From: a virus
Virus record (IMG/VR): IMGVR_UViG_3300021171_000007
Location: 15,612-79,611 of that record
Direction: 5' to 3' (one strand)
Length of the DNA: 64,000 bases
The notes below the pieces were generated by a model that searched no databases, was not told the DNA's origin, and saw nothing but the letters and a program-made list of their open reading frames with translations. The position numbers were made by a program, and so were the translations under genes. How positions within the stretch are numbered: position 1 is the first letter of the stretch; each line of letters opens with the position of its first letter. Positions 1 to 64,000 of the stretch are shown here, piece by piece.

Positions 1-321
1 TAGGCCCCAATTTCCCATAGCCGCGGTGTCGTGGTGATCGTATTCCGCCCGCACTCTGAGAAGATAGCTGGCAGTAGAGATCATCGACAGAGCAATGCTG
101 ACACTCGGCAGCTGATTATAAGCAGCCTGCCCAGCAGCCATACGCGTGCGAACGTCGAGACGCTTCATGTAAACATAAAGGTCTCCGTCACTCAATCTGA
201 CAAGAGGTTCTTCTCCGGCCAAAGTGCTAAAGGCCCCTGATGCCTGGACATAAGGGAGAATGATTCCGGGTTCAACGAACGACGGATTGACAATGGCATA
301 TGATGGATTGACGCTACCCAT
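1..321 (-). CDS. Probable major capsid protein, 5' part (runs off window)
   Basis: ATG at 321 after GAGGTGA SD; open frame MGSVNPSYAIVNPSFVEPGIILPYVQASG...; position after head maturation and decoration genes. Not in the ORF track. Confidence 0.6.
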   Translation of the reverse strand, partial: MGSVNPSYAIVNPSFVEPGIILPYVQASGAFSTLAGEEPLVRLSDGDLYVYMKRLDVRTRMAAGQAAYNQLPSVSIALSMISTASYLLRVRAEYDHHDTAAMGNWGL

Positions 322-377
322 TGTAAGTTCACCTCATATTTGGGAGGCGTGTAGCGCCTCAGTTGCACAAGTTCCGA

Positions 378-1019
378 TTAGATTTCAAGAAGGATTGTAT
401 CGCCAGAACGGTTCCAAGTAGCGAAACCAGTGACCGAATTGTAGACAACGGTCATCGAATTCCCGAGATTGTACCCGATGACATTCATACCTGCTGTTGG
501 CAGAGCAATTCCGCCAGCGGCAGTTGCAGTAACCCACTGGTTCGTAATATTGAAGAACAGTGGTGCCGGCGCCAATGCAACTGGAACTGGGTAGCCGGGA
601 GGCGCCAATTGCAGCAAAAGTGCCGGGTCCATCGCCATAGGAATACGCGCACGGCTTCCAAAGCGATAGAAGTTCACAAGCATTCCAGCATCCGCTTGCG
701 GAACTGGGCTCTGTGGACTGCTGATCATAGCATGATTTTGGTTGAACACGCTAATACCAGTAGGTGCAACAGTGGCACTCGCACGCGTGATAGAGTTCTG
801 CAACGCTGGATCCCAGAGACTTCCAGTAGGCGGAAGATGCTCAGAAATCGGAACGCCACCAAACATAGGCAGCGTTTCCGTGGGTGCCAATTGACCACCC
901 GTCAACTGGTATCTGATTGCAGGATCGTCCATTGCCATACCTTGCATCATCCCGTCAAGGGTGATTTTAAAGGTACCAGCAGCGTTGGTCGTAATAACGG
1001 GATTAAGCGAGATTGACAT
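378..1019 (-). CDS. Virion structural (capsid decoration/cement-like) protein
   Basis: 213 aa A/G/T/P-rich ORF between maturation protein and capsid gene; assignment from synteny. Confidence 0.55.
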   Translation of the reverse strand: MSISLNPVITTNAAGTFKITLDGMMQGMAMDDPAIRYQLTGGQLAPTETLPMFGGVPISEHLPPTGSLWDPALQNSITRASATVAPTGISVFNQNHAMISSPQSPVPQADAGMLVNFYRFGSRARIPMAMDPALLLQLAPPGYPVPVALAPAPLFFNITNQWVTATAAGGIALPTAGMNVIGYNLGNSMTVVYNSVTGFATWNRSGDTILLEI

Positions 1020-1059
1020 GACAGAAGTGCTCCTTAATGGTTACGGCCTATGAAGCGCC

Positions 1060-2859
1060 TCAGTTGCTGTTGTTTTTGATTCCAACAAGCATCCTCTTTG
1101 GCGCCGCAAATTGGTTCATCCACGCAGATGGTCGCCCGACGAACGTGGAAATTTTGCGACCAGTACTGTCTTCGGATTTGATTTCCCGCAAGAAATCCTC
1201 GCCCATATCTGCTGGATGTAGACCGGCTTGTTCAGCATCGGAATAGATCGTATTCTCGATGTTGGCGAAGGCTGCATCATCTGCAATGACCTTAAGGTCA
1301 ATGTCCTTCCAGGCCTTGGAGTGCTCCTTGAGGCCATTGGCAAGACGACGACGATACGCAATCAAAGTCTCCCCATCAAGCGCACGCGGAGCCTTGCTGC
1401 CATGCATCAAATAGATGCGGTCGGCGCGAACCTGCGAATCAGCCATTAAAGCATAATCCGCATCCGTCATTTGACGAGGCAGTTTGGCTGCAACGTCAGC
1501 AACGCTCTTACGGAGCGTTTCAAGTTCGGCGGCATCTGCCTTGGCTTTGGCATCGGCCTTTTCTTTTTCCTCGGCATCCGCCTTGGCTTTGGCTTCCGCG
1601 TCCGCCTTGGCCTTGGCTTCTGCATCAGCTTTTTCGCGCTCGGCGGCGTCCATTTTGGCACGGGCGTCAGCCTTCTCCTTCTCTTCGGCGTCAGCTTTTG
1701 CCTTGTCAGCTTTCTCCTTTTCCTTCTCGTCCCAGGCGTCGCTGACGGTTTTCTTTACTGAATCCTTAATCGCATCGGCAAATGACGCAAAATAAGAATC
1801 AAATCGGGCCTTGTCAGCCTTTTCCTTTTCTTCTGCGTCAGCCTTTGCCTTCGCCTCATCTGCCTTGCGAGCGGCTTCCAAAGCCGCAGCTTTATCGTCG
1901 TCTGCCATAACAAGTTCCTTTTCTGCGGTTATCACGCCACTCGGCGGTAGTCCTTTATCCCAAACACCCACAAAGCAAATAGCTATGTGGTCTAGTAGTC
2001 TTGGCTTACCTTCAATAAGTAATTTGTTACCATTCCTCAGCTTAATTTTTTGGTCTTCACCCGTAAGAACCACGCAAGGAGAAGTGCTTAATTGATTTTC
2101 TGCCATAAGTTTGGCAGCATTTTCATCCCATACTTTTACAATTGCCCAAACTTCATCACCCTTAATATATGGAATAAATACAGAACCAACATTTCTATCA
2201 ACGTATTCTTTGGTATTTAATGTTGCCCTACCAGGATGCTCAAAGATAACAGGAAGACCATTACAACGCTCAAGAAATTCTTGATTCAAATAAATCGACT
2301 TGTCGCGCCACACATGCTCTTTAATACCACTTCGATATGATAATCCAGTACCAGTTATTCTAATATCAAACAAAGTAAGATTGGCATAACGCTGCGGTGA
2401 GGTTAACTCACCATCTTTCATAAGTTTAGCAATACCTAATTCATCAGCAAATAGTTTCTTTATAGTCGTTACTACCCCAGGATGTAATGGCTGGGGAGGC
2501 ATTTCCAGTGGTGCCCACTTAAAGCCTGTATGTTCTTCATCTAATCTTGGAGGTACAAATTCGTCATCTACTTCTTGAATATAAGTAGTATAATCAACTA
2601 TGTATGTGGGTCTGTCTCCGTTTCCTTCATTAGTGGATATTCTACGAGAGAGTTCAAATAATTCTCCAGAAGGGTAGAATCCAATTTCTTCAGAACATTC
2701 TCTAATGGCTGCTTGGACTGATGTTTCACCGGCTTCCCGTTTTCCACCAGGTAGATCGTAAAATCCAGAATAATCTCCATATTCTGAACGCTTAAGAAAT
2801 AATGCCCTCTTGTCAGATGTGACAAAGAGGATGCCGGAAGCATTGATAGTCTCCGTCAT
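1060..2859 (-). CDS. NUDIX domain fused to DUF2213-type head maturation protein with scaffold-like tail
   Basis: Nudix box PGGKREAGETSVQAAIRECSEEIG; central NGLPVIFEHP...DHIAIC; (KAKADAE)n coiled coil. Confidence 0.75.
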   Translation of the reverse strand: MTETINASGILFVTSDKRALFLKRSEYGDYSGFYDLPGGKREAGETSVQAAIRECSEEIGFYPSGELFELSRRISTNEGNGDRPTYIVDYTTYIQEVDDEFVPPRLDEEHTGFKWAPLEMPPQPLHPGVVTTIKKLFADELGIAKLMKDGELTSPQRYANLTLFDIRITGTGLSYRSGIKEHVWRDKSIYLNQEFLERCNGLPVIFEHPGRATLNTKEYVDRNVGSVFIPYIKGDEVWAIVKVWDENAAKLMAENQLSTSPCVVLTGEDQKIKLRNGNKLLIEGKPRLLDHIAICFVGVWDKGLPPSGVITAEKELVMADDDKAAALEAARKADEAKAKADAEEKEKADKARFDSYFASFADAIKDSVKKTVSDAWDEKEKEKADKAKADAEEKEKADARAKMDAAEREKADAEAKAKADAEAKAKADAEEKEKADAKAKADAAELETLRKSVADVAAKLPRQMTDADYALMADSQVRADRIYLMHGSKAPRALDGETLIAYRRRLANGLKEHSKAWKDIDLKVIADDAAFANIENTIYSDAEQAGLHPADMGEDFLREIKSEDSTGRKISTFVGRPSAWMNQFAAPKRMLVGIKNNSN

Positions 2860-3038
2860 TCTTTCTTACTCAACGCGCCTGTACGCAATTCTTCACGTTC
2901 ATTATCCTTCTTTTTATCGGAAAATGGAGGACAATCCTTATTTGGAGGAGTTCCCATCACTGCTTGGTCTTTTTTGGGCGCAAACAGTGCATCCATCATA
3001 GAGTCCAGCTTCTTCATATGCTCAGATCCGCACGGCAT
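2856..3038 (-). CDS. Small hypothetical protein
   Basis: 60 aa ORF overlapping both neighbours. Confidence 0.5.
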   Translation of the reverse strand: MPCGSEHMKKLDSMMDALFAPKKDQAVMGTPPNKDCPPFSDKKKDNEREELRTGALSKKE

Positions 3039-4621
3039 TATTGAGCCTCCGTCGTCTGTTGAGCTGGTAAACGCTGTCTTGCTTTACGTGCTTCAACTTC
3101 TTGAAGATAATCTATTACGGCATCTTCAAGTGAATCCACACGCGTAGAGCCACTTCTGCTTAATTGTCCAAGCTTGTAATGTGGTTTTCCGGGCGCACCC
3201 GCGGCGCCACCAGCACCCTCCATGGGATCAGGCTTAAATTTAGCCATTTTCTCATAATCGAGCACAAGCGGAGATGGGAACATAGCCTTTAAATCATTAA
3301 AATTATCAGATGCCCATTCGTAAATAGTCGCTTTATTATCATCGTCAGCAAGTGGAAGAAGCAATTCAAGCATAGAAATGACGCTTCTTAGCTTGACATT
3401 CGCTACTTTTATCTTTTCAGAGTCAGGTTCAGTCAACAAAGATGGCCAGATCGCAATAAAGTGATCTGACCATTCAGTAAACGCCTGATTGTAGCTCTTT
3501 TTTCCGTACTCGTCTTTGAAATCGTTCTGTACTGTCTCGTAAAATTCCAAATTCCAAGCTCGATATTGCACTATTTGAGTGAAAAAATCATATAAAGGCT
3601 GCATCGACTCACGTAATTTGTCAATATAGCGTGCTATAGCTTTGGCGTCTTCCTCTCCTTCAGCAAAGGCAACCGCTAATGTTTCTGAATTTACTAATTT
3701 TGCTGGCATTCCAGCTGCTGCTGCTATATTTTCAAGTATGTTTTTTCGTGCTGTGCGTGATGAGTTGTCTATATTCTGTAGGTTTAAAGATTCAATACTC
3801 TCATCGATTGAAATATTCATTACGGAACCAGTCATCGCCTCCTTAAGCATACCGCGCTTAATTCCAGCGATCTGCTGCATCACATTATTTATGATGCTGC
3901 CTGGTGCTTTCAACTTTGCTACGATAATTCCAGCCTTTTTCGTGACTAAATCATCTGTAATCATCGACTGCAAAAATGATTTGAGTGGATACAATGCCCT
4001 TTGGTATACTGAGCGACCCACATAGCCCCAAGCGCTAGTAGTATAATCAAGATAAATTGGGTCTTCATTCTGATATATGCAGGTTCGAGTGAAATTGTAC
4101 GCTTGTCCTTGGACAGCGATGGTTAAAGGCTTCAAAAATGTTGGAGAATTTGGATTTTGGTTTAAAACCAAGCTTCCAGCAGTATTTAATGGATCAAAAA
4201 CATTAAAAGTCATCGGTTTTTTTGATAAAGTTGCAAAATCTAATGGTTTTGTCGGATCTTCTTTGGGAATCATACAAGCTACAGAGGCAATTCCATAAAT
4301 TCTAGCTAATCTTACCACATTTGCGATGATTCTATCTGCATCTATTCGTTGCCACTCATCTGTAAACGCTTTTCTTACACGATCTTCAGGCGATCCTGGG
4401 ATATTTATGTTGCGCCCCTGAGATTGTGCCAATTGAACCGGCACATCCACGAGCTTTGCCCCATAAGGATGGTAAGAATAGATAAGCTTGCATAACTCGT
4501 AGCTGGCTGACGAGCCAAGCTCGATGTTATCTGCCATCAATATTTTCATTAATGGAGTCCCTAGTGGGGAACCGCCAAACATTCCACCACTAGGGTTCTC
4601 GATTACTGCTTCAGATGCCAT
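3038..4621 (-). CDS. Portal protein (DUF1073-like)
   Basis: ARIYGIA, WGYVGRSVYQR and IAAAAGMPAKL motifs; size and position after terminase. Confidence 0.8.
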   Translation of the reverse strand: MASEAVIENPSGGMFGGSPLGTPLMKILMADNIELGSSASYELCKLIYSYHPYGAKLVDVPVQLAQSQGRNINIPGSPEDRVRKAFTDEWQRIDADRIIANVVRLARIYGIASVACMIPKEDPTKPLDFATLSKKPMTFNVFDPLNTAGSLVLNQNPNSPTFLKPLTIAVQGQAYNFTRTCIYQNEDPIYLDYTTSAWGYVGRSVYQRALYPLKSFLQSMITDDLVTKKAGIIVAKLKAPGSIINNVMQQIAGIKRGMLKEAMTGSVMNISIDESIESLNLQNIDNSSRTARKNILENIAAAAGMPAKLVNSETLAVAFAEGEEDAKAIARYIDKLRESMQPLYDFFTQIVQYRAWNLEFYETVQNDFKDEYGKKSYNQAFTEWSDHFIAIWPSLLTEPDSEKIKVANVKLRSVISMLELLLPLADDDNKATIYEWASDNFNDLKAMFPSPLVLDYEKMAKFKPDPMEGAGGAAGAPGKPHYKLGQLSRSGSTRVDSLEDAVIDYLQEVEARKARQRLPAQQTTEAQ

Positions 4622-4714
4622 TTTCTTCTTATCTAAAAGTGATTGCGGAGGAGGCTGTCAGTCCCCCTTGCCAGTTCACAGAGTGTTAATTCACCCCGCC
4701 GCAACCATCCCAGT

Positions 4715-5530
4715 TTAGCGCTTCGGTTGAGGAGTTGTCCCAGGCGCAATCGGCTGAGTTGGCTGGCCGGCGCCAACAGGAGGCCGCGGTAGTGGCTGTC
4801 CAGGACGAACCGGAGGCGTCACAGAGCCAGGAGGACGAGGCTGACCTGCAACAGGCGGTCGTCCAGGAAGTCCCTGATCGGGATGTGTTCCATCATCCGG
4901 AAGTTCCGGCGGTTCAGTCGTAGGCGGCTCATTCGGAAGGCCCTGATCAGGATGAACAGGAATATCCAAAACCGCGTAGCGATAGCCGACGCCGCTGATC
5001 AAAACGAGAACGAGTGTCTTTCCAGCAGGAACGCTTGGAGGAAGCGGCGGCCAAATTGTGCCAGGAGGCGGATCAGTTGGCGGAAGTTCTGGTTCGCCAG
5101 GCTGCGGCGGTGCAATCGGGTGAGACGGATCGACCGGCCAAGCAGGAATGTGTCCTTCATCCACACCATAGTCCGGATCCACCGGACGACCTCCACCTCC
5201 CCAACCGAAACCAGGGTCAATAGGGCGCCCAGGTCGTGAAGGAAGATGTCCAGGGTGTTCCGGGCGAAAACCAGGACGCCCGCCAGGAAGCCCCTGATCT
5301 GGATGTCCTCCTTCAACACCCCAACCCGGATCAACAGGACGACCAGGACGAACCGGACCTTGATCAGGACGACCAGGCCAAGAGCCTGGTGGACGATTTC
5401 CCACATGCGGAGGACGACCGCCAGGAACACCATAACCTGGATCAACAGGTTCGTCAATTCCATAGTCCGGATCAGTAGGACGCTGCGGTCGACCATTACG
5501 GTCGAGGAACTGAATATAAGCAAAAGGCAT
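4715..5530 (-). CDS. Proline-rich repeat protein
   Basis: Strong SD GAGGAG; five PxDPx(Y/W/F)G and three HPDQGLP repeats; GC-rich codons. Confidence 0.8.
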   Translation of the reverse strand: MPFAYIQFLDRNGRPQRPTDPDYGIDEPVDPGYGVPGGRPPHVGNRPPGSWPGRPDQGPVRPGRPVDPGWGVEGGHPDQGLPGGRPGFRPEHPGHLPSRPGRPIDPGFGWGGGGRPVDPDYGVDEGHIPAWPVDPSHPIAPPQPGEPELPPTDPPPGTIWPPLPPSVPAGKTLVLVLISGVGYRYAVLDIPVHPDQGLPNEPPTTEPPELPDDGTHPDQGLPGRPPVAGQPRPPGSVTPPVRPGQPLPRPPVGAGQPTQPIAPGTTPQPKR

Positions 5531-5694
5531 TATCTTCTCCTCACAGGTAAGTTTCTCTTGTTAGTCTGGCTCTTCAAACGCGTGGCGTCCCAGACAAAAG
5601 TGCAGGGTGGAATCACATCGACGGGAGGCCGAGACCGCTCAATTGCCGCTAGTTGGGAGGTACGCCGCGACAATTTCACCCCTGCTGAAGTTTA

Positions 5695-7206
5695 TTACCA
5701 AAGTTCTGAATCGCCCAGAGAAGAACATACTCCGTAGCAAAAGCAATCAACCAAATCGTCTTCTTGATCTGGCACGCCAACATTAAAACTGTGAACTTGT
5801 TTAATGAGATGATTAGCGTGTCTTTGTTTAAAATCCACAGTCTTGTTATAAGCTTGAACAGAATACTTTACCTTGCCAACGGAAACGTATCCACTAGCAT
5901 TGAGAGCACGCGGTTGTTTGCCAAGTTGTACCAACTTAGCGTCAACACCAGTTGCCAAAAGGTTGCGTCGATTACATTGTTGCAAAAGGACAATTCCAGA
6001 GCCCTTTTCTTCAATTACTGTACCAATCGACCCACGCCGCGCCCGACAAGCTCTGGCATATTCCTCAAGTTTTAAGTAAATGCCAGGTATCCAATCTATC
6101 AACAAATCAGCAGGAACTTGCAAAATATCATAATCTAAAATAGTAAGTGGCGCCGCAAAACGCTCGTTCAAAGCCCAATAGATTACTGCGGTGGCATCGT
6201 GTTTCGCATCAGCCTTAATGCCAGTATCAATAGTGGCAAAGACGCAATCAGTCCACTCAGGAAAGTTGACAGGCAATCCGTCAACAAGTAAGTCCTTTTC
6301 GAGGAAAAACGTACCACCAGGCGGCTGCGGATTTTGTTGATAGAGAGACTCAAAATCTCTAATCCCCAAGATAGTTCGCTTTCGCTCCAGAGCTTCTGCG
6401 TTTTCCCAACCAGGCCAAAGAGCCTCACCTACTTTACGTGGAGGATCAAGAGGATCATTAGCAGTTGCAAATGCTGGCAGATTTATAACAGTCCACTGAT
6501 CTCCGCCCTTATCCATTTCATTTAAAAGCATTCCACCTAAATCTTCTAAATGCCATCGTGTCTGGATAAGGATAATTCTAGCATCTGGCTTAAGACGTGT
6601 GACAAGATCTGATTTATACCATTCGTAAGTTTTTGTCCTAACGGTTTCTGATTCAGCATCCTCTCTGGATTTAACTGGATCATCAATAATTGCGAGATCA
6701 GCGCGTCTTCCAGTAATAGCGCCTCCCACACCTGCCGCGTAATATTCACCTCCGTTTGTGGTTTCCCATCGAGAAGCTGCTCTGTTTGATTCATCTAGCG
6801 AATAGCCTAAAATTGGTGACTTCAACAGTATCTTGTTACGCACCTTACGGCCAAAACGCTCAGCAAGCTCTCCTGTATGTGAACAACCAATTACAGAGGA
6901 ACGCGGAAACTTTTTAAACCAATACGGCGGTAACAATTCAGATGTATAAGTAGATTTGGCGCTCCCAGGAGGAGCAAATATCATTAAGCGATCAATTTCA
7001 CCTTTTATAACTTTTTCTAGGGCTTTGATAATGTGTCTATGATGCGGTGCTGGTTCAAAATTAAAATCATGTACGCACTCTTCACACCAAGAAAGTAAGT
7101 CGGTTTGACAAGAACGACGCCAAGCTTCAGCGCGATATTTAAGAATTTGACGCTTACGTATTGTCTCAAATTGGGATGGTTGTGAAGGCTCGAATCCCAT
7201 TGACAC
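5695..7206 (-). CDS. terL: Terminase large subunit
   Basis: Walker A APPGSAKS, Walker B IIDDP, IQTRWH, LYQQNP and C-terminal DDLVD nuclease motif. Confidence 0.95.
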   Translation of the reverse strand: MSMGFEPSQPSQFETIRKRQILKYRAEAWRRSCQTDLLSWCEECVHDFNFEPAPHHRHIIKALEKVIKGEIDRLMIFAPPGSAKSTYTSELLPPYWFKKFPRSSVIGCSHTGELAERFGRKVRNKILLKSPILGYSLDESNRAASRWETTNGGEYYAAGVGGAITGRRADLAIIDDPVKSREDAESETVRTKTYEWYKSDLVTRLKPDARIILIQTRWHLEDLGGMLLNEMDKGGDQWTVINLPAFATANDPLDPPRKVGEALWPGWENAEALERKRTILGIRDFESLYQQNPQPPGGTFFLEKDLLVDGLPVNFPEWTDCVFATIDTGIKADAKHDATAVIYWALNERFAAPLTILDYDILQVPADLLIDWIPGIYLKLEEYARACRARRGSIGTVIEEKGSGIVLLQQCNRRNLLATGVDAKLVQLGKQPRALNASGYVSVGKVKYSVQAYNKTVDFKQRHANHLIKQVHSFNVGVPDQEDDLVDCFCYGVCSSLGDSELW

Positions 7207-7225
7207 AGTTAGAAGCGCCCAAGTG

Positions 7226-7477
7226 TTAGACTATTCCAGGCTCAACACTTCCAATAGCCGCAGCAATAGCCGCTCGGTATTTCTCAAACTGCGCCTGTCT
7301 CTGGAACGAATTACCCAAATCAGCAGCAGGCAACATACCAATGGCTTGCGTGCCAATTGAATCAAGTGCGATCTGAATTTCCGGAGCATTGGGGAAGCGA
7401 GCAGCATATTCATTTAATGCTGAAAATTGCTCATCTGTGATTAGATAAATGCGAAGTCCGCGTCCAGCTTCAGCCAT
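7226..7477 (-). CDS. Hypothetical protein, first gene of late operon
   Basis: 83 aa ORF directly upstream of terL. Confidence 0.6.
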   Translation of the reverse strand: MAEAGRGLRIYLITDEQFSALNEYAARFPNAPEIQIALDSIGTQAIGMLPAADLGNSFQRQAQFEKYRAAIAAAIGSVEPGIV

Positions 7478-7519
7478 TTATTCAAAATCCTTTATAGAGA
7501 CACTTCGTCCAATCTCATT

Positions 7520-7720
7520 TTCAGAGTTTGGGCCCTTATTTTGGCCTCGTTCCCTGCCTTAGCAGGACTGACTTAACTGGCGCAGTAGGCCAAAACCTGG
7601 GCCCATCCGGGCTGGGGGGCTCTGTTAAAGAAGGGCCCAGGCATTAAATTCCAGCCTTAGGGGAAAGAGCTGGAGGCGGTCCCTCAATGAGCAGGAAACG
7701 CACTGAGAGCCCTTGAGCAT
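7520..7720 (-). ncRNA. Structured GC-rich leader of the late operon
   Basis: Stems 7539-47/7587-95, 7553-57/7562-66, and 7529-35/7599-605 or alternatively 7596-604/7633-41; no long ORF. Confidence 0.5.
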
Positions 7721-7762
7721 GGGTGGTAAATATGTCTTTTCTGCGGCTTTTACATTAACCCG

Positions 7763-7784
7763 AACATTAAATTTTCGTAATGTT
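7763..7784. promoter_or_regulatory. Palindromic operator AACATTA-N8-TAATGTT
   Basis: Perfect 7-bp arms; one-mismatch copies at 13332-13353 and 51411-51432. Confidence 0.5.
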
Positions 7785-7797
7785 TACACTGTCCCCG

Positions 7798-7826
7798 TAG
7801 ACTTCACAACCATTTTGTGCTATAGT
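7798..7826 (+). promoter_or_regulatory. Sigma70-type promoter for nusG-like gene
   Basis: TAGACT-17 nt (ending TGTGC)-TATAGT. Confidence 0.6.
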
Positions 7827-7859
7827 GTTTAGTAAGAAAAGCAAGTTTTGGAGGGCTCA

Positions 7860-8387
7860 ATGCAAGATCTATTTGCCACACAAACACAAAACGATTTCAA
7901 GTGGGTAGTGGCAGTCTTTGCAAATACTGGCGCAACAGAAGCCATTCGAAAAGCTAACGATGTACCATTGAAAACATTTTATCCAATACGATTTAATCAA
8001 AAAGGACTTCCAGTCCCTTTGTGGCGCCACTACTTATTCATTGAATTTCGCGACACGTTAACAGCTCAAGTATGTCGGAGCACTAAAAAATTCATTAAAG
8101 TAATTACTATGCGTGATGAAGAAGGAATAGAATATCCAGTAATGGTACGTAAAAACGCTATTAATGAACATCTAGGATTATTACTATCTGGTAGATTTAA
8201 TAGTAGATCAACAGTTAGACGTTATTACGGAAAAGGATCAATAGTTAGAGTATTGGAAGGTAATTTTATTGATAAGAAAGTACGATTGGAAACAGATGTA
8301 CCTCCAAGTATGCCTGGTAATAAGAAAGTACAAATTGACATAGGTGGATTCAAAGCAAGCATCGAGATTTGGAAGTTAGCACTATGA
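7860..8387 (+). CDS. NusG/RfaH-family transcription elongation factor
   Basis: NGN-like PLWRHYLFIEF and KOW-like GSIVRVLEGNF; start moved to ATG 7860 after GGAGG. Confidence 0.8.
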   Translation: MQDLFATQTQNDFKWVVAVFANTGATEAIRKANDVPLKTFYPIRFNQKGLPVPLWRHYLFIEFRDTLTAQVCRSTKKFIKVITMRDEEGIEYPVMVRKNAINEHLGLLLSGRFNSRSTVRRYYGKGSIVRVLEGNFIDKKVRLETDVPPSMPGNKKVQIDIGGFKASIEIWKLAL

Positions 8388-8553
8388 CAAATGAAGACGA
8401 AGAGGATCACTACAATGATTATGATGAAGGATATGAACCTCCATTTAGACATCCATGGAGAGAAATAATTACATTTATATTATTTGTCAGTATCATAATA
8501 GCAGGACTATGGTGGTTAACTTGGAAGATATATGACTGGATATGAGGTAGCAA

Positions 8554-8997
8554 ATGTGCATGGATTGGGAAGAATGGGAGAAGAATCGCTTCTTCATTTT
8601 AATGGGAAAAACACCAGTTCCATCTAATATGCAAGGATGGTCTGCATGGTTTGAAAAAGCCTATGGCACTAATGAAACTGTGGTAGCCTTTACCAAAACA
8701 GATCTAGTTGAAGTAAGCACTGTTTTTCTAGGAATTAATCATAACTTTAATTTTGGGCCTGATAGAGGCGCACCAGTATTATTTGAGACAATGGCATTTC
8801 ATAAGCTAGAAATGCCAAAAATAATTCTAGATCACGAAATAGATTGGGATGGCCAAGAAACCATGCGCTGCTGTACATGGGAAGAAGCTGAGTTACAACA
8901 TAAGATAATGGTAGCAGAAGTAATCAGTAAAGAATATCTGGGAACTCCAGAACAACTTAAGGCTATGGTAGAAGCAATCTTCAAGGAGCAGAAATGA
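8554..8997 (+). CDS. Hypothetical phage protein
   Basis: VSTVFLGINH...PVLFETM motif; SD present. Confidence 0.7.
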   Translation: MCMDWEEWEKNRFFILMGKTPVPSNMQGWSAWFEKAYGTNETVVAFTKTDLVEVSTVFLGINHNFNFGPDRGAPVLFETMAFHKLEMPKIILDHEIDWDGQETMRCCTWEEAELQHKIMVAEVISKEYLGTPEQLKAMVEAIFKEQK

Positions 8998-9224
8998 CAC
9001 AGTTCGGAGCAACAGGTGACTATCCACACGGCAAAATGAACGTAGAAGATGAGGGAGGAATCATATTAGGAATTGCTCATGATAAAGGAAATGTTATTAT
9101 TAATTTTGGTAAGCCATGTGCTTGGATAGGAATGCCACCGGAAGAAGCATTTGGGCTTGCTAGATTGATAGCAGAACATGCCCATAAAGCTATGAGAGAT
9201 ATAACGGAAAGTAACAATGGATGA
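8994..9224 (+). CDS. Hypothetical protein
   Basis: ATGA-coupled ORF with AGGAG SD. Confidence 0.65.
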   Translation: MTQFGATGDYPHGKMNVEDEGGIILGIAHDKGNVIINFGKPCAWIGMPPEEAFGLARLIAEHAHKAMRDITESNNG

Positions 9225-9453
9225 GACAGTAATAGCATGTATGAGGGTTTCTACAAAAGGCCCTCATACTGATAGTATCATCTCCAGTTGCAACAAATGC
9301 CTCCATCCTATATGGATTGCCAAAAGCACTCCAAATATTGATGGAGCGCGCTTTCTGTGCATTCAATGCGTTCCATGGAACGAAGTAGATGACATAGCAC
9401 CGCCGACGCTTGATCAAATGTCTGACGTTCTGAACTCCAAAAATAGAAGGTAG
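9217..9453 (+). CDS. Small Zn-ribbon protein
   Basis: CNKC...CIQC. Confidence 0.6.
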   Translation: MDETVIACMRVSTKGPHTDSIISSCNKCLHPIWIAKSTPNIDGARFLCIQCVPWNEVDDIAPPTLDQMSDVLNSKNRR

Positions 9454-9455
9454 CA

Positions 9456-9956
9456 ATGAGACTCAAAGATATCACTAGTGAAGGAGATGTCCGCGAATGG
9501 CTTCAAGAATGGATAGATGAATGTCAAGGGAGGTTAAAATTAGAATGGATTGAACCATCGATATACGGTAGCACTGTTGGCACTCCAGATTGCAAAGTCT
9601 CAAAGTCCGGAGTGCAATGGACTATTGGTGTAGAACTCAAATACCTTTTAACAACCAAAAAAGGAATCAAATGGGAGGTGCGCCCAGCACAACGGCGCTA
9701 TCATCACATGCACGCTAAGAGCGGTGGCAGGAGCGCACTAATGGCATATATCGCTGCCAACTCAGTTCTTGGATTAGTTCGTGGCGATCATATTCCGCTA
9801 CGAGACTATGCCAAAGATCCACAGAGCGGCATCCATGATGGTAAAGTTAAAATGTGGGATCTCAGTTATTTTAGCGTAGATACTGATCTTAATACAATAT
9901 TGAATTTGGAAAGAGCCTTGTTTGGAGAACTCTTTTGGGAGAAGCATCATGCGTAA
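9456..9956 (+). CDS. PD-(D/E)xK nuclease (VRR-NUC/resolvase-like)
   Basis: GTPDC...VELK...VRPAQRRYH. Confidence 0.7.
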   Translation: MRLKDITSEGDVREWLQEWIDECQGRLKLEWIEPSIYGSTVGTPDCKVSKSGVQWTIGVELKYLLTTKKGIKWEVRPAQRRYHHMHAKSGGRSALMAYIAANSVLGLVRGDHIPLRDYAKDPQSGIHDGKVKMWDLSYFSVDTDLNTILNLERALFGELFWEKHHA

Positions 9957-10088
9957 AATTGATCCTCTCTTTGTGTTAGCCATAATGTTTATGATTGCTT
10001 ATGGTGGACAAATTATCATCAACCTGCTAGGATTAAAATAATGGTAAAGATGGTACCACCTCAATATAAAAAAGGAGGATCACACGCT

Positions 10089-10283
10089 ATGCCAAGAGAG
10101 GACATTGCTCATCACTTTGTTGGACAAAAAGTCCAGAAACTAGATGGATATAAATACCCAGGTATCATTGTCTCTGTATTCAAAACTACGGAAGGAAAAG
10201 TCAGATATGTCGTTGAAGCTGATCATACTGATTTTCGTGGTATGCTTCATATTTTCTCTGATGCGCAGCTTGAGGAACGGTGA
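10089..10283 (+). CDS. DfrB (R67 DHFR)-like SH3-fold protein
   Basis: GQKVQKLDGYKYPGIIVSVF...YVVEADH...GMLHIFSDAQLE aligns by eye with the R67 core; AGGAGG SD before ATG 10089. Confidence 0.55.
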   Translation: MPREDIAHHFVGQKVQKLDGYKYPGIIVSVFKTTEGKVRYVVEADHTDFRGMLHIFSDAQLEER

Positions 10284-10691
10284 ATGAGGTGCCAAAACTG
10301 CCACGGTAACGGACACGCTTGGAATATGTTAACCCAAGAATATCTCCTTTGTATGGAATGTCATGGCAGCGGCATAACATCATGTTGCGAAGGGAACCCA
10401 AATATGACTGAAGATAAAAATCATCCATTCGTATCAACACCAAATAATGGACCATGCTCCAGCTGCGGAAAATTACGTAGTGATTCAATTCATCGTAGAA
10501 TGTTTGAATGTGATGCAGAAGTTTATACGTGCCCATATTGTATGAAAGCTGTTGTGGTATATGTAGAATTAGATGGTAGTGGAGTCATTTCACACGAGAG
10601 CTATGATTTAATTGCTAATTGGGTATATCATTCCAAATGCTGGGATGAACAAATGCGTAAATTTCCGCCAGGAGAGCCAAATGCAAAATGA
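10284..10691 (+). CDS. Multi-Zn-finger protein
   Basis: CQNCHGNG, CMECHGSG, CSSC and CPYC motifs. Confidence 0.65.
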   Translation: MRCQNCHGNGHAWNMLTQEYLLCMECHGSGITSCCEGNPNMTEDKNHPFVSTPNNGPCSSCGKLRSDSIHRRMFECDAEVYTCPYCMKAVVVYVELDGSGVISHESYDLIANWVYHSKCWDEQMRKFPPGEPNAK

Positions 10692-11004
10692 TCCACTTAA
10701 AGAAATCCAAGAGTTCAATAGAAAGCGTAATGAGCTATTTCGCAACCCAACATTGGAGGCGGCAACTGCACACCTAAAAGAAATGGGTATTACTGGATTT
10801 GAAAGAGAAGATGTGCCATTAGCAACAGTTCATAAAGCACGCCTACAATGGCTAGAAGCTACAAATCAAATGATTACAGAGTCCATCGCATGGCTAAAAG
10901 AACATGGCTACGAGACAACTTTTAAAGGAGCGCCACCACTCACGCCAGAGCAACGTGACTCAGACCGTATTGAGATCGGAAAGAAACCATTAGGAGAAGA
11001 ATGA
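10681..11004 (+). CDS. Hypothetical protein
   Basis: ATG 10681 after AGGAG. Confidence 0.65.
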   Translation: MQNDPLKEIQEFNRKRNELFRNPTLEAATAHLKEMGITGFEREDVPLATVHKARLQWLEATNQMITESIAWLKEHGYETTFKGAPPLTPEQRDSDRIEIGKKPLGEE

Positions 11005-11237
11005 TGTTGGAAAAAGAATTAAAAGAGTCAGATGAAGTGCTCTTCAAAATTGTAGCTGATAATCTCGAAGCTTCCATAGAAAATGAATATAATATGGATA
11101 GCTACACAGATGAAGAACTTGCTGGCGATCTATTGGCATATGCAGAAGATTGCTCAGAATATAGTATTGAATATCTAACAGCAGCAGTTCACAAATGGAG
11201 AAAGAAAAATGGGCGAAGCCAAAATAAAACGCCTTAA
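11001..11237 (+). CDS. Small acidic protein
   Basis: Coupled ORF, D/E-rich. Confidence 0.6.
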   Translation: MMLEKELKESDEVLFKIVADNLEASIENEYNMDSYTDEELAGDLLAYAEDCSEYSIEYLTAAVHKWRKKNGRSQNKTP

Positions 11238-11622
11238 AATAAAGGCCAGAAATATTCTAAATACGGAGTTCCAGACTACTAGACTCAGTAGTGGCTGTGA
11301 CTGCTTAAACTGCGGCATAGAAATTGATGCTGCTACCAGTGTTGGCCACAAAAACCTGCCACAAGAAGGTGCTATTGCCATCTGCATGATATGCTCTCAT
11401 ATTATGGCATACGACGAGAAAATTCATCTGCGAGAGATGACAGACGAAGAATGTCTGACAATTGCTGGTGATCCAGAAATTCTCTTTCTTATCAACGGCC
11501 TAGGCAGCGCCAAGAAACACTGGGAAGAAATACATGGTAAAGACACGTGGGGCGCCAAAGCGCGGGAAAGGCTCGCTAGGCTCAAAGCTCAACAAAACGA
11601 AGAGAAAGCTAAGGAAGAATGA
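11209..11622 (+). CDS. Zn-ribbon protein
   Basis: CLNC...CMIC. Confidence 0.6.
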   Translation: MGEAKIKRLKIKARNILNTEFQTTRLSSGCDCLNCGIEIDAATSVGHKNLPQEGAIAICMICSHIMAYDEKIHLREMTDEECLTIAGDPEILFLINGLGSAKKHWEEIHGKDTWGAKARERLARLKAQQNEEKAKEE

Positions 11623-11810
11623 ATATGAGTGCGCTGCCTGTCATGAGGTCTATGCCAAAGGAGTGTCTGATGAAGAGGCTTTGGCGGAAGCTGCGACGCT
11701 TTTTCCTACTGTTCCAATTGAGGATACTTCAATAGTCTGCGATGACTGCTTTCAGAAAATGATGGCAGACGTCAAAGCCCGCCCATGGGCATACCCACCC
11801 CTACCAGGAG

Positions 11811-12413
11811 ATGATGATGGTAAGTGATTTGTTTGACGAACACGGAAAACGAAAGATGCGCCCAGGTAGTGGAGTGATACCGAAGCCATTTGACAAAGTA
11901 GAACTTGAAATTGTGCGTGCTGATATGGCTGAATTAATAGCCAGAGAAAAAGAAAATGGCGATTGGGAAAAATGGCTTGAATCGCAGCGCCCAATTTCGC
12001 AACTGCGGTCGCTTGACCGCGATTTACTTACAATCTCAGTTACACTGACAGTTGATGGCCACGTCATTCCTACGCCTGTTGGTCTTCCAGACGCAATCAT
12101 GGAAGAGATAAATGACAGATACCGCAACCGTTCAACGCACCGTCTGGAGCGCCAAGAAATGCCCAGCCGCATCGTAGCAATGGAAGCTGATCGAGAAAGA
12201 TTGGAGAGAATTCGATTTTACACAGGTCAAATTACTGCTGAGATCTTCGCTCATTATGTAGGCCGCCCACCACAGAATGATGATCTTATGCGCGCCAATT
12301 GTAATCTAGCCGGCCAATTAGGACATTCCGCCTGCGGTTGGTGCGGAAGCTGCCAACGGCCCCGATTCATATGCAACCACCACGTGATATCACCCAATGG
12401 ACCAATGAGATGA
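11811..12413 (+). CDS. Hypothetical protein with C-terminal Cys/His cluster
   Basis: ANC...GHSACGWCGSCQRPRFIC. Confidence 0.65.
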   Translation: MMMVSDLFDEHGKRKMRPGSGVIPKPFDKVELEIVRADMAELIAREKENGDWEKWLESQRPISQLRSLDRDLLTISVTLTVDGHVIPTPVGLPDAIMEEINDRYRNRSTHRLERQEMPSRIVAMEADRERLERIRFYTGQITAEIFAHYVGRPPQNDDLMRANCNLAGQLGHSACGWCGSCQRPRFICNHHVISPNGPMR

Positions 12414-12730
12414 AAACCAAAAAATGGAAGAAGCATATGCTTCAACTCATGAGGATCGCCCTGATTCCAGGTCCACCAGGCCCTAGAGGCGCCACTGGGC
12501 CCCAAGGTCCACAAGGTGTTCCAGGTCAGCAAGGCCCCATCGATTCATCAAACTATGACCTTGCTGAGCAGATCGCTTGGTTGAAGAATGAACTAGCACA
12601 GTTGAAAATTGAAATTGACAGCTCAAGGAGGATTAGTGATGAAAATCAAAAACTATCAACCTCAAAACGAGGAAGAAGCCGTAGGATGGTTGATGGAAGA
12701 GTGCTGCGAGGTGGTAATATCAATCGGTAG
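12410..12730 (+). CDS. Short collagen-repeat/coiled-coil protein
   Basis: GPPGPRGATGPQGPQGVPGQQGP followed by heptads; ATGA overlap at 12410. Confidence 0.55.
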   Translation: MKTKKWKKHMLQLMRIALIPGPPGPRGATGPQGPQGVPGQQGPIDSSNYDLAEQIAWLKNELAQLKIEIDSSRRISDENQKLSTSKRGRSRRMVDGRVLRGGNINR

Positions 12731-12857
12731 GTGCATGAGGTTTGGAATTGAAACTGTCCACGAGGGCCGTACTAATCGCCAGATCCTACTCGATGAGCTT
12801 GATGATTTATCTAAAGCCTGGGCTGAATCACAACTATGGCTAAGGAAAGTCAAATGA
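12639..12857 (+). CDS. MazG-like all-alpha NTP pyrophosphatase
   Basis: LMEECCEV...RFG...LLDELDDL pattern; AGGAGG SD. Confidence 0.55.
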   Translation: MKIKNYQPQNEEEAVGWLMEECCEVVISIGRCMRFGIETVHEGRTNRQILLDELDDLSKAWAESQLWLRKVK

Positions 12858-13024
12858 TTAGATGCGCCCAGTGCAAGAAAGAGTTTGCTCCAAAATTTCC
12901 ACAACATAGATTTTGTTCAAAAGACTGTGGCACAAGATTCCATAGATACGCACGAATGATGAAACGCGATCGTAAATGGATTTTGATTAATGGGCCTAGA
13001 TCTGTTCAATCTGATTCTACGTGA
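12854..13024 (+). CDS. Small treble-clef Zn-finger protein
   Basis: CAQC...FCSKDC. Confidence 0.6.
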   Translation: MIRCAQCKKEFAPKFPQHRFCSKDCGTRFHRYARMMKRDRKWILINGPRSVQSDST

Positions 13025-13474
13025 ACGGATTGTAACTCATTATGATTCCACAGTGGGGGGTTGTAGAAATCAAGATGAGTGAAAATTTGATGCTAGTCCG
13101 GTGACGGTCACCACCAGTGGGTCGCGTGAAACAGGTAAAACAGAAGATCGACCCCGACCTTCGGCTGGCCAGAAAATCGACAGAGAAGGGCAAGAGATAG
13201 GGATAGGGTCTAGCGTTTTAGGCTATGTGCATAGCGGACGCATGTCCGAGGCCGCCTGTCAGCCTCCTAATGCGATTTAAACGCATATCGCGGACTAGGG
13301 CATAACGGACGCGAGAAACGAAACATTCGCGAACATTACAAAATGTTAATGTGTTCGCAATGTTTTGTAATGTTGCAAACGTCGTTTACGTGTATTGTTC
13401 CCTTTGCACCGCGCTTTTGCGGTGCGGGCGGACGCTACGTGCGCCGCTCTTGTCTAGCAAAAAGGACTAAACAA

Positions 13475-13972
13475 ATGTCGAACGAAAAGCCCGCAAAGGT
13501 TGCGGACGTTCTCGCGCAAGTTAGCGCGGATAATGCGGAAGTGCGCGCTAGCGTGCTTGCGCTAGTGCAGGCTATGCCGCAAGCGATTGCGGACGCGGTT
13601 AAGCAGGCGTTGCCTGTCCCGACCGTGCGCGCGCCGCGAACCGCTCGCGTTGCGGTGCAGATGTCTCCTGCGGACGCGGACGCCGCAATGTGCGGTTTTA
13701 ACAAGAAAGGTCCGCGCCGCGATTTCTTTCTTGCTGTGCGCGAATTGCCGAGCGGCACATATTCGCTTGCGGAAACGTTTCCGGGCGTTTCGCTTGCGGA
13801 GGCGGGCGTTGTTTATCGTCGCCTTAGCGGACAACGCACGGGCGGACGCGTTACGGAAAGCTTTTTCGAGCGGTTAGGCTTCGAAATCGCAATCGTTAAC
13901 GAAGTGCGCGGGAAGGCCGAAATCGGCATTACGCGTTACACGGACGCGAACAAGACGGGCGAAACCGCCTAA
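13475..13972 (+). CDS. Orphan protein in a GC-rich, YCA/TGR-free island (candidate immediate-early gene)
   Basis: AAGGA SD, ATG 13475, own terminator; no TCA, CCA, TGA or TGG anywhere in the gene. Confidence 0.8.
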   Translation: MSNEKPAKVADVLAQVSADNAEVRASVLALVQAMPQAIADAVKQALPVPTVRAPRTARVAVQMSPADADAAMCGFNKKGPRRDFFLAVRELPSGTYSLAETFPGVSLAEAGVVYRRLSGQRTGGRVTESFFERLGFEIAIVNEVRGKAEIGITRYTDANKTGETA

Positions 13973-13981
13973 CGCGCAATC

Positions 13982-14010
13982 GAGCGGACGCGACAAGCGT
14001 CCGCTCTTTT
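13982..14010 (+). terminator. Intrinsic terminator
   Basis: GAGCGGACGC-gacaa-GCGTCCGCTC-TTTT. Confidence 0.8.
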
Positions 14011-14135
14011 CTTGCCCTCTAACTTCAGGACCAACAAAACCATGTTTATCATCATCGCACATCGTGGCCTCAACTGGCGCTGCTTCCGTGGCCCCAAGCG
14101 GACGTACTTCCTCTGGATCCACGAAGGAAATTGAA

Positions 14136-14267
14136 ATGGCCAAGATCATTCCCGTCATTGGGCTGCTGATTGCCCTCGCGTTTGGCCTCATAGCTGTCGG
14201 CCACCACAACTACGTCACCCAGGTCAACGACTATCTGGACCATGGCACTCCTGCCACAAAACCATAA
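14136..14267 (+). CDS. Small membrane protein
   Basis: AAGGA SD; MAKIIPVIGLLIALAFGLIAVG hydrophobic segment. Confidence 0.6.
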   Translation: MAKIIPVIGLLIALAFGLIAVGHHNYVTQVNDYLDHGTPATKP

Positions 14268-14269
14268 TC

Positions 14270-14293
14270 AATGGGGCGCAAGCCCCATTTTTT
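14270..14293 (+). terminator. Intrinsic terminator
   Basis: AATGGGGC-gcaa-GCCCCATT-TTTT. Confidence 0.85.
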
Positions 14294-14612
14294 CATGTCC
14301 AGTTCGTTCATCCCATGAATTGAATCAATCTCATGAATTGAGTTTGGTGATGATGATATCATGACATTCATCCCATGAATTGAATATAGATCATAATTCA
14401 TTCATCATGGTCATTTTCATTCATTGGCTGGTAACTTCATGAGTGCCATTGGCTGATGGATGCGCACCAACGTGGATTGATGATGGTGACTTCATAGCAA
14501 TCATTGATTGATGGTTGCGCCCAGATCATGGGATGATACCAATCAACTACCATTACCACTCACCATTGACTGAATCATTACTGATGACTTACCATTGATT
14601 CATGGAGCGCCC
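14293..14612. repeat. Non-coding patch saturated with TCA/CCA/TGA/TGG
   Basis: 12 and 14 such triplets in the two 60-nt lines counted; 19-nt direct repeat at 14307-25 and 14367-85. Confidence 0.75.
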
Positions 14613-14614
14613 AG

Positions 14615-14870
14615 GGACTGTTACCAGTCCTGTTAGTCCTGTTATTTTTCATATAAAATAGGACAAAGAAAGTGCAACGATTACAAGGACTTACGGCGAC
14701 CAGTCCTGTTAGTCCTGTTTGTCCTATTGGTATTTCCATATGCGAGGCGTCGTTTTGCTACCTCTTCCCGACCACTGACCGGACAGCCTCCATGGCCGGC
14801 CTAACCCCTTGTAATCGTTAAGGAATTTCTGTCCTCCTTGTGGTTTTCAGAAAACAGGACAGGACAGAAC
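14615..14870. repeat. Iteron-like repeats, candidate replication origin
   Basis: Tandem GTCCTGTT at 14627-43 and 14703-19, inverted AACAGGACAGGAC at 14853-65, and a 13-bp inverted repeat AACGATTACAAGG/CCTTGTAATCGTT; lies just downstream of the helicase. Confidence 0.6.
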
Positions 14871-14903
14871 CACAGATCATTAATGTAGATTGTTACCATT
14901 GAC

Positions 14904-16388
14904 TCAAGCATCTGGCTTATACAAACTGAAATCAAAATCAGTATTGCCGCGTAAAACTGACCATTGACCATCTTCTGTTGACCATTGAACCTTACCACCC
15001 AACTTACTTTCCAATGATCTTCTGACATCGGGACATAATGGAACTTCATATCCATTGCGTCTATTATCACGACTGTCTCTAATCTTGATATTCTCAACTA
15101 CCATATCAGGTATCAAATCTGCTAATTGGCGACCAAATTTTCTTTCTGATAACTGGTGGCGCTTCCCAGCTGGAGAATGATTATAGTCATTCAATAGCAG
15201 AGCTTTGATTACTTGCACTTTGCCATCCATCAATTCACCATAAGGCATTTCTTTGGAGTCTACAATACTATATAGCCATTCTTGGACTCCATTCATACTC
15301 TGTTGTTTCTGGAATATTAATTCTTCAGTAACAGGAGCTATTCTGAGATCAATATCATATTTATGATTGAGGAAATAATGCATGAGCGCGGCATTGCCGC
15401 CATTTTTAAACCAATTGTCAAGTTGGGCAAAGTATTTAGTATCACGTCTCTTATCTTCTGATGCATGAAGTGCGAATATGCGCCTAGCTTTGAATCCAGC
15501 GCTGACTAGCCATTCTGGATTACCAGTTATAAATAAATGAAGATGATTTGGAACTTCGTAAACTGGCACATATTTATCATTAATAGGTAATGTGGGACCA
15601 GATATGATATCTTTTAATAATGATTCATCTTTCTTACTACCAGCCCAAACTGCCTCTTCCAAATGGAGTAATATACAGTTCTTCAATTGCCCGTTATGAT
15701 CGCCAAATATGTATGCTGGATTTGATGTTTTAAATGTATATGGGCGCATCAATTCAGATAATTTCTCCACAAAGAATGATTTGCCTACACCCTCATCTCC
15801 ACGTATTACTACGGCTATGGCTGGTTTCAAATGAGGCTCTTGGAACATTTGGGAAATGAGTGCAATTAGATAATTGAAATTGTCTACATTTCCACAACAA
15901 ATGATATTATTCATTAAATCTAAGAATGGTATGACATCGCCCTCTTTTGATTCAATTCTATATCCTTTCCATAAATTATATTTATCATTTCTATTACCTA
16001 AATATGATGGATCGAAATCAAATCCGTATTTATAATGGCGACGTTCTGAACTGGCGAACCATACATCCGTAATTGGCACATATTTTGGATCACCACCTTC
16101 GGTTGGCATTATCATAATACGTCTATCTGAATAACCAGCAACCAAATCTTTCTTATCCATTATTTCTAATGTGCCATCTGGATTCTCTCTGACTACTTTG
16201 AATCGCCCATTTAAATATATTGTAAAATGATCTTCATTTAATTCTAATATGGCATCTTTCTTTGGATCGCCAGTTCTGGTATATTCTCGTCTGGGCGCAC
16301 CATGTTGATTTTGTTGATATCTTGGATCCTCAGTAAGTTTCTTAATACGTTCCAAATCTGGATATAGGTCGTCATCATCGTCAGCCAT
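14904..16388 (-). CDS. SF3 (D5/NrS-1-type, DUF5906-like) helicase without a primase domain
   Basis: GDEGVGKS Walker A, LHLEEA Walker B, FITGN motif C, ARRIF arginine finger. Confidence 0.85.
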   Translation of the reverse strand: MADDDDDLYPDLERIKKLTEDPRYQQNQHGAPRREYTRTGDPKKDAILELNEDHFTIYLNGRFKVVRENPDGTLEIMDKKDLVAGYSDRRIMIMPTEGGDPKYVPITDVWFASSERRHYKYGFDFDPSYLGNRNDKYNLWKGYRIESKEGDVIPFLDLMNNIICCGNVDNFNYLIALISQMFQEPHLKPAIAVVIRGDEGVGKSFFVEKLSELMRPYTFKTSNPAYIFGDHNGQLKNCILLHLEEAVWAGSKKDESLLKDIISGPTLPINDKYVPVYEVPNHLHLFITGNPEWLVSAGFKARRIFALHASEDKRRDTKYFAQLDNWFKNGGNAALMHYFLNHKYDIDLRIAPVTEELIFQKQQSMNGVQEWLYSIVDSKEMPYGELMDGKVQVIKALLLNDYNHSPAGKRHQLSERKFGRQLADLIPDMVVENIKIRDSRDNRRNGYEVPLCPDVRRSLESKLGGKVQWSTEDGQWSVLRGNTDFDFSLYKPDA

Positions 16389-16412
16389 AGTGCGCCCGTC
16401 CCAAATGTTATA

Positions 16413-16607
16413 TTATGGAAGTAACGATTTGAATTCTACTTCAAAATCCTCCTGTGATATTTTACTGTTAGTTCTATGTATGAAATATTCATACATAACA
16501 TCCTTATCTATGACAATACTTCCGTCATCATTTTTCTTTTGAAATGGTAATTCACCTTCATTTAGGACATCGAACCAAAACTGTTCTACTTCTGATAAAT
16601 GACGCAT
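16413..16607 (-). CDS. Stand-alone paralogue of the helicase C-terminal domain
   Basis: VEQFWFDVLNEGELPF...ISQEDFEVEFKSLLP versus VQEWLYSIVDSKEMPY...LSERKFGRQLADLIP. Confidence 0.55.
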   Translation of the reverse strand: MRHLSEVEQFWFDVLNEGELPFQKKNDDGSIVIDKDVMYEYFIHRTNSKISQEDFEVEFKSLLP

Positions 16608-16622
16608 TGCTACCTCCCATTA

Positions 16623-16811
16623 TCATGCCGCGAATAGATCACGCTTTTTGGGCTTCTCAGCCTCTATTTTGGCTTTCTTATTCTTCCAATAGTGGCGCCC
16701 ACGACACAGATCTGAGCAGAACTTCTGCATGGGTTGAACTTTAGCGAATTCTTTTTCGCACTCAACGCATTTAACGATGAGTTTACTTAGGTCGATTTCT
16801 GGCATCATCAT
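16623..16811 (-). CDS. Treble-clef Zn-finger protein ending RDLFAA
   Basis: CVEC...FCSDLC; AGGAG SD. Confidence 0.7.
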   Translation of the reverse strand: MMMPEIDLSKLIVKCVECEKEFAKVQPMQKFCSDLCRGRHYWKNKKAKIEAEKPKKRDLFAA

Positions 16812-16834
16812 CTCCTGCTACCGAACGAACGATA

Positions 16835-16863
16835 AGAATAGCACGCAAACGCGCGTTTGTAAA
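16835..16863 (-). promoter_or_regulatory. Sigma70-type promoter for helicase operon
   Basis: TTTACA-17 nt (ending TGC)-TATTCT on the minus strand. Confidence 0.65.
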
Positions 16864-16893
16864 GCAAAATCATTCTACTGATCAATTTTGTAC

Positions 16894-16922
16894 TTTACAC
16901 GGCGCTCGATTTGTGCTACACT
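16894..16922 (+). promoter_or_regulatory. Sigma70-type promoter for terS operon
   Basis: TTTACA-17 nt (ending TGTGC)-TACACT; ATG at 16928 suggests a leaderless mRNA. Confidence 0.65.
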
Positions 16923-16927
16923 TGATC

Positions 16928-17221
16928 ATGCCTGAAGATTCACCTGAAACTGCCAGACAGCGCGCCACAAGGATCTGGCGGAATGCTTGGATTCAAGGAC
17001 AATCAGAACTTCAAAATCAGGAACAACCTATAGCCACAATCCAAGAACAGGAACGCTTACTCAATCAGGAACGGACTAAATTGATAGCTGCTGTTAATAA
17101 AATATTTGAAGAACAAAAGCATACATTCAATTTGGCATATTATAAGTTGGTAATCAGTAGACGGAGACGTAGGTTACTGGAAGAAAAACTGAGGCGGTTG
17201 GAGTCACAGCAACATGACTGA
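16928..17221 (+). CDS. Coiled-coil protein
   Basis: Q/E/R-rich ORF overlapping the terS start. Confidence 0.6.
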   Translation: MPEDSPETARQRATRIWRNAWIQGQSELQNQEQPIATIQEQERLLNQERTKLIAAVNKIFEEQKHTFNLAYYKLVISRRRRRLLEEKLRRLESQQHD

Positions 17222-17858
17222 TCCAGTACACAATATCGACCCTGGCCCCACTGTTATGTGGGAAGAGGATTATGAGCGCCTCAAAAAGCAACAGCGATTG
17301 GATGCTGAGATTGAGCGCGTCAGGAAGGCCAAGGAAGATGAGATCAATCGTGAGCGCTTCAAAGAGAATCAAAAGATCAAAGATAAAATTGAATACACAG
17401 AAGAATTGGCAACAGAGATTTGTGAGAGGATCAGTGCTGGTGAGCTATTGATCAACGTGTGCAAAGATAGTCATATGCCAACTGTGCGCCGCTGTTCAGC
17501 ATGGCTGAAGTCAGAAGCTGACTTCCAAGCACTGTATAATATGGCCATTGCAGACCGATTGACTATATTTGAGGAAGAAGTGATCTCAATTGCTGATGAT
17601 GCAACAAGAGATATGAGGGAAATTATTAAGAGTGGTAAAACCATTAAAGTCCAAGATGCTGAAGTCATTGCGCGAGCCAAACTCAGAGTTGAGGTGCGCT
17701 TCAGGCATTTGAAGGCTGGACGTCCTGGTAAATGGGGTGACAGCACTACTCTCATCACTAAATCAGAAGATGAAAATATTGCTGAGATGCCATTGTCTGA
17801 GCTGGAAAAGAAGATCGCTGAGTTGGAACATAAAGATCGGGTGGTGAAAGCAGTTTGA
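17214..17858 (+). CDS. terS: Terminase small subunit (Sf6 gp1-like) with N-terminal extension
   Basis: YTEELATEICERISAGE...MPT...WL...IADD...ARAKLRVEVR...PGKWGD. Confidence 0.8.
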   Translation: MTDPVHNIDPGPTVMWEEDYERLKKQQRLDAEIERVRKAKEDEINRERFKENQKIKDKIEYTEELATEICERISAGELLINVCKDSHMPTVRRCSAWLKSEADFQALYNMAIADRLTIFEEEVISIADDATRDMREIIKSGKTIKVQDAEVIARAKLRVEVRFRHLKAGRPGKWGDSTTLITKSEDENIAEMPLSELEKKIAELEHKDRVVKAV

Positions 17859-17867
17859 TTCATCATT

Positions 17868-17893
17868 CGTTACGCAGTTACGCAGTTACGTAG
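17868..17893. repeat. Tandem GTTACG(C/T)A x3
   Basis: 8-nt period; AGTTACGTAG is the exact inverse of 19154-19163. Confidence 0.7.
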
Positions 17894-17976
17894 CCTATCC
17901 CGCTCGTTTATTTCTGACACAATAGGATCAATCATTGGCTGATTGATCCATGTCATAGTCATCATTATTATGTGAC

Positions 17977-18005
17977 TTGCATCATCAATAGAACTGTGCT
18001 ATAAT
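17977..18005 (+). promoter_or_regulatory. Sigma70-type promoter
   Basis: TTGCAT-17 nt (ending TGTGC)-TATAAT. Confidence 0.7.
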
Positions 18006-18119
18006 AGGCTCTAGGCGGTTAGATCCACTGCCTAGGGCTATTTGACATTGTGAATACTGGACACTGTGACATGTAACTCTGTTCCGTGTAGATTAGCCAT
18101 CTCACAGAGGAGAATAATC

Positions 18120-19151
18120 ATGTCATTGCTAATGTCACTAATACAAAACGGCTCAAATCAAGAAGATCCCAGGACAAATCTTCTTGAGTACACTGCTGGT
18201 ACCATCGCTAAGCATATTGATGCGCCAGCGCACTACCTGGTTGGATTAGCTCTATGGGCGCTACATACCCATGTGTATTCCACCTATAGCAAGACTCCAA
18301 GATTAGCTATCTTGAGCCCAGTTCCTAACTGTGGCAAGAGTACAGTTTTGGAGATACTAGCTGCAATGGCTTGGAATCCTAAACGAGTAATAGACCCAAC
18401 TGAAGCCGCTCTATTTCGTTTGGCAAGCAATCATACAATGCTGCTAGATGAAGTAGATAACATGTCAATATCAAGAGGCATGAAGTCTGTCTTAAATGAA
18501 GGAGACAGATTGGGTGGTAGTGTTATAAGAACTGGAAAGGACGGTGAAGTTATATCCTATCCAGTTTTTGCTCCTCTTGCACTTGCTGGTATTGGTAGGT
18601 TGCCAGCAACTCTTATGACTCGGTCAATAGTTATAAGACTCCATCGCTCAGATAAAGCAATGGATAGATTCTCAGCAAGAGAGCAGCACTTTGCACCACA
18701 TTTCTATAATTGGGGTGATCAGGTAGTTCTTAATTCTGATCCACAAATGCCGCCTCAGTTAGTAGGTCGTGACGCAGATAAATGGAGATCGCTCGTAGCT
18801 ATTGGAGACTCGTTTGGTCGAGGCGAGATAGCGAGAGAGGTGGCGCTCAAGTTCGTAACTGAGAGCGTTAATCCAGATGTCAAGGAGCTAATACTGCGTG
18901 ATACACAGAGAGTGTTCAATAGAGCTAAAGTCACTAAGATCTCTGTGAAGAGAATGTACGAGAAGCTTATTGAGGACAAAGAAGGTGAACACGAAGTAGA
19001 TTATGACGGCCAAAAAATAACAAAAAGAAAAGTTGGAGACACATTACGTGATTTCCAAATATACAGTCGTATCGAAAGGCCAGAAAAAGGCGAGCCAGTT
19101 AGGTATTGGCTCAGAGACGATTTTGAAGAAATGTGGAAAAGGTATGCCTAG
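18120..19151 (+). CDS. DUF3631-type P-loop ATPase/helicase-like replication protein
   Basis: PRLAILSPVPNCGKST, TEAALFR, LLDEVD, LALAGIG and TRSIVIRL; GAGGAG SD. Confidence 0.75.
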   Translation: MSLLMSLIQNGSNQEDPRTNLLEYTAGTIAKHIDAPAHYLVGLALWALHTHVYSTYSKTPRLAILSPVPNCGKSTVLEILAAMAWNPKRVIDPTEAALFRLASNHTMLLDEVDNMSISRGMKSVLNEGDRLGGSVIRTGKDGEVISYPVFAPLALAGIGRLPATLMTRSIVIRLHRSDKAMDRFSAREQHFAPHFYNWGDQVVLNSDPQMPPQLVGRDADKWRSLVAIGDSFGRGEIAREVALKFVTESVNPDVKELILRDTQRVFNRAKVTKISVKRMYEKLIEDKEGEHEVDYDGQKITKRKVGDTLRDFQIYSRIERPEKGEPVRYWLRDDFEEMWKRYA

Positions 19152-19153
19152 CA

Positions 19154-19180
19154 CTACGTAACTACGTTACAGCGTTACAG
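19154..19180. repeat. GTAAC/GTTAC repeats downstream of DUF3631 gene
   Basis: CTACGTAACTACGTTACAGCGTTACAG. Confidence 0.6.
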
Positions 19181-19366
19181 TGAGTCCCAATAAAGATGGG
19201 TGCGCCTCATTTTATCGAGTTATTTCAGCTTATGACAATCAATCGCCAATCAGTGAATGAATAATGGCTGAATTATGTAGTGAATTCAATATTTGAAGTT
19301 TCATGGGTCAGTGATTATCATGGTATTTTCTCTGTATGTTCCCTTTTTACCCCCTATTTGTTCCCC

Positions 19367-19395
19367 TTGCTTTCCTTCCGCGAACGTGCTACGGT
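19367..19395 (+). promoter_or_regulatory. Sigma70-type promoter of the ribozyme-containing early operon
   Basis: TTGCTT-17 nt (ending TGC)-TACGGT. Confidence 0.7.
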
Positions 19396-19399
19396 TCTT

Positions 19400-19640
19400 C
19401 TCCCGCAGAGGAAACTGCGGCGCAGCCTGAGACTTGGCGAAGAGCGAAATAAACCCGGCAAAATGACTCGCCGAGCGGTTAAGTAAGTGGTTAGGCAGTC
19501 TCTCCTCAAAGGGCAAAAAGCACCAGGGAGAAAAACCTGCCATTTGCGTCGTTTCGGCGGACGGAAATATCCGCCTGAAATAACAACACAGAGCACAGCG
19601 TTCTGAGAAGGATGCTGTGCTCGCTGGTGTTATTTCTAGC
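19400..19640 (+). ncRNA. Structured 5' leader RNA
   Basis: Stems 19403-08/19415-20, 19434-40/19468-74, and a 14-bp hairpin 19591-622 with GAGA loop extended by 19577-85/19628-36. Confidence 0.55.
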
Positions 19641-19650
19641 AAGGAAAAGT

Positions 19651-20034
19651 ATGATGTCTAGTAAAAAACGCGCATTGATAAGGCATATGAAAGCAAATCC
19701 CGTAGATAGTGTGAGATCTGCACATAAAAATATGAATATCACTCCTTTGCGTTTAACCTACAGGATTGATCCAAATAAAGAATTGAAAGAACGAGATGTA
19801 AAGCCTATGACGGAATTAGCAATTGATCAAAATTACGACATTTTGAAGAGAAAAGAGACATTTCTTGTAAGAACTGGTAAGAGAGTTATAAAATATGTGA
19901 AGAATAATCCGCCTGGAAAGCGGTATTATCCTCGATCTGAGTCAAAAATAGCAAGAGGTGATACATTAAACGGAAAGACTTTGAGTTACACTACGCTTTC
20001 TGATTACAATAGTAAGCGTAAAAATGAGGAGTAA
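19651..20034 (+). CDS. Basic hypothetical protein
   Basis: AAGGA SD before ATG 19651. Confidence 0.6.
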   Translation: MMSSKKRALIRHMKANPVDSVRSAHKNMNITPLRLTYRIDPNKELKERDVKPMTELAIDQNYDILKRKETFLVRTGKRVIKYVKNNPPGKRYYPRSESKIARGDTLNGKTLSYTTLSDYNSKRKNEE

Positions 20035-20203
20035 GCGTTATGACAGAGCGTAAACTTGTTGACAGGAGTATTTTCAGAAAACAACCAAAAATGCCACCAC
20101 TACAGCGATTGTTTGTCAGCGTAGCAACTGGACATGCCAATCGCAGCAAAAGACAAAAAGTCTCAGTTGCACCTATGCAATTCACCAAACAGGAGAAGCA
20201 AAA

Positions 20204-20596
20204 ATGAAAGTGTTCAATAAAGAAATGCATGACAATCTATTAGCTCTGGGATATGAGCATACTCGATATGTCTCCAAAAAATATCGAACCAGATTCGATA
20301 TGTATGATCACCCAGATAACGACGACTGGTTTGAGATAGACGAGAAAGGACATATTGATCCAGCTGATCTTTGCGGCTTTACGGAAGGATCTACCAGAGG
20401 GCACCAAATATATGAGGATTGGAAAGCAGCAGGGAAACAAGGTTTTCTGAACTTCAAAAATAAACCATTACCGACAGAATTGGTAATACACAGAATAGGG
20501 TGTGATATTAAGGATAGATTAGTCAAAAAGAACATGCCATTCGAGTTAGAACTCACGGAAGAAAAATTTCAACTGAAAAGGCTTACTGAGCATTAA
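20204..20596 (+). CDS. Hypothetical protein
   Basis: AGGAG SD; stop codon abuts ribozyme 1; N-terminus resembles the ORF ending at 30688 (LHTFLLKKGYRY...RYDRYDH). Confidence 0.7.
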   Translation: MKVFNKEMHDNLLALGYEHTRYVSKKYRTRFDMYDHPDNDDWFEIDEKGHIDPADLCGFTEGSTRGHQIYEDWKAAGKQGFLNFKNKPLPTELVIHRIGCDIKDRLVKKNMPFELELTEEKFQLKRLTEH

Positions 20597-20659
20597 GACC
20601 GAAACTGGGGCGCCACAAAAGCTCTCCAGTCCTAGCGTAAGGCGCTAGCTGACGAGGTC
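20597..20659 (+). ncRNA. Hammerhead ribozyme type II, copy 1 (cleavage after C20631)
   Basis: GACC-GAAA-CTGG..CCAG-TC-CTAGCG taagg CGCTAG-CTGACGA-GGTC. Confidence 0.93.
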
Positions 20660-20678
20660 AGTAACAGGAGTTGTACTA

Positions 20679-21095
20679 ATGAAACTAGATCTTAATATTC
20701 ACATAAACTCTTGGTTGCATCGTAATGACGATGTAATCGACCCTATTCTCATTCAATTGAAGGGGAATAGCGAACGGATGATTGTAGATACTTCTGAGTA
20801 TATTTTTATCAGTTTCGAGTATCCTCTTTCACAAGGACTCGATCTGCCGTTTAATGGCAAGAAGCCTTGGAGATTGTGCGATCTTATTGATGCGATCTGC
20901 CAGGGATATGTGAAGATTTACGACGAGGAAGATGAGACCAGAACGCTTCCTGCTCAGTCCCCATTAGATTCTGTTCTGGTTAATCGTCCTAAGACTGACG
21001 GCAAGCATGGCATTTGGGGACACGATCTCAATGACCTTTATATTGAAGGCGTACATAAAGAAGAAGGAATTTGGCATCTCGATATTGGATCATAA
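20679..21095 (+). CDS. Hypothetical protein
   Basis: AGGAG SD after ribozyme; GKHGIWGHDLNDLYIEG. Confidence 0.75.
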   Translation: MKLDLNIHINSWLHRNDDVIDPILIQLKGNSERMIVDTSEYIFISFEYPLSQGLDLPFNGKKPWRLCDLIDAICQGYVKIYDEEDETRTLPAQSPLDSVLVNRPKTDGKHGIWGHDLNDLYIEGVHKEEGIWHLDIGS

Positions 21096-21107
21096 TGGGA
21101 GGGAGCA

Positions 21108-21326
21108 ATGGGATATAGAATGAGGCGTTGTGACAAATGTAAGGATTTGATAAACGGAAATGATGTTGCATTCAATATACATTTTAAATGGTGCGGACAT
21201 AATACTGGACTAAACTATATGAGTGAGAAAGATCTTAAAGTGCTGGAAGCTAAATTGGCGCAACCAAGGAAAGATTCACCAGAAGCGGCTTGGAATAAAA
21301 TGCACAATTGGTCAGGAAAACAGTAG
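21108..21326 (+). CDS. Small Zn-finger-like protein
   Basis: CDKC...HFKWC; TAG overlaps ribozyme 2. Confidence 0.65.
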   Translation: MGYRMRRCDKCKDLINGNDVAFNIHFKWCGHNTGLNYMSEKDLKVLEAKLAQPRKDSPEAAWNKMHNWSGKQ

Positions 21327-21386
21327 ACCGAAACTGGAGTGCCACAAGCTCTCCAGTCGCAGCGTTCCTCGCTGCCTGACGAGGTC
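21326..21386 (+). ncRNA. Hammerhead ribozyme type II, copy 2 (cleavage after C21358)
   Basis: GACC-GAAA-CTGGAG..CTCCAG-TC-GCAGCG ttcct CGCTGC-CTGACGA-GGTC. Confidence 0.95.
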
Positions 21387-21404
21387 AGTAATAGGAGAAT
21401 GAAA

Positions 21405-21629
21405 ATGGCACGAGTAATTGTTCAAATTAAAACTGTCACATATTTAAATGGAGCTACTACTGAAATCGAAGATGAGTTACTTCGTGAATTTACAGTAGTA
21501 ACAAAAGGTCGTGGTGCAGTGAACATGCATTCAATGGCATCAATTATACAAGGTACGATCGAATCTGCTGAGGAAAGATTTAGGGTTGAAAAGACCAAAA
21601 CATATTCAACAAATCGTAATATTGGTTAA
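21405..21629 (+). CDS. Hypothetical protein
   Basis: AGGAG at 21393-97; start 21405 (or 21399). Confidence 0.65.
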   Translation: MARVIVQIKTVTYLNGATTEIEDELLREFTVVTKGRGAVNMHSMASIIQGTIESAEERFRVEKTKTYSTNRNIG

Positions 21630-21632
21630 TTA

Positions 21633-21691
21633 GACCGAAACTGGCAGGTGCGATCTGCCAGTCGCAGCGTTTCTCGCTGCCTGACGAGGTC
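21633..21691 (+). ncRNA. Hammerhead ribozyme type II, copy 3 (cleavage after C21663)
   Basis: GACC-GAAA-CTGGCAG..CTGCCAG-TC-GCAGCG tttct CGCTGC-CTGACGA-GGTC. Confidence 0.95.
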
Positions 21692-21710
21692 AGTAACCAG
21701 GAGAACTAAA

Positions 21711-21992
21711 ATGAAACTTCCTCCAATAGAAGATGTTAAACTTACTGTCATAGGGCCGGATGATCCGCTTCCAGCGGGCTTCGAGCCCATCACCATTGTC
21801 GTCAAGGACGTATCATGTCCAAAATGCGGTGCTGGAGAGATGCACCCGGATGGCAAGCATGTCCTAATTCGTGGATTCAAAGTCTGCGATGCAAAAGGAC
21901 ATTGGTGGAGTCAATGTCTTGTCTGTGCCGGTGGGTACGACGCAGATTTGAACCCCGTTAAGGAGTTTGATCGCAACAAGGGATGGTTCTAA
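21711..21992 (+). CDS. Zn-ribbon protein
   Basis: CPKC...CLVC; AGGAG SD. Confidence 0.7.
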   Translation: MKLPPIEDVKLTVIGPDDPLPAGFEPITIVVKDVSCPKCGAGEMHPDGKHVLIRGFKVCDAKGHWWSQCLVCAGGYDADLNPVKEFDRNKGWF

Positions 21993-22231
21993 TGCCAACC
22001 ATAACAGTTGAACTCGAAGTAGCAATGGCTCAAGAGCTTGCCTCAGTAGCGCGTGGCAAAGCTAAGGGCATCGACTGGGTTCTGGAGAATAAACCTCCAG
22101 TTCCCAAGAAGGCGTTGGAGCTTGACGAGCGAGCCAAAATTCTCGTTCAAGCTGCCACACTAATCGAGACTGCTCTTCACCAAAGAGCACTCGGCAACGT
22201 CGTAAAGATGGGAGATAAAAATGTCCGATAA
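21983..22231 (+). CDS. Hypothetical protein
   Basis: Coupled ORF; true start may be ATG 21992. Confidence 0.6.
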   Translation: MVLMPTITVELEVAMAQELASVARGKAKGIDWVLENKPPVPKKALELDERAKILVQAATLIETALHQRALGNVVKMGDKNVR

Positions 22232-22520
22232 GGACCCATGGATCGTCTGCCCCGTGTGTGATGGGGAAGGCAAGACAGTCAATCCTAATATTGATGCGAA
22301 CGGATTGACTCGCGAAGACTTCGATGAAGACCCAGACTTCAGAGAAGATTATATGAGCGGCATGTATGATATTACGTGCGCCGCTTGTTCTGGGAAGCGC
22401 GTTGTGAAACAAGCACGCATCACGGAATTAGAGCAGAATGCTGAAGATCGTCGGCTTGCTGCTCGTGAAAACGGCGACTATGAATCATACAGTGTCGCAG
22501 GCGATTGGAGATACGGATGA
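22221..22520 (+). CDS. DnaJ-type Zn-finger protein
   Basis: CPVCDGEG...CAACSGKR. Confidence 0.7.
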   Translation: MSDKDPWIVCPVCDGEGKTVNPNIDANGLTREDFDEDPDFREDYMSGMYDITCAACSGKRVVKQARITELEQNAEDRRLAARENGDYESYSVAGDWRYG

Positions 22521-22759
22521 AACTGGATAAACAACGCGAAAACCGAGCCAAGTACCCTTTCATTTGTGCTTGGGGCGCTAGACTTGGTTCTTTTCAATAT
22601 TACATCGACGGTGAAGTTGCAAGAGCCATCGAAGATGGCGCTCCTGACCGTGCCATTTATAAGAGTGGCGACGGCAAGTGGCGCACCATCGATGACTGCC
22701 AAAACGAAATGGCCAAAGAAGAATGTATAGCTTGGGTGGCCAAAAACTTTAAGAAATAG
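22505..22759 (+). CDS. Hypothetical protein
   Basis: TAG overlaps ribozyme 4; true start probably ATG 22517. Confidence 0.65.
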   Translation: MEIRMKLDKQRENRAKYPFICAWGARLGSFQYYIDGEVARAIEDGAPDRAIYKSGDGKWRTIDDCQNEMAKEECIAWVAKNFKK

Positions 22760-22817
22760 ACCGAAACTGGTAGGTGCGATCTACCAGTCACAGCGTAAGG
22801 CGCTGTCTGACGAGGTC
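22759..22817 (+). ncRNA. Hammerhead ribozyme type II, copy 4 (cleavage after C22789)
   Basis: GACC-GAAA-CTGGTAG..CTACCAG-TC-ACAGCG taagg CGCTGT-CTGACGA-GGTC. Confidence 0.95.
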
Positions 22818-22835
22818 AGTAATAGGAGTTGTATA

Positions 22836-23330
22836 ATGAAACAGGTTTCTGATTACTACAAGAAGTTCCTTCATAACGACGGAATTTCCAAAGAAATGTA
22901 TAATGAAAACATCGAGCTTATTTACGATGTTGACGCAGAAATGTGGTATGCTTTTAATTACATATCACCAACGCATTACTACGAAGAATTTGAAGATCTC
23001 ATCGACGCGCTCGATTCAAATTCTGTTCTTTGGTGGCACGACTTGTCCGGCGACAATGATAAAGTTACGGACAGGAAGCAGATATTGGTAATTAAATTCC
23101 TCGATGACGAGGAAGACGAATGGACCATGTTCTACCATCACGGTATAATGGACGGCAAAGATGTAACAACATCTTGGGCTGCTCCATCTTCAGGAGAATT
23201 TCCTACTCCTGAATGCATTGTACGTCAGAAAGTATCTGTGGTGCAATGTGCTGTTGATGCCGCACAATTTATTTTTGATCAACCACATATAAATAAGCCA
23301 CGTAATCCATCACTTCGTTACGTCAAATAG
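22836..23330 (+). CDS. Acidic hypothetical protein
   Basis: Single gene bracketed by ribozymes 4 and 5; D/E- and aromatic-rich. Confidence 0.75.
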   Translation: MKQVSDYYKKFLHNDGISKEMYNENIELIYDVDAEMWYAFNYISPTHYYEEFEDLIDALDSNSVLWWHDLSGDNDKVTDRKQILVIKFLDDEEDEWTMFYHHGIMDGKDVTTSWAAPSSGEFPTPECIVRQKVSVVQCAVDAAQFIFDQPHINKPRNPSLRYVK

Positions 23331-23396
23331 ATCGAAACTATGGGGCGCCACAGGAGCGTTCCATAGTCGCAGCGTAACTCGCTGCCTGACGAGATC
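23330..23396 (+). ncRNA. Hammerhead ribozyme type II, copy 5 (cleavage after C23368)
   Basis: GATC-GAAA-CTATGG..CCATAG-TC-GCAGCG taact CGCTGC-CTGACGA-GATC; compensatory change in stem II. Confidence 0.95.
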
Positions 23397-23414
23397 AGAA
23401 AAGGAGTAGGTAGC

Positions 23415-23624
23415 ATGACGAAAGTAGATCCAAAATCTGCCTTTGAAGGGGACACCATTACTCCCGTTGAGAAGCCTAAGTCAAGGGCGCAGAAGGTTGC
23501 TGAGTACAGAGTAGCTCATCGAGCAGAGTACGAGCGAACTTGCCATGATGCACAATGCACTTGCACGCCAACTCGCGCGCAGATGTTGATTATGGATAAC
23601 TACCAAAGCCCACCAATCGACTAA
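23415..23624 (+). CDS. Hypothetical protein
   Basis: AGGAG SD after ribozyme 5. Confidence 0.65.
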   Translation: MTKVDPKSAFEGDTITPVEKPKSRAQKVAEYRVAHRAEYERTCHDAQCTCTPTRAQMLIMDNYQSPPID

Positions 23625-23861
23625 TTATAAACCTTACCATTGAACTTTGGAGCGCAGCAATGCGCTCCACTTTTAGGCAATTTTGCCACTACCAGGATAA
23701 GTAAAATGTCAAGAATAAAATCAGCTTTACGAGGTGTTGTCATAGTACCGGCTTGGGTCGTTATGCTGGCAACAGCCAGTTTTATCGTCGGAACTGGTAT
23801 CTGGACTACACTGCTGATGAGCCGCTGTTCGATCTAACCAACCTAAACCAGGAGAATAAAA

Positions 23862-24179
23862 ATGACACCTCAAGAGAGCAGGAAGAATTGGCTCGATAAG
23901 CAGCCAGTGCGCGAGAATCTTACTACTGAGCACGGATGGCCGATGCGAAATGATCATATTCTGCATCTGTTCGGTTTGCCATCAAATCATCCTATTCCGC
24001 CGGATTATGAAGATATCAAACTAATCGGTAATGTTTGGGTTCGGATTTATCCACGCGGACAGGCGCACATTGGTAGACGTGTTGTGGCAGAATGTCCAAA
24101 ATGTGAAAGATTGGTTTGTGCTGGCCATTTAATGCAACATATGAAGGTACATAATGATCGAGGAGCAAGCAAAATTTGA
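23862..24179 (+). CDS. C2H2 Zn-finger protein
   Basis: CPKC...HLMQHMKVH. Confidence 0.65.
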   Translation: MTPQESRKNWLDKQPVRENLTTEHGWPMRNDHILHLFGLPSNHPIPPDYEDIKLIGNVWVRIYPRGQAHIGRRVVAECPKCERLVCAGHLMQHMKVHNDRGASKI

Positions 24180-24337
24180 GAGATGGAAGTCCAGAGTAGA
24201 CGTTTACCTGGAGCAGATGGTAAAGAAACTAAGTGGAGATTTTAAATATGATTATCTCCACGACTTCCAAAATAAGGTTCCACCCAGCATAACAGCTACT
24301 CGCGTTGTAAAACGCCAGTACAGAAATGGAGTAGAAA

Positions 24338-24586
24338 ATGGTAGCAACAGCATACGGAGTCAAGGCAAATGGCAAAAAACTCCTCGATGAATATCGAGGA
24401 GACCGCATATATGGAGATTGTTTCATCATTCTTAAGGATGGAAAGGAAACATATGAGGTTGTTCTTTCCACTATCGGTGATATGTGCAATTGCAAAGCTG
24501 GCGAACATGGTCATCAATGCAAACATGTTAAGATGGCACTAGAATATCATCACAAAATTAACGAAGCGATTGAGGCAGTCAAATAG
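24338..24586 (+). CDS. SWIM Zn-finger protein
   Basis: CNC...CKH; TAG overlaps ribozyme 6. Confidence 0.7.
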   Translation: MVATAYGVKANGKKLLDEYRGDRIYGDCFIILKDGKETYEVVLSTIGDMCNCKAGEHGHQCKHVKMALEYHHKINEAIEAVK

Positions 24587-24649
24587 ACCGAAACTTGGGG
24601 CGCCACAAGGCGTTCCAAGTCGTGCTGTAAGGCAGCACCTGACGAGGTC
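24586..24649 (+). ncRNA. Hammerhead ribozyme type II, copy 6 (cleavage after C24621)
   Basis: GACC-GAAA-CTTGG..CCAAG-TC-GTGCTG taagg CAGCAC-CTGACGA-GGTC. Confidence 0.95.
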
Positions 24650-24673
24650 AGAAATGCCAAGGAGGTAGCACGT

Positions 24674-24808
24674 ATGGGTGACCCAGAAGAGCATAAAGAC
24701 GAAGAGTTGAGCCTTGAGAAAGAGACTCAAAAAGAGCCCAAAGAAGAGGCAAAAGAGCCAGTAAAAGAAGGTGATCCTCAACCAGAGGAAGATCCCAAAG
24801 TAGCGTAA
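24674..24808 (+). CDS. Very small E/K/P-rich protein
   Basis: AAGGAGG SD; MGDPEEHKDEELSLEK...; below the ORF-track cutoff. Confidence 0.55.
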   Translation: MGDPEEHKDEELSLEKETQKEPKEEAKEPVKEGDPQPEEDPKVA

Positions 24809-24824
24809 ATATAACGTCAACTTT

Positions 24825-24857
24825 CCGCTCCCATTTGGGAGGGTGGGAGCGGTTTTT
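24825..24857 (+). terminator. Intrinsic terminator closing the ribozyme operon
   Basis: CCGCTCCCAT..GTGGGAGCGG-TTTTT. Confidence 0.7.
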
Positions 24858-25249
24858 AGCTAGGGATGGAAAATGAAAAACATAAAAGAAATCACGTCTA
24901 TGAAAGAGTTTGCTATCATTAGACGTGCTTTGGAATTATATGTTGCTACTCTAAGTGAAGAGTATGACAACAAACCAATGCGTGCCAAACTTATAAAACT
25001 TGAAGAGGCGCAAGCCTGTTTGAGAGATTTCAACAAACTAGGAGAACAAAATGGCAAATCTAAAGAGTTACCCACCACTAAAACCTTGCCATTGCGGCAG
25101 CGGTATGGAAAGAGAAGCGAGATATGATGCTCGCGGTATTTTTCTCACGTATGTATGTGAGAAATGTGAGAAAGAAAAGTTATCACATTATCGACCAGAC
25201 GTTCTTACTGATTCAAATTATTGGCACGACGAGCCAATTGACGATTAAG

Positions 25250-25445
25250 ACGCGGTAAACAGCGTTAATGCCCAACACACGATTGGCAGCGTAATGGGCA
25301 GACTTGCCATCTAAACCAACCCCCGTAAGATGGCTTTTTATTAATTTAGCGAATCACCTGGTTTTGCTTCAACTGCCCCCCAGTTGCTAAAAGCCAGGTG
25401 TAGACTTGCCGCCCACAGTCCCACAACTGTGGGCGGTCTTTTAGG
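25250..25445 (+). ncRNA. Cluster of intergenic hairpins with C-rich loops
   Basis: TGCCCA/TGGGCA, GCCATCT/AGATGGC-T5, CACCTGG..CCAGGTG and CCGCCCACAGT/ACTGTGGGCGG. Confidence 0.5.
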
Positions 25446-25477
25446 CAATTTAGCCAACAACCAGGATTTAAAATGTC

Positions 25478-26491
25478 ATGTACCTTATGGACAGCATCGT
25501 AGAAACAGTTCATGAAGCTAAGAAACGAAAATTGATACAACATCCTGTCATACAAATCTTCCCAATACTAGAAGAGAAATTGAAAGGATGTCCTCGGTTC
25601 TTGTTTGACGATACTGCGATCAGAACGGCTGTGGAGCTTACTCTGGGGCGCCCCAAGGTGCTTAGGGAAGCCATGGCACACCTTACCATTCCATATCCTA
25701 AGATATGGGTAGAATGGCCAGAAGCAGGAAGAGAAAAATTGAGACAGACGTTCTCAATAGACTCTTACGAGTATCCTAATCGACCACTACCAACTCGTCT
25801 TGGCTTTCTGCTAGAGACAGATGAGTCTGGTAGGAAAGGTCAGGTAACTTGGGTTTGGAGTAATCATTTCATTAAGAAAGGTGAACCTCCGAATGTTGGT
25901 CCAATATCTGCGTTCTTCGATTTGGATTTCAACTACAGCAAGTTGGTAAGTCCGACTTTTGTCAATAGTTTCTTGGATGCTAACTTAGCGCATATTTGGA
26001 AGGACAACAAAATCCAATTGGAGGCGCTCCTTAGCATCTGGGACACAGCTTACCATCAACCGTCCGAATGGGGTGCAAGATTTCTGAGAATTCCTTCTCC
26101 AGATTCTCCGTATGGAAGCGTAGATTCTCGCGTAGCCAATTTCTATGCGGACGTTTATGGCGAATACATTATGGTTTGGTCATGCTTGTTATTGTTGACA
26201 TCTTCCAGAAAGATAGTTGAATTGGAAGAAGTTGATATGTCTCAACTAAATAAAATACGCAGAAGAATGGATAAACCTCAAAGGTTAGACCATACCACAG
26301 TTAGTCTCTATATCAATAGAGATAATGTGATACACAAACAAGGTGTACCACTAGGATTTGAACGAAAGAGTCCGCGTATCCATATGGTTGGGTCATATCT
26401 TAATAGACGTGGCGATAAACATTGGATAGTCCAGCCTTTCTGGCGCGGCGAAGGTGAGGTTATCAGTCGTCATGTAAAAGTGAAAGGATAG
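25478..26491 (+). CDS. Hypothetical phage protein
   Basis: 337 aa; C-terminal RKSPRIHMV...PFWRG. Confidence 0.75.
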   Translation: MYLMDSIVETVHEAKKRKLIQHPVIQIFPILEEKLKGCPRFLFDDTAIRTAVELTLGRPKVLREAMAHLTIPYPKIWVEWPEAGREKLRQTFSIDSYEYPNRPLPTRLGFLLETDESGRKGQVTWVWSNHFIKKGEPPNVGPISAFFDLDFNYSKLVSPTFVNSFLDANLAHIWKDNKIQLEALLSIWDTAYHQPSEWGARFLRIPSPDSPYGSVDSRVANFYADVYGEYIMVWSCLLLLTSSRKIVELEEVDMSQLNKIRRRMDKPQRLDHTTVSLYINRDNVIHKQGVPLGFERKSPRIHMVGSYLNRRGDKHWIVQPFWRGEGEVISRHVKVKG

Positions 26492-26494
26492 AAA

Positions 26495-29275
26495 ATGGCA
26501 TCTTACTATTACTCAATGCTTGGAATGGTAAGAGTTAGGCAAAATAAAAACTATATAGTTGAAGTAAGCTATAAAGATGAAACTGTCTATGTTGGACAGT
26601 ACAGAGAAGAACATAAATGGCATTATATAGGTGAATATGCCAATGTTGATGAGTTAAATGACGTCATTCTAACTTTATGCAAAGAGGAGACCAAACGTGA
26701 AATCCAGCCTAATCATACTGACACTCCTGATATCGAGTAGTGCCAGAGCAGAGATGTGTGATATGCAGAAACACTGTTATCCAGAGCAGCCATATTACGA
26801 CATACATGGGAACAGGGTTCCTCCACCAGCACCGCAATATCCACAACCAAAACCATTACCAGTACCAAATAACATAACAGTACAGCCAACAATTAATTCA
26901 AACATTTGCAAATTGGCTAGGATCAGGGTTGCTCCTGAGGCGCCACAAACTATAATTGAAATCTGCACCATGTCAAATGAAGAAGAAAGAATGTATCGTC
27001 AACGACAAAGACTAAATCAAGCATCAATTCCGCAAATGTACCTACCAAACGGAGACTATTAATGGAACATTCATCTGGACGTATAGGGCAAACAGAAGGT
27101 GAATTCTCTGTTTGTCAATTTTTTGAAAACGAATTTTATGAATATACGCGCCGTTATGTTGGTCCTGAAGAAGCAGTATTAGCATTCAAACATTATACTA
27201 CCAGTGTAGCAGCGCAAATGGGTATCGTAAGGCGTGTAATCATTACTGATGGCGGAGATTTTACTACAATGGAATGGCAATACGGTAAAGGTATAACTTT
27301 CCCAACAAAAGAGGAACTCCAGAATGCCAGAGCACAAGAACCAAAAGAGGACTAAATTTGAATTTCCGCAGGTGCCACCTACTGGCAGTTATATGTATAT
27401 CATAAAGCCTACTGATACTACATATGCTGAAGGTAAAGTGCTCACAACATTACCAACACTCGATATGTTGGTTTTTGGTGTAGAAGGTCACATAGAACTT
27501 GTGCCACGCTTTACCAAATTCGGTGGACGTTCATGCGTTGCCTTCTGTAATGAAGAAGGCAAAATGCAAGGCAAACAACCAAATCATCTTGCTCACATTC
27601 TATGGGAAGAGAATGTGGGGCGCCTCATAACTGAGGACTATCTAGTTGGTAATATAGTAATCATCGTTGCTGATGCTAGTTTCCTAGCGAGGATGTGATG
27701 AAGACTCTCTCAGTCGTAGCACTAACCATAGGCATGATAAATGCAGCAGATGCTCATTGCTATTCTCGCTGGTATTATCCGTATCCACAGAAATGTGGAG
27801 GAATTTATACTCGTCAAAGTAACAGACCTCCAATTATATCTCGCGCTAATTTCAGTCCTCCTCTTTCTCCTGATGCTCCAATTATACCGCTTCCTGATAT
27901 GAGCGGTATATGGATTAATTCGACAGAAACTCCAGAACAATTAGAATTAATGGAAGCAATGGATCGTCTCAAAGCAATTAGATCGTTATCAAATAATTAA
28001 TTAGGCATTTTGCCAAGGAGACTGTTATGAAAAAAGAGCACCTTAAGATCATCAAGGCTGCTATTGACAATCTTACTGAGCAGGACAGAAAGTTTGATGA
28101 TCTTGTAGCCAGCGCTATAGGAGAAATTGACAAAGAAGTAGAAAATCTTGGTAATCTGAAAGATACACTCGAAGGAGAATTTGAGGAGCTTTCTGAGAGT
28201 CAGCAAGAAGGTGACAAAGGCACAGCTCTTCAAGAAGCTATCGACGCAATTGAGGAGGCAAAGACAGATCTTGAAGGTATCAAAGATGATCTCGATGATG
28301 CACCATTCGACGATATCATTAACAAACTAGGAGAACTGTCACCCAAGTAAAAATTTTGGGGCGCTGCTCGTGTGGCGCCCCAATCACTAGGAGAGTAAAA
28401 TGGCAAGAGAAATATCAGTAGATACACATTCTTGGGATTTAGCAGAATTCTTTTTGGAAGAAGAACCTATCAAAGATGAAGATAGGAAACGAATCACAGA
28501 TATGTTGGCACAAGAAATTCAACAATGTGTTGAAGATTTTATCTATTTAACTATGCCTCATCTGGGAGTGCTTAAAAATGATTCCATGTGATGTAAGAGA
28601 AGCAACACACGTTCAAATAAATGATAAAATTAAAAAGATACTTTTCAAATATGGCATTACAGAAGGTACTGGAGTTTTGTTAAAACCATCAGAAGGCGGC
28701 TTTGGTGTCATTACTGAAGATAACCAGACTGTAACTATGTGGGAAGCTCAAAGATACTTCAAGGAAGAGAAAGATGACATACAGACTTGAAGATGCAGAA
28801 ATGATCAGGCAAATTTCTTCTCACGCCTTTAAAGCAGAATATTCAGCATTAACCGAAAAAACTCGTATTTATGAGGAACGTCTACATAATATGACTAATG
28901 CTCAATTTGATCAAGCTGTAATTGAATATGCAGAGAAACTCATCAAGGAGCATAGCGATGTCAATAGGTCCAGGTAACTATGATGAAGAAGCCACGTGGG
29001 TACAGCAGCGAACACAAGCGCATGGTGTACTACTAATGATAGTAGCTGGTAATAAGGGTAATGGTTTTTCAATAGCTAGTTTTGATATCCAAGCAACTCT
29101 TGAAATTACATTATCACTACCGAAATTATTAAGGGAAATGGCAAATCAAGTAGAAGTTGACATAAAGGAGCAAGGTTTAATTCCAAGCGCACAACATCAT
29201 TTAGATGAACTCAATAAGACTAGGGTTGCTCAAGGTAAAAAGCCTTGGACACATGACTATAAAGGTGAAGACTAA
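26495..29275 (+). other. Run of about ten small coupled hypothetical genes
   Basis: Head-to-tail ORFs with SDs; two have signal peptides (26697-27062, 27695-28000) and one is an acidic coiled coil (28027-28350). Confidence 0.7.
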
Positions 29276-29700
29276 TGAGTAATATCTTTAGTTTCGTAGG
29301 TGATGACGGAACGAACATTCATGTAAACGCAGAAAAACTGCGTTTATGGTGTATAGAGAATAAGCCAGAAATTTTCCTATTGCCATTAAGATATGAATTA
29401 CTTAACAATTTTAAGCGTGATAACGTAGTTAATCCAGAAAGAGTTTTGGAACTTGCTTCCAGAAAAGATCTTGCGCCAATTATAATGGTAAAAGACGGAA
29501 CAATAGGTGGAAATGGATATCCTAACGCAATACTTGTCGATGGTCATCATCGTTATGCATTGGCTTGTCTTAGAGGCCAAAAATATATCGATGGATATTT
29601 TCTGGAAGAAGCGCAATGGAGACCATTCCAAATACATTGGTTGCGCGACTTAACTGCTGAAGAGTTAAGAGCTAGACCAGTAACTAAGCGCGATTATTAG
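29275..29700 (+). CDS. ParB/Srx N-terminal-like domain protein
   Basis: PIIM...LVDGHHRY. Confidence 0.65.
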   Translation: MSNIFSFVGDDGTNIHVNAEKLRLWCIENKPEIFLLPLRYELLNNFKRDNVVNPERVLELASRKDLAPIIMVKDGTIGGNGYPNAILVDGHHRYALACLRGQKYIDGYFLEEAQWRPFQIHWLRDLTAEELRARPVTKRDY

Positions 29701-29704
29701 TTTG

Positions 29705-29830
29705 TCTGACATACCAGCCTGCGGCTATCGCAAACCCCCAACAGGAACTGGCGTTGATATAGCACAGTCAACGAAAGTCAGATGAAGAGTGGGAGGAGGT
29801 CAGAAATTTTGCCTTCCGTTCCTCCTCCCA
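29705..29830 (+). ncRNA. Three-way-junction RNA with possible kissing loops, plus following hairpin
   Basis: TCTGAC/GTCAGA closes CCAGCCTG/CAGG..CTGG and CGTTGA/TCAACG; loops GCTAT and ATAGC are complementary. Confidence 0.5.
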
Positions 29831-29852
29831 TTTCCTCCAACTAGGAATAGAA

Positions 29853-31857
29853 ATGAAAAAGCCACATAAAGAGCAAACTGAAGAAGAGCATGTGAAGACA
29901 TGCTTTCGTTGCAGACTTCACGCACTAATGGTTGAATTGTATCCAACAGGAATTACAGATATGGAAGAAGGACAATTCATTTTAGTAGCCCTAGCTGAAG
30001 CAGCAGGTCAAATGTTAGCAGATTATGAAGAACAAGATTTTCATACTTTTTTGAAAGCTGTAATAAGATTTCATAATGCAAGAGTTCAAGAAGATGATGA
30101 AGAGACTAAACACTAACCAGGAGAGGTAGCACTCATGGAATTCTCAGAACAACAACTCGAAGAGGCGCTCAATAGAAAACTCATACCGTTGCGTATGCAC
30201 GGTGGCATTATAAGATGGATCTTAATAGGTCAAATGCCAGGAAGCTTTCTAAGTGCGATCATTAAAAATGATCTACGAGACTCAATTGGTTATGCAGATG
30301 ACGAAAATATTACAAGATTATCAGCTTATATCCAATTCTTCTATCATCACGCTCCAACAGGATGTTGGGGATCGAAAGAAAAAGTCCTACAATGGGAACA
30401 AGATGGAGGATTGAGAAAAGTAAAATCAGTTCCTCTAAGATTAGTAGATGGAGATGTGTACGACGACGGAGAATAAAAATGAAAACTACTCCGTTAAATG
30501 ATAAGCTTCATACATTTCTGTTGAAGAAAGGTTACAGATATTCTGAGCATGTACGCTATGATAGGTATGACCATGAAGAGCAAGGGGTAACAGTTTTTTA
30601 CTACATCAATAGCTATATAATGATATTGGACAGAAATGGGGAACCTGCGTCAACACGTGTTACTCGTGAAATCGAGAAAGCACTTTAGGAGAACCAAATG
30701 CCACGTATGACAATAAACATCAATCAACCGAATGTTGAAGTTCTCGAATATTCGGCTGAAGACATTAATAAATTCATCGAAAGAGAAATCTTTCAAGATG
30801 AGATCCAAACTAAATTGGAACATGCGCTAGATGAGGCGCAAGCAGATGCGCTCAACGGTGGCGGAGATATCCAATATGTCGTTATAAAAATCAGTAAATA
30901 GGGGCGCTCCATGTATGTTGTGATAACATTCGTAGGCGACTTTCCTGTGGAAGGTCAACCTGAATGGACAACAGACTATTCAACAATAATCGACGCTATT
31001 GGTGCTGCCAAAAGGCAGCACCAGTTACTCAAAGAAGCAGAGAATGATCAACATTACACTGTAATTATGGATGAAGATCCTAATATAGAAGATGATGTAA
31101 AATGGATCATTTATCAGGATAAAGAAACGGTAGGTGAGGAAGCGCAAGTGCTAGCTGACAAGTTAGCATATGGAGAAATACCATGAAAACTCTAATGCTA
31201 CTAGTCACTTTAGTCGGTTATAATGGTGACGATTATCAACGCCCAGATGTTCGTGAGCGCCGCCTAGAACGTCAAGAAGATCAAAGATGGCAAAGCGAAA
31301 AATGGCAAAGACAACAGGAAAAATATAAGGATTGGTTAAATGAAAGAAGATTTTGAATATTATCCACACCAGATCGACGAAGATCATTGGGTAGTATTCA
31401 AAGTCAATACTTATCATTACAAAGAACCTGAGAAAGTGTATGTAATAAAACGTTGGGGAGGTGAGATGCACTGTGATTGCCCAGCAGGTGGGCGCTGCAA
31501 GCATTTAAGTATGATACAACCAAAGAAAGAACTATTCTAATGTCTGACAATGTAATACCATTCCCAGAACATAGGATATGCAGAGACCAAAATGGAAATA
31601 TACCAAAATCATGTGTCAATTATAGTAGCTGCAAAAATTTTGAAGCAGAAGTTTATTCTATTCAATATGAAGAATTTGGATATCATAATAATCGTAAACC
31701 TGGAGAAAAATATTATGTTGGAGCTTTAACATATCAAGATCCAGATTTTGAAGGAGGCTTAATAGCGATTCATTTTAGTGAAATGACATGTGGATATCAA
31801 ATGTCAAAAGAAGAAGCAATTAAATTGGCAAATTTACTTTTGGAGTTAACTAAATGA
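29853..31857 (+). other. Run of small hypothetical genes, including a second SWIM protein (31340-31540)
   Basis: Coupled ORFs with SDs; CDCPAGGRCKH. Confidence 0.7.
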
Positions 31858-32363
31858 CTCGCGAATGTGGTGAATGCACTTTATGCTGCAAGTTATTGCC
31901 AGTTTTAGAATTGGATAAACCTGCTAATATACGTTGTAAGCATCAACGTCAAATAAAGGGATGTCTTGTTTATCATACTAACAAAATGCCCTTATCATGC
32001 CATGTTTGGAATTGTCGGTGGCTTGTTAGTGATGATACGCACGATTTGGCGCGCCCAGATAGATCTCATTATGTCATTGATATTACGCCAGATTTTGTTA
32101 TAGCTGTTGATAGAGGCGAGAATATTAAGATTCAAGTAGTACAAATTTGGTGCGATGCAAATTATCCAGATGCTTGGAAAGATCCTAGACTCAAAGCCTA
32201 CATGATGCGTCGTGGTGCAGAAGGTATTGCGAGTATGATTCGTTACGATTCTTGGAGGGCTATAATTGTTATTCCACCTAATATGACTATTGAAAAGCAA
32301 TGGGTTGTAAGAACAGGTGATATGAAAGAGAAAGAAGATCTCATTAAGATATTAAATGAGTAA
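31854..32363 (+). CDS. CxxCxxCC (YkgJ-like) cysteine-cluster protein
   Basis: CGECTLCC...CKH...CLVY...CHVWNC. Confidence 0.7.
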   Translation: MTRECGECTLCCKLLPVLELDKPANIRCKHQRQIKGCLVYHTNKMPLSCHVWNCRWLVSDDTHDLARPDRSHYVIDITPDFVIAVDRGENIKIQVVQIWCDANYPDAWKDPRLKAYMMRRGAEGIASMIRYDSWRAIIVIPPNMTIEKQWVVRTGDMKEKEDLIKILNE

Positions 32364-32631
32364 GTGCGGAGGTTCTAATGAATGTTGGCGAGCGTGAGAA
32401 GCGTATTTGGGATATTGCAGAAAAATTAAATCTTTATATGTCAGATTTAGATGAATGGCCTAATCCTGTATCTGAAGGATATTGCGCCTCATTCAGTACA
32501 TTAGACGTAACAGGAAATGGAGAGACTCCAGAATTAGCTCTTGAAGATTTAATTGTCAAATTGGAACAGAGGAATTAGTGGTGTTGCCCCTCGCCACTAA
32601 TAAAACTCTCACAGGGGCCTTGGAGTACACA

Positions 32632-33030
32632 ATGGAAAGCACTGAGCTTACCTGGCACTTGCCGAGGGTACTGCCCGAGGTGAGTAATCCACGGAGTTTT
32701 CTGGATCATGTTCACTCGATCTTGAAGAAACTGTGGTCAAGCGACGAATTTTATCAGTACATCGACGGCGTGACTAACAAGTTGTCGGTTACTGGTAACT
32801 TTCTCGTTGATCGAGGATTTGCTGCAAGGCAGATCCAAGATGTTGCCAAGGAGGATGGCATTGCTGATGTTGCGACATGCAAATTGTCGAAGATCATGCG
32901 TGCCATTGAGACCATCCTGCGTCGTCCCGAGTATGCTATGGGTCGCAAAGAGCGCCTCGCTAACCTCAAGTTGTTGGAGGCGCAAGCGGCGCAGCAGGAG
33001 ACGCAAGAAGCTCAAGTTGCTGCTGAGTAA
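32632..33030 (+). CDS. Hypothetical protein with host-like codon use
   Basis: GGAG SD before ATG; ends QVAAE; followed by a GC hairpin. Confidence 0.65.
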   Translation: MESTELTWHLPRVLPEVSNPRSFLDHVHSILKKLWSSDEFYQYIDGVTNKLSVTGNFLVDRGFAARQIQDVAKEDGIADVATCKLSKIMRAIETILRRPEYAMGRKERLANLKLLEAQAAQQETQEAQVAAE

Positions 33031-33088
33031 AGCGTAGCGTAAACGGGGGCCAGGGTAAAACCTGGTCCCCACTAACCAGGAGAGTAAA

Positions 33089-33619
33089 ATGGATGTAACT
33101 GTTGTGGAAAAGAACACAAACGTGAAGATTTATGATGCACTTATATTTATTCAAGTTTACGAAGCTGACAAAAAAGAATTACCTACAATTAATCAAATAA
33201 CTAAAGCTGTAGGTTGTTCCAAAAGTACAGCTTCAGAAGCATTACATGAGAATAAGAGTTTGCAAGCTGGATTGTTAGGTCCAGTAAAAATAAGTAAGGC
33301 GCAAGAATACCATATTAATGCTATGATAATTAGAAGGAAAAGAGAAATTGAAGCAGAATTTGATGAGCGTGTTAGGCTTAAAATGCTCGAACATAATGAA
33401 GCATATCGAGCTGGATTAGAAAAGCTCAAAACAGAGGCGCAAAAGAAATTTGATCTATACGAGAAATTGCTTAACAAACATAGGCCATTATTTACGGAAG
33501 ATGAGTTCCGTACTATAATGGCATGTTTACATCCAGATAATTCTGCCTCAAAAGAAAAGCGTGAGATAGCGTTTACTAAATTTATTGAAAAGAAACTCCA
33601 ACTAACTGGAGCCAAATAG
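33089..33619 (+). CDS. HTH and coiled-coil protein
   Basis: PTINQITKAVGCSKSTAS HTH; C-terminal LHPD (J-domain-like). Confidence 0.6.
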   Translation: MDVTVVEKNTNVKIYDALIFIQVYEADKKELPTINQITKAVGCSKSTASEALHENKSLQAGLLGPVKISKAQEYHINAMIIRRKREIEAEFDERVRLKMLEHNEAYRAGLEKLKTEAQKKFDLYEKLLNKHRPLFTEDEFRTIMACLHPDNSASKEKREIAFTKFIEKKLQLTGAK

Positions 33620-34846
33620 ATCCTTATCGGCGTGAGAGATGACAGGTCTGTTTCTCTCCGCCTCCTCCATCATTCTGTTATAATCTTCTTCCCACATGAC
33701 TTCGCCTATCCACGGCGGCTTAAATCCATTCTCCTTTGCTGCCCATATAAGACCTCCAAGACTTTTAGTCCCATTTCTAGGAAATTCTGGGCGATGCGAT
33801 TTCCATTGCCGCATAAAGTAACCTTGGCCGCGCCCCATTACACCGTATCTGGCGCCGCCGCTTACAGCTTCAAGAAACAATTCTGTTGCCTCATCAATTG
33901 TTAGTTGATTTGCTTCATTTTCGTCATGTATCGCTCCTATTAATGGTAGCATTACATGAAGTGTGTACCATTCGTTTGTGTCTGCCAATCCTTCGTCTCG
34001 AATGAACTCTATACATGCCAACGCTTTCTTGTATGCTGTCCATTTGGAATCTTTGCGAGGTATAAATGGTTGTCTCTGCGACTGTGCGCGAATTGGCGTT
34101 ATATTTGGCACTTTTAATCTCAATTCATCAATGCTATGTTTATAACAATAATTTCTGGCTATGTGTGCTAACGCTACTTGCTGGCCTTTGGTTTGCTTCT
34201 CTAATTTTGGATAATTTACCGTTCCTGGAAGACGCATCACTCGGTCTACGTTGGACATATTATCAACTTTGACTGGAAGATGTGCTACTTTGGAACGTAA
34301 GAACGTCTCAAAATCATGCCCAAGATTAGTAACGAATGAGCGCATTTTAATTGATCCTAAATTAGCAGCTTTTTTCTGCTCAGTATCTGCTGGATTAAAT
34401 AATTTGACACCTTCTCTCCTATTGAGAAGATAGATAAGGTGAAAGCCGCCGCCAGTATTAATAACTAGCGATGGTTTTAATTCAAGTTCCTTATCTATAA
34501 AATCCAAAACCTTTTGTTGATCTCTTTCAAAAGAAGTAAAATCTATATCAAATGCTAAGGCTCTGATACCTATGATATCATCTATATTATTTTTGCCACC
34601 CTTGCCTTGTCTATCAAAAATCTTACATGGTATGTTAACACTGTAATAAACATTGGACTTACGAGCTTGGCGCTTCTTAATGTCTGCAATCAATAATTCT
34701 CTTTGTTCCTTTTCAAAGGTGCGCCCAGCTTCCCAGACTGGGCCGTTATCAGGTCCGCCAAATGGCGCTTCAGAAGCTATTGTATGGCGCCCATTAGGCT
34801 CTAGGATGTCAAGAAATTGAAGAGCTTGCTCGATATTGAGTTCCAT
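33602..34846 (-). CDS. RepB-like (AEP) DNA primase
   Basis: NVYYSVN, AFDID, PSLVINTGGGFHLIY and RVMRLPGTVN; PriCT-like C-terminal part. Confidence 0.85.
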   Translation of the reverse strand: MELNIEQALQFLDILEPNGRHTIASEAPFGGPDNGPVWEAGRTFEKEQRELLIADIKKRQARKSNVYYSVNIPCKIFDRQGKGGKNNIDDIIGIRALAFDIDFTSFERDQQKVLDFIDKELELKPSLVINTGGGFHLIYLLNRREGVKLFNPADTEQKKAANLGSIKMRSFVTNLGHDFETFLRSKVAHLPVKVDNMSNVDRVMRLPGTVNYPKLEKQTKGQQVALAHIARNYCYKHSIDELRLKVPNITPIRAQSQRQPFIPRKDSKWTAYKKALACIEFIRDEGLADTNEWYTLHVMLPLIGAIHDENEANQLTIDEATELFLEAVSGGARYGVMGRGQGYFMRQWKSHRPEFPRNGTKSLGGLIWAAKENGFKPPWIGEVMWEEDYNRMMEEAERNRPVISHADKDLFGSS

Positions 34847-34847
34847 C

Positions 34848-35081
34848 TTACTCTCCCTTTTTCACAGCTTTAATTTGTATTGATCTTAAATTCTTGGCTG
34901 TTTTAATTGTCTTAGATTGTTGAGCACTAAATTCTTTATATGTCTCAGTAAGTTCTTCATAATTATGTTTTAATAAAATATAAATAGCGTCATAAAGTCT
35001 TAATGATTCATCGTAATTAGCCTTGGCTTTTTCCCAATTCTTTTTTGCACGATCGTATTCATCTGTAAACAGATCTGGCAT
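34848..35081 (-). CDS. Small coiled-coil protein
   Basis: AAGGAG SD; begins MPDLF. Confidence 0.6.
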   Translation of the reverse strand: MPDLFTDEYDRAKKNWEKAKANYDESLRLYDAIYILLKHNYEELTETYKEFSAQQSKTIKTAKNLRSIQIKAVKKGE

Positions 35082-35110
35082 AATTTCTATTTCTCCTTAT
35101 TGCCTAAATT

Positions 35111-35139
35111 AGAGTAGCATAAACCGAAAAAGAAAGCAA
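35111..35139 (-). promoter_or_regulatory. Sigma70-type promoter for primase operon
   Basis: TTGCTT-17 nt (ending TGC)-TACTCT. Confidence 0.7.
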
Positions 35140-35188
35140 GACCTTTCTTAAACTGTAAAACTTCAAATCAACCCCAGAAGGAAAGAAA

Positions 35189-35530
35189 ATGGCGACTTTC
35201 ACCTATAAATCCTACAATTTTGTGGATAAAGATCCTATAATTGATGAAATCCGAACTGTCTATCAAGACAGCGGTGTCAACTATAAATGGATAGAAGATA
35301 ATAGTGGCGTAGGCGCAAAAACACTATCAAATTGGTTTAACGGCAAAACTAAGAAGCCACAAGCCGCAACCATAAATGCTGTACTTAGATCATTAGGTTA
35401 CAAGCTAGGCATTGTTGAGTTTGGTAAACAAGTTAAAGTATTTCCAGTAATGGAACAACCTAAGCCAGTTAAAACATCTATACGGCATGTTGTTCAAATG
35501 AGCAAGTACAAGAAAAAATCAAAAAGATAA
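35189..35530 (+). CDS. XRE-type HTH regulator
   Basis: SGVGAKTLSNWFNGKTKKPQAATINAV. Confidence 0.75.
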   Translation: MATFTYKSYNFVDKDPIIDEIRTVYQDSGVNYKWIEDNSGVGAKTLSNWFNGKTKKPQAATINAVLRSLGYKLGIVEFGKQVKVFPVMEQPKPVKTSIRHVVQMSKYKKKSKR

Positions 35531-35753
35531 CCGGAACCCCACCGAGGATACAACCCCAGCATCGGAAGTGTGACTACCGGCTAGTGATGGACTCTTTAGT
35601 AAATGGCCTGCGCTGTACCCCGCGGCTATATTGAGGAAGAGTTTTGGCACTACAAGACTTGGTTCAGGTCCTCGCGTGGGCCTAGACATTGCCTGTGAAA
35701 CCAAGTAACGTCGCATATTGAGGCTGTCGCCGGAATGGGCCGGTGGCAGCCTC
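35531..35753 (+). ncRNA. Structured intergenic RNA
   Basis: Stems 35582-96/35637-52, 35657-64/35699-706 and a 14-bp hairpin 35720-53. Confidence 0.5.
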
Positions 35754-35779
35754 TCTTACCATCAAACAGGAGAAGTAAA

Positions 35780-36199
35780 ATGAAATATAAAGTAGAGTTT
35801 TCAGGTAATGCAGAGATCATGTTTGCTATGATGGCAAAACTATTGCCAGATGAACTTAATGTTCATGTTGAAGAGTTACCTGAACCAAAAGCGGAACATT
35901 TCTCTAAAGTGGCGCAACTGGTTAATAGCCACCAGAAGTTGGTAGCGCCACCAAAGGGAAAGGGGCAACGCCATTATAAAGATCCATCAGGCAAAACATG
36001 CCAAGATCATACCTTTGAATTTCTAAAGAGTCGTCCATCAGCAACATGGGCAGAAATGAGCCATCATATTGTAACATTAGGTTACAATAAAAGCTCAATT
36101 AATAATGCCGTTGTTAGATTGGTGCATAAGAAGTTGATTGAGAAAGTGACAACAGGTGTATATAGAGTCATTAAGAAATCACATGATCGGACTGTGTAA
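35780..36199 (+). CDS. Winged-helix DNA-binding protein
   Basis: SSINNAVVRLVHKKLIEKVTTGVY; AGGAG SD. Confidence 0.65.
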   Translation: MKYKVEFSGNAEIMFAMMAKLLPDELNVHVEELPEPKAEHFSKVAQLVNSHQKLVAPPKGKGQRHYKDPSGKTCQDHTFEFLKSRPSATWAEMSHHIVTLGYNKSSINNAVVRLVHKKLIEKVTTGVYRVIKKSHDRTV

Positions 36200-36208
36200 A
36201 TTTTTCGG

Positions 36209-36237
36209 TTGCTTTCCTCGCGCAACTATGCTATGTT
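36209..36237 (+). promoter_or_regulatory. Sigma70-type promoter for replication operon
   Basis: TTGCTT-17 nt (ending TGC)-TATGTT. Confidence 0.7.
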
Positions 36238-36258
36238 AAGAGAGAAGGATGGGTTCTG

Positions 36259-37404
36259 ATGTTTCTGGATAAGATCTATAAAAAGGACGTTTCTGGCAAT
36301 ATAAGAGTTTGGCAAGCCGAAGTGGGGGAAGGTGAATGGGAAGGTTGCTGGAGATCGCATCACGGTACTTTAAATGGGCAAATCCAAACAACACAATGGA
36401 CAGAAGTAGAATTAAAATCACAATCATCTATAATGGAGCAAGCTATATTTTATGCCAATGCAGAAATGAAAAAGAAATTGAAAATAGATTACAAACTCAA
36501 TATCGAAGATATAAATGAGTCTCGAATGAGTTTTATTAAACCGATGTTAGCTCATACATATGTAGGATGGGAGCGCCCATGTTTTGCTCAACCTAAGCTA
36601 GATGGCGTTCGATGCTTGGCAAATGTAGATGGGCTTTGGACGCGCACCAATAAGCAGATCATTTCTACACCTCATATCGAGGGAGAATTGAAGGCATTTT
36701 TTGAAGATCATCCAGAAATTATTTTAGATGGAGAATTATATAATCACGACCTGCATGATAACTTCAATAAGATAATTTCTTTGGCTCGAAAGACTAAGCC
36801 TGAGTTTGCGGACTTAGAAGAGTCAGCAGAGCTTATAGAATATTGGATATATGATATGTTTAATCTAGAAAATTCTGACTCTATATTTGAAGAGAGATGG
36901 GATTATATACATGACAATTTATTTAATCTAGATCATAATATAAATATGATAAAAGCAGTTCCAACTCGGTTTGTTACAACGGAAGATGAGTTGGATATAT
37001 ACAATCAAGAACTCTTATTGGACGGATATGAAGGACAAATTGTGCGCCACAATGTTGCATATCAACAGAAGCGCACAGATAAACTTCTCAAACGAAAAGA
37101 GTTCGTTGACGAAGAATATGAACTAAAATCAATTGAAGAAGGAGCAGGGCAATGGAGCGGCTATGCAAAAATAGCTGTTTGCCAATTACCAGATGGCAGA
37201 GAATTTAGAGCAGGTATATCTGGAACACAAGAATTCACATTACAACTTTTGGAGGAAAGAGAGAAGTATCATTCTGTTACGGTGAAATATCAAGCATTAA
37301 CTCCAGATGGAATTCCTCGCTTTCCAATAGCTATAAAGTTTTGGGAAGAAATGTTTGATAGACTAGACGAAGTTCTCAAACCGAAACGTGATCTTTTCGC
37401 ATAG
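36259..37404 (+). CDS. ATP-dependent DNA ligase
   Basis: KPMLA, QPKLDGVR, LDGELY, YEGQIVR, LLKRK and PRFP. Confidence 0.92.
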   Translation: MFLDKIYKKDVSGNIRVWQAEVGEGEWEGCWRSHHGTLNGQIQTTQWTEVELKSQSSIMEQAIFYANAEMKKKLKIDYKLNIEDINESRMSFIKPMLAHTYVGWERPCFAQPKLDGVRCLANVDGLWTRTNKQIISTPHIEGELKAFFEDHPEIILDGELYNHDLHDNFNKIISLARKTKPEFADLEESAELIEYWIYDMFNLENSDSIFEERWDYIHDNLFNLDHNINMIKAVPTRFVTTEDELDIYNQELLLDGYEGQIVRHNVAYQQKRTDKLLKRKEFVDEEYELKSIEEGAGQWSGYAKIAVCQLPDGREFRAGISGTQEFTLQLLEEREKYHSVTVKYQALTPDGIPRFPIAIKFWEEMFDRLDEVLKPKRDLFA

Positions 37405-37414
37405 GAGTTTGGTA

Positions 37415-38230
37415 ATGAACGAAGTGCAAACAACGACCCAAGGTCAACTAGCTTTAGATGATGAACTCTTATCGCTAGGAGGGATGGGAACTGAGAATGT
37501 AAAGTCCAAAGACGTTCTTATTCCACGCCTAGTCATTCTGCAAGCACTGTCTCCTCAATTGAACAAAAAGAAAGCAGAATACATTGAGGGTGCAGAGATC
37601 GGTGATTTCTGCAATGTGGCAACTGGTGACATTTACAAGGAATCAGTTCTCGTTGTTCCTTGCCATTTTACTACGGATTATATTGAATGGACAAAGAACC
37701 GCGGTGGCTTAGCAGCAAACCACGGAGACGATGCTTCAATTTTGAAGCACACTGTCAAGAACGACAAGAACGAGAACGTATTGACGAATGGTAACATTGT
37801 CCAAGAAACGGCACAATGGTATTGCCTTCTGCAAGATGGCGCCTCATGGTCAAGAATTTTCTTTCCGCTTAAGGCAACCAACCTAAAGCACTCAAGAAAA
37901 TGGCTTACATTATGCAGAGCAGAAGTGGTACAACTTCCGAATAACGAACTTTGGAAGCCGCCCCTTTTTTGGCGATCTTGGAAGTTGGATATTATCAGTG
38001 ATGGAAACGACCAAGGTGATTGGTACACATTTAGGCCAGTTAAGGGCGAATTAATAATGGATCTTGATCCAAGTAAGCAACTCATTAGACTGTGCAAGTC
38101 ATTTTACGAAGATATTCGTACCAACGTTGTTCGTCCTGATATTGAAACAACTCAAGACGAAACTGGTCCTATTATTGAAGGGAGAGCAAATCCAAAAACA
38201 GATCCAACCGAAAAGGATATACCATTCTAA
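37415..38230 (+). CDS. Putative ssDNA-binding/recombination protein
   Basis: DVLIPRLVILQALSPQ; SSB-like C-terminal DIPF. Confidence 0.55.
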   Translation: MNEVQTTTQGQLALDDELLSLGGMGTENVKSKDVLIPRLVILQALSPQLNKKKAEYIEGAEIGDFCNVATGDIYKESVLVVPCHFTTDYIEWTKNRGGLAANHGDDASILKHTVKNDKNENVLTNGNIVQETAQWYCLLQDGASWSRIFFPLKATNLKHSRKWLTLCRAEVVQLPNNELWKPPLFWRSWKLDIISDGNDQGDWYTFRPVKGELIMDLDPSKQLIRLCKSFYEDIRTNVVRPDIETTQDETGPIIEGRANPKTDPTEKDIPF

Positions 38231-38300
38231 GGAGGTGCTGGTGCGAGATATTGGGGTTACGCCTATATATCTGAGGGTTCGATTCCCTCTACCTCTTCCA
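38231..38300 (+). ncRNA. D-arm-less tRNA-like RNA
   Basis: Acceptor GGAGGTG/TACCTCT plus T-CCA; T arm GAGGG-TTCGATT-CCCTC; 8-nt linker in place of a D arm. Confidence 0.75.
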
Positions 38301-38316
38301 ATAGTGAGGAGATGAA

Positions 38317-38763
38317 ATGAGCCTTATTGAACACGATGTAGGTGAACACGCAACCCGAGCAATTGAAGAGAGACTTCTTGGTGTAGAAAGACCAAGATTA
38401 TTGAGAACACTTTCGACCAAACCAGAACCGGTGGTTGAGGAGCCACCGGCACCGGAACCTGAATCTATGCCAACACCTGTTAAAATAGACCATACATTAA
38501 TTCCGATCGACGCTCTTGAAGAAGTGTCACGAGCACTTATGTATGGTAAAGAGAAACATGGCGCTTGGGGATGGATAGAACATCCAAAGAGCTATACTGA
38601 GCTTCTCGCGAAAGCGCAGCGCCACATTTTTGAGTTTCAACGCGGTGTGACAATTGATCCAGCAACTCAATTGTCACATATAGCATGTGCGATCTGTGAT
38701 CTCATGTTTCTGCAATCCAATATTATAAAGGGTCGTGGAACAGATGACAGGTTCAAAGATTAA
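38317..38763 (+). CDS. dATP/dGTP diphosphohydrolase-like (DUF5664) protein
   Basis: LMYGKEKHGAWGW...RHI...SHIACAICDLMFL. Confidence 0.75.
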   Translation: MSLIEHDVGEHATRAIEERLLGVERPRLLRTLSTKPEPVVEEPPAPEPESMPTPVKIDHTLIPIDALEEVSRALMYGKEKHGAWGWIEHPKSYTELLAKAQRHIFEFQRGVTIDPATQLSHIACAICDLMFLQSNIIKGRGTDDRFKD

Positions 38764-38769
38764 GGAGCA

Positions 38770-39030
38770 TGGGAAGGCTAGGTTCGGTAGAAGTCCGATT
38801 GAAGTCCCTTCAATGAGCAACGCCTAGCATAGCAATGGACTGATCGCGCCTAATCGGAATGGAGGTAGACATGTCCTGAAGGGCATACTGAGGACCGGGG
38901 ACATACGAGGTCCATGAGAGATTGAGAACACCGTGGAAATAATCCGTAGTAGCGAAAGCTAGTGTAACTCAAACCAGGCCGTTTTGCCGCTATACCAATG
39001 CGGAGTGCTGTAAACAGCAATTAGGCCAAA
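38770..39030 (+). ncRNA. Multi-domain structured RNA
   Basis: Four consecutive closed junctions: 38777-828, 38835-915, 38922-72 and 38977-39027. Confidence 0.5.
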
Positions 39031-39040
39031 TGAGGGAGAT

Positions 39041-39391
39041 ATGGGAATAAGATTAACATATCTCCCTCTCACTAATATAGAAAAGCTAGAACGATGGCTT
39101 AAATTGGAGGTTGTAGTGGACTATAAAGAATTTGATTGCATAGATTGTAATTGCCATGTATATACATGGGCAGATGATGACAGAGAACGATGTGCAGTTT
39201 GCACATGGATTAATCAATTGCCTGATCTAACGCAAAACGAAATTGATGAGATACGTGTTATGACTGCAACTCCTATACTTCCCAAATATAGAGATGATAA
39301 TTTTCCTGAAAGAAATTGCGACTATTGTGGCAATTTATATAAAGGCCCAGCAGTTTATTGCAGCCATGCATGTGCAATGAAGGACGCTTAA
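39041..39391 (+). CDS. Zn-finger protein
   Basis: CIDC, CAVC and CDYC...YCSHAC. Confidence 0.6.
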   Translation: MGIRLTYLPLTNIEKLERWLKLEVVVDYKEFDCIDCNCHVYTWADDDRERCAVCTWINQLPDLTQNEIDEIRVMTATPILPKYRDDNFPERNCDYCGNLYKGPAVYCSHACAMKDA

Positions 39392-39392
39392 C

Positions 39393-39947
39393 ATGAACGA
39401 CGATATTCGTGATCTTTTCGGATTTGTTGCGCCATCTCAAGAGCAGTTGACGTCCATATCGAAATGGGCGAGTAAGGCTTTAGAGCTACAAGCTGAGATT
39501 GAGCAAGTTGAGGCGCACCTAAAAGAATTGAATAGAGAATTAGCCCAAATCGAAGAAGTAGATTTGCCCAGAGCAATGATGTCTGCTGGCTCGGAAGAAT
39601 TTACTATGACAGGAGGCGGCAAGATTTCCATAGACGATGTTATTCAGGGCAGTCTAGCTAAAGGTGAAGAAAAGCGGGAATATGCGATCCAGTGGGTGGC
39701 AGAAAATGACGGCCAAGAAATTATAAAAAGACATTTCGAGATAGATTACACCAGAGGCCAGCATTCCTATGCGATGGCATTACGTAAACTGCTCGAAGAA
39801 AATCAGGTACATTTTGACGAGTTTGAGAGCATTCACACTAGCACCTTCAAAGCATTTCTGCGTGAGAAGTTAAGAAAGAATATCATGCCACCCTTCGATA
39901 AGATGGGTTTTCGCTTTTTTAAAAAAGCTATTATCAAACCAAAGTAA
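39393..39947 (+). CDS. Replication-module protein of unknown function
   Basis: Coiled coil followed by LPRAM...IHTSTFKAFLRE. Confidence 0.65.
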   Translation: MNDDIRDLFGFVAPSQEQLTSISKWASKALELQAEIEQVEAHLKELNRELAQIEEVDLPRAMMSAGSEEFTMTGGGKISIDDVIQGSLAKGEEKREYAIQWVAENDGQEIIKRHFEIDYTRGQHSYAMALRKLLEENQVHFDEFESIHTSTFKAFLREKLRKNIMPPFDKMGFRFFKKAIIKPK

Positions 39948-40015
39948 GAAAATGGCAGGACACGATTGGTTTGAGGCGTTAACGTATTGTACGATTATCG
40001 TTTGGTTTTTATACG

Positions 40016-40915
40016 ATGTATGGAAGCGGCGTAATGACTGATATCCATATTATTGGAGCAGGTATGTCTGGCTTGTTGGCAGCTAATATGCTGCGGCGCC
40101 ACAGAGTAACTGTGTTTGAAAAACAAGAGCAACTTCCAAATAACCATCATGCAGTCTTACGTTTTAGAACTCCAGAAATAGGCAATATTTTGGGTATTCC
40201 TTTTAAAAAAGTTAATATGATTAAAACTTACGAGCCATATATGAATGTGGTAGCAGATAGTTTGTCATATTCCAGGAAATGCACTGGTAAATATCTATCA
40301 GATAGATCCATTATTACTGGAACTATTCAATCTGAGCGTTACATTGCGCCTCAAAATCTAGTAGAACAAATGGCAGAAAATGTTAATGTCTGCTATGGCA
40401 CAGGATTTGATCCATTAAAAAACAAAGCAAACATACCAGTTAAAGCTATTTCTACGTTGCCAATGCCTGTGCTAATGGCATTATTAGAATACGAACATGA
40501 TATTAATTTTGATAGTATCCCAGGTTGGGTCTTCACAGGCAGAATATTGGATTGCGATGCCTATGTCTCAATTTTATACCCAGGTCCACAAGTATATAGT
40601 CGCGCCACTATTACGGGAGATCAAATTATTGTGGAATTCCCCAACCTTGGAGAAATTCCTGATATTGTTGATCTTGCTAATGTTTATAACTCCCTTGGTT
40701 TATATGATTGTGTGGTACTTGATGCCGAATTTAAGAGACAGCCATATTTCAAAATAACAGAGATAGATGAAGCAGAACGCAAGGCGTTTATGCGTTGGGC
40801 AACTGTCACATATGGTATCTATTCTCTGGGGCGCTACGCAACCTGGAGACCAAAACTGCTACTTGACGACCTAATCCACGATGTCCGCAAAATAGAAGGA
40901 TGGATCTGCAAATGA
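40016..40915 (+). CDS. FAD/NAD(P)-binding oxidoreductase
   Basis: IIGAGMSGL, VFEK and C-terminal LGRYATW; true start probably ATG 40034. Confidence 0.8.
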   Translation: MYGSGVMTDIHIIGAGMSGLLAANMLRRHRVTVFEKQEQLPNNHHAVLRFRTPEIGNILGIPFKKVNMIKTYEPYMNVVADSLSYSRKCTGKYLSDRSIITGTIQSERYIAPQNLVEQMAENVNVCYGTGFDPLKNKANIPVKAISTLPMPVLMALLEYEHDINFDSIPGWVFTGRILDCDAYVSILYPGPQVYSRATITGDQIIVEFPNLGEIPDIVDLANVYNSLGLYDCVVLDAEFKRQPYFKITEIDEAERKAFMRWATVTYGIYSLGRYATWRPKLLLDDLIHDVRKIEGWICK

Positions 40916-41403
40916 CATTCGAGCAACTTCTCAAAAAGGCTGCTGAAGAAGCCAACGAACATGAGCTAGTAACTATTACTATTTCAGAAATAAGGAGCTA
41001 TCTTGACAGCATAGAAAATCAATTAGAGGAACTCGATGGTGCTTTAGATTGGGCGCAAGGTGCAGTCCATTCTGGAGAAAGTAAAGAAGCTTGGGTTCTT
41101 ATTAAGGTAGTATCATAGGAGGATGCGAATGAAAAAGCTACCTCCTTTAGGTGATCAAGCTATACAACCGGAATACAAAGAAAAGATGATAGCATTAGCT
41201 CAAGCTATTGATGAACTATTTAATGGAGAAGCCAAAGGTAAAGATAAAAAAGTTGGTTTTGTATTAATGGTATTTCCATTTGGTAACGAAGATGGGCGTT
41301 GCAATTATATCAGCAACGGTGCTGATAGAAAAGATATTGTTGTTATGATGAAAGAACAGATTAAACGATTTGAAGGCCAAAAAGAAGAAGTTGGGAGAGC
41401 ATA

Positions 41404-42138
41404 ATGAAAGTAACGCTTATTGACGGAACAGGATTTGGTTCTCCAAATCCAAGTCGCTATGCTGCAAATATGATTGCATACACTAGATCAACAAGACTCA
41501 ATATGTCTCCAGGATTACTTGCTGAAATCCAAGCAAAAGAAGATTTTGAAGTTCTTAAAGAAGTGCAATTGGCAGCAGGTACAATTCCATCTAGCTGGGA
41601 GTTCGTTCAATTCACATTTGTTATAGAGAAAGTGACACGAGCATTTACCCACCAATTGGTGCGCACCAGACACGCCTCATATGCTCAACAAGCTATGCGT
41701 ATTGTTGAGATGACAGATTTTGAATACGCTAGAGGTCCGTCTGTTGGAGAACAAGGATTATACGATGATACTATGGCAATGATTGCCAAAAATTATAAGA
41801 TATTAATTGATTCAGGTGCAACGACTGAGGATGCGAGAGGCATATTGCCAACGAATATTCTCACCAATATTTGTATGCATATCAACATGCGTAACTTTGT
41901 TAATTTGACAAGGAAACGCGTCAGTAGACGTGTGCAAAATGAGTACAGAAATGTACTTGATGCAGCAATAATTGAAGTCGAGAAAACATATCCATGGTTC
42001 TATCTTTTCTATAAAAATGATGCATTTAAGGCCAGAAAAGATCTGCAAGATATGATCTATGAAAATAAGCACCTGCTACCTGAAGAAAAGGTAGACATGG
42101 TTAAGAAATTGGATATTATAGGAGGGCAAGAGTTATGA
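41404..42138 (+). CDS. thyX: Divergent FAD-dependent thymidylate synthase
   Basis: SSWEF, TRAFTHQLVRTRHASYAQQAMR and EDARGILP. Confidence 0.8.
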   Translation: MKVTLIDGTGFGSPNPSRYAANMIAYTRSTRLNMSPGLLAEIQAKEDFEVLKEVQLAAGTIPSSWEFVQFTFVIEKVTRAFTHQLVRTRHASYAQQAMRIVEMTDFEYARGPSVGEQGLYDDTMAMIAKNYKILIDSGATTEDARGILPTNILTNICMHINMRNFVNLTRKRVSRRVQNEYRNVLDAAIIEVEKTYPWFYLFYKNDAFKARKDLQDMIYENKHLLPEEKVDMVKKLDIIGGQEL

Positions 42139-42310
42139 AATTAAATTGGGCAGAAGAACTTGCCCTAGATGTATCAATGTGTTATCAGCAAGGAAAGGTG
42201 GCGCGACAAAAGAATGAAAGCAGGTTCGACAATCCATATATGCAAAAGAAATTCACATACGAAAAAGCATGGGATCAAGGTTGGGTAGATGAGGACGGTC
42301 TTATAAATCA

Positions 42311-42757
42311 ATGATAGTTGTTGTTGATCTCGATCATACTGTGTCTGACGCGTTTTGGCGCGACAGTATGATAGGTGTCAATCCTTGGGATGAATATTAC
42401 GAAAACGCTAAGTACGATAAGCCATTCAAGAACGTAGCTAATTTAATCAATTCTCTTTCTGCTATGAACTACGAGATTATAGCATTTACTGGAAGACCAG
42501 AAAAATTTAGAACTCTAACAGTCAGTTGGTTAGTTCGTAATAGAATTGACATAGATACTATCTTGATGCGCCCAGACGAGGATTATACCAAAAATAGCGA
42601 GTTGAAACTTAGATTAATCAAAGAACATTTTAAGGATAGATTTTATCAAATACATTTTATTATTGACGATAATGAGGAATCAGTATTAGAATTTTACAAA
42701 TTGGGGATACCTACACTTCAAATAAGAAACGTAAGACCAAAGGATCTCTTCGCGTGA
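42311..42757 (+). CDS. HAD phosphatase (PNKP phosphatase-like)
   Basis: DLDHT, FTGR, LMRP and IIDD. Confidence 0.8.
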   Translation: MIVVVDLDHTVSDAFWRDSMIGVNPWDEYYENAKYDKPFKNVANLINSLSAMNYEIIAFTGRPEKFRTLTVSWLVRNRIDIDTILMRPDEDYTKNSELKLRLIKEHFKDRFYQIHFIIDDNEESVLEFYKLGIPTLQIRNVRPKDLFA

Positions 42758-43047
42758 CAGAACTATCAGAAACAGAACAAGCCATAGGACTTATGAATGA
42801 ATTAATAAAGACTATGAAGGAGCGTGAAGCAGAGTATGGTAGTAATGAACACAAAACTGCCCAGATATTGATGATATTATTTCCAGAAGGAATACATGTC
42901 AACTCTTTTGAAGCAGCAGTCAGAATTAAATTCTTGATCTATATAATAGATAAACTCAGTAGATATTCAAAAAAAGGGAATAAAGATAGTTTGATAGATT
43001 TGGCAGGATATGCGTTGCGTTTGGCAGTATTCGATCCAAAGGAGTAG
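42754..43047 (+). CDS. DUF6378/Nmad-like all-alpha domain protein
   Basis: REAEYG...KLSRY...DSLIDLAGYA. Confidence 0.65.
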   Translation: MTELSETEQAIGLMNELIKTMKEREAEYGSNEHKTAQILMILFPEGIHVNSFEAAVRIKFLIYIIDKLSRYSKKGNKDSLIDLAGYALRLAVFDPKE

Positions 43048-43053
43048 GTAGCA

Positions 43054-43566
43054 ATGGGTAATGAGCCATATACTGAACAAGAATACAAAAGGGCATGGAA
43101 AGGAAATAACAGGTCAGTTCGTGATCTAATAGAAGAATGGCCTAAGAGCAGATGGCCAGCAGTAATTAAAGATGAATTAATTAATCAATCAAAAATAGCA
43201 AACCCTAATGTTGGATTTACTCAATACATTGCCAATGGGTTAAATGGAGTAACTAATCAAACTAATTCTAAACCAATATTTACTCAACCAACAACAATTC
43301 CAAAAGACATAAAGGAATTGAGTATATTGAATTGGGCTAGATGGATATATTGGCATCAAGATGAATGGAAATATTCAGGCTGTAAATATCCAGAAAAGAG
43401 CCGTGAATGGGTAACTGCAAAAGACAGAGATTCTGGGAGGGATATTGATAATCAAAAACTGTTACGCGAGTATGAATGGACAGAATTATCTGATAACCAA
43501 CTTTGGCTTGTTAGAGGAACTATCAACGCATTCATAATCTATCTAAGATCAATAGGTTTTAAATGA
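43054..43566 (+). CDS. Hypothetical protein
   Basis: 170 aa coupled ORF. Confidence 0.6.
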   Translation: MGNEPYTEQEYKRAWKGNNRSVRDLIEEWPKSRWPAVIKDELINQSKIANPNVGFTQYIANGLNGVTNQTNSKPIFTQPTTIPKDIKELSILNWARWIYWHQDEWKYSGCKYPEKSREWVTAKDRDSGRDIDNQKLLREYEWTELSDNQLWLVRGTINAFIIYLRSIGFK

Positions 43567-44096
43567 TCGCTACAGTATTTGACACAGAAACAACTGGGTT
43601 AATCATTAACCCAGCTCGTAAATTGGATACACAGCCTGAGATCATATCTCTGGCAATGCAATCATTAATTGTGCCTAGTGGTGAATTACAAGTATCATAT
43701 TATAAAGTATTTAAACCAAAGAAACCTATCCCAGAAGAGATCACAAAGATAACTGGATTTACTAATGACTCTGTCTCTGGTGCGCCACCAATTAAAGATC
43801 ATTTGGAAGATATAATTGTTTTCTTAGAAACATCAGAATTAATCATAGGTCAAAATCTAGGTTTCGATATGAGTATGATAGAGTTAGAATGCCAAAGAGA
43901 CAATAGACGAATTAAATGGCCAAAGAAACTTGATCTTGTTGCCAGCACAATACACCTTAAAGGCTATCGTTTGAGTCTTAAAAACCTTCATACAGAATTG
44001 TTTGGAGTTGCATTTGAAGATTCACATACCGCAGATGCAGACGTTGCAGCAACCGTGAGATGCACTGTTGAATTATATAAGCGCGGCTTGTTATGA
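43563..44096 (+). CDS. dnaQ: DEDDh 3'-5' exonuclease (Pol III epsilon-like)
   Basis: FDTETTG, QNLGFD and HTADAD. Confidence 0.85.
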   Translation: MIATVFDTETTGLIINPARKLDTQPEIISLAMQSLIVPSGELQVSYYKVFKPKKPIPEEITKITGFTNDSVSGAPPIKDHLEDIIVFLETSELIIGQNLGFDMSMIELECQRDNRRIKWPKKLDLVASTIHLKGYRLSLKNLHTELFGVAFEDSHTADADVAATVRCTVELYKRGLL

Positions 44097-44355
44097 AGAA
44101 GGTAAAGTATTACGTGTCCAGATACAACAGACATGAGGCAGAAATCCCAGAAACGTGGGAAGAGGCACGAAATATGTTAGAACATGTTATGAAGAATTAT
44201 AATAGCCATCGTGGCGGCAATAATGAGCGTCTCTCAGTTGCATGTCGCGTTGCTTTTGGTATGTTCAATAAAGATAATTTGATACCTGATCCAACACATG
44301 CCTTGATGTTTTTAATGATGAAAATTTGTGAGCGCAAAGGAGCAGGGCTTGACAA

Positions 44356-47247
44356 ATGAGAATCAAGTCAGAATATAGTTTTCGTCACGCATACGGAAAA
44401 ATTGAAGATGTTCATAATAGAGTGCTACAGTGTGACTGGTTAGCAGCGCCCATTTCAGATCGTTTGTCTACATTCGGATTTACAGATTGGGATAAACTAT
44501 GTGATGAAGTTAAAGTAAAACCCGTGTTTGGTGTAGAGCTTGGAGTGACTCCACTTCTAGGCCAGAAGAAACCGCCAGTATCTTACTGGACCTTTTTCGC
44601 CACAAGCAAGCTCCGCACCATTAATGAATTAGTTCTAAAGGCAACATCCAAAACAGGATATTATCCAGTCTTATCTTATGAAGAAGCTATTCTTACAGAA
44701 GAAGTAATCAAGATTGCTGATAATAAATTGTTGCTGTCTGAAATCTATCCTCATGAGTATTTTTTTATTGCCTTGTCTCCATCCACTCCTATTGGCTTAT
44801 TCAGAGAAGCAAAGGCTAAAGGATTTCAATTTATAGCTAGTAGTGATAATGTTTTTACATATCCAGAAGATAAATTGCCATATCATACCTTAATAGGTAA
44901 GAACTCAGAAACATCTCTATTTCCACAGTACATTATGACAGATGAAGAATGGCGAGCGGCGCTCCCATATTGTGTAACAGATATTGACGCACAATGTGCG
45001 ATAATCAATAGAGACTTTGCATTGGATATTTGTAATGCCAAATTGCTTAAGGCTGACATTTTCCGACCTTCTCATAATTATTCATTAAGACAGATGTGCG
45101 AAGATGGCGCATCAAAGTTGGGAATAGATTTAAATGATCCAATTTATGCAGAACGATTGGATCGAGAAATACAATTAATTGAGGAAAAGAACTTCCAAGA
45201 CTATTTCTATATCGTAGCAGATTTGGTTGCTTATGCCAAAGAACACATGATCGTAGGACCGGGCCGTGGCTCATCTTCTGGTAGTCTGCTCTGTTATCTT
45301 TGTGGTATTACAAACGTCAATCCTATTAAATTTGGCCTTCTCTTCGAGAGATTTATCGACGTCACGAGGGCAGATCTTCCTGACATTGATCTTGATTTTA
45401 GCGACGCTAAACGGCATTTGGTTTTTGACTATATTAAAGACAAGTATGGAGTTGAACATGTGGCGCGGCTAGGCTCAGTTATGAGCTATAAGCCAAGATC
45501 AATTCTCAATACAGCAGGACAATCTTTGGGTATACCAAAGTGGCTGTGCGACAAGGTAGCTGACACACTTATCGAGCGATCATCAAAAGATTCCCGTGCG
45601 CTCCAATCATTTGAGGAGACTTTCTCTGACACAGAAATCGGAAGGAAACTACTCACGGAATATCCAGAAATTTCAGCAGTATTTGAAGCTGAAGATCATG
45701 CAACTAATGCTGGCCAGCACGCAGCCGGTATCGCCATTACTAGTGGTGAAGTATTGGACTATGTTGCTATTGATGGTCGGACTGGCGGAATCATGGCAGA
45801 TAAATATGATGCAGAAGTTCTCAACATTCTTAAAATTGATATTTTGGGTCTATCTCAATTATCCGTTTTTGAACGAGCTTTAGAACTAATAGGTGAACAG
45901 CCAAAGAACGGTTTCCTTGAGGCGCTCCCGTTAGATGATCAAAAAGCGTTCGACGTATTGAATAAGAAACAGTTCTCAGGTATATTTCAAGCAAATGGAA
46001 AGAGTTTGCAAATTTTGTTTCAATCTATTCATACGGATAGATTAGGAGATTTGGTAGCTATCACTTCTTTGTCGCGCCCAGGGCCAGTTGCTGCTGGTGG
46101 AGCAGTCCGTTGGACACGTAAAAGAATGGGGACAGAACCTGCTACATATCATCATCCTATGCTAATTCCATATTTGGAAGTTACATATGGAGAGGTAGTT
46201 TATCAAGAGCAGGTGATGTCTATCTGTCGCGATGTTGGCAAAATGGACTTTCGCGGCGTTACTAAGATCAGAAAGGCTATGTCCAAATCTTTGGGCGTAG
46301 AAGAAATGAAGACGTTAGGTGAGCCATTTAAGAAAGGCGCGTTTGAGAATGGATTAGATGAAAAGACGATAGACACTATTTGGGCAGAACTAATCCAAAT
46401 GGGTGCTTGGTCGTTTAATCTGTCACATGCACTTTCGTATTCTTTGATAACGTATTGGTGTTGTTGGCTTAAAGCGTATCATCCTGTAGAATTTGCAGCA
46501 GCCACATTAGACAATGAGTACGAGCCTATGAAGCAACTCAGATTGCTTCGTGAGCTAGATATGGAAGGTATCAAATACAAACCGTTAGATATTGAGAAGT
46601 CTACAGAGCGATGGAATATCAAAGAAGAGGATGGTAAGAAAATCCTCGTTGGTCCTCTTACGAATATCAAGGGTGTCGGTCCAGTTACGGTGCGTAAGAT
46701 ATTGGAGTCACGCAAACCTGGTGGCGCACCATTAACTCCTGCCATAATGGCAAAACTGCAAACTGCATCAACAAAGATAGACTCACTCACTCCTATTAGA
46801 GATGCAATCAACAAAATACATCCAGATTTAAGTAAGATCAATATTATATCAGAGCCTACGCCTATATGTGATCTCTATGCAGGATTGAATGATCAATACA
46901 CAATTCTTGGGCTTGTCAAAAAGATACAGCCTCGGGATGAAAATGATCTTCATTCATTAGCAAAGAGAGATGGCAGAAGAATTGAGGGTCCATCTTGGAG
47001 TCTTAATCTGTTCGTGCATGACGATACTGATGAGATTTTGTGCAAGATTGATAGATATGACTATTCTACTTCAGGTAAGAAAATTGAAGAAATAGCTGGT
47101 GCAGGTGATTCTTTGTATGCCATTAGAGGACGCATACCAAGAGGCTTTAGAATGATCTTAATTTCAAATATTAGGTATCTTGGTAAGATGTCTGATCTAG
47201 AAATTAAGATGCAGCCGAAGATGAAAGGTCCAGATCTTTTCGCATGA
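44356..47247 (+). CDS. dnaE: DNA polymerase III alpha subunit
   Basis: GPGRGSSSGS, LLFERF, PDIDLDF, HAAG, KIDILGL, YQEQVM and FNLSHA. Confidence 0.95.
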   Translation: MRIKSEYSFRHAYGKIEDVHNRVLQCDWLAAPISDRLSTFGFTDWDKLCDEVKVKPVFGVELGVTPLLGQKKPPVSYWTFFATSKLRTINELVLKATSKTGYYPVLSYEEAILTEEVIKIADNKLLLSEIYPHEYFFIALSPSTPIGLFREAKAKGFQFIASSDNVFTYPEDKLPYHTLIGKNSETSLFPQYIMTDEEWRAALPYCVTDIDAQCAIINRDFALDICNAKLLKADIFRPSHNYSLRQMCEDGASKLGIDLNDPIYAERLDREIQLIEEKNFQDYFYIVADLVAYAKEHMIVGPGRGSSSGSLLCYLCGITNVNPIKFGLLFERFIDVTRADLPDIDLDFSDAKRHLVFDYIKDKYGVEHVARLGSVMSYKPRSILNTAGQSLGIPKWLCDKVADTLIERSSKDSRALQSFEETFSDTEIGRKLLTEYPEISAVFEAEDHATNAGQHAAGIAITSGEVLDYVAIDGRTGGIMADKYDAEVLNILKIDILGLSQLSVFERALELIGEQPKNGFLEALPLDDQKAFDVLNKKQFSGIFQANGKSLQILFQSIHTDRLGDLVAITSLSRPGPVAAGGAVRWTRKRMGTEPATYHHPMLIPYLEVTYGEVVYQEQVMSICRDVGKMDFRGVTKIRKAMSKSLGVEEMKTLGEPFKKGAFENGLDEKTIDTIWAELIQMGAWSFNLSHALSYSLITYWCCWLKAYHPVEFAAATLDNEYEPMKQLRLLRELDMEGIKYKPLDIEKSTERWNIKEEDGKKILVGPLTNIKGVGPVTVRKILESRKPGGAPLTPAIMAKLQTASTKIDSLTPIRDAINKIHPDLSKINIISEPTPICDLYAGLNDQYTILGLVKKIQPRDENDLHSLAKRDGRRIEGPSWSLNLFVHDDTDEILCKIDRYDYSTSGKKIEEIAGAGDSLYAIRGRIPRGFRMILISNIRYLGKMSDLEIKMQPKMKGPDLFA

Positions 47248-48983
47248 TAAGAGTAATCACAGAAGCAAACTATTTGATGATTCACGGGCCGTTCCCGCTT
47301 GAGTTCTTAAGAATACTTTCACGTCTGTCTGGACCAAAAATACGCTATTCATCTAAATCCATTAGATATGATATGTCTAATTGGAATGTTAAGGTTCTCA
47401 AAGAGAGCGGATTTGAAATCGAATGGGAAGATTCTACTGAAGAATTAAAACAAATAGATGAAATTCAATCTATTAAAGAGATGATGGATGATATTAAACC
47501 TATCAAATTCAATTATCATCCGAAGTACGAGCTTAAAGATCATCAAATAGAAGGACTTAATCTCAGCACATATCGCAAAGCGTTTGCTTGGTTCTTAGAG
47601 ATGGGACTAGGCAAGACAGCCTTGGCTATTGCCAATTTCTGTATTCTATTTATGGAAAAGAAAATTGATGCTGTTCTTGTTTTGTCACCAAAAGGCGTGC
47701 ATAAACAATGGATAGCAGAAGAAATTCCAAAGCATATAGATCCATCTATTCCTTTAAATATGACTCTATGGAATCGTCATGGTAAAGGGAAAGGTGCTTA
47801 TGAATCTACTGATTTAAGACAGCAAGGTTTACTCAACATATTTTCTTTGAATATAGACTCAGTTAATACTAAGGATGGCTACTTTGCCATTACTCAATTT
47901 TTCCGTTTATTTGGTGCACAATTTGATGTACGATATACCAAGAAAGGAAATAGAATATATGAAAATATAAGGCGTAAAGCTAAGATAATGATGATTATTG
48001 ACGAGTCTCATCAAATAGGAAATTATACATCTGGTAGAACACAAGAAACTATAGATTTTGGCAAATTAGTTGAGTATCGTAGAATATTAACAGGAACTCC
48101 TATTGCCACTAGCCTACTTAATATTTGGTGTCAATTTATGTTTCTCGATCCTAAGATTATTGGATATAACTATGTGACTCCATTTAAAGCACATTTCTGT
48201 GAGCTTGGAGGATATTCTGGACAAGAGGTTGTTGGCAGCAAAAATGTTGAAGAGTTCTATAGTATCATTGCGCCACATTGCTTTAGAAAAACCAAAAAGG
48301 AATGTCTCGATCTTCCTGATAAGATTTACGCCAAACGAACTTATATGCTAGGCAATGAGACACGTTGGCATTATGAAAATATCAAACATGCATTTATGAC
48401 AGAATTGACATCAGGTAACATAGTCGCGCCCAAGAATGCTTTGGCCGCTCTGGTGCGCCTCCAGCAGATCTGCTCTGGATTCTTACCTGACGATGATGAG
48501 AATGAGACTGCAAGTAAGAGAGATTATGAAATCTTCTCTTACGAACGTGCCCAAATTGCTTTAGACATGGTAAAGCAAATCGAGGGGCAGGTCATAATCT
48601 GGGCGCGCTTCATCCCAGATATCAAATGTATTCAACATACATTTAAAAAGGATTTTGGTAAAGACATTGCATTAATGAGCGGAGTAGAACAATTTAAGAA
48701 TGGCAAACAAAAGATATTATTATCAAATCAAGCTAAGGGAATTGGAGGTAATCTGCAAGAGTCAGGTTGTACGTCTATGATATATTACAACAACTCATAT
48801 AATCTAATCCATAGATTGCAATCAGAAGATCGTGTCCATAGAATGGGTATGCGTGGTGCGCTAACTATTTGGGACATAGTTGCTGATAAGACAGTTGACA
48901 AAGGCATTGCTGAGAACTTAAAAGCCAAGAAAGATTTAGCACAATTCGCATTAGATGACATAAGGCAGTTAATTGAAGATTGA
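47244..48983 (+). CDS. SNF2-like SF2 helicase
   Basis: EMGLGKT, IIDESH, LTGTP and QSEDRVHRMG. Confidence 0.9.
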   Translation: MIRVITEANYLMIHGPFPLEFLRILSRLSGPKIRYSSKSIRYDMSNWNVKVLKESGFEIEWEDSTEELKQIDEIQSIKEMMDDIKPIKFNYHPKYELKDHQIEGLNLSTYRKAFAWFLEMGLGKTALAIANFCILFMEKKIDAVLVLSPKGVHKQWIAEEIPKHIDPSIPLNMTLWNRHGKGKGAYESTDLRQQGLLNIFSLNIDSVNTKDGYFAITQFFRLFGAQFDVRYTKKGNRIYENIRRKAKIMMIIDESHQIGNYTSGRTQETIDFGKLVEYRRILTGTPIATSLLNIWCQFMFLDPKIIGYNYVTPFKAHFCELGGYSGQEVVGSKNVEEFYSIIAPHCFRKTKKECLDLPDKIYAKRTYMLGNETRWHYENIKHAFMTELTSGNIVAPKNALAALVRLQQICSGFLPDDDENETASKRDYEIFSYERAQIALDMVKQIEGQVIIWARFIPDIKCIQHTFKKDFGKDIALMSGVEQFKNGKQKILLSNQAKGIGGNLQESGCTSMIYYNNSYNLIHRLQSEDRVHRMGMRGALTIWDIVADKTVDKGIAENLKAKKDLAQFALDDIRQLIED

Positions 48984-49035
48984 TAATTACATGCTTGATC
49001 AGCTAAATAAAAAGCAAGTTTATTTCTTTTTTCGC

Positions 49036-49064
49036 TTGCAATGCGAGCGGAAATGTGCTACTCT
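49036..49064 (+). promoter_or_regulatory. Sigma70-type promoter
   Basis: TTGCAA-17 nt (ending TGTGC)-TACTCT. Confidence 0.7.
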
Positions 49065-49104
49065 GTACCAGGCGCTAAATCCAGCGCCAGCAAGGAGAGC
49101 ACGT

Positions 49105-49929
49105 ATGTCAAAACATTACCAGGTGCGTTATACGGTTGGGGATAAGACTGTAGCGCATGAGCATTATACCGAGAAAGGCGCCAAGATTGATGCCAAGGCA
49201 CTTTCCAAAGCTGTCGGCAACGCCGTTATTGGCGAGATCGAAACCAACGACGAAGATCAATCGCAGGCGCTCGTGCGAGTTTGGGAGTTTTCTGGCGGAG
49301 AAAGCGGCAAACCCATCAAGAAGGATGGGGCGCCACCGTCTGCTGTTGAGATCCTCAAGACGGCAGATGAGACGAGGCTTCAGGAAACCGTGAAGGAGAA
49401 GAAGCCCAAGGCTCCGAAGATGACTGACGAGGAGAAGATCGCCAAAATCGCTGCTGAGGCGCAATCTCGGCTTGATGCAATCGCTGCTGGAACCTACGTT
49501 CTTCCCACTCGCGGTCGCAAGGCAGCCACCGACGAAACGGGCGAACCCAAGAAGAAGAAGGCAGAAGTCAATAAGGTCGATAAGATCGTGGAGACTTTGG
49601 GTTGCTCGGAACACGCGGCCGAAATTCTCAACGAAATTGGAACGACGGCGGTTTCCCGTCGCGCCAAGGTTGCAGCGTTCATTATCGACGGCAATGGACC
49701 TGTAGCTGCATCAGCTATCGTCGAGAAGCTCAACGCAGATCCTGACGAGGAAGACATCACGATCAAGAAGGTCGTGTCTGCTGCCAATTTCGATAACTAT
49801 CTCTTCTCCAAGCACGAGCAGCCTTGGAGGTTTACGATCAAGGCCAAGGGCGAGGATACGATCTTCAACTTCGTTCCGGTCAAGATCGAATACCAGGGCG
49901 AACCTGAAGAGCAGCAAGCTGCTGAGTAA
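49105..49929 (+). CDS. K/E/A-rich protein with host-like codons, possibly DNA-binding
   Basis: AAGGAG SD; own promoter and terminator; ends QQAAE. Confidence 0.75.
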   Translation: MSKHYQVRYTVGDKTVAHEHYTEKGAKIDAKALSKAVGNAVIGEIETNDEDQSQALVRVWEFSGGESGKPIKKDGAPPSAVEILKTADETRLQETVKEKKPKAPKMTDEEKIAKIAAEAQSRLDAIAAGTYVLPTRGRKAATDETGEPKKKKAEVNKVDKIVETLGCSEHAAEILNEIGTTAVSRRAKVAAFIIDGNGPVAASAIVEKLNADPDEEDITIKKVVSAANFDNYLFSKHEQPWRFTIKAKGEDTIFNFVPVKIEYQGEPEEQQAAE

Positions 49930-49935
49930 ATAAAT

Positions 49936-49965
49936 AGGGCGCTCTCAGGAGCGCCCTTTCTCTTT
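49936..49965 (+). terminator. Intrinsic terminator
   Basis: AGGGCGCTC-tcag-GAGCGCCCT-TTCTCTTT. Confidence 0.75.
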
Positions 49966-49979
49966 GTGGGTATCGCGAT

Positions 49980-50297
49980 ATGATGAAACATTCGGATCGA
50001 ATCATTGAAATGATAGATCAAGTTTCAGTGCCAAAGAAAAAAGTAAAGATTGGGTATTCTCCGCTAGAACAGAGAATTTTGGATAACATTCCAATAGACG
50101 GAAGATATATCAATACCCTAGAACTGGCGAATAGAGCTTACCCTGCTGGTGAGGCGCCACGAAACGCGCGTCAATCAGTTCTTCATGCTGCCAACTCTCT
50201 TATCGCCAAGAGCGATGAGAATGAAGAAGAATGGGAAATCTTTAAGTCAAATAGTAGCCCAGTTTACTTCTGGCGAAAACCACGAGGGTCGGAATAA
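49980..50297 (+). CDS. Possible winged-helix protein
   Basis: YSPLEQRILD...INTLELA. Confidence 0.5.
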   Translation: MMKHSDRIIEMIDQVSVPKKKVKIGYSPLEQRILDNIPIDGRYINTLELANRAYPAGEAPRNARQSVLHAANSLIAKSDENEEEWEIFKSNSSPVYFWRKPRGSE

Positions 50298-50355
50298 CAA
50301 TTACCTGAGAAGCTCTGTGGAAATCCGCGGTCGCCGGAGCCGAAGTGGCCTATTC

Positions 50356-50476
50356 TTTACGCCTATTTTACGCTTTATTTACGCCCTCTTTACGCTTCAA
50401 GGGGCTGTTAGCTATGCGTCTAGCCTCCGTTTTTTCTTTACGCATGTTATACATTTTGTCGTAAAAAAGCCGTAAA
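50356..50476. repeat. 11-bp-phased TTTACGC repeats
   Basis: Copies at 50356, 50367, 50378, 50389 and 50437; inverted CGTAAA at 50460 and 50471. Confidence 0.75.
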
Positions 50477-50496
50477 GATGGAGTACAATCAAAACC

Positions 50497-50679
50497 ATGC
50501 AAAGGACGATAAAGTGTCTTGAATGCGACAAGCCATTAAAAACTTGGCGTAAAGATCATAAGTTTTGTTCAACTAACTGTCGTGTTAAAAATTGGCAACA
50601 TAAAAAGCTAAATGATACAGATCAATTGGACTTGTTTAAACAGGAGGTAGCAAATGAAACAACCAAAGATAAGAACTGA
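50497..50679 (+). CDS. Treble-clef Zn finger with QLDLF motif
   Basis: CLEC...FCSTNC...DQLDLF. Confidence 0.65.
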   Translation: MQRTIKCLECDKPLKTWRKDHKFCSTNCRVKNWQHKKLNDTDQLDLFKQEVANETTKDKN

Positions 50680-50911
50680 AGCAATGCCACAAACTCGTGT
50701 TTGTTGGAATTGTTCTAAGCCAATTGCAATAGACTCGAACTATCAATTTTGTGGAACAATGTGTAAAATTAAATGGGAGGATAAACAGCCATTAGCAAAT
50801 AGAAAAGTATGTTTGAATTGCAGAGAAGAATTTTTTGAATCAAATCTTACTACCAATCTATGTAGCCGTAACTGCAAAATGGAATATTATAAAGCAACAA
50901 TGACTTGGTAG
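50654..50911 (+). CDS. Double treble-clef Zn-finger protein
   Basis: CWNC..FCGTMC and CLNC..LCSRNC. Confidence 0.6.
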   Translation: MKQPKIRTEAMPQTRVCWNCSKPIAIDSNYQFCGTMCKIKWEDKQPLANRKVCLNCREEFFESNLTTNLCSRNCKMEYYKATMTW

Positions 50912-51196
50912 CTAAATCTGATAATCAGGTTCATCAAAACTATCAGGTCCAACAATCTTAAAATCTAAAATCTGTAGCCAAGCCATAAATGTATCGGAGT
51001 TTGGAAGATGATGTTTATTCTCCCAACGATGTATTTCGTTTGTATGTACACCAATTAATATTGCCAATGTTTGTTGAGTCCAACCTTTACGAATACGCGC
51101 CGCTCTTAATTGATGAATTAATTGATCGCTATGTGATGGTTCGTGCCGAGAGTTGATTTCTATCATACGCTCGAACATTGGCAGTTTCCATGACAA
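50912..51196 (-). CDS. XRE-family HTH regulator
   Basis: LRAARIRKGWTQQTLAILIGVHTNEIHRWEN. Confidence 0.8.
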   Translation of the reverse strand: MSWKLPMFERMIEINSRHEPSHSDQLIHQLRAARIRKGWTQQTLAILIGVHTNEIHRWENKHHLPNSDTFMAWLQILDFKIVGPDSFDEPDYQI

Positions 51197-51386
51197 AAGG
51201 TCCCAGCAGATTGTTTCTAGGAATGTTCATTTTAATTCTATCGCTCATTCTGTATAATTTGACAGGTAATGCTTTAGGTTGGGAAGTTCTGTTTATACCA
51301 GGATCTGTGATTATGCTTAATGGACTTTATTTAATTTTCATTAAAGGCGAGTGATTTTCACATAAAATATTTGTACCTAAACCGTC

Positions 51387-51415
51387 TTGCTTTTGTTGCA
51401 TTGCGGTGCTAAGAT
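51387..51415 (+). promoter_or_regulatory. Sigma70-type promoter for PEP-CTERM gene
   Basis: TTGCTT-17 nt (ending TGC)-TAAGAT; overlaps the palindrome at 51411-32. Confidence 0.7.
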
Positions 51416-51511
51416 TAACTTTCCGTAATGTTTCATGAATAATTGGGAGTGCGTGTACAGCTCTCAGTTATGCGGCGTACAGTGCGTCCACCCAGATCTG
51501 GAGAGCAACAA

Positions 51512-52165
51512 ATGAAAGCTATGCTACTTGCTGGAGCAGCCATTCTTGGGCTTATCGCTCCGGCTTATGCCACGCTGCAAATCGAAGTGTTCGACAATGG
51601 GACGTTGATCGACAACATCACAGGCATTACAACTGGCGCCGCGTCGCTCACTACCAATGATGCGAACTTCGCCAATATCACGATCAACGCCCAGGGCGCT
51701 CCAATCCTGCCGAACGCCGATCTGTCAAGCGTCACTCTAGACGCCACAGCAGCGTTAGGCTTTACTGGCTCGCACACGTTGACGTTCGATGTTCTACAAA
51801 GTGCCATCAGCGGACTCGGCAACACGCTCTCAACCTTCACGGTCAACGGCCTTACCAACGATCCTGGCCCGACGACTGAGAGCACGTTCGCAGATGGTGC
51901 GCTGCTCGCCACGCACACGTTTCCAGTGGCGCTACTCGACGGGTCTTTTGGACCTGTCTCATCGGCAACAGGTCCGTTCACCTCGGATGAAGTTCAATTC
52001 GCTGTGGACTTCACTGCACCGCGCCAATCGTTCGGCGGGTCAGTCCAGTTGACGACCAATGTTCCTGAGCCTTCGACTTGGGCTATGCTTGTCGCCGGCT
52101 TTGGCCTTCTCGCGTTTCTGGGCGTGCGTCGGCAGCGCAAGGATCGGCTCAGCGTAGCGATCTGA
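51512..52165 (+). CDS. Secreted PEP-CTERM (PEPxxWA) exosortase-target protein
   Basis: Signal peptide MKAMLLAGAAILGLIAPAYA; C-terminal VPEPSTWAMLVAGFGLLAFLGVRRQRK. Confidence 0.9.
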   Translation: MKAMLLAGAAILGLIAPAYATLQIEVFDNGTLIDNITGITTGAASLTTNDANFANITINAQGAPILPNADLSSVTLDATAALGFTGSHTLTFDVLQSAISGLGNTLSTFTVNGLTNDPGPTTESTFADGALLATHTFPVALLDGSFGPVSSATGPFTSDEVQFAVDFTAPRQSFGGSVQLTTNVPEPSTWAMLVAGFGLLAFLGVRRQRKDRLSVAI

Positions 52166-52178
52166 GGCGCCACAAAGA

Positions 52179-52200
52179 GGTGGGGGCGAAAGCCCCCATC
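52179..52200. terminator. Hairpin between convergent genes
   Basis: GGTGGGGGC-gaaa-GCCCCCATC. Confidence 0.6.
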
Positions 52201-52452
52201 TTACATACTTGCCATAAATACTTTTATTGCTGCTAATACACCAACTATAAGACCTGCAAATTCCAATAATGTTCTAGCTAAATCTGTATTACTACAAACT
52301 GGTGGTATTTTTTCTACTTTTAAAATGAAAAATTGAACACATTCATATTCTGTGTAAAAACCCATTCCTAATATACCATATAATAAACCAAATACAGCAA
52401 TTACCGCTATAATGGTAACTATAGTGAATGTCTTTTTATCCTCATTACTCAC
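52201..52452 (-). CDS. Two-TM membrane protein (holin/antiholin candidate)
   Basis: Two hydrophobic helices around a Cys-containing loop; paralogous layout to 52449-52682. Confidence 0.5.
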   Translation of the reverse strand: MSNEDKKTFTIVTIIAVIAVFGLLYGILGMGFYTEYECVQFFILKVEKIPPVCSNTDLARTLLEFAGLIVGVLAAIKVFMASM

Positions 52453-52682
52453 TTCCCCAGCACCTTTGCTACACCATACACGCCGTATAACCCGATTGCC
52501 ATACCGCCTATTTCAAGTGCAGTTCTGAAGATATGTTCTGGTGCACAAAGATCAGTTGTAGCGAGGCCACTATGGGCTAGAGAAAAACATTGTGATACGG
52601 CATAGAAATCCATTAGGGCAAAGATAGTGAGAATAAAGATTGCGCCACAAAGAGCGATAACACTAATGAGAGTTTGGTTCAC
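52449..52682 (-). CDS. Two-TM membrane protein (holin candidate)
   Basis: Directly downstream of the endolysin. Confidence 0.5.
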   Translation of the reverse strand: MNQTLISVIALCGAIFILTIFALMDFYAVSQCFSLAHSGLATTDLCAPEHIFRTALEIGGMAIGLYGVYGVAKVLGK

Positions 52683-53359
52683 CCTTCTTTAACTGTTGCA
52701 GGATCAGGCATAGCTGGCGCTTCAGGAAGGCCAGGCAATTCTGCCTCAACTTCTACTGGAGTTTGGGCTTTAGGAATTTGTTTCAAAGCAGCTTTAAATT
52801 TCCAATAGTATCCTGCAATAAGATCCATCTTATCTGTGCCATTGACGATGCGGCGCGCGTTTCGTGGATCTTCAACAGTCGCATTAAAATATTTGGGTAG
52901 ACCTACGCCAGTAAACCAGCCATAGATCATACCGTCATAAGAGATAAGCGCAGATGTTTCATCATGCAACATCTTGTGCGCTTCAGAATAGATAGTTGTA
53001 TGGACACCATATCTGTCCTTAAGAAATTTCTCTCCATTCTTATAGTTCGTTTCCCAAGTCAACTGTACATGGCCGCGCCCATAATATTTTTGATTATGTG
53101 GACCGGTTGATTGACCATAGGATTTGCCATAACCTTTCCCATATTCTTCGATGGGAATCATAGTTTCAGCAGTCTCGTGAAAGAACGTGGCTAGAGCATA
53201 TGCTAACCATTTTGTTCCATCACGAGGATTTGGCTCTTCGAAGTGGCGCTCCCAGATACCCAATAAATACTCTTGACCATCAACTTGTTTTTGTGTCAAA
53301 GTACCGCGGAAGAGGTCTCTTCTGACAGTATCAAAATAGAACTTACGATCATACGGCAT
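52679..53359 (-). CDS. Endolysin, GH19-like
   Basis: YALATFFHET, YYGRGHVQLTWETNY and ARRIVNG. Confidence 0.85.
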   Translation of the reverse strand: MPYDRKFYFDTVRRDLFRGTLTQKQVDGQEYLLGIWERHFEEPNPRDGTKWLAYALATFFHETAETMIPIEEYGKGYGKSYGQSTGPHNQKYYGRGHVQLTWETNYKNGEKFLKDRYGVHTTIYSEAHKMLHDETSALISYDGMIYGWFTGVGLPKYFNATVEDPRNARRIVNGTDKMDLIAGYYWKFKAALKQIPKAQTPVEVEAELPGLPEAPAMPDPATVKEG

Positions 53360-53368
53360 TGCTATCTC

Positions 53369-53554
53369 CTAGAATGGGTGATATCCTGATAAGAGCATGA
53401 TAATAAGAACAATCAAAAGAATGCCAATTATGCCTATGCCTCCGTTGCCAAAGCCGTAGCCATAGCGAATTCCTGGATTAATATTTGGACCAGCAATACC
53501 TCCAAGAAGAACGATAACAAGAATAACGATAAGGATGATTCCTAGAGGGCTCAT
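53369..53554 (-). CDS. DUF3309-like small membrane protein
   Basis: LGIILIVILVIVLLGG...YGYG...GIIGILLIVLII. Confidence 0.7.
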   Translation of the reverse strand: MSPLGIILIVILVIVLLGGIAGPNINPGIRYGYGFGNGGIGIIGILLIVLIIMLLSGYHPF

Positions 53555-53555
53555 A

Positions 53556-54917
53556 TTATAACTCCGCTGCCAACATAAGAGGAACCGATGCACCCCATCC
53601 AAGACCTGCTGCTGTAACTGTAACTTGTAATCTTAATCCATCTGATGTTATTACATTAGTTACCAATGCTGTTGAATTAGAATAAGTTACAGTACCAAAA
53701 GTAACGGTTGGAGTTGCTCTCATCATAACAGGTAATAAATATTGACTAATGGCTGGGCCTCCAGCTGCACCATAACCAACTGCCATTATATTTATTGGCT
53801 GTTGATAATATCTTTGGCAATCTGCTAATCTCTTTGTTAATGAATCATAATTAAATGGTGTTGCTACAGAGCCGATTTCTAGCTTAACGCCGGTCACATA
53901 GAAGGTCGCGCCGTTGGTCGCGACGACACTCACTGCGCCAGTAGCGCCGACGAAAATACCATTTAGCCACGCTCCGGCAGCAGCGCGATAGGTTGATCCA
54001 GAACCAAGGTCAAAACGGAGATAGATCGAACCGCCGTTGCCGCTCATCACCCATGTTCCGGCGATGTCACCAGGGACGGTAATGACGATCTTCGTCCATG
54101 TGCTCGCAGTTGGGATCGAGAAGGTGAACGGGTAGCAACGAGTGCCAGCGTAATTGGCGACAGAGCCGCTAAACGTTCCGGTCAAACTCGAATAAACCCA
54201 AAACGACAGCGTTACTGGCTGCGCGTTTGGTGTTCCCCAAGCGAAGTCGCTAACCATGTCAGCTTCGATCGGTTGGAAAAGTTGAAAAATGTCACTAGCA
54301 GCCGAAACATAGGCTGACGTTGATGCAGCCCCTAAACAGTAGGGAAACCCAAGAGGTCCAGGTTGCCCACTTCCGCCGCCGTTTCGACCCAAAGTAAAAT
54401 GACCAGCTAAACTTGAATTATAAGCCCATCGATCCACGATGTATAAAAGCGACGCTGCCCCAGCGACATTCGCACCATTGTTGCGCTGGTCGATCCGCAT
54501 ATCTCCATTAATAATACGATTGCTATTTAATGGATAATTCTTAGGAATTATGTTTGGTGCTATATCAACATATTCTTTGGTTGCAGCGCCCAGAGCAACT
54601 GTTGGATCAGCTGCAAGAATAAGTGGACCTGTTAGAGTACCTCCAGAAAGAGGTAGATACAAACCACCGAAGCCTTGGTTTATTGCTGTTACCCATTGGG
54701 CTGAATTGCCATCATTATAATAGATGTATAATTGACCGCCAGTGCTATCCCACCAGAGCGATCCTATAATTGGATTAGTTGGCGGTGTAGCACTGATAAT
54801 AATATATTGGCCAGCAGCAACAGAATTTACATTCCATTTCTGTCCATCCCAAACCCAAGTTACACCAGCAGCCGTAAACGACTGACCTGTAGTTGGGTTT
54901 GCAGGAAAATCAATCAT
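53556..54917 (-). CDS. Tail fibre/receptor-binding protein, paralogue 1
   Basis: IDFPANP..WVWDG head; NRIINGDMRIDQRN...CQRYY...LAAEL. Confidence 0.75.
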   Translation of the reverse strand: MIDFPANPTTGQSFTAAGVTWVWDGQKWNVNSVAAGQYIIISATPPTNPIIGSLWWDSTGGQLYIYYNDGNSAQWVTAINQGFGGLYLPLSGGTLTGPLILAADPTVALGAATKEYVDIAPNIIPKNYPLNSNRIINGDMRIDQRNNGANVAGAASLLYIVDRWAYNSSLAGHFTLGRNGGGSGQPGPLGFPYCLGAASTSAYVSAASDIFQLFQPIEADMVSDFAWGTPNAQPVTLSFWVYSSLTGTFSGSVANYAGTRCYPFTFSIPTASTWTKIVITVPGDIAGTWVMSGNGGSIYLRFDLGSGSTYRAAAGAWLNGIFVGATGAVSVVATNGATFYVTGVKLEIGSVATPFNYDSLTKRLADCQRYYQQPINIMAVGYGAAGGPAISQYLLPVMMRATPTVTFGTVTYSNSTALVTNVITSDGLRLQVTVTAAGLGWGASVPLMLAAEL

Positions 54918-54926
54918 TTGTTAATC

Positions 54927-55148
54927 TCAAAATTTTGGAGCAGTTTTTTGCGTTTGTACTGGTTCTTCTTGCTGCACAGGTGGCGCCTCACAGCCTTTAG
55001 GCTGATTACCTTTGCCTATCCATTTCTTGTATTCTACATAGTCCATATTAGCATCATCAAACGGGATAAATGCGCCATCCTCGTCGCGTTGGATAATACT
55101 GTCGTGTGGTTGATTTTTCATATGGTCCCAAACTTGTGTATATGACAT
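54927..55148 (-). CDS. Small tail-fibre-associated protein
   Basis: DGAFIPFDDANMDYVEYKKW. Confidence 0.6.
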   Translation of the reverse strand: MSYTQVWDHMKNQPHDSIIQRDEDGAFIPFDDANMDYVEYKKWIGKGNQPKGCEAPPVQQEEPVQTQKTAPKF

Positions 55149-55150
55149 GT

Positions 55151-56392
55151 TTATAGCTCCGCTGTCAGAATTGCACTATTAGCTGAAAAAACTGCTTGCC
55201 CTGCTGCTGTTGCATTTGCATAAATACCAACTGATCCCTGAGATGGACCACTAGCAATGGCTATACCACTTGCATTAACATAGGTTAGTCCAGCAAATGT
55301 AATAGTAGGTGGTGCTCGCATTCGTGCTGGAAATATTATAGATTGACCAAAACTCTGGCTTGCATTGGAATAAGCACCAAACCATAGTATCGTACTATTA
55401 GAAAAATATCGTTGACAATCTAACATAATTTTGGATAAAGTTTGTTGATTAAATGGAGTTGCTACAGAACCAATTTCCAATTTGACACCAGTAATAAAAA
55501 AGTTATTTGGAGCTGAAAATACATTAACTGTACCATTTGCACCATTATAAGTTGCACTTGCCCAAGCATTTGCTGGACCTCGTTGACCTGATCCAGAACC
55601 CATATCAAAAATAACATACATAGCGCCAACTGTACCATTTATTGGCCATACTGCTGAACCACCGGTATCGCCAGGTATAGTGATACTAATTTTTGTCCAT
55701 GTTTGCGCTGTTGGAATAGAGAAAGTGAATGGATAAGAACGATAAGGAGTAGCATAGCTTTGTAAGCAACCTCCAAATGTCCCTATTACAGGATTTGAAT
55801 AAACCCAAAAAGATAACGTGACTGGCTTTGCACCAGGTGTACCAAAAGCAAAATCAGAAATTAAATCAGCTTCGATAGGTTGTCCAAAACCATATGTTTC
55901 TGTAGCTGGAATTGTATAAGCTGCTAGGGAAGTATATCTAAAACAATATCCAAAACCAGTTGCTGCCAAATCAGATGCAGCACTAAGCGCACGTCCAGCT
56001 GTAGCTTTGCCAGTTGTAGATGCCCAAGTATTCCATCTATCAATAATATACCCACCAACTACAGCAACACTTCCACCATTATTTCTTTGGTCAACACTCA
56101 TAGCTCCATTAATAATTCTATTATCATTCATCGCTACTGGCAAAGCAGCTACAGCATTGTTTTGAAGTACATTTTGTGTATCAACGTAATTTTTGGTTGC
56201 TGCGCCCATAAGAACTGCTGGGTCGGCAGCAAGAATTAATGGACCTGTTAATGTGCCACCAGATATTGGCAAAAATGGGCCGCTGAGAGTTGCGCTCATT
56301 TGCCATTTGGCACCGTCCCATACCCAGGTTAAATTACCAACGGTATAGGTTTGACCAACAGTAGGTGATGCAGGAAAATCAAGCATTGCCAT
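55151..56392 (-). CDS. Tail fibre/receptor-binding protein, paralogue 2
   Basis: Same modules; ends LTAEL. Confidence 0.75.
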   Translation of the reverse strand: MAMLDFPASPTVGQTYTVGNLTWVWDGAKWQMSATLSGPFLPISGGTLTGPLILAADPAVLMGAATKNYVDTQNVLQNNAVAALPVAMNDNRIINGAMSVDQRNNGGSVAVVGGYIIDRWNTWASTTGKATAGRALSAASDLAATGFGYCFRYTSLAAYTIPATETYGFGQPIEADLISDFAFGTPGAKPVTLSFWVYSNPVIGTFGGCLQSYATPYRSYPFTFSIPTAQTWTKISITIPGDTGGSAVWPINGTVGAMYVIFDMGSGSGQRGPANAWASATYNGANGTVNVFSAPNNFFITGVKLEIGSVATPFNQQTLSKIMLDCQRYFSNSTILWFGAYSNASQSFGQSIIFPARMRAPPTITFAGLTYVNASGIAIASGPSQGSVGIYANATAAGQAVFSANSAILTAEL

Positions 56393-56420
56393 TATCGCGC
56401 TGCCTTTAAAAATCTATACA

Positions 56421-56867
56421 TTATGTTGATGAACCAAGATCCTCAAGAACTGCTTGCCAAGCATACTTTGATTCTGTACCATTTACTCCGCACAACGTAT
56501 AATCTGGAGAAGCACCTGGAGGTGGACTAGGATATGGAGTAAATAGAACTACCAATTCTTGATGTCCACCAAGGATACTGGCAACGATTTCAATTGAACC
56601 GCTAGGTGAAAATATAGAATTTAATCCTTGTACCTTGCCAAAATTAGGCACAGGAACAATAAGACCAAGTGCCTTAATTGAGGCATTAATGCTAATACCA
56701 GTGTTGGTAGTATCCTGTATAATACTACCAGTTACACTAAGTCTAACCAGACGAGGTCCTGGATCTAAACTGGCTGGAAATTTAAAAAGTTCTGTATCCA
56801 CATTATTAGGAGCGAATAGATCATTGGGTAACCTGATCCATGCTACAGTTTTAATTGTACCTGGCAT
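56421..56867 (-). CDS. Hypothetical protein in the tail module
   Basis: AAGGAG SD; beta-rich. Confidence 0.6.
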   Translation of the reverse strand: MPGTIKTVAWIRLPNDLFAPNNVDTELFKFPASLDPGPRLVRLSVTGSIIQDTTNTGISINASIKALGLIVPVPNFGKVQGLNSIFSPSGSIEIVASILGGHQELVVLFTPYPSPPPGASPDYTLCGVNGTESKYAWQAVLEDLGSST

Positions 56868-56879
56868 TTTTGTTCTCCT

Positions 56880-58445
56880 TTATCTTGCTTCGAGTTCAGA
56901 AACGCGCGCTGCTAATTCCTTAACAGCATTAATGAGAGCAAAAGTTAAATCTGACGCATTTAAATGGCGAAAATCATTCACTTCTACACCATCGATAAAA
57001 CCAGATTTTTTACTTATTATACCAGGAAAAGATATTTCTGCTTCTTGAGCGACTAATCCAACAAAGGATCGTCTTTCCTTAGCAAAATGATAATGCATTG
57101 AGGTTGGATAAGGTGCTTCTGTCACTAATTTTTCAGCAGGAATAGGCGCATCCGGATTTTCTGGATCAATATCTTCAACGCGAAGTGCACTCTTATTCGC
57201 GGTTGGCGTATCATTACCTTTATAGATATAGTTCACAGGTCTAAGTTGAATAATTTCCTCAAGTCCAATTGTGTAATCACTTTCAATTGTTTTAATGCGA
57301 TCATCGGATAATATAGTCCAAGTAGTTAAACCGGCTTGATAGCCATGTCCAACTTGAAGAAGCATATTAGCCCCGCTTTGAGGGCTGAGGCTAATATTGG
57401 CACCAACGCCTATGTTGGAACTGTAAGGTGGACAAGTGAGGTAAGAGTATGATCCACCATCCCAATAAACTTGACCACCACCATTTCCAAATGATCCAAC
57501 ACCACCCCAAGTAAAAGCACCAGTAACACTAGCACTTTGGCCAACACCAAGTGTGCCATTAATAGTTGCATAGCTAATAGTTGCAGTACCAGATATAGTT
57601 GCATTGCTAGTGACACTAAGACTTCCACTAACAGTAACTGGTTGACTACTCGTAGGATTAAGATTAATTCCACCACCAACTAATAATCCAATATTAGAAC
57701 CACTATATTGATCAGATAAAGTTGTAGCACCAGTAGAAACATTAAAATAAAATGCTGTACGATTGGTAGAACCATCTGTAAGCCAAATAACTGGATTAGG
57801 TCCACCTGCCGCGCCAGGAGAAATAACAATTTGTCCACCAGGAATACTTACAGCACCATTTAGAGAAAGTGCTCCGGTTACTGTGCCACCTGCTAATGGC
57901 AAATAACTAGCAAGTGATGTTTGTGCCGCTCGTGATGTGTCTGTTGGATGTCTATGATCTGCTCGTGCCCAAGTTGTTCCTGTACCAATAGCCGCTGTTC
58001 CATCCATTAGCGGCGTTGTAGATGATGCAACAGGAACGCTGGTAGTTAACGCATAAGGCGCAAGTGAAGTTGTCCAATCCGTAATATCTGTATGAGTAAG
58101 ATGTACCCAACCTCCAGTATTGCGGCCATAAGTGGAACTATCTTGTGGCGCATCACCAATTCCTGCACCAGCATTAACTACAACAACCCATTGAGATGAA
58201 TTACCATCATTATAATAAACATAAAGTTGTCCAACAGCACTATTAAACCATAATGCTCCGGCTACTGGATTAATGGGAGGATTATCACTAACTGTGATTG
58301 AGGCACCACCTCCACCAGGAGTGCCTCCACCTCCACCAGTAAGAGCAGACATATACCATTTAACACCGTCCCAAACCCAAGTCACGCCAGCGGCTGTGAA
58401 GGACGAACCTACGACCGGATTTGAAGGAAAATCAATAGCGGCCAA
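56880..58445 (-). CDS. Tail fibre with C-terminal intramolecular chaperone (peptidase S74-like)
   Basis: SDDRIKT...LRPVNY...GLVAQE...LINAVKEL. Confidence 0.85.
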   Translation of the reverse strand: MAAIDFPSNPVVGSSFTAAGVTWVWDGVKWYMSALTGGGGGTPGGGGASITVSDNPPINPVAGALWFNSAVGQLYVYYNDGNSSQWVVVVNAGAGIGDAPQDSSTYGRNTGGWVHLTHTDITDWTTSLAPYALTTSVPVASSTTPLMDGTAAIGTGTTWARADHRHPTDTSRAAQTSLASYLPLAGGTVTGALSLNGAVSIPGGQIVISPGAAGGPNPVIWLTDGSTNRTAFYFNVSTGATTLSDQYSGSNIGLLVGGGINLNPTSSQPVTVSGSLSVTSNATISGTATISYATINGTLGVGQSASVTGAFTWGGVGSFGNGGGQVYWDGGSYSYLTCPPYSSNIGVGANISLSPQSGANMLLQVGHGYQAGLTTWTILSDDRIKTIESDYTIGLEEIIQLRPVNYIYKGNDTPTANKSALRVEDIDPENPDAPIPAEKLVTEAPYPTSMHYHFAKERRSFVGLVAQEAEISFPGIISKKSGFIDGVEVNDFRHLNASDLTFALINAVKELAARVSELEAR

Positions 58446-58447
58446 GA

Positions 58448-60160
58448 TTATAACTCCGCATTCAAAAGAATACTGCCTTGTCCAAAACCATAACCTGCCG
58501 CAGTTATGACGGATCCCATTTGTAATCCATTAACTGATTGAGGAGTAATGGAAAATCCACTCGCATTATTATAACTTATACCAGAAGGAGTTGCTGTTGG
58601 AACGGCTCGCATGGGTACTAAAAATGGTGACCAAGCCCAAACATTTTGGCCAGCAGTATTATATCCTGCTACAACTACTCCTTGAAGTGTACTGTAATAT
58701 CTTTGACAATCGGCTATATTCTTTTGTATAGATTGTCTTTGAAATTGTGTAGCAGTATTGCCAATTTCTAGCTTAACACCAGTAACATAGAAATTGGCTG
58801 CATTAACTGAAACAATACTAACTGTTCCTGTAGCACCAGTATAATTGGCTGATGCCCAATTATTAGGAGGACCACGATAATTTGCACCGGAACCTAGATC
58901 AAAAGTTACTACTAATGAACCAGCAACACCTGTCATTACCCAAGTACCAGCTGTGTCGCCTGGAATTACAATAGTAATTTTAGTCCAAATATTTGCAACT
59001 AACGCATAAGAAAATGGATATGATCTTGTACCAGCATAGTTACGAATGGTTCCACCATAAGTTCCAGATATACTTCCAAAAGCCCAAAAAGATAATGTTG
59101 CAGGTTGAGCTTGAGCTGTACCCCAAGCAAAATCATTAACCATATATCCTTCAATAGATTGATAAAAACCAAACCAATCAGTAGCTAATAATGCGTATGC
59201 AGATGATGAAGTAAAAGCAAGAGAATAATAAAATTGAGTTAACGCAGTTCCACTAGCAGTTTGTCCCCATGTACCTTTAGTCAATTGTGTACCACTATAA
59301 GCCCATCTATCAACAGTATAACCTGAAGCAGTACCACTAGAACCGTTATGACGTTGATCAATAGTCATATCACCATTAATAATGCGATTTGCAGCAACTA
59401 CAGATTTATTATCAACATACTCCTTTGTTGCAGCTTGAAATGGTGTAGTCGGATCAGCAGCAAGCGCAAGTGGTGTGCTAAGTGTTATAGCACCAGTTGC
59501 ACGATTAATATTCAATATTTGCTTTGCTACACCTGTATCACCATATGCAATTATATTGAAATTAGATCCTGCATCAGAACCACTTTCGGCAGTTCCATCG
59601 CCAAGTTGCAATTGCCAACGTGGCGCCGCAAGTGTATTTCCAAAATAACCACGTACTGTACCTGCTGCGCCACTGATTGCTAATGCACCAGTTAATGTAC
59701 CGCCTGTTAATGATAAATAAGTTCCTCCAAAACCTTGATTAACAACTGTAACCCATTGTGCTGAATTACCATCATTATACCAAACATAAAGTTGACCTCC
59801 TACATCATCCCACCATAGTGCTCCTTGCACTGGACTAGGAGGTGGAGTAGTGCCAACGGAAATTCCTACACTTCCTGCGGATGATGAAGAAATTACACCA
59901 TTAGTTATAGTGATACTTACTCCATCAACTTTAACGCCACCAAGTATAGTTGTTGATGCAACTGGTAGCTGATAAGGAGAAAATGCTACACCATTAATAT
60001 AAAAACCACTTGTATTAATAGTTCCAGGACCAGTATCGCCTCCTGGTACATTTGCTGGAACTAGAACACAGCCACTATAAGAAATGGTTCCACCAATAGA
60101 GACCCAAGGCGTTTGTGGACCGCCAGGACCGCCAGCAAATTCAGAAGTAATGTCCATCAA
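58448..60160 (-). CDS. Tail fibre/receptor-binding protein, paralogue 3
   Basis: LGGVKVDG, GALWWD..GQLYV and NRIING...CQRYY...LNAEL. Confidence 0.75.
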   Translation of the reverse strand: MMDITSEFAGGPGGPQTPWVSIGGTISYSGCVLVPANVPGGDTGPGTINTSGFYINGVAFSPYQLPVASTTILGGVKVDGVSITITNGVISSSSAGSVGISVGTTPPPSPVQGALWWDDVGGQLYVWYNDGNSAQWVTVVNQGFGGTYLSLTGGTLTGALAISGAAGTVRGYFGNTLAAPRWQLQLGDGTAESGSDAGSNFNIIAYGDTGVAKQILNINRATGAITLSTPLALAADPTTPFQAATKEYVDNKSVVAANRIINGDMTIDQRHNGSSGTASGYTVDRWAYSGTQLTKGTWGQTASGTALTQFYYSLAFTSSSAYALLATDWFGFYQSIEGYMVNDFAWGTAQAQPATLSFWAFGSISGTYGGTIRNYAGTRSYPFSYALVANIWTKITIVIPGDTAGTWVMTGVAGSLVVTFDLGSGANYRGPPNNWASANYTGATGTVSIVSVNAANFYVTGVKLEIGNTATQFQRQSIQKNIADCQRYYSTLQGVVVAGYNTAGQNVWAWSPFLVPMRAVPTATPSGISYNNASGFSITPQSVNGLQMGSVITAAGYGFGQGSILLNAEL

Positions 60161-60167
60161 TTAACCC

Positions 60168-60452
60168 CTATACCCATTGTACAGAAACAAATTGATGACT
60201 AGGAAATGTACTTGCTACTGATACTGGCAAAGTAGATCCAGGTATAGCATAAAAAGGTTGACCAGGAGCAAGTGCTAATGTTGTACCATTAGCACTTATC
60301 GAAGCTGGACCTGTCGGATCAACAAATAAATTTCCAGGAGCACTAGCTGGATTTAATATATAACCACCTGACAAATTTGCAGCAAGTGCATTGACAGGAT
60401 TACCAGGAGTAGCCGGAGTTTGTTTAGCTAAACCAGCTGTAGGAGTTGCCAT
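60168..60452 (-). CDS. Small structural protein
   Basis: Paralogous to the N-terminus of 61727-62854. Confidence 0.6.
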   Translation of the reverse strand: MATPTAGLAKQTPATPGNPVNALAANLSGGYILNPASAPGNLFVDPTGPASISANGTTLALAPGQPFYAIPGSTLPVSVASTFPSHQFVSVQWV

Positions 60453-60460
60453 TTTCTATC

Positions 60461-60691
60461 CTAATACATGTCTAATGGATCGTATTCTCGTATCTTGCCA
60501 TAAGCTCCAGAAATGGCTTTGGCATAGGCTATTCTGCCATATAGTTTCTTATCATATGGACTAGCAAAAAATGGTATAAATTCATTTTCAATTATCCCTG
60601 TTAATTTAATAGCTCCAGTATGTTCTGGATTGCAATAACGAGGATTATGAAGAGTTGCTATCATTTCTTTTATTTGAGATTCAACTAGCAT
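60461..60691 (-). CDS. Tail fibre assembly-like protein
   Basis: NPRY...IPFFASPYD...GAYGKI. Confidence 0.6.
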   Translation of the reverse strand: MLVESQIKEMIATLHNPRYCNPEHTGAIKLTGIIENEFIPFFASPYDKKLYGRIAYAKAISGAYGKIREYDPLDMY

Positions 60692-61722
60692 TATGCTACT
60701 CTTTGATAATATTGGAGTAGAGTATTACTACCTGGTACAGGATCAAATGAAACAGTTTGACCTACCATCAACCAAGAACCGCCATAATCTGCCATTTGTC
60801 TACCAGTAAAGGAGGCTGTACCTTGGCCTGCTTGACCACCAGGAATTACAAGATACCAAGATCCTGGTTGTCCATAGGCACTAAATATACCAGCCGGTCC
60901 CTGTGGGCCAGGAGGGCCTGGAGGGCCACCCGGGCCTTGTGGACCAGGAGAGCCTTGTGGACCGGCAGGCCCAGGAGGGCCTCCACCACCTACTGGACCT
61001 GCTATACCTTGAGTTCCTTGCGGTCCTTGAGGACCACCCGGACCCATAGGACCAACCGGACCTGTTAAACCTTCTGGTCCAGACGGGCCAGAAGGACCGG
61101 CTGGACCACCACCTGCCGTAGGATGAATAGGAATCAAGAAAGAGTTATTTGAATATATAAACTGCATCACCAGACCTTCAATTAAGGTCCCTGGTGCAAG
61201 TGCTGATCCATCAAGATTATAAACTGGATGTTGTCCATAACCATCAAAATTAGCAACACAAGTACCATTATTTGTGTTAGCAATCATAATATCATATTGC
61301 GCACCTTGAACATAAGATAATGGTTGTGGAAATGTACTAGCAACAATAGAATTAACAGTTCCAGTATCATTTCCGTTATGAATTAAACTAGCATCATTCA
61401 ATTCTGATGATTGCATCATTGCTGACATTGCACCAGCAGTATGCAAATGAGCAAATATATCTCCTGTATTCCAACTTAATGGCTGTGTTCCTTCTTGAGC
61501 ACGAACTATAGTTGCTGTATCATTTGTAATGTTTGTAACATGAACAATCTCTCTTACTGTTCCAGTTAGTTGATCTATCATAGTTGCAATAAATTGTTGA
61601 TTATTAGCAGGTTGAGGAAATAGTACACCTGATCCTTGCGCTAGGTTGACTGTATTGCTAGTTGGAGTAATAGCCCCAGCCAGAGTTGAACTTACATTAT
61701 TTCCAAAGATTAAGGTTGTCAT
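60691..61722 (-). CDS. Baseplate-proximal tail fibre with collagen repeats
   Basis: EIVHVT...VRAQEGT; long Gly-X-Y run. Confidence 0.75.
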
Positions 61723-61726
61723 ATTT

Positions 61727-62854
61727 TTATCCTATTACCACTTTCCAAGTAAATTGGAAGGGTAGTTCGAGCACGCCAGAAGCAACACATTGAGAAAATT
61801 CTAACATATTTGGTAATCTAGGCAAAGACTGATATGTTGAATCTAACTCATTATATCGCATAGTATTATATTTGAAGTTATTAGCGTTATATAAAGTACC
61901 ACCTGTTACAGTTCTAATACCCAAAACAAATCTAATTGTAACTTCATAATTAGGACCAAATGTAACACTTATTTGATATGTTTGGTCTATGTTAGGCTGA
62001 GTACCATTTTCACCATATAAAAATTTAGCTACTCTCTTTTTAAGCCACGGAATAGTGAAATATTTTCCTTCCCGTTTAGAAATATGCCATGTCAATATAC
62101 GTCTAAAGATATCATCATTAGTCTTTGCAATTTGATCCGGAAATAATAAATCCCAATATTCATATTCTTGAGTATTATACATCCCAGTATTATATGGACC
62201 TAATGTTTTGTACTCCCCAGATATAAGACTGGGGCGCGACATACCATAAAGACCTTGCGCTACCCAATCTAGCAGCGCACCAGAAACAGGATCTTTGGTA
62301 TAAATCGGTAAATTAAGACCATTAAATGTGTCAGTTATATCCTGCTGCATTGAATTATATGCAGCAACAAACGCTTGTAGATCATCATCATCCGAGTATT
62401 CTTGATATAAATAAGATTGAATAGAAACTAATACGCCAGTAGGACCAACAGGTGGAAATGTACCAAGTTTATAAGCTGCATCCAATCTTTCTTGAGAAGG
62501 TGGAGCAAGCCCTTCTTGATAAAGTTGAACTGCTGTAAATTTATGTCCAGATGCTTTAGAATTTACCCAAATACCAGTAGGTACATTCGGTGGTAAAGAA
62601 TAAAAACCTCCAGGTGGAATTGCTACAGTTGTTGCAGTTTCAAAAGTCTTTGCTGGACCTGTTGGATCAACATAAAGAGTATGAAGTTTCGTTAAACCCT
62701 GATCTTGAACACTGTATGGATTAATAATATAACCACCAATAGCATCAGCGCCAGCAACTGTAATACTTTGCCCAGCAACTGCAACTATCGTGTTGAGACC
62801 ACGTATCGGTATAACGGGCGCTATTGGCCCTAATATTGGTTGCCATTGCTTCAT
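61727..62854 (-). CDS. Baseplate wedge protein (DUF2612-like)
   Basis: [29 protein letters not shown] and [10 protein letters not shown]. Confidence 0.7.
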
Positions 62855-64000
62855 GGTGTTAATTGATTCACAAATACATTACTAGCAGTGGTATAGAAAT
62901 AGCTATTCGGATCTCCATAAATAACACCAGTACCTGGCACTGGCTCTTGAGTAGCATTATTCCAAGATACAGTAAAATTAATCACGGTTAAATTTTCGGA
63001 TGGAAGAATATCAGCTATAGCATCTACGAATATGGCTTGCATATCATATATATTAATTGGTGTTATTCCAACATAAAGACTATTCACATAATTAATTAGC
63101 GCAGGAACAGCAGCTTGTGAAATAGCAGAAGAAGATACATAATTTGGAGAATCAGTATCCCAAACTAGAACTATAGTAACCAATTGTTGAGCCGGTAATA
63201 GAAATGGAATAAGATAGCTGTCTGGAAAGCTATTCAAATAAATCTCTTGAAGAATAGGATTTGGAGTAATTATGCCATTACCGCCATATAGCGGCATAGG
63301 TATTCCGTTTACTGGATTAGAGAAAACTGGAGGAGGGGTAGGAACCCCAGGAATAGGTTCACTGATAACACAATTATTATATATAGCAAGAGTTCTTGGA
63401 TCAAGAACGTCAACATAATATTTTTGTTCATTTAATATTGACATACCGCCTGTAATACCAGAAATTGTTTCCTGCATACCAGCAACCAAATTATGATTTG
63501 CTACTGTACTTATCAAAATAGGATTAGTATTTGTCATATTAAAAATTTGGATAGGTGTACGTTCTAATGTTTGAATATCAAATAAAGCATAATAAATAGC
63601 CCAAGCTACTTGATAAGGATCTCCGCCACCACAAAGAACTATCCAACGTCCTGTATCAAGATTTTGTCGAACTGATACGAGGCGCTGCACCACTCCGGGA
63701 ATATTCCAAAGCAACGTCTTTAAGTAACGATCCATTCCAGTTGTTGCAGCAAGACCTGCTGTCAACGTTCTTGTTCTAAATGAAGTTACATCTTCTGTTC
63801 CAATAGAAGGAATACCATCAGTAGGATTAATAACCGATAAACCAATATTTGGAGGAACAGATGTGACTATAGTATTTACGCTACCAGCAGGAACAGCCCA
63901 AGTTCCAGATAAAGTAGCAACAGCATGAATAGGAAGTGATTGGCCACTAACTCCTATCACACCTCCATCTATACAGATATATTGATAACTTTGATCACTT
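62851..64000 (-). CDS. Baseplate J-like protein (5' end outside window)
   Basis: GTWAVPAGSVNTIVTS, EDVTSFRTR and GGGDPYQVA. Confidence 0.75.
   Translation of the reverse strand, partial: SDQSYQYICIDGGVIGVSGQSLPIHAVATLSGTWAVPAGSVNTIVTSVPPNIGLSVINPTDGIPSIGTEDVTSFRTRTLTAGLAATTGMDRYLKTLLWNIPGVVQRLVSVRQNLDTGRWIVLCGGGDPYQVAWAIYYALFDIQTLERTPIQIFNMTNTNPILISTVANHNLVAGMQETISGITGGMSILNEQKYYVDVLDPRTLAIYNNCVISEPIPGVPTPPPVFSNPVNGIPMPLYGGNGIITPNPILQEIYLNSFPDSYLIPFLLPAQQLVTIVLVWDTDSPNYVSSSAISQAAVPALINYVNSLYVGITPINIYDMQAIFVDAIADILPSENLTVINFTVSWNNATQEPVPGTGVIYGDPNSYFYTTASNVFVNQLTP

Follow-up and report, generated by a model that had tools for sequence, protein, structure and literature searches.

Several RNAs that resemble tRNAs do not decode. 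The stable RNAs C and D of phage T4 are non-decoding tRNA look-alikes, and the mascRNA-type elements of MALAT1 and MEN-beta have a degenerate anticodon arm, lie inside a longer transcript and serve as an RNase P cut site. Bacterial RNase P, as substrate work has established, recognizes the stack of acceptor stem and T stem, the T loop and the 3′ NCCA. Some Y RNAs (YrlA) contain a tRNA-like module without a full D arm and with a 6-nt "anticodon" loop, and a 7-bp acceptor stem made one such module cleavable by M1 RNA, the RNA of RNase P (PMC4201824). The t-elements of plant mitochondria, which contain the motif GGTTCRANYCC, are found where mRNA ends have been mapped, and RNase P and RNase Z can process them at least in vitro (PMC1920247). 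Here we report that a 70-nt element in a phage genome from soil metagenomes is a variant of these known tRNA-like elements; the new fact, as judged by alignment with related phages, is its clean lineage-specific insertion of 72 bases plus a duplicated AGGAG.

The DNA analyzed here (the window) is a 64,000-nt stretch, bases 15612-79611 of a 79.6-kb IMG/VR record that CheckV rates as complete. Three runs contain the stretch, all of soil metagenome DNA and kept as contigs. The element lies in the middle of a replication and nucleotide-metabolism operon, between genes for a Pam3 gp34-like protein and a dATP/dGTP diphosphohydrolase-like (MazZ-like) protein. Its first base, G38231, directly follows the TAA stop codon of the former, and the ATG of the latter (38317), preceded by the ribosome-binding site (RBS) GAGGAG, is found sixteen bases past its CCA. 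A scan of the + strand around the element found no promoter or terminator, which implied that the element is part of a polycistronic transcript. Genes in this part of the window (36259-43047) include those for an ATP-dependent DNA ligase, the gp34-like protein, a gp33-like protein, the dATP/dGTP diphosphohydrolase-like protein and an FAD/NAD-binding oxidoreductase. Directly past the MazZ-like gene there is a G+C-rich, 266-nt intergenic stretch (38769-39034) that lacks a good ORF and matches nothing in Rfam at E <= 1. Its equivalent in the related phage G001 is a diverged spacer of about 200 nt. The MazZ-like gene is bracketed by the element and this stretch. ARAGORN called zero tRNA genes in the 79.6 kb of the phage genome, and a search of the genome for SmpB, Ro60/TROVE, a CCA-adding enzyme, an integrase or a resolvase found none encoded.

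The first-pass annotation had described a 7-bp acceptor stem, an encoded CCA, a canonical T arm, an unpaired stretch replacing the D arm and a single extended stem with the loop GTTACG, all starting immediately after the upstream stop codon and lacking both G3-U70 and a tag ORF. Upon reanalysis we recovered each of these features (Table 1). The acceptor stem pairs 38231-38237 with 38290-38296, has G-U pairs at both ends and carries A3-U70 (A38233-T38294) at the third position. The strands of the long stem, 38246-38255 and 38262-38272, enclose the loop at 38256-38261. Only 35 nt separate the 5′ acceptor strand from the T arm, and acceptor and T stem could form a 12-bp stack alongside the canonical T loop and U73-CCA.

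Table 1. Features of the tRNA-like element and its surroundings, in window coordinates.
Feature	Positions	Strand	Basis
Upstream gene, Pam3 gp34-like protein; TAA stop at 38228-38230	37388..38230	+	Pfam PF23977, E = 7.8e-46; ORF list
Left AGGAG copy, ancestral RBS of the next gene; supplies the first four acceptor bases	38230..38234	+	Junction TAAGGAGAAGACATG in relatives; G001 blastn match ends at 38234
5′ acceptor strand GGAGGTG, RBS-like	38231..38237	+	Sequence; fold
72-nt segment of this phage only; boundaries slide by up to 5 nt (AGGAG repeat)	38235..38306	+	Breaks of the G000/G001 matches
Unpaired linker CTGGTGCG replacing the D arm; contains GG; CTGGT typical of D loops	38238..38245	+	Sequence; fold
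Long hairpin, 10 bp, T38266 bulged, 6-nt loop GTTACG, flush with the T arm	38246..38272	+	Fold
Canonical T arm, GAGGG / loop TTCGATT / CCCTC	38273..38289	+	Identical to tRNA and tmRNA T arms
3′ acceptor strand TACCTCT, discriminator T38297 (U73), encoded CCA 38298-38300	38290..38300	+	Sequence; fold
Alternative small hairpin, CTCTTCC of the 3′ acceptor strand with downstream RBS G..GAGGAG	38293..38311	+	Folds with 50-100 nt flank
Right AGGAG copy, part of the working RBS GAGGAG (38306-38311), 5 nt before ATG 38317	38307..38311	+	
Downstream gene, dATP/dGTP diphosphohydrolase-like (MazZ-like)	38317..38763	+	Pfam PF18909, E = 3.1e-20
Starts of the hammerhead-like motif CTGACGAG within 20600-24700, each followed by an RBS	20649, 21376, 21681, 22807, 23386, 24639		

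The 7-bp acceptor stem, T arm, discriminator and CCA are all features of tRNAs. We rejected a decoding tRNA, as the D stem is missing (an 8-nt unpaired linker takes its place) and a 6-nt loop sits on a 10-bp stem. When tRNA numbering is counted back from the T arm, as in the drawing by relaxed ARAGORN, the loop reads GTTACGC with U33, the anticodon TAC and G37, a hint of a decayed tRNA-Val; the stem below this alternative 7-nt loop pairs at three of five positions only, and no detector called a canonical tRNA at its normal threshold. ARAGORN and Infernal were among the checks proposed by the first-pass annotation. ARAGORN found zero genes at the element in either its standard or its metazoan-mitochondrial mode, and the element surfaced only when the threshold was lowered to 80% or 50%, amid noise; at 80% it was one of 44 noise-level calls across the 79.6 kb, labelled "tRNA-???(ac)". 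Rfam models gave no match in the element at gathering cut-offs. At E <= 10 they matched T-arm fragments only, with 11.7 bits for tmRNA (RF00023; cut-off 47) and 11.9 bits for RF04321 (cut-off 47). The match of 11.7 bits was the only one kept for the tRNA clan, so that any match to the tRNA model (RF00005; cut-off 29) would score below it.

The first-pass annotation had also likened the element to a bare tRNA-like domain of tmRNA, a likeness that held for its architecture and failed for membership of the class. The order of parts is that of tmRNA: acceptor, stemless GG-containing linker, long helix flush with the T arm, T arm and NCCA. One example is an 83-nt bare tmRNA-like element on a Pseudonocardia sp. 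contig (L070:7886-7968), which scores 59.9 bits with the Rfam tmRNA model (cut-off 47) and consists of GGGGGTA (with G3-U70), an 8-nt linker, a long stem, GGAC, the T arm and ACCA, with no message domain. Like the phage element, it sets an acceptor and an 8-nt linker before a long stem flush with the T arm. However, the tmRNAs compared have the acceptor GGGGGTA.../...TACCTCC-A, whereas in the phage element A3-U70 replaces G3-U70 and the discriminator is U73 in place of A73. In the three tmRNA examples compared, GGAC precedes the T arm; the phage element has no such GGAC, and it has neither a message domain nor a tag frame. An ARAGORN tmRNA search of it came back empty. Together with the score of 11.7 bits against 47, earned by the T arm only, these differences led us to reject tmRNA. 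A Y RNA of the YrlA kind was rejected as well, since TROVE is unmatched in the genome, and the element neither contains a Ro-binding stem nor matches Rfam.

Folding of the isolated 70-mer gave the layout in Table 1 as the minimum-energy structure, at -24.6 kcal/mol. The structure statistics were mixed, the parts outside the 3′ third being tRNA-like in outline only. For the whole fold the z-score was only -1.76, with 7 of 200 shuffles equally stable, and the middle hairpin (-8.2 kcal/mol) was matched by 13% of shuffles. When the 5′ 42 nt were shuffled, some 7-bp acceptor partner arose 7% of the time, though one placed at the very 5′ end arose in just 0.5%. A comparison of the middle 35 nt with 77 tRNA bodies gave no signal of tRNA-body likeness (best score 25 versus a shuffle mean of 26.6). 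Upon inclusion of 50-100 nt of flank, the predicted probability of the acceptor stem was 0-0.02; because 30% of 66 real phage tRNAs likewise lose their acceptor stem, this test cannot discriminate.

The alternative hairpin seen in these longer folds bears on a translational switch. In such a switch, CCTCT of the 3′ strand would pair either with the upstream GGAGG, leaving the downstream RBS free, or with the downstream GAGGAG, blocking it, and would thereby tune MazZ-like expression to translation of the upstream gene. Both pairings were predicted, depending on the length of flank in the fold, and the element does lie exactly between stop codon and RBS. However, only a short, weak hairpin would do the blocking, a switch would not account for the canonical T arm or the CCA, a plain RBS suffices in the relatives and the arrangement is not conserved, all of which makes a switch very unlikely in our estimation.

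The clearest sign of ancestry lies in the 3′ third. The 21-mer GGGTTCGATTCCCTCTACCTC, which spans the T arm and 3′ acceptor, is identical in phage tRNA-Tyr, phage tRNA-Asn and two permuted tmRNAs, as well as in bacterial tRNA-Ala, tRNA-Gln and a tmRNA. Over the T arm and 3′ acceptor, 23 of 24 bases equal those of a Bacteroidota tmRNA (L065). From the exact 21-mer, it is beyond doubt on sequence grounds that the 3′ third (T arm, 3′ acceptor strand and CCA) derives from a tRNA or tmRNA. The T-loop word GGTTCGATTCC (38276-38286) occurs once, as an exact match, in the 64-kb window. Toward the 5′ end, the strand GGAGGTG is the same as in a phage tRNA-Asn (L054), and GGAGGTG-CTGG-T is weakly like GGGGGTAACTGGAT of tmRNAs. 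Matches in the INPHARED phage collection were to ordinary tRNAs, over the T arm and acceptor only, with the 5′ half unmatched.

Other tRNA-shaped units were noted in other contigs. Permuted two-piece tmRNA genes reside in large phage tRNA arrays on viral contigs of 110-115 kb (L052:78-312 and L056:5642-5876), scoring 62 and 57 bits with RF04321 (cut-off 47); ARAGORN also calls the one in L052. Phage units on the minus strand of L054 (at 2389 and 993) and in L058 (at 1175) combine acceptor and T arm with aberrant bodies and go uncalled by ARAGORN, and one unit of these L054/L058 tRNA arrays has a G3-U70-type acceptor, GGGGTTG/CAGCTCC-A. Acidobacteriota MAGs contain short tRNA-shaped units with bodies of 34-39 nt (L064, minus strand, about 5805-5878; L067:7860-7928), an alanine-type acceptor GGGGGTA / TACCTCC-A and a canonical T arm. 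One of them adjoins a tRNA-Ser, and neither ARAGORN nor Rfam called either. Lastly, two bacterial contigs (L063 and L069) hold orphan copies of the same 3′ end as the phage element, with no tRNA or tmRNA called.

Of the two functions that the first-pass annotation had put forward, a decoy and an RNase P processing signal, the former turns on the likeness to tmRNA. The released RNA would mimic the tRNA-like domain, be unchargeable with alanine (A3-U70) and absorb SmpB, another tRNA-binding host factor or a defence nuclease. The architecture shared with L070, which passes the Rfam tmRNA cut-off, the 23 of 24 bases in common with the Bacteroidota tmRNA and the weak likeness at the 5′ end are consistent with this, as is the finding that large phages whose metagenome samples have neighbouring IMG numbers encode permuted tmRNAs with the same T arm. 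However, the tmRNA model responds to the T arm only, GGAC is missing, the discriminator is U73 and the same 3′ end is also part of ordinary phage tRNA-Tyr and tRNA-Asn genes. Moreover, the loop presents no anticodon to anticodon nucleases, one copy in an mRNA implies low stoichiometry and the element is unconserved. We found nothing in support of an action on SmpB or on defences, and the phage encodes no SmpB of its own; a decoy is in our view quite unlikely.

To place the element among related phages, we compared its junction across contigs. A search with the gp34-like protein returned 50 related viral contigs, the closest 17 being 57-92% identical. In 15 of these 17, the stop codon is joined directly to the RBS and the next start codon, and in the remaining two (L016 and L017) the junction holds unrelated sequence in which no tRNA was called. 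An alignment of six relatives shows a 77-column gap facing the element. Against G001, a 94%-complete relative, the whole-genome blastn match stops at 38234 and resumes at 38307, and the two G001 segments overlap by 5 nt, implying 72 inserted bases plus a duplication of AGGAG. The only other sample with the element, from a second soil study, has it in identical form and so offers no covariation to compare; it also contains a relative whose sequence departs from that of the phage precisely at the insertion point. By these comparisons, the element is a clean lineage-specific insertion, apparently a recently acquired one-off. The AGGAG repeat fits recombination at RBS microhomology and target-site duplication equally well, and inspection of the sequence revealed no terminal inverted repeats. 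We rejected a miniature transposable element on the grounds that the element is single-copy and lacks such repeats, leaving only the 5-bp AGGAG repeat to fit. The phage retains a good RBS for the MazZ-like gene despite the insertion, and four of the seven 5′ acceptor bases may be the old RBS.

Copies elsewhere were sought in several collections. No second copy was found in the phage's own genome by blastn-short, none in five related virus records searched whole, none in IMG/VR with a pattern combining 5′ strand, linker and T loop (0 matches) and none in two exact-pattern scans of metagenome contigs (0 matches). As a singleton insertion absent from close relatives, the element offers no conservation argument for a function. 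An 18-mer from the stem-loop matched once in IMG/VR, inside an unrelated small ORF of L059: positions 38250-38271 equal L059:8913-8934 (minus strand), a 22-nt exact identity within a 57-codon ORF (peptide WGYAYIS).

This identity lies in one of two open frames across the element and was weighed as evidence that the segment is coding, either as a 24-codon micro-ORF (GTG 38241 to TGA 38313-38315) or as a 29-codon read-through tail (38231-38317, TGA 38318-38320). The GTG has AGGAGG ahead of it at acceptable spacing, and the L059 identity is in the read-through frame. However, the tblastn peptide match (E = 1) extends over just 10 residues and homology goes no further, and by our estimate about one to two random 18-mer matches are expected in a collection of IMG/VR's rough size; we judged the identity to be probably chance. 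Since the T arm, acceptor and CCA have no coding rationale and the frames are missing in relatives, we consider a coding function highly improbable.

The 3′ ends of tRNA and tmRNA genes are classic integration targets. An attachment site, or a scar of site-specific integration carrying a host tRNA or tmRNA 3′ end, would fit this pattern and the orphan 3′-end copies in L063 and L069. However, neither a tyrosine integrase (PF00589) nor a serine recombinase (PF00239) is found in the CheckV-complete 79.6-kb genome, on which grounds the attachment site was rejected; the location mid replication and nucleotide-metabolism operon and the absence of the element from relatives also speak against it. We regard it as the least probable of the explanations considered.

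A neutral relic deserves more weight and is the main rival to the explanation we prefer. Here, a decayed tRNA, possibly a tRNA-Val(UAC) with a truncated D arm, or the end of a tmRNA would have been captured by illegitimate recombination at RBS microhomology and tolerated, unselected, since the RBS was regenerated. The element is a singleton that is absent from relatives and was found nowhere else searched, and its sequence likeness to tRNA is confined to the 3′ third. Moreover, the acceptor may owe four of its seven 5′ bases to a pre-existing RBS, a 7-bp partner arises in 7% of shuffles and the loop, counted back from the T arm, still shows U33, TAC and G37 on a degraded stem. Against this, the fold is compact with no spare bases, from an acceptor at the first base past the stop to a long stem flush with the T arm, and a partner at the very 5′ end is found in only 0.5% of shuffles. 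Phage genomes, in addition, rarely keep useless DNA. We consider a relic possible but doubtful. A relic with the same fold would still be cut by RNase P, so that it differs from the explanation we prefer in selection only.

The explanation we prefer is that of a tRNA-derived element, akin to plant-mitochondrial t-elements, that host RNase P could cut at 38230/38231. We put the chance that this is correct at about even. RNase P cleavage is the likeliest activity for an element that retains a canonical T loop, a 3′ UCCA and a 7-bp acceptor able to stack on the 5 bp of the T stem. In this scenario, a 72-nt cassette, a mini-module derived from a tRNA or tmRNA, would have inserted at the RBS that separates the gp34-like and MazZ-like genes in one phage lineage, duplicating AGGAG. 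Transcribed within the operon mRNA, the element would, if folded as predicted, present host RNase P with a cut site between A38230 and G38231. Cleavage there would leave the stop codon as the very end of the upstream message, and host 3′ processing past the CCA would free a downstream message with an unpaired RBS, which might benefit the phage.

Three observations on RNA cassettes between genes raise our prior for such a processing role. First, another operon of the phage contains six near-identical hammerhead-like units between genes, each running GAAAC, hairpin, GTC, hairpin, CTGACGAG, GTCAG, then TAAnAGGAG and a start codon (Table 1). Rfam gave no match for these units at E <= 0.1. Second, relatives have five units (G001) and two (G002), which suggests that RNA cassettes between genes come and go. 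Third, the same intergenic slot in L018, a relative with 57% identity, is occupied by a canonical tRNA-Met that encodes its CCA (3809-3884). This tRNA starts 7 nt past the stop codon of the gp34-like gene and precedes an RBS and ATG; its stretch comparable to the linker CTGGTGCG reads AGCTGGTAG. The presence of this tRNA suggests that RNase P-type punctuation is tolerated exactly here.

Several points argue against an RNase P role. By comparison of the junctions there is no conservation, as the 15 closest relatives are without the element and L018 has a true tRNA instead. The structure statistics are weak (z-score -1.76; shuffles 7% and 13%). A ribosome that terminates at the TAA would cover the 5′ acceptor strand, setting translation against folding, and cleavage would strip the upstream mRNA of a protective 3′ hairpin. 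An RNase P processing signal is compatible with all observations and is our best guess among the two functions proposed by the first-pass annotation. A combined form, in which a selected mini-RNA released by RNase P, an alanine-disarmed tmRNA-like domain, both punctuates the operon and titrates SmpB or another host tRNA-binding factor as a free 70-mer, seems to us improbable.

If RNase P does cut the element, the phage would combine two message-cutting devices in separate operons, the hammerhead units and a borrowed tRNA shape. The insertion and the element-free relatives provide a natural with/without pair for its effect on the two flanking genes. Even a relic would show how a tRNA-type cassette can enter phage operons at RBS microhomology, with the L018 tRNA-Met occupying the same slot. 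As a single unconserved example, the element carries modest weight.

Compared with known systems, the element resembles the phage tRNA look-alikes (T4 RNAs C and D; the L054 units at 2389 and 993) in that an aberrant body is framed by a canonical acceptor and T arm, but it stands alone in a protein-coding operon, outside any tRNA array. With the tRNA-like module of YrlA it shares tRNA mimicry but not the Ro-binding stem, and the phage does not encode Ro60/TROVE. For the mascRNAs, which are eukaryotic and conserved, experiments have demonstrated processing. In its proposed function, the element comes closest to the plant-mitochondrial t-element (PMC1920247). Those elements combine an acceptor stem with a non-canonical cloverleaf whose T arm keeps GGTTCRANYCC well, and the phage element likewise carries a T-arm motif of this type, GGTTCGATTCC, in a non-canonical tRNA-like fold embedded in mRNA. 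They differ from the phage element, which is a putative substrate of bacterial RNase P, encodes its CCA and occurs in single copy. Like it, t-elements are embedded in mRNAs beside reading frames, where they are proposed to set mRNA ends via tRNA-processing enzymes; an element cut by RNase P would be their phage counterpart.
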